A stretch of 11,816 nt of DNA, taken from positions 13,971 through 25,786 of the forward strand of contig CAZEBC010000037.1 in assembly GCA_964510165.1 (NCBI GenBank). The letters run 5' to 3'. This stretch comes from an uncultured bacterium. GTDB taxonomy: Bacteria > Abyssobacteria > SURF-5. The notes under the pieces are model-generated. The model did no database searches. It saw nothing but the letters and a program-made list of their open reading frames with translations, and had not been told where the DNA came from. The first letter of the stretch is position 1, and every line of letters starts with the position of its first letter. A program made the translations under genes and the position numbers. Positions 1-11,816 of the stretch are shown piece after piece.

Positions 1-1409
1 TCGCCCTCGAGGGCGACCTCGCCTTCGTGTTCGCGCATATACATGTAAACGATGACCCTGATATAGTAATAGGCCGCGACGACGCTTGTGAGGACGCCGA
101 TGATCGCGAGAGGCCAGTTATCGGTCAGTACCGCGGCTTTGAATATATACAGTTTACCGATAAAGCCGAATGTAGGGGGTATGCCAGTCAGCGACAGCAT
201 CAGAACGGCCATCAGAAGAGCGGTTATCGGCTTGCGCTTGGCAAGGCCTGCGTAATCGGAGAGCGATTCGCGGGGGTCGTTGGCCTTAGCGAGGCTGATG
301 ACAATGGCAAACGCTCCCAAATTCATGAACATATAGGCGAACAGATACACGAGGACGCTCATCATGGACTCCGGCTTGAGCGCCTCCATGACCGCCGCGA
401 GCTTCGGGTCACCCGAGGTTCTTGCCAGTTCGGTTGCCGAGCCGGCGGCCACAATGCCAATGAGCAGATAGCCTGCGTGCGCGATAGACGAGTACGCAAG
501 CATCCGTTTGATGTTCTGCTGGGAGACGGCGATGACGTTGCCGACGATCATCGTGAGGACCGACAATACCCAGAAGAGCAGTGTCCAGTCCGGAATCAGC
601 AAGTTAAATGATGTCATGTACACCCGCAGGATAACTGCGAATCCGGCGACCTTGGGGCCGACGGACATAAAGGCGGTCAACGGGGTCGGCGCTCCTTCGT
701 ACACGTCGGGAGTCCACATGTGAAACGGCACGGCGGCGATTTTGAAACCGAAGCCGACCGTCATCAGCACGAGCGACAGCGTAATCAGCCTTGAGTTCAG
801 CATGTTTTGCGTGAAGTCAAGGTAGCGTTGGATCCCGACAAGGTTGGTCGTTCCGGTGATCCCGTAGAAAAAGGACATTCCATAGAGCAAGACGGCCGAT
901 GCGAATGCTCCGAGGAGGAAATACTTCATTGAGGCCTCGGACGAGCGCGGATTCTCCCTCTGGAACCCGGCCATAAGATAAATGGAAATGGACATGAGCT
1001 CGAGGCCGATGTAAATGGTGATGAGGTCATTGGCGGCGACCATCACCATCATGCCGACGGTGGAGAAGAGTATCAGTTCGTAGTACTCGGCGGCATTGAT
1101 GTTGAAGAGCCGCAGATAGCGGGGCGACATGAGTATGGAGAAAGCGGCGGAAAGGACGAATATCAGTTTGAAAAACTGGGCGTAAGGGTCGACGGCCACC
1201 ATTCCGCCAAAGGCGGTTTCCTTTCGGTCCCAGATGAGCATGAGCAGCGTGATGAGAAAGGCAACGGCCAATCCCACGACGCCGATGGCAGTCAGCCCTG
1301 CCGGACGCTCTTTCTTCGCCAACAAGTCCACCACCAGCACGGTGAGCCCCACCAGCCCAACAATGAACTCAGGATAGACAGCCGTAATATCGACAACCGG
1401 AAGTTGCAT
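1..1409 (-). CDS. nuoN: NADH-quinone oxidoreductase subunit N (antiporter-like); 3' end runs off the window
   Basis: Not in the ORF track because it has no stop in the window; translated by hand from ATG at 1409 (GGAG RBS at 1420..1417): MQLPVVDITAVYPEFIVGLVGLTVLVVDLL...YIGLELMSISIY...SEASMKYFLLGAFAS...GFKIAAVPFHMWTPDVYEGAPTP...GPKVAGF...NIKRMLAYSSIAHAGY...SLTGIPPTFGFIGKLYIF...AYYYIRVIVYMY. The frame is open to the window edge, and the characteristic NuoN charged residues are intact. Confidence 0.96.
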   Translation of the reverse strand, partial: MQLPVVDITAVYPEFIVGLVGLTVLVVDLLAKKERPAGLTAIGVVGLAVAFLITLLMLIWDRKETAFGGMVAVDPYAQFFKLIFVLSAAFSILMSPRYLRLFNINAAEYYELILFSTVGMMVMVAANDLITIYIGLELMSISIYLMAGFQRENPRSSEASMKYFLLGAFASAVLLYGMSFFYGITGTTNLVGIQRYLDFTQNMLNSRLITLSLVLMTVGFGFKIAAVPFHMWTPDVYEGAPTPLTAFMSVGPKVAGFAVILRVYMTSFNLLIPDWTLLFWVLSVLTMIVGNVIAVSQQNIKRMLAYSSIAHAGYLLIGIVAAGSATELARTSGDPKLAAVMEALKPESMMSVLVYLFAYMFMNLGAFAIVISLAKANDPRESLSDYAGLAKRKPITALLMAVLMLSLTGIPPTFGFIGKLYIFKAAVLTDNWPLAIIGVLTSVVAAYYYIRVIVYMYMREHEGEVALEG

Positions 1410-1422
1410 TCTTCAGCTCCAC

Positions 1423-3264
1423 CTAATGGCCTGCAGGGCCTGATTGTCCTGGATGTTCGGGGGCTTGAGCTTCAACCCCGTGAACCGCCCCGACGGGCGG
1501 ATGCGCAGCTTCTCCCTGATGGACCTTTGCTCCGACGGACTGCATGCCTTCTTCGCCGCTCATGCCTGCATGCGAATCGGGCATTATCGGCGGATGACCG
1601 GGCGGTAGGATCGGTGGATGATCGGGTGGCAGGCTCAGTTCAAGGCCCGCCGGATGGCCCTGCCCTTTCATGCGGGCTTGTTCCAGCATCAGTTGCTTTT
1701 CTGCGAGTGCAGCCTTTGGATTAGAAACTTCAACGGTTTTCGCCACGGCGGCATCCATGAATTCGAGGAAGGGCTTCGGGTACAGCCCTATCCAAGCGCA
1801 CATAAGCACAATGGGGATGAGCGTCATGGCTTCCCGCAGGTCGAGGTCCTTCAAGGTCATGTTCTTCGGGTTTTCGAGCTTGCCGAACATCACGCGCTGA
1901 TACAGCCAGAGCATATAAGCGGCGCCCAGCACGATACCACTGGTGGCAAGCAGCACAAGCGTTCTTGAGACGGCAGTGTTCACGACGGCCGCCTCGTTCC
2001 ATAGTGCTCGGAAAGCGCCGACAAGGATCGTGAATTCGCCGATGAACCCGTTGAGTCCCGGCAGTCCGATCGAGGAGAGGGTGACCACCATAAACAGCGC
2101 AGCGTACAGCGGCATCTGTTTGCTGAGCCCTCCGAACTCCTTGATCATGCGAGTATGCCTGCGTTCGTAAATGAGGCCGACCACAAGGAACAGCGCCCCG
2201 GTGCTCAGGCCGTGGTTAATCATTTGAAGAATACCGCCTTCGATGCCCTGCTGGTTGAGCGCAAACACGCCGAGCATCACAAAGCCCAAGTGGCTGACGC
2301 TGGAATACGCAACCAGTTTCTTCATGTCGGGTTGCATCATCGCGGTCAGGGCGCCATAGACGATCCCGACGACGGCAAGTATGATGCCGTAAGGCATGAA
2401 CCACATGGTCGCATCGGGGAACAGCGGCAGACTGAACCTCACGAAGCCGTAGGTGCCCATTTTCAGCAAGACGCCGGCCAGGATGACGCTGCCCGCCGTA
2501 GGCGCCTCGGTGTGGGCGTCGGGCAACCAGGTATGGAACGGGAACATTGGCACCTTGATCGCGAAACCGACAAAGAAGGCGAGGAACAACCACTTCTCGA
2601 TATGGAACGGGATATCGAGGGCGTAGAACTTCATGATCTCGAAGGTGAGCACGTTGTGTTCCTGATAGTACAGGAAGTAAAGACCGAGGATCGCGAGCAG
2701 CATGAGCACGCTGCCTGCGAGCGTGTACAGGAAGAACTTTATCGCAGCATAGAGTTTGCGCTCGCCGCCCCACACGCCGATGAGGAAGTACATCGGAACC
2801 AGCATGACTTCCCAGAACACGTAGAAGAGGAAGAAGTCAAGCGAGAAGAACACGCCCAACATGCCGGTCTGAAGCAAGAGCATGAACACATAGTATTCCT
2901 TCACGCGCTCCTGTATTGCGGTCCACGACGAGAGCACCGCGAGCACGCCCAGGAACGTCGTGAGCATCACCAGAAGGATGCTGATGCCGTCAACGCCGAA
3001 GAAGTACTGAACGCCGAGGCTCTCGATCCATGGGACCTGTTCGACAAACTGAACGACGTGCCGGTCCTTGGCGAACCCCGTTATAAGGCGGAGCGAAATG
3101 ATGAAATCGACCAGGACCACGATGTTGGAGAACCATCGGATCGTGTTGTCTCGGCGCAGAAACAGCATTATGATGAGCGCGCCGAGAACCGGGATATAGG
3201 TGATTATCGAGAGTATGGGCCACTTCAGCCCCATGTCGTAATAGTTTAGTATTTCGGGCGTCAA
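1423..3264 (-). CDS. nuoM: NADH-quinone oxidoreductase subunit M, with a long His/Pro-rich C-terminal tail
   Basis: Motifs GVDGIS, FYVFWEVMLVPMYFLIGVWGG, FAIKVPMFPFHTWLPDAHTEAPT, LLKMGTYG, KKLVAYSSVSHLG, GLPGLNGFIGEF. TTG start preceded by GGGAGAG. Lies between nuoL and nuoN. Confidence 0.96.
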   Translation of the reverse strand: MTPEILNYYDMGLKWPILSIITYIPVLGALIIMLFLRRDNTIRWFSNIVVLVDFIISLRLITGFAKDRHVVQFVEQVPWIESLGVQYFFGVDGISILLVMLTTFLGVLAVLSSWTAIQERVKEYYVFMLLLQTGMLGVFFSLDFFLFYVFWEVMLVPMYFLIGVWGGERKLYAAIKFFLYTLAGSVLMLLAILGLYFLYYQEHNVLTFEIMKFYALDIPFHIEKWLFLAFFVGFAIKVPMFPFHTWLPDAHTEAPTAGSVILAGVLLKMGTYGFVRFSLPLFPDATMWFMPYGIILAVVGIVYGALTAMMQPDMKKLVAYSSVSHLGFVMLGVFALNQQGIEGGILQMINHGLSTGALFLVVGLIYERRHTRMIKEFGGLSKQMPLYAALFMVVTLSSIGLPGLNGFIGEFTILVGAFRALWNEAAVVNTAVSRTLVLLATSGIVLGAAYMLWLYQRVMFGKLENPKNMTLKDLDLREAMTLIPIVLMCAWIGLYPKPFLEFMDAAVAKTVEVSNPKAALAEKQLMLEQARMKGQGHPAGLELSLPPDHPPILPPGHPPIMPDSHAGMSGEEGMQSVGAKVHQGEAAHPPVGAVHGVEAQAPEHPGQSGPAGH

Positions 3265-3312
3265 CTCTTAACTCTCCCTTCCTTGGAAAGTTTGCAACAA
3301 CTTGCCTTCCCG

Positions 3313-5433
3313 TTATCTCAATACAATATAAATGCCCAGAAGCAGGATGATCCCGATCGCCATCGCCAGAGCGTAATTCTGAACGTAGCCCGTCTGGATG
3401 CGTCTGAGCATGCCACTTCCAACCTCAATCACTCTTCCCGCAAGGTTAACAAGACCGTCGATGACGCCGCCGTCAAACAGGATGGAGGCGCTGCTGAAGG
3501 CCCGTGTCGCGTAAGCGGCCCCGTTGACTATGCCATCGATAATGTTGGCGTCAAACCAGCAGAGGACAAGCGCGAACTGCTTGGTCCCGTTCACAAAGGC
3601 AAAGTTATAAATCTCGTCAACGTACCATTTGTTCAAGAGCGTCTTATGGAGCCGCGGGAGCTTAAATTGGAGCAGGAGCGGAATATTGGTATTCTTAATG
3701 TACATATAATAGCCGGTACCGATGCCGGCGCCTGCAATCAAGACGGAGACCGCCATCATGAGAAGCTCGAGGGAGCGCGAATGTTCTTCGCCTGCGGATG
3801 CGCCATGGGAAACGACCTCAGCGGCGTAGGCCAGCCCGCTTGTTATGGCGGCGTGCGCCCCATGCCCGCCGTGGGCCGCCTTGTCAACTATCGGCGCCAA
3901 GAAATGGTGGAAATGATTTGCTCCGCCGAGAGCGGCCGGCACGCCCACAAGGCCGCCTATGACCGACAAAACGGCGAGCGCCATGAGCGGATATATCATC
4001 GAGCCGGGCGACTCGTGCAGGTGATGCGCGGCCTCATGTGAAACCCTCGACTCACCATAGAAAGTCATGAATACAAGGCGCGACATATAGAATGCGGTCA
4101 TGAGCGCCGCGGTCGCGGCGACCGCCCAAAGGAACTTTCCCCACAGCGGGCCGAGGACCGGGGATTCATAGGTGAACGCCTTCCAGAGTATTTCGTCCTT
4201 GCTGAAAAATCCGGAGAACGGCGGTATTCCTGAGATGGCAAGATACGCGCACATGAACGTCCACCAGGTGTGTTTCATGTGTTTCCTGAGGCCGCCCATG
4301 TTGCGCATGTCTTGGTCGCCACTCATGCCGTGGATGACGCTGCCGGCCCCGAGGAACAGGAGGGCTTTGAAGAAAGCGTGAGTCATAAGATGGAAGATAC
4401 CTGCAGCATACGAAGCGACGCCGCAGGCCAGGAACATGTATCCGAGCTGGCTGACCGTTGAGTAGGCCAAGACCTTCTTTATGTCGTACTGAGCCATGCC
4501 GATGGTTGCCGAGAAGAACGCCGTGGCCGCCCCGACAGCAGCAACGACGGCGAGCGTGACGGGCGCCATCGAATACAGGGCGTTGCTGCGAGCTATCATA
4601 TATACGCCCGACGTAACCATCGTAGCGGCATGGATGAGCGCGCTGGTTGGAGTCGGGCCCTCCATCGCGTCCGGCAGCCACACGTAGAGTGGAATCTGCG
4701 CCGACTTGCCCGTCGCGCCCACGAAGAGAAACAGGGTAATCAAGGTAACGAGGGCGCCGCCCGCCTGGAGCTTGTGGGGCGCTTGCGCAAACACGTCCTG
4801 GTAATCAAGCGTGCCGAAAGTCAGAAATATCAACATCATTCCGAGCACGAACCCAAAGTCGCCGATGCGGTTAGTGACGAATGCCTTCTTCCCCGCGTTC
4901 GCGGCTGAGTCCTTCTCGAACCAGAACCCGATGAGAAGGTAAGAGCACAGTCCGACGCCTTCCCATCCGATAAACATCATAAGGAAATTGCCGCCCAGGA
5001 CGAGGATCAGCATGGCGCAGGTGAACAGATTCATGTATGCGAAGAAGCGGTACTGGCCGCCATCGCCGTGCATGTATCCCTTCGAGTAGACATGGATGAG
5101 GAAGCCGACACCGGTGACAACGAGGATCATGACCGACGAGAGCGCGTCAAGCTGGAACTTGAACGGTACCCTGAACGCCCCCATTTCGATCCAAGTGTAG
5201 ACTTCCTTTGTGAAGATGCGGGCGCCTTCCTCGTTCGGCATGATGCGCGACAGGGCGAGCACGCAGAGGACGGACGTTACAAAAGAGAGGAATATGGATG
5301 TGCACCCGATGACAGCAGGGACCAGTTCGGTCTTGCCCTGGAAAAATTTTCTGCCAAGGAGTCCTATCGTCAGGAAACCGATGAAAGGGAACAGCGGAAT
5401 TAACCAGATGTACTCTAGTACGTTGGTCATCAT
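3313..5433 (-). CDS. nuoL: NADH-quinone oxidoreductase subunit L, with an extended amphipathic helix
   Basis: Motifs LIHVYSKGYM, FIGWEGVGLCSYLLIGFW, KKAFVTNRIGDFG, GKSAQIPLYVWLPDAMEGPTPTSALIHAATMV, HLMTHAFFKALLFL, FSKDEIL, and C-terminal QTGYVQNYAL followed by a final TM. Confidence 0.97.
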   Translation of the reverse strand: MMTNVLEYIWLIPLFPFIGFLTIGLLGRKFFQGKTELVPAVIGCTSIFLSFVTSVLCVLALSRIMPNEEGARIFTKEVYTWIEMGAFRVPFKFQLDALSSVMILVVTGVGFLIHVYSKGYMHGDGGQYRFFAYMNLFTCAMLILVLGGNFLMMFIGWEGVGLCSYLLIGFWFEKDSAANAGKKAFVTNRIGDFGFVLGMMLIFLTFGTLDYQDVFAQAPHKLQAGGALVTLITLFLFVGATGKSAQIPLYVWLPDAMEGPTPTSALIHAATMVTSGVYMIARSNALYSMAPVTLAVVAAVGAATAFFSATIGMAQYDIKKVLAYSTVSQLGYMFLACGVASYAAGIFHLMTHAFFKALLFLGAGSVIHGMSGDQDMRNMGGLRKHMKHTWWTFMCAYLAISGIPPFSGFFSKDEILWKAFTYESPVLGPLWGKFLWAVAATAALMTAFYMSRLVFMTFYGESRVSHEAAHHLHESPGSMIYPLMALAVLSVIGGLVGVPAALGGANHFHHFLAPIVDKAAHGGHGAHAAITSGLAYAAEVVSHGASAGEEHSRSLELLMMAVSVLIAGAGIGTGYYMYIKNTNIPLLLQFKLPRLHKTLLNKWYVDEIYNFAFVNGTKQFALVLCWFDANIIDGIVNGAAYATRAFSSASILFDGGVIDGLVNLAGRVIEVGSGMLRRIQTGYVQNYALAMAIGIILLLGIYIVLR

Positions 5434-5454
5434 GTATGCCTTATCGCAGTTCTG

Positions 5455-5757
5455 TCACCATTTCAGAGAGTTTGCTTCGTCCACGTTGACGGCCCGGCTG
5501 ACCCTGAAGAGCGCAATCAATATGGCAAGGCCGGTGGCTGCCTCGGCCGCGGCCACCGTAATCACAAACACGGCGAACACCTGTCCGTGAGCCGAGTTGA
5601 GCTGGTTGGAGAAGGCCACCAGGTTGAGCCCGACGGCGTTGAGCATCAATTCTATCGACATGAAGATCACTATCAGGTTCCGTCTAATAAGGAACCCGAG
5701 CATCCCGATGCAGAACAGCACGGCGCCAAGCATCATCGAATGGGAAAGCGGAATCAT
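5455..5757 (-). CDS. nuoK: NADH-quinone oxidoreductase subunit K
   Basis: 100 aa with 3 TMs; [17 protein letters not shown] and [21 protein letters not shown] retain both conserved Glu. Its start overlaps the nuoJ stop (ATGA at 5757..5754). Confidence 0.96.
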
Positions 5758-6293
5758 CCGGCATGCTCCTTGATTGCGGATTCGGCGGGTTTCTTTGCGC
5801 GACGGGCAAGGATCACCGACCCTATCATAGCCACGAGCAGCAACACCGAAGCGATTTCAAATGGATACAAGTACGTGAGGAACAGTTCGCTGGCAAAATC
5901 GCGAGTTGTGTCAGCACGTACAACAGGCTCGACATCTTCTATGCTGAATGGGGTAATGCCCGGCCCGCTCACCTGAAGGATGATCACCATCAACAGGGCT
6001 GCGAACAGGACGGCAAAGAAAATCTGCCTAGGCTTGTGGAAGGCGGCCCGGACCGCCGCTTCTTTGGAGAGGTCCACGAGCATTATCACAAAGACATACA
6101 ACACGAGCACTCCGCCGGCGTAAATAATCAACTGCACGGCAGCCACAAACTCGGCGCTGAGCAGGAGATAGATTCCCGCGAGGCTGAAAAGCGTCACGAG
6201 CAGCCACAGGGCGGAATGCATGGGATTACGGCGGGTCACGACCATTACAGCGGACGCCAGAGCCACCGTGCCAAGGATATAAAATGAGGGCAT
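5754..6293 (-). CDS. nuoJ: NADH-quinone oxidoreductase subunit J
   Basis: [36 protein letters not shown], and [30 protein letters not shown] lies 3 nt after the stop of the upstream gene, with an AAGGA RBS inside that gene's 3' end. Confidence 0.94.
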
Positions 6294-6296
6294 CGC

Positions 6297-8885
6297 CTAT
6301 TCCTTCTTCGCACTGATGCCCGCAAGCCAAATCGGAGCGGGCTGCTCCGGCCTGAACACTGCGGCATCAAGTTTTCCGATCAATGCGCCCACAGTTTCGA
6401 AATCATGAGCTGGGACGCTGACGACTCCCGGCGGCAGTTCCCGGCTTATGCGCATGGGCAGTTTGGCAGAACCGCCACCTTTTACTCTTAACTCCACGAC
6501 AGCGCCGTCTTGAAGTCCCAGCGCCGCTGCATCATTTTCACTGAATTCCACCATTCCGTCAACACGCACCTTGCCCAGGCTCGCTGATCGCAGCGAGGTC
6601 CTTCCCCCAAAGTGGAGCATGTTATCGAATGTCAAGATGTAAGGATACTGGCCGTTGCCCGATGCCTGACTCTCCGTCACAACGGAAAGCCTGAGCCTTG
6701 TGCCGGCGGCTACCTTCGAGTAGTCCCAGGCGCCCACGCCGGCAAGCGGGTCGGCACCTATAAAATCATAAATGGGTGTCGAAGCGGCTATCTGGGAACG
6801 AGCCGCCTGAACTGTTTCCAATGCGGTCAACCCGAGCCTCTGCCCGAGCTCGGAGAGAATTTCAAGGTCCGAATATGCAGAACCAACGGGATCGATTGCC
6901 TTGCCGCTGTGCTGGACGATCCGGTAAGCATTTGTGTAGGATGCTTCGCGTTCCGCAAAACTGCAAGCGGGCAGAACAACGTGCGCCACCTCGGCGACAG
7001 GTCCGCCGAACACATCCTGCACGATCAGGCAATCAAGCCCCTGCAGCGACTCAAGCGGCACTCCGAGCAGGGCCATCTCCTTGCGAATGTCGCCGCCTAC
7101 CAGATAAAGAGCTTTTATGTCACCCGACTCGATACCATGAAGAATGGATGAAAGCCCGGCCGATCCGTTTGACACAGCCTCTTTGTAGCCTGGCAGGAAA
7201 TCGGGCGTGACGCCCATATCGAGCGCGCCTTGGGCGTTACCCTCCCGCAAGAGCGAGAGGGTCTTGCCACCCTTGAGCACGGCGAGGTTGACCGCGGCCC
7301 TGGCAATCGAGGAGTTCACGGCGGCATGAAGACTTCCCGGCGACAATACAACCAGGAAGTTCTTGGCGCTCGCAATACCTTCCGCGATTTCCGCAATGAT
7401 TGTTGGGTCAATCCCAGTGCGGGCGGCAGTGTCGTTGAGCGGGTATTTCATGAGATGCAGCCTGAGCTTATCAAAGCCTTCGGTGCGTCCTTTAAGGGCC
7501 GCCTCGTCAAGTGCGCCCTTCTCAACCATGATATTAGTGAGGCAATTGAGCAGTGCGGCCTCGGAGCCAGGTGTTGTTCGCGCATACTGGGTGCACTGCG
7601 TGGTAAACTTGTTCGAGCGGTGACCGACGACGTAGACCTTCGTTCCCTTCAAATGGAAGACGCGAAGCATCTCGAGGGCAGCCACCGGATGCGTGCAAAT
7701 AATATTTGAGTCAACTACCAGGATCGCGTCAGCATCATCTATGTCGGTGAGCGTCGCGGTTGGCGCGGGCACGCCGTATACGTCGGTCATTGTCTGCATG
7801 ACTGCGAAATTGTCGAGGCGAGCAAGGGTGTCCAGGGAATTGGCGCCGAGCCCGTCGCGCATCACCCGCTGGAATGCATAGAGGGCCTCGTTTGAGCAAC
7901 GAGCCGATGCCAGTCCGGCAACGCTGTTGCTTCCATGTTTCGAGATCGTCTTCTTCAGTTGATCGGCGGCATAATCGAGAGCCTCTTCCCACTCCACGTT
8001 CTTGAGGCTTCCGTTTTTGCGAATGGCCGGCGCAGTGAGGCGCGCTTCGCTGTGGACGGCATCCCTTCCAAACCTGCCGACCGAGCAGAGATTGCCTTTG
8101 TTATGTCCCTGGAAGTCGCGAACCGTGACCCGATAAACCTTATTGTTGCGGACGTTCAATTCGTGCGCGCAGCCGATCCCGCAGAAAGTGCATATCGAAT
8201 CCTTCTTCTCGAGTTGCCAGGCGCGCGCACTATAGCGAAACGTCGAGTCGATGATGGCGCCGACGGGGCAAACCGAGAGACATTGGGAACAACTTTCGCA
8301 CGGGTACCCGTCGAATTCGACCGGGCCCACTTTCGAGGCGAACCCGCTCCGAACCACGTAATCGATCGCGCGCGCTCCCTGCACTTCCTTGCAAATCTGA
8401 ACGCACCGCCCGCACATGATGCAGCGTGTGTGCCACAAGTCGAGCACCGGCGACAACTCCTCCTTGGTCTTTTCAGGCTTTGCCGACCAGAACGGCTGCT
8501 CGAGGACGCACATCTCGACGGTGATGTCCTGCACCTCGCATTCGCCCGCCTTGTCGCAGACCGGGCAGTCGAGCGGATGATGAAGGAGGACTAACTGGAG
8601 CATCTGTTTTCGCCGGCGGATGATTTCCTCGGTGTTGGTGCGAACGACCATTCCCTCACGCGCTTGAGTGTCACACGAGGCGACCGGCCTGTCCTCGCCC
8701 TCAACCTCGACAAGGCACACTCTGCATGCGCCGATGGGGAACAGTTTTGAATGATAGCAGAGGGTGGGAATATAGATTCCTGCCGATTCGGCTGCTTTGA
8801 GGATTGTCGTACCTTCGGGAACGCTTACCTTCTTGTCGTCTATAGTCAGATTTACCATCGGAAGTTCTTCTGCCCTTTGCTCCAT
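6297..8885 (-). CDS. sfrA: SfrA-like / NuoG-like iron-sulfur protein (molybdopterin-oxidoreductase fold without the Mo-ligand Cys); alpha subunit of an NADPH oxidoreductase module
   Basis: 2Fe-2S motif (PTLCYH..GACRVC..ASC), His-ligated cluster (HPLDCPVCDKAGEC), two ferredoxin-type motifs (CIMCGRCVQIC; CESCSQCLSVCP) and CTFCGIGC...NLC. The site equivalent to the FdhF Cys/Sec ligand reads DTLARLDN. Paired with an SfrB-like gene, as in Geobacter sfrBA (recognised from memory, not by search). Alternative start at 8858 (MVNLTID). Confidence 0.8.
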   Translation of the reverse strand: MEQRAEELPMVNLTIDDKKVSVPEGTTILKAAESAGIYIPTLCYHSKLFPIGACRVCLVEVEGEDRPVASCDTQAREGMVVRTNTEEIIRRRKQMLQLVLLHHPLDCPVCDKAGECEVQDITVEMCVLEQPFWSAKPEKTKEELSPVLDLWHTRCIMCGRCVQICKEVQGARAIDYVVRSGFASKVGPVEFDGYPCESCSQCLSVCPVGAIIDSTFRYSARAWQLEKKDSICTFCGIGCAHELNVRNNKVYRVTVRDFQGHNKGNLCSVGRFGRDAVHSEARLTAPAIRKNGSLKNVEWEEALDYAADQLKKTISKHGSNSVAGLASARCSNEALYAFQRVMRDGLGANSLDTLARLDNFAVMQTMTDVYGVPAPTATLTDIDDADAILVVDSNIICTHPVAALEMLRVFHLKGTKVYVVGHRSNKFTTQCTQYARTTPGSEAALLNCLTNIMVEKGALDEAALKGRTEGFDKLRLHLMKYPLNDTAARTGIDPTIIAEIAEGIASAKNFLVVLSPGSLHAAVNSSIARAAVNLAVLKGGKTLSLLREGNAQGALDMGVTPDFLPGYKEAVSNGSAGLSSILHGIESGDIKALYLVGGDIRKEMALLGVPLESLQGLDCLIVQDVFGGPVAEVAHVVLPACSFAEREASYTNAYRIVQHSGKAIDPVGSAYSDLEILSELGQRLGLTALETVQAARSQIAASTPIYDFIGADPLAGVGAWDYSKVAAGTRLRLSVVTESQASGNGQYPYILTFDNMLHFGGRTSLRSASLGKVRVDGMVEFSENDAAALGLQDGAVVELRVKGGGSAKLPMRISRELPPGVVSVPAHDFETVGALIGKLDAAVFRPEQPAPIWLAGISAKKE

Positions 8886-8889
8886 GCCC

Positions 8890-10851
8890 TTACGAGGCGG
8901 TCATCATAATCCTGTAGCACCGCATGCAGCGCTCGGCCTCGGCTACGGCCGTCTGCTCGCTGAATCCCAACTCGACTTCCTTCAAATTGCCGATCCGCTC
9001 CTTCGGTGGAAGGGCGGGCATCTTTGCGCGCTTTAAACCGCTCACGCCTGCGCAATATTCCTCTTTATCGACCGGCCCGAGCGCCTGGATGATCTTGCGC
9101 ATCCGCATCAACCTGTCGAAGTCGTCATGCTTTCCGCCGCTCAGGTACTTGTCAATCGAGACCGCTGCCTGAAGACCTTGCTGCACCGCGAGGATTACGG
9201 ACTGAGGGCCGGTTGCGGCGTCTCCGCCCGCGAACACGCCGGGCAGCGTGGTTGCGAGGGAATCGGGGTCGACCTCAAACGTGCTGTACTTGGTGATTCC
9301 AAGCCCGTCAATCGTTTTGAAGTAATCCATGTCCGGCGCCTGGCTGACCGCGGCAATCACAAGATCGGCCTCTATCACAAACTCGGAGCCCTTCACGGGC
9401 ACCGGCCTGCGACGCCCGCTCTGGTCAGGCTCGCCGAGTTCCATCCGTATGCATTCAATGCCTTTGACCTTGCCGTTTTCGCCGATGACCCGGGTGGGCG
9501 CGGCCAGGAAGTGCAGCTTCACGCCTTCGTGCTCGGCCTCTTCCACCTCCCACGGGCTGGCGGGCATCTCGGCGCGGGTTCGTCGATAGACGATGTTCAC
9601 GTCCTCGTAGCCCAAATGGACCGGCACACGCGCGCAGTCGATTGCAGAGTTTCCGCCTCCAATCACTATTACCTTCTTGCCGGAAGGAGGCGGCTCGCCA
9701 AGGTTTATTCGGCGGAGAAAGTCCATGGCATCCATGATGCCCTCGTTTTCTTCCTCGCCGGGGATTTCGAGCTTTCGGCCCTTCATCGCGCCGATGGCCA
9801 GAAAGACGGCCTTGAAACCCTGCGCAAACAAATCCTGAATGGAAAAATCCTTCCCGAGCGCGGTGTTGGTCTTTACCTGCACTCCATATTCCTGCACCTG
9901 CTCGATTTCGCCGTTGACGATGTCGCGCGGCAGGCGGTAGGCCGGTATTCCAAGATGAGTAGTGCCCCCGACAACGGGAGCGGCCTCGAAGATGGTGACG
10001 TCATAATCCCATGCGGCAAGCTCGCGCGCGCATGTTGCACCCGCTGGCCCGCTTCCGACAACGGCCACTTTCCCCTTTTCCCCCGTAGACCGATGTGGGG
10101 CGAATCGGAACTGCTTCTGCCTGATAAGCTTCTTCTCGTAATCTGAGACGGACCGCTTCAGGTAAGCTATGGAGATCGGCTCGTCAACTTCGCCTCGCTT
10201 GCACAGCGTCTCGCATGGATGGAAGCACGCACGGCCGCATACCGCCGCAAACGGGTTCGGCGCGCGGGCAACATCTATGGCTGTATTGTATTTGTGTTCT
10301 CGTATGAGTTCAATGTAACGCGCTGCGTCGGTCGAGGCGGGGCAACCGATATTGCACGGCGCCATCATGATCGATTCGGTCGGCGCCGCCGCGCACTTCT
10401 TGCCCTTCAAGTGGGCCTCGAATTCGGCATGGAAGTTATCAAGCGCATCAAGGAGCGGCTTCTCCATCGCGATGCCGAAACCGCACAGCGCCGTGCTGCG
10501 GATGTCGCTTACGAGTGGTCTTAGCCTCTCGACGTCACAGATATCGCCCTCGCCGCTTGCGATCCGGGACAGCGTATCATATATAACGCGCGAACCGACC
10601 CGGCAGGGAAAACACTTGCCGCACGACTTCGCCTGCACCTGCTCGAAGAAGCTGGTCATCAACTGAACGACGCACACATCCTGGCTCAGCAGGACGAGAC
10701 CGCCCCATCCGACGACCGCTTTGAGGTTCGGCGGGCATTTGTCACTTGCGAAAAACTTCGTGTGAGCGGCGGGGATTTTGTCGGCGGTCTCCTCGCCAGC
10801 CAGTTTTCCGCATGGTTTCACAAACCAACTGTCAAAAAAAATCTCGGCCAA
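8890..10851 (-). CDS. sfrB: SfrB-like FAD/Fe-S NADP(H) oxidoreductase (N-terminal NuoF-type 4Fe-4S domain + GltD/NfnB-like domain)
   Basis: SCGKCFPCRVG...ALCGFG (NuoF N3-type cluster), APCNIGCPA and VCGRACFHPCETLCKR (GltD-type Fe-S domain), VAVVGSGPAG (FAD), GIPAYRLP, VIGGGNSAIDC followed by YRR (NADPH-type site), PGVFAGGD, and C-terminal EAERCMRCYR. TTG start with a GGGAGAG RBS. Confidence 0.85.
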   Translation of the reverse strand: MAEIFFDSWFVKPCGKLAGEETADKIPAAHTKFFASDKCPPNLKAVVGWGGLVLLSQDVCVVQLMTSFFEQVQAKSCGKCFPCRVGSRVIYDTLSRIASGEGDICDVERLRPLVSDIRSTALCGFGIAMEKPLLDALDNFHAEFEAHLKGKKCAAAPTESIMMAPCNIGCPASTDAARYIELIREHKYNTAIDVARAPNPFAAVCGRACFHPCETLCKRGEVDEPISIAYLKRSVSDYEKKLIRQKQFRFAPHRSTGEKGKVAVVGSGPAGATCARELAAWDYDVTIFEAAPVVGGTTHLGIPAYRLPRDIVNGEIEQVQEYGVQVKTNTALGKDFSIQDLFAQGFKAVFLAIGAMKGRKLEIPGEEENEGIMDAMDFLRRINLGEPPPSGKKVIVIGGGNSAIDCARVPVHLGYEDVNIVYRRTRAEMPASPWEVEEAEHEGVKLHFLAAPTRVIGENGKVKGIECIRMELGEPDQSGRRRPVPVKGSEFVIEADLVIAAVSQAPDMDYFKTIDGLGITKYSTFEVDPDSLATTLPGVFAGGDAATGPQSVILAVQQGLQAAVSIDKYLSGGKHDDFDRLMRMRKIIQALGPVDKEEYCAGVSGLKRAKMPALPPKERIGNLKEVELGFSEQTAVAEAERCMRCYRIMMTAS

Positions 10852-10875
10852 TGATTTCTCTCCCGATACTCAACC

Positions 10876-10968
10876 CTGCGCGATATGGGGCTATCGCACA
10901 GTCACTATGCCGGAGATGGCGGGCATCTTTCGGGGCTTCGGTCCAAAATCCTCCAAACGGCCCCGAAA
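10876..10968 (-). other. Structured 5' leader with three consecutive hairpins
   Basis: Inverted repeats: TTTCGGGGC/GCCCCGAAA (10928-10936 / 10960-10968, perfect 9 bp); ATGCC/GGCAT (10907-10911 / 10922-10926); and CUGUGCGAUA/UAUCGCGCAG on the mRNA (10901..10892 / 10885..10876, 10 bp with one G-U). Confidence 0.5.
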
Positions 10969-10981
10969 TTCACAAGCATAT

Positions 10982-11010
10982 TTTATAGCATGTTTCGCAA
11001 TGGATGTCAA
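10982..11010 (-). promoter_or_regulatory. sigma70-type promoter of the sfrBA-nuoJKLMN operon
   Basis: The minus strand reads TTGACA (11010..11005), a 17-nt spacer ending in TGC (extended -10 TGn), then TATAAA (10987..10982). An A/T tract upstream (11032..11042) may act as an UP element. Predicted TSS is about 10975. Confidence 0.8.
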
Positions 11011-11090
11011 GAGGTTGCGACGCCGCGCGTCAAAAAAACTTTGGCGCATGCTCTGAAAGTATATTTTTGATGGAGAAGCGACTGAAAGTG

Positions 11091-11525
11091 TCACGTCTTC
11101 TGCGGCCCCGGAACCGGGAACGCCACCGGCTTTATCGAGCGGAATATGTTGTAAACGAAAAATAAGATCGAGACCACATGCCCAATGCCGGAAACTGCGA
11201 TCCCTGCGCGCATCGCGCCGACATACGGCGTCATCTCCATGGCTGTCCAGAAAACCGCCATCAGCGCCAGCGTCACGGTCCCGAGATAATAATGCGCCAC
11301 CATCAAGGTCCGGCTGTGAATCAGCATACCGCTAAACCTGGGCAAAACATGGTAACCTACTCCGTAAATCATCATTGCCATGAACCCGAGCAGGTTCAGG
11401 TGAGTGTGCGCATTGACGAAATAGAGTGCATGGTACGGAAACATGGCCATATCGATGCCCAGGGCCGAGCCTGTAATCAGGCTGACCAGGCTTGTCTTGA
11501 TGAACAGAATCACATACTTGTCCAT
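11091..11525 (-). CDS. Small 4-TM membrane protein resembling the HxH (heme-ligand) segment of heme-copper oxidase / cbb3 subunit I
   Basis: The likely start is ATG at 11525 (MDKYVILF, 144 aa) with a GAGGAGG RBS 8 nt upstream, rather than the TTG at 11561. It has four hydrophobic segments and the motif AHTHLNLLGFMAMMIYGVGYHVLPRFSG. Confidence 0.75.
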   Translation of the reverse strand: MDKYVILFIKTSLVSLITGSALGIDMAMFPYHALYFVNAHTHLNLLGFMAMMIYGVGYHVLPRFSGMLIHSRTLMVAHYYLGTVTLALMAVFWTAMEMTPYVGAMRAGIAVSGIGHVVSILFFVYNIFRSIKPVAFPVPGPQKT

Positions 11526-11557
11526 GGCGTCTACCTCCTCCGTTGACTCTCTCTGCC

Positions 11558-11692
11558 TCAAGGTTCCTTCATTCGGTCATCAACTATCTTGCTGTCATGG
11601 AGAAGCACCAGTCTTCGCGCATACTTCATGACCATATTGTCCTGCGTGGAAAAGAGGAAGGTGATTTCTCTCCGTTCATTCATTTCCTTCAT
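11558..11692 (-). pseudogene. C-terminal remnant of a LolD/MacB-type ABC transporter ATP-binding protein
   Basis: Hand translation: MKEMNERREITFLFSTQDNMVMKYARRLVLLHDSKIVDDRMKEP*. This matches the post-D-loop end of LolD-like ATPases (TxxxxTHD...A.R...L.DG.I), with the H-loop His replaced by Gln and DG by DS. The frame hits a stop about 10 codons upstream, and no Walker A/B is present in frame. Confidence 0.65.
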
Positions 11693-11695
11693 CAC

Positions 11696-11816
11696 TGCTG
11701 TCCAAGATAACTGAGTTTTCAGGTTTCAGGCATAGCGGAATCCAATGAATATGGGCCTTTTGGACGGGTCATGACCGACTTTCGTTTTGAGGTCCCCCCA
11801 TATGCTGTCCAAGTTA
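11696..11816. repeat. Direct repeat TGCTGTCCAAG(A/T)TA, two copies 107 bp apart; possible IS/MITE ends
   Basis: tgctgtccaagata at 11696-11709 and tgctgtccaagtta at 11803-11816 (13/14 identical). The first copy abuts the break point of the ABC ATPase remnant. Confidence 0.5.

Follow-up and report, generated by a model that had tools for sequence, protein, structure and literature searches.

The SfrB-like and SfrA-like proteins encoded in the window (the whole 11,816-nucleotide stretch of DNA analyzed here) probably serve as the electron-input module of a complex I that links NADP(H) to menaquinone and whose genes are divided between two loci, a reading of the comparative sequence data to which we assign a probability of about 0.7. 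The window holds the genes of the putative input module and five membrane subunits, while the parts missing from this operon are found in a separate cluster on C127, one of the other contigs of the same genome (G000). All window genes are on the minus strand, and an F-type atp operon lies on the contig beyond nuoN. The features of the window are:

10982-11010, minus strand: predicted sigma-70-type promoter, TTGACA-17 nt-TATAAA with TG before the -10 (extended -10), 11/12 match
10849-10925, minus strand: conserved leader hairpin, its outer stem spanning the sfrB Shine-Dalgarno sequence
10851-8890, minus strand: sfrB-like gene, 653 aa, TTG start
8885-6297, minus strand: sfrA-like gene, 862 aa, SfrA-type / NuoG-like Fe-S protein
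6293-5754, minus strand: nuoJ, by family assignment
5757-5455, minus strand: nuoK, by family assignment and charged residues
5433-3313, minus strand: nuoL, the sole complex-I-type nuoL found in G000
3264-1423, minus strand: nuoM, the sole complex-I-type nuoM found in G000
1409-1, minus strand: nuoN, incomplete at the window edge, with an N-gap next in the assembly

The genes are co-oriented with gaps of 4, 3, -4, 21, 48, and 13 nt from sfrB to nuoN; the co-orientation, the first two gaps, and the nuoJ/nuoK overlap agree with the sequence-only reading. The 4-nt sfrB/sfrA gap holds only if sfrA begins at its first ATG; in most relatives the start corresponds to M10, which would give a gap of 31 nt. 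A single promoter ahead of sfrB, also part of that reading, stands as a prediction, as the window has no match of at least 10/12 other than the site at 11010-10982, and a 10-11/12 match occupies the same position in 6/6 same-family relatives with enough upstream DNA. A consensus scan requiring T as the sixth base misses this TATAAA promoter. Translational control of sfrB by the leader hairpin is possible, with z-scores of -0.43 to -4.05 in 8 genomes and no match of note for the hairpin in Rfam.

SfrB is composed of a short N-terminal domain, a NuoF-type N3 4Fe-4S domain (PF10589, residues 64-147, with C77, C80, C83, and C123), and a GltD/NfnB-type Fe-S/FAD/NADP(H) domain. The motifs of the latter are GSGPAG at 266, GGGNSA at 398, YRR at 422, and a C-terminal CxxC at 642/645. 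GGGNSA and YRR confirm that the NADP(H) motifs of the GltD/NfnB family are present, and they suggest a preference for NADP(H). NuoE and the FMN/NADH domain (PF01512) are absent from the window and from the cluster on C127. The earlier statement that the window lacks nuoE and an FMN/NADH-binding nuoF is therefore correct, except that SfrB keeps the N3 domain of NuoF. Look-alikes in the ESM Atlas are at the family level only.

SfrA contains the N1b, N5, N4, and N7 motifs and a second 4Fe-4S motif beside N4, with all Cys/His motifs present. Its score against the NCBIfam NuoG model is 409, under the cut-off of 470, which counts against the assignment of SfrBA as a complex I head. Co-folding of SfrA with NuoI from C127, a check proposed at the outset, gives weak support: the value of 0.52 is above the best control (0.01), but the three runs gave 0.56, 0.00, and 0.52, with contact agreement of at least 0% and partner pLDDT of at least 77. 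The mark for co-folds is reached by 116/157 solved and 2/215 mismatched pairs, with 18 solved pairs and both mismatches at 0.60 or below. Because NuoG-NuoI is a solved pair type, this support may reflect memory.

The membrane genes of the window are nuo-type, not Mrp. The charged residues that had been called intact are found in all five subunits: E36/E72 in NuoK; Y58 in NuoJ; E158/K243/K356/K412 in NuoL; E152/K237/K268/H351/E410 in NuoM; and E137/K223/K253/K419 in NuoN. We take these residues to be catalytic as in the E. coli enzyme. NuoM also has a C-terminal tail rich in His and Pro. With A and H on C127, the canonical membrane arm is complete over the two loci.

The order sfrB-sfrA-nuoJ-nuoK is kept in 11/11 genomes of the phylum (G000 and 10/10 relatives). 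It extends from sfrB to nuoN and into the atp genes in 8 of them, the other three ending at contig ends, and in G010 sfrB is in two parts over two contig ends. Logan contigs of run X1 span the sfrA/nuoJ and sfrB/sfrA junctions, and are not counted as support because the assembly itself may derive from X1; among the matches listed for X2-X4, no piece spans either junction. An assembly of 325 contigs with an N-gap adjoining the window might be suspected of a chimera or a recent rearrangement. That explanation has next to no probability and is ruled out by conservation, since the same sfrA/nuoJ junction is found in 10/10 relatives whose SfrA is 38-75% identical, and the adjacency is not unique to this assembly as had been feared.

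A separate headless cluster of the nuoABCDHI type is likewise present in 11/11 genomes, with nuoD directly 5' of nuoH in each and nuoJ absent after nuoI in the 9/9 whose contig continues. In G000, the quinone module (NuoB, C, D, and I) is encoded here and not in the window. Since NuoABCDHI is needed and encoded in a second locus, SfrBA is not wired "directly" to the pumping arm, and this part of the sequence-only reading is abandoned.

The search for sfrB and sfrA homologs beside nuo genes that had been suggested succeeds beyond the phylum. Four other lineages have an unsplit operon, ordered ABCD-sfrB-sfrA-HIJKLMN or sfrB-sfrA-ABCDHI-JKLMN. The former is found in G031 and G075, from a 38-genome phylum with a homolog named Ca. 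Acidulodesulfobacterium, where nuoD-sfrB-sfrA occurs in 30/30 loci fetched from 36 matches. The same type accounts for 4/4 matches among 6 genomes in the phylum of G357, and is present in G078, G245, G395, and the metagenome locus L175. The full sfrB-sfrA-ABCDHI-JKLMN order is found in G462 and G455. The phylum of G427, which a named homolog identifies as Nitrospinota, has a match in 28/33 genomes; the gene 5' of it is sfrB-type in 21/28 and NuoF-like in 7/28, and nuoA is next in 27/28. G121, with a NuoF-like head, and G455, with an SfrB head, belong to the same family and share a like upstream gene and the same gene order, and their subunits are sisters (NuoD 100/99, NuoH 94/80, NuoM 100, NuoN 82). 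One shared NuoG clade for F-headed and SfrB-headed Nitrospinota operons was rejected: the NuoG/SfrA sets form two separate clades, so that head and G were exchanged together.

Several genomes offer no other head. The operon SfrA is the only PF10588 match in 5/5 genomes (G010, G031, G455, G357, and G078). PF01512 is not detected in G031, G455, or G357 and is found in G010 only as RnfC, and none of these four has a NuoE-type match over the cut-off. MqnC is over the cut-off in 5/5 genomes tested. Operon conservation, position in the EFG slot, and genomes without another head strongly back the original proposal that SfrB takes the place of NuoEF and SfrA that of NuoG. Against it, a true NuoEFG set is also present in most of the window's family, including G000, where it lies on contig C98. 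The earlier concern that a conventional nuoEFG serves the arm is thus correct as to its presence, but the C98 cluster encodes A, H, I, J, K, and N for itself and is short only of L and M, and in G010 the window-type operon is retained in the absence of any NuoF.

We infer the assembly, NADP(H) specificity, electron path, and pumping of the two-locus complex as follows. SfrB and SfrA would replace NuoEFG as the head through which electrons enter, joined to NuoABCDHI from C127 and NuoJKLMN from the window. A hydride from NADPH would reduce the FAD in the GltD domain of SfrB, and electrons would pass via two 4Fe-4S clusters of SfrB to its retained N3 cluster, which would dock on SfrA as NuoF does on NuoG. 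The path would continue through N1b-N4-N5 of SfrA, N6a/N6b of NuoI, and N2 of NuoB to menaquinone, and protons would be pumped by the complete L-M-N-K-J-A-H arm. The potentials are about -74 mV for menaquinone and -320 to -370 mV for NADPH. At these values, pumping four protons for every two electrons lies close to equilibrium, and the enzyme should therefore be reversible. For the window's lineage, net NADPH oxidation is slightly favored, and pmf-driven NADP+ reduction is nearly as plausible.

SfrBA could instead be a soluble NADPH oxidoreductase with no tie to nuoJ-N other than a common promoter, in which case ferredoxin directly, or NuoEFG borrowed from C98, would feed the headless module; we consider this unlikely. 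SfrB-type genes are modular, and among 15 stand-alone ones fetched from a 390-genome sample, 6 are in nuo operons and 9 form the common sfrBA pairs without nuo genes. Elsewhere they lie within 1.5 kb of nuo genes in 0/14 cases (phylum of G343) and in nuo operons in 0/11 matches (phylum of G307) and 2/79 metagenome loci. Geobacter sfrBA is described as its own operon (PMC2817479), and headless, probably ferredoxin-fed complexes are on record in the portions available of two reports (PMC13040438, PMC5165239). Other HydB-like modules in G000 and most of its family could, with NuoEFG, feed the headless module. However, in three lineages and L175 the pair occupies precisely the EFG position between nuoD and nuoH, in a fourth lineage it is interchanged with a NuoF-like head, and in G010 it persists without NuoE or NuoF. 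Lacking a catalytic site, a NuoG-like protein also needs a partner on which to dock.

Docking on complex I as a branching head is comparably improbable. Such a head would reduce NADP+ and ferredoxin together from quinol or serve a further catalytic subunit (formate dehydrogenase or hydrogenase), as proposed for Sulfurimonas and Nitrospina NUO-2. The nearest solved structures of SfrB are the bifurcating NfnABC, StnABC, and NfnI proteins, although non-bifurcating GltD and DPD have the same fold. SfrA has an additional 4Fe-4S motif next to N4 and retains N7, features on which those proposals draw, as far as the accessible texts go (10.1101/717884, PMC3578206). SfrA is split into proteins of 345 and 530 aa in several lineages, and FdhF3 is described in part of a source as the partner of SfrB2-SfrA2 in Moorella. 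Weighing against branching, the window-type operons of 11/11 genomes contain no gene for a second NuoG, a ferredoxin, or a catalytic subunit. It is very improbable that the two genes encode the alpha and beta subunits of an NADP-dependent formate dehydrogenase and lie next to an antiporter block unrelated to them. Homologs bear the database name "formate dehydrogenase alpha/beta subunit", Fdh-alpha is the second-best NCBIfam model for SfrA, and its best PDB matches are FdhA. The Fdh-alpha score is nonetheless 348 against a cut-off of 666, and the adjoining genes are of the nuo type. This reading is rejected on account of the missing Cys/Sec-His metal (Mo/W) ligand motif, which is DHCARLCH in the genome's own FdhA and DTLARLDN in SfrA.

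Known inputs of complex I are NADH, ferredoxin, flavodoxin, and F420H2. An NADPH-fed or NADP+-reducing complex I is a proposal from one Campylobacterota gene cluster, not a demonstration, in the part of the source available (10.1101/717884). There, NfnB-like Suden_1824 was proposed to replace NuoF in the non-canonical complex I of Sulfurimonas and Sulfurovum, and reverse flow was put forward, as a hypothesis, as a means of reducing NAD(P)+. The proposed SfrBA head on a split complex I is a variant of this idea: both have a GltD/NfnB-family protein with a Tyr-Arg-Arg phosphate site for NuoF and a NuoG with an extra cluster. Compared by description, Sulfurimonas has two NuoG copies and non-canonical NuoEF subunits, whereas the window type has one NuoG-like gene (11/11 operons), an N3-retaining head, and a two-locus split, and occurs in other phyla. 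The sequence-only reading could not say whether the gene order had been described before; NuoF replacement has a precedent in print, but an sfrB-sfrA pair inside a nuo operon was not found in the main texts searched, and subscription papers and genome papers on Abyssobacteria or Acidulodesulfobacterales could hold one.

Other known systems share parts of this arrangement, as far as the available portions of the sources describe them. Geobacter sulfurreducens SfrAB, called soluble and linked to NADP regeneration (PMC7483475, PMC2817479, PMC2825233, PMC13186404), has the order sfrB then sfrA, with a GltD-like beta subunit carrying NADP(H) motifs and a NuoG-like alpha subunit (PMC7483475). It is a separate two-gene operon, unlike the window pair fused into a nuo operon, and the two are likened by description only. 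A Geotalea homolog is 37% identical and may be a NuoG; a search with it gave 8 matches, none above 45% identity (401 genomes, 2 candidates scored per genome). Canonical 14-subunit complex I (NuoA-N; survey, PMC4453560) shares the membrane arm, quinone module, and NuoG-type cluster chain, while the window type has an FAD/NADP(H)-type head with no NuoE or FMN/NADH domain. Nitrospina gracilis NUO-2 and a similar Kuenenia complex (PMC3578206, PMC10839748) also have a non-canonical head without an FMN site, a NuoG with one extra 4Fe-4S cluster, and genes scattered over several loci. Their head differs from the GltD type, as NuoF2 of NUO-2 is NuoF-like with a 2Fe-2S and two ferredoxin-type clusters, and the proposed product is ferredoxin. 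The Stn/NfnABC/Nso transhydrogenases (PMC7483475; PDB 8oh5, 9bov, and 9n5u) combine GltD-like and NuoG-like domains and give the best SfrB sequence and fold matches, but they are soluble, lack a membrane arm, and carry a complete NuoEF-like module that binds FMN.

What makes the class concrete is that nuo operons in five lineages contain an SfrBA-type head. At one locus this head alternates with a NuoF-like one, and in several near-complete genomes no other head is possible. It also becomes possible to test the old question of whether SfrAB of the Geobacter type docks on complex I to regenerate NADP+. SfrB-type genes are automatically named formate dehydrogenase beta or glutamate synthase small chain, and the names SfrA and SfrB were not found among homolog, representative, and cluster look-ups. 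Because such names hide SfrBA-nuo operons, these genomes are likely to be taken as having a headless, ferredoxin-fed complex I.

The family's NADH complex I would be short-armed: its gene set (nuoBCDEAFGHIJKN) has one antiporter subunit and no L or M. PntAB was not found in 10/10 family genomes and is present in G010, the one near-complete genome without NADH-type complex I, a single and anecdotal contrast. A broader proposal is doubtful: NADP(H)-specific proton-pumping complex I would be a class of its own that recurs in at least five lineages, built around an SfrBA head that can be exchanged, and in the window's family it would be coupled via menaquinone to the short-armed enzyme as a pmf-linked NADH/NADPH transhydrogenase replacing PntAB.

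The window order is most simply derived from an sfrB-sfrA-ABCDHI-JKLMN operon whose ABCDHI block moved away. The headless NuoD and NuoH of the 11 genomes are sister (100/100) to those of such operons. Trees of SfrA, SfrB, NuoM, and NuoN (quick method, LG+G4, long-branch warnings) do not join the window proteins to the Nitrospinota-type operon and are without resolution there. Gene order and the NuoD and NuoH trees support deriving the whole operon from the Nitrospinota type; these four trees do not. The GltD domain of the window protein falls outside a 38-row clade of other stand-alone SfrB-type proteins. A contig scan across genomes returned 6 loci, all from close relatives. The nuoE-G-D locus of G013, with a layout like Nitrospina NUO-2, groups with the NuoD clade that holds the headless clusters.

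Seven co-oriented genes on the minus strand of the window encode an SfrB-type protein (GltD/NfnB-like), an SfrA-type protein (NuoG-like), and the membrane-arm subunits NuoJ, NuoK, NuoL, NuoM, and NuoN:

11010-10982, minus: promoter TTGACA-17-TATAAA, the sole window match of at least 10/12
10851-8890, minus: SfrB-type protein (Pfam and NCBIfam)
8885-6297, minus: SfrA-type protein (Pfam and NCBIfam)
downstream of the SfrA-type gene, minus: nuoJ, nuoK, nuoL, nuoM, nuoN (Pfam and NCBIfam)

Spacing from the SfrB-type gene to nuoN is 4, 3, -4, 21, 48, and 13 nt, and the membrane-arm charged residues of the Nuo proteins are all in place, as the sequence-only reading of one promoter, a tightly spaced operon, and an intact arm had described. 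The promoter recurs in 6/6 same-family relatives having enough upstream DNA (G007, with too little there, is outside this count); none of its kind lies above the start used in G010, another genome of the phylum. Beyond nuoN the contig continues with an F-type atp operon, and a strong promoter just before that operon would fit a housekeeping energy role.

The gene order is not peculiar to this assembly, as that reading had allowed it might be. The sfrB-sfrA-nuoJ-nuoK adjacency is present in all 11 genomes of the host's phylum, continuous through nuoN into the atp genes in eight, with the other three stopping at contig edges. All 11 also carry a separate nuo cluster without an electron-input module, or head. 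In the host genome (G000, 97% complete), this cluster is nuoA-B-C-D-H-I on contig C127 and lacks J-N. Together, the window and C127 make a full complex I gene set with SfrBA in the place of NuoEFG. The locus on contig C33 is Mrp. In G003 (77% complete), nuoJ is spread over two overlapping frames (L044:1259-1838), either a frameshift or a sequence error.

In SfrB, residues 64-147 retain the N3 cluster domain of NuoF, joined to a GltD/NfnB-type domain bearing GGGNSA and YRR; the GxGxxA motif has been linked to NADP(H) (PMC7483475) and YRR to its phosphate (10.1101/717884). By sequence and fold, its closest solved structures are NfnABC, StnC, NfnI, GltD, and DPD. SfrA carries the N1b, N5, N4, and N7 motifs and a second 4Fe-4S motif next to N4. 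It lacks the Mo ligand that the host's own FdhA has, and by its motifs is read as a wire rather than a catalytic subunit. We put the probability that SfrBA is a docked NADP(H) head of complex I at roughly 0.7.

Nuo operons of other lineages also include sfrB and sfrA. An unsplit ABCD-sfrB-sfrA-HIJKLMN operon is found in G031 and G075, whose phylum shows nuoD-sfrB-sfrA in 30/30 loci fetched (36 of 38 genomes matched), in 4/4 matches among six genomes of G357's phylum, and in G078, G245, G395, and metagenome locus L175. In Nitrospinota (the phylum of G427, assigned via a named homolog), 28 of 33 genomes matched; the upstream gene is sfrB-type in 21 of these and NuoF-like in seven, with nuoA next in 27. 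Complete sfrB-sfrA-ABCDHI-JKLMN operons occur in G462 and G455, and removing ABCDHI gives the window's order. In trees of 46 and 39 rows, NuoD and NuoH from the headless clusters of all 11 genomes group as sisters to subunits of these Nitrospinota-type operons (100/100). G121 and G463 share the order with a NuoF-like head. G121 and G455 belong to one family, resemble each other in the gene upstream, and have NuoD, H, M, and N that are sisters, so the head and G subunit appear to have been exchanged on one chassis. No protein other than the operon's SfrA has the NuoG N5 motif in any of the five genomes tested, and NuoF was not found in four of these.

Variants accompany these operons. Tandem complex I operons lie in L240, L241, and L318 (G357, G204, G439), the second with sfrB and with sfrA divided into parts of roughly 345 and 535 aa, a split also seen in G078, G245, G395, and some non-nuo loci. 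At L310 (G214), EF-G and a second E, F, GltD-like set are inserted between nuoJ and nuoK. In the sfrB-sfrA-ABCDHIJK operon of L315 (G442), genes past nuoK fit NuoM and MrpD better than NuoL, which suggests a changed arm.

Against SfrBA as the head stands a true NuoEFG set in the host, along with additional HydB-like modules. The sequence-only reading noted no nuoE and no FMN/NADH-binding nuoF in the window, and SfrB has no FMN/NADH domain; contig C98 holds nuoB-C-D-E-A-F-G-H-I-J-K-N (G000:C98:731-11099, plus strand; nuoG 527 aa). This cluster lacks L and M, and the only complex-I-type nuoL and nuoM in the genome, which has two nuoD and two nuoH, are those of the window. Short-armed clusters of this type are complete in 7/11 phylum genomes (G000, G001, G002, G004, G006, G008, G009; relatives' loci L056-L059, L061, L062) and partial in G007; NuoF and NuoN of the G006 cluster exceed NCBIfam cut-offs. 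The enzyme would be either a one-antiporter complex I or a borrower of the window operon's L and M. In G010 (96% complete), nuoD and nuoL each occur once, NuoE-type matches are absent, and the PF01512 matches are RnfC only, so NuoEF cannot serve its arm. G010 is the sole near-complete phylum genome without NADH-type complex I and, in this single contrast, the holder of PntB, which was found in 1/11 phylum genomes (G010:C12:3840-5189) and had no match in the host.

Replacement of NuoEFG by SfrBA is favored by comparative genomics, but SfrB-type genes also occur independently of complex I. In a 390-genome sample (only three candidates per genome scored), the 15 genes that stand alone, are nearly full length, and fall outside families f1, f2, and f23 divide into six inside nuo operons and nine outside. 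Nuo neighbors occur at 0/14 SfrB-type genes in G343's phylum, 0/11 matches in G307's phylum, and 2/79 metagenome loci. Trees of SfrA, SfrB, NuoM, and NuoN leave the window proteins unplaced, and the GltD domain falls outside the main SfrB-type clade, so the SfrB name rests on architecture. An SfrA-NuoI co-fold scored 0.52 (runs 0.56, 0.00, 0.52) against 0.01 for the best control and, a like pair being already solved, weakly supports docking.

With SfrBA as head, and by analogy with the canonical enzyme, electrons would pass within SfrB from NADPH through FAD and the GltD clusters to N3, then through N1b-N4-N5 of SfrA to NuoI, N2, and menaquinone (MqnC is above cut-off in 5/5 genomes), with the full arm pumping. 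From the potentials, the reaction lies near equilibrium at four protons, so its direction is not readable from sequence. A transhydrogenase loop of the window enzyme and the short-armed C98 enzyme is unlikely. The host also has dsrA, acetyl-CoA synthase, and rnf-type genes; dsrA and a neighbor occur twice with identical scores on one contig (G000:C8:7853-10059 and 22141-24347), as a duplication or an assembly repeat.

The concept has been anticipated in print. An NfnB-like protein is proposed in NuoF's place in Sulfurimonas complex I, an enzyme that would reduce NAD(P)+ and ferredoxin in reverse (10.1101/717884), Nitrospina is described as having a second complex I whose head lacks FMN (PMC3578206), and Geobacter SfrAB forms an operon of its own (PMC2817479) and is described as serving NADP regeneration. 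Judged by resemblance, the window system would work like the Sulfurimonas proposal, with a head built like Geobacter SfrAB. The available parts of the literature searched, with most subscription papers and supplements outside it, contain no sfrB-sfrA pair within a nuo operon, nor do those of a Nitrospinota survey (PMC10839748) mention one; the breadth and the head exchange were likewise not found there. The arrangement itself is real, phylum-wide, and cross-lineage, and the window system is probably a complex I variant with an NADP(H) head.

A conserved leader hairpin (window 10849-10925, minus) has CCCC in its loop and is enclosed by an outer stem in which a CUCC stretch pairs with the Shine-Dalgarno sequence. 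Its z ranges from -0.43 to -4.05 in eight genomes, two-sided changes occur in 4/15 pairs, and nothing of note matched in Rfam; it is a possible translational control element. Upstream of the promoter, 11091-11561 (minus) encodes a small membrane protein with a weak, sub-cut-off COX1-family match; no counterpart was found upstream of the operon in relatives, so it is probably outside the operon. At its C-terminus NuoM has a tail of ~90 residues rich in His and Pro (window 1423-1700, minus), and NuoL carries a His/Gly/Ala-rich insertion (about 3780-3900, minus).

Follow-up and report, generated by a model that had tools for sequence, protein, structure and literature searches.

A 26-residue repeat in the transverse helix of NuoL in a complex I cassette with a single nuoM, and a possible fourth antiporter-like module

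The nuo operon of the window and the C-terminal arm of NuoL

The DNA analysed here, referred to as the window, is a stretch of 11,816 nucleotides from an uncultured bacterium (contig CAZEBC010000037.1, positions 13,971 to 25,786 of the forward strand). It was found to carry a single operon on the minus strand, in which a fusion gene, a NuoG-like gene, nuoJ, nuoK, nuoL, nuoM and nuoN follow each other in that order.

8890-10851, minus strand: fusion of the C-terminal 4Fe-4S domain of NuoF with a GltD-like flavoprotein, 653 aa (Pfam)
6297-8885, minus strand: NuoG-like protein (Pfam)
5754-6293, minus strand: nuoJ (Pfam PF00499, 9.1e-40)
5455-5757, minus strand: nuoK (Pfam PF00420, 6.8e-27)
3313..5433, minus strand: nuoL, 706 aa, antiporter-like subunit L with a C-terminal TM15-HL-TM16 arm (Pfam and PDB matches)
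1423..3264, minus strand: nuoM, 613 aa, of which the C-terminal ~110 form a Pro/His-rich tail (Pfam PF00361, 5.6e-80, and PF01059)
3..1409, minus strand: nuoN, cut by the left end of the window, 469 aa here vs 502 aa in the relative L001 (PF00361, 1.7e-80)

The only M-type gene of this cassette was nuoM, and the three pump genes were arranged in the order L-M-N. They are separated by 48 nt (L-M; this value presumes that nuoM starts at TTG 3264) and 13 nt (M-N), the same gaps as given by an earlier first-pass annotation of this DNA. Among the genes of the window, Pfam detected none of nuoA-D, nuoH and nuoI, nor was a Complex1_51K domain detected in the window, in which the NuoG-like gene and the NuoF-C/GltD fusion are present. 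The closest relatives of the NuoL protein were found in two metagenome-assembled genomes of the Ca. Abyssubacteria type, L001 (84% identity) and L003 (79%), and in both of them the NuoG-like gene and the fusion gene likewise stand before nuoJ. On its 5' side the operon is bordered by a gap of 240 nt, beyond which lies an open reading frame for a small membrane protein. A scan of the window for promoters and terminators remained at the level of shuffled sequence (9 found vs 5.7 expected; 14 vs 10.4).

The assignment of NuoL was based on Pfam (PF00361, 2.9e-83; PF00662, 7.4e-21) and on PDB chains of NuoL, ND5 and NdhF, which matched the protein at 1e-136 to 1e-110. In the alignment with the E. 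coli subunit, E158, K243, H268, K356, K412 and D413 of the window NuoL are the identical partners of E144, K229, H254, K342, K399 and D400. The residues matching E. coli NuoM E144, K234, K265 and E407, and those matching E. coli NuoN E133, K217, K247 and K395, were also kept in the respective alignments. We take these residues to be the charged residues of the proton paths in E. coli NuoL, NuoM and NuoN. With the charged residues of active pumps retained, all three pumps L, M and N look functional as judged from their sequences.

The AF2 monomer model of the window NuoL (pLDDT 82.5) displayed the arrangement of TM15, a long amphipathic helix HL and TM16 that belongs to this subunit. In the model TM15 spans aa 549-580, HL is helical at aa 603-654 and again at 658-679 with a break at 655-657, and TM16 spans aa 684-705. 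The pLDDT was below 50 at aa 642-659, the junction of the two repeat units named B and B' in the following list of features of the arm, so that the model gives no firm indication of the geometry.

3694..3789, minus strand: TM15, the distal anchor of HL, aa 549-580 (AF2 helix, pLDDT 81-95)
3586..3627, minus strand: HL unit A, aa 603-616, WYVDEIYNFAFVNG, where the transverse helix begins; it resembles the repeat more weakly (self-similarity, AF2)
3478..3555, minus strand: HL unit B, aa 627-652, first 26-residue copy, to which the one unit of canonical NuoL aligns
3400..3477, minus strand: HL unit B', aa 653-678, second copy
3316..3396, minus strand: QTG hinge and TM16, aa 680-706; HL is anchored here at its proximal end (AF2 helix 684-705)

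Both 26-residue units lie exactly where they had been placed earlier (aa 627-652, nt 3555-3478; aa 653-678, nt 3477-3400). The span from the start of VDEIY at aa 605 to QTG at aa 680-682 was also reproduced and amounts to 78 aa, inclusive.

The 26-residue repeat and its spread among NuoL proteins

A MAFFT alignment was made of 82 NuoL rows, comprising the window, 80 related loci and the second nuoL of one of these loci (L055). In the region of window columns 596-690, 94 residues were present in 21 rows (98 in L019) and 65-72 residues in 59 rows, while two rows were truncated. Long and short rows, below called long-HL and short-HL, differ by one 26-column gap. The same difference was obtained with phmmer against PDB chains. 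Units B and B' both matched residues 648-661 of the Paracoccus chain 8qby_L, and both matched residues 605-622 of T. elongatus NdhF (6hum_F), which in either case leaves 26 extra residues in the window. For the T. thermophilus chain 4he8_L, too, there were two matching stretches, 529-565 and 546-603, which overlap. The alignment of the NuoL C-terminus that the first-pass annotation had suggested thus gave a net insertion of exactly 26 residues, relative to the 59 short-HL rows as well as to the PDB chains. Within unit B', the head accounts for the added residues and the tail (…LRR) corresponds in the alignment to the segment preceding QTG in canonical proteins. Canonical NuoL, Nqo12 and ND5 from three-pump complexes with solved structures (E. 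coli 3RKO, T. thermophilus 4HE8, P. denitrificans 8QBY) have the 14-TM core, the charged residues and the TM15-HL-TM16 arm in common with the window protein, but they contain one kink unit and a distance from anchor to QTG of 50-54, whereas the window NuoL contains two units and a distance of 76.

Between B and B' 9/26 residues are identical, mostly within the motif FDxx[IV]IDGxVN. At the DNA level 38/78 bases are identical, and the units are therefore not a recent DNA repeat. The in-register BLOSUM62 score of the pair was 33, compared to -22.4 on average (sd 11.4) after shuffling, and 0/100,000 shuffles reached 33. When all offsets in the 105-aa tail were considered, the top 26-mer self-match was found at offset 26 with a score of 47, which 0/3,000 shuffles reached, so that the exact 26-residue period proposed earlier holds. 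A likeness of B and B' by chance is excluded. Across 20 long-HL sequences the self-similarity peaked at offset 26 as well, with +0.33 per position vs a background of about -1, and unit A (WYVDEIY…VNG) was visible as smaller peaks at offsets 22 and 44. In a set of 45 sequences D606 of unit A was invariant; in the hinge, Q680 was present in at least 90% of them and G682 in all. We concluded that the HL extension arose by in-frame tandem duplication of one 26-residue unit, and that this duplication is ancient.

In the alignment with E. coli NuoL, the residues D563-P564-L565-N566 fall on window aa 630-633, inside unit B. According to Belevich et al. 2011 (PMC3274701), P564 is located in the kink of HL at the contact with NuoM, L565 and N566 are the residues nearest to NuoM in the structure 3RKO, and insertions of 6-7 residues in HL (P552ins6/ins7) lower the activity and the H+/e- ratio. 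As unit B aligns with this kink and is duplicated, the M-contact kink is present twice in the window NuoL, at a spacing of 26 residues. An alpha-helix rises by 1.5 Å per residue, and 26 residues correspond to ~39 Å, which is roughly the width of one antiporter-like subunit.

Comparison of the window model with PDB entries by Foldseek gave an rmsd of ~13-14 Å vs full-length NuoL chains and of ~4 Å vs chains lacking HL. For the short-HL protein of L005, modelled as a control with the same 45 sequences, the values were 8-10 Å and 3.6-4.3 Å. Since the short-HL control deviates too, the greater rmsd of the long-HL model is only weakly suggestive and was not counted as evidence.

The long helix was present in 20/80 related loci, namely 2 Abyssubacteria-like ones, 17 of Acidobacteriota and one from an unclassified bacterium (L007). 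A database search with the HL arm yielded 120 proteins. Together with the query, the distance from anchor to QTG was 76-77 in 85/121 and 51-52 in 27/121, with 6/121 proteins outside the scoring of the distance pattern; in 3/121 it was 80, owing to another, non-duplicative type of insertion. The length of HL is thus almost fixed, and more variation should be seen if the extra segment were a free loop. A tblastn search of plasmids with the HL arm gave 8 weak matches and no long-HL example.

Two units spaced exactly 26 residues apart were detected in 101/202 sequences, representing 99 distinct pairs. The most conserved unit positions in these pairs were as follows.

D2: 99/99 in B, 99/99 in B'
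D7: 99/99 in B, 99/99 in B'
G8: 99/99 in B, 95/99 in B'
V10: 98/99 in B, 98/99 in B'
N11: 98/99 in B; in B' 67 N and 31 R

At position 1 of the unit, F was found in B vs F or W in B'. In the 21/21 long-HL sequences D654, D659, G660 and V662 of B' were kept. Identity between proteins was 0.48 for B and 0.42 for B', while B compared to B' gave 0.31 within a protein and 0.32 between proteins. Each unit is hence closer to its counterparts in other proteins than to the other unit. Both copies are under selection and do not evolve in concert, and their divergence suggests two different environments rather than one partner contacted twice. The duplication defines a large subfamily of long-HL NuoL proteins. 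In a quick tree of the core region, calculated without the truncated rows L035 and L063, the long-HL rows formed 5 patches and the deep nodes were weak; a single long-HL clade was not rejected (AU p = 0.154).

Pump genes and cassette type of the long-HL loci

The pump genes were ordered L-M-N in 18/20 long-HL loci. In L010 nuoM is split by a frameshift between L and N, its two apparent nuoM genes being halves of one gene, and in L024 the contig ends in nuoL. No second nuoM was detected in any of the 20 long-HL loci or in the window, and the order L-M-M-N was found in 0/80 loci. All of the long-HL loci that reach past nuoL (19/19) contained three pump genes only in the cassette, with one M and one N. 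Sequence of at least 6.4 kb on the 3' side of nuoN was present in 13 long-HL loci. There, extra antiporter-like genes were found only in convergent second nuo operons of two loci (L-M-N in L055 and M-N in L011), and the second nuoL of L055 has a short helix. The first-pass annotation had set its four-pump interpretation against a possible occurrence of the extended helix in relatives with demonstrably three-pump complexes. As far as gene content goes, such an occurrence was indeed common, as the 19 loci show, while the assembled enzymes may hold three or four pumps.

The FMN domain of NuoF was detected in 0/13 long-HL loci examined outside the Abyssubacteria group, and in 9/13 of these NuoF-less loci nuoD directly abuts nuoH. 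Among the short-HL loci examined NuoF was found in 9/11; too few reading frames were tested in L018 and L073 to judge. One of the two NuoF surveys was restricted to reading frames with 330 aa or more. The long helix thus appears to go with an 11-gene cassette that lacks EFG.

Cassettes of this kind resemble those of complex I with a second NuoM (2M). 2M complexes are reported to be without NuoEFG (PMC7300363; likewise PMC12342949 and PMC6606698), and their NuoL is described as lengthened, with an HL insertion of ~26 aa, in addition to the second NuoM (PMC9040806 and PMC6606698, citing Chadwick et al. 2018). A nuoM2 inside the operon has also been reported for 2M cassettes of Chloroflexi (PMC7117926), and a duplicated nuoM for A. 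capsulatum (PMC11636273). The gain of 26 residues in HL fits the 2M NuoL in size and position as described in PMC9040806 and PMC6606698, in agreement with the 2M signature put forward in the first-pass annotation; the likeness is one to the published description of the 2M insertion. The long-HL relatives are also NuoE/F-less like the 2M cassettes described, and have separate NuoC and NuoD. In contrast, neither the window nor any of the 20 long-HL relatives has the second nuoM that defines 2M in these descriptions. The cassette of the window is further unlike the 2M type described, as it contains the NuoG-like gene and the NuoF-C/GltD fusion and has no nuoA-D, nuoH or nuoI locally.

Three or four antiporter-like modules

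We tentatively propose, with a confidence just short of even, that, between TM15 and TM16, the membrane arm accommodates four antiporter-like subunits, with NuoM present twice or with a paralogue from another locus in the additional place. The proposal follows from the added ~39 Å, about one module width, together with the second M-type docking kink. The 26-residue M-contact unit was duplicated in frame long ago, which would leave HL one module longer and equipped with this second kink. For the extra slot, the candidates would be another molecule of the single NuoM or the product of an unlinked paralogue, and not that of a neighbour of nuoN. In the Abyssubacteria-like lineage of the window, L-M-N are joined to an input module made of the NuoG-like protein and the GltD fusion.

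Four modules are supported by the real duplication, the conservation of both copies, the near-fixed length, the position at the M contact, the 2M signature and the NuoF-less cassette, and also by the reported sensitivity of activity and H+/e- ratio to HL length and by the retained charged residues of L, M and N. Against them stands that no second M-type gene was found in or near the long-HL cassettes apart from the convergent second nuo operons of two loci. The identity of B and B' within a protein is moreover about the same as between proteins, and each unit has conserved features of its own. We know of no precedent in complex I for an antiporter subunit that is unlinked or used twice. The published 2M cassettes carry M2 in the operon (PMC7117926), so an unlinked or doubly used subunit in several phyla is an extra assumption. 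On balance we lean slightly towards four modules over three.

Alternatively, only three pumps would be present. Unit B would rest on NuoM and B' on the homologous NuoN, with TM16 placed one module further, on the NuoK/J/A-NuoH side, or the extra unit would bulge out. We regard this as a serious, if lesser, possibility. The gene content fits it without added assumptions, given one M and one N in every long-HL locus that could be followed and the short spacing of the genes in the window, only 48 and 13 nt. The two units are each conserved yet distinct, at position 11 (N vs N/R) and at position 1 (F vs F/W), as for two partners. However, the start of TM16, QTGxVQNYAL, is common to the window protein and its closest short-HL relatives, L005, L013 and L030, in which homology puts the docking on NuoN, and to have the same anchor dock at another site takes one more assumption. 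In addition, 2M enzymes are reported to combine an insertion of similar size with four modules (PMC9040806). With three pumps, the insertion would be a longer clamp and no sign of a fourth pump.

The long helix could also be a relic of an ancestral 2M cassette that lost its second nuoM, the extension persisting as a tolerated loop-out without function. This would agree with a single origin of the long helix, which the AU test did not reject, but we consider it improbable. The length is near-invariant and both copies of the motif are conserved in the 99 distinct sequences from several phyla; the low base identity of B and B' implies ample time for decay, yet none occurred, and a remnant of a second M was found in 0/20 long-HL loci. 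Finally, a fourth pump gene immediately past nuoN, outside the left end of the window, had been considered in the first-pass annotation and would be compatible with the window ending inside nuoN, but it is most improbable, being contradicted by the closest relatives L001 and L003, in which the operon of an F-type ATP synthase (atpI-like, a, b, delta, alpha, gamma, beta) comes directly after nuoN and no antiporter-like reading frame was found within 6.4-6.6 kb on the 3' side of nuoN.

If four modules are assumed, a more specific version can be formulated, which we consider rather unlikely. One nuoM product would occupy two adjacent positions and HL would act as a ruler for the number of modules; the duplication in HL would have come first and the 2M cassettes later, by repeated duplication of nuoM. 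Were NuoM used twice, the long-HL enzymes with a single nuoM would be four-module complexes that translocate five protons per cycle. Were the helix first, repeated nuoM duplication where room existed would explain the reported convergent evolution of 2M.

The HL insertion serves in genome papers as a mark of a fourth pump and of a higher H+/2e- ratio, and such marks shape arguments on reverse electron flow to ferredoxin or NAD(P)+. Here, an insertion of equal size proved to be a duplication of the M-contact kink and was common in cassettes with three pump genes. Many organisms may assemble a four-module enzyme from three pump genes without this having been recognised, or else an HL insertion by itself may fail to diagnose an additional pump. 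In both cases, the way in which the stoichiometry of complex I is read from genomes changes. A link between an extra pump and uphill electron transfer, as suggested in the first-pass annotation, is speculation.

A long HL together with a single nuoM has been described before in Ca. Manganitrophaceae. Yu et al. 2022 (PMC9040806) tied a 26-aa HL insertion to extra pumps and reported that, "curiously", HL insertions are also present in the NuoL of Complex_I_1 and Complex_I_2, which have canonical gene content and order. In the authors' view, these two complexes are already able to take extra pumps or are in an evolutionary transition. An HL insertion combined with a single nuoM, as described for Complex_I_1 and Complex_I_2, is also what we found in the window. 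Their hosts belong to another phylum, the Nitrospirota, and the comparison is one with the published description of the insertion only. The clusters of Complex_I_1 and Complex_I_2 are described as canonical, whereas the long-HL relatives studied here are without NuoF. A search of the literature that is available without subscription found a long HL paired with one nuoM gene only in PMC9040806, and it gave no earlier report of a duplication origin or of the breadth of the long HL. The combination is therefore already in print for one family; new here are the lineage, the cassette type, the duplication origin and the breadth. With its HL insertion and the canonical order L-M-N, the window belongs to this long-HL, single-nuoM type.

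Extension of the transverse helix and low-complexity stretches

A duplicated 26-residue kink unit was not the only origin of a longer transverse helix. Three NuoL proteins from the database search (P0120, P0121 and P0122) carried an extension of similar size, with an anchor-to-QTG distance of 80, but here it consisted of a different, Trp-rich insertion preceding a single kink unit. We concluded that the helix has been lengthened by more than one route.

Two low-complexity stretches were also present in the antiporter-like subunits of the window. The C-terminus of NuoM formed a Pro/His/Gly-rich tail of approx. 110 aa (…DHPPILPPGHPPIMPDSH…; 1423-1750, minus strand), which is absent from E. coli NuoM (509 aa compared with 613 aa in the window). 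Between TM14 and TM15 of NuoL a His/Gly/Ala-rich loop was found (HFHHF…HGGHGAHAA…; aa ~502-548; 3790-3930, minus strand), accounting for much of the extra length of this protein. The AF2 confidence was very low in this loop, with pLDDT below 50 at aa 521-548.

Electron-input genes at the operon start

The nuo operon of the window started with two genes, followed immediately by nuoJ:

8890-10851, minus strand: C-terminal 4Fe-4S domain of NuoF fused to Fer4_20 and Pyr_redox_2 (GltD/NfnB-like), 653 aa, first in the operon
6297-8885, minus strand: NuoG-like protein, 862 aa

No FMN/NADH domain of NuoF was detected in the fusion protein, and nuoA-D, nuoH and nuoI were not found within the window. 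The layout of fusion gene, NuoG-like gene and nuoJ was identical in the two closest, Abyssubacteria-like loci, L001 and L003. Upstream of the operon an ORF for a membrane protein of 156 aa was located (11091-11561, minus strand), matching the C-terminal part of COX1 weakly (E 5e-6; 26.1 bits, below the cut-off of 34.8).

Genes neighbouring the long-helix cassettes

Directly 3' of the nuo cassette encoding the long helix, genes of the ATP synthase operon were found in Abyssubacteria-like as well as Acidobacteriota loci.

ATP synthase operon genes after the nuo cassette
L001 11278-17687
L003 10625-15238
L008 15799-19616
L020 15462-15740 (only the first gene, atpI-like, visible)
L055 15498-16715

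In two loci a convergent second nuo operon faced the long-helix cassette:

L055 17276-22033, minus strand: L-M-N genes seen
L011 18742-21182, minus strand: M-N genes seen

The NuoL of the second operon in L055 had a short helix, thus both types occur side by side in at least one genome.

On contig CBDBHB010000006.1 the long-helix cassette was present in two near-identical copies, L009 and L010. An IS110-family transposase was located upstream in L009, and in L010 a frameshift seems to have broken nuoM into two ORFs. A PF02636 (Methyltransf_28) gene lay within the nuo region of L042 (4414-5469), L044 (4414-5469) and L011 (3770-4759); in L042, the only one of these three with annotated neighbours, it was placed between nuoB and nuoC. 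PF02636 is the family of NDUFAF7, the mitochondrial complex I assembly methyltransferase.
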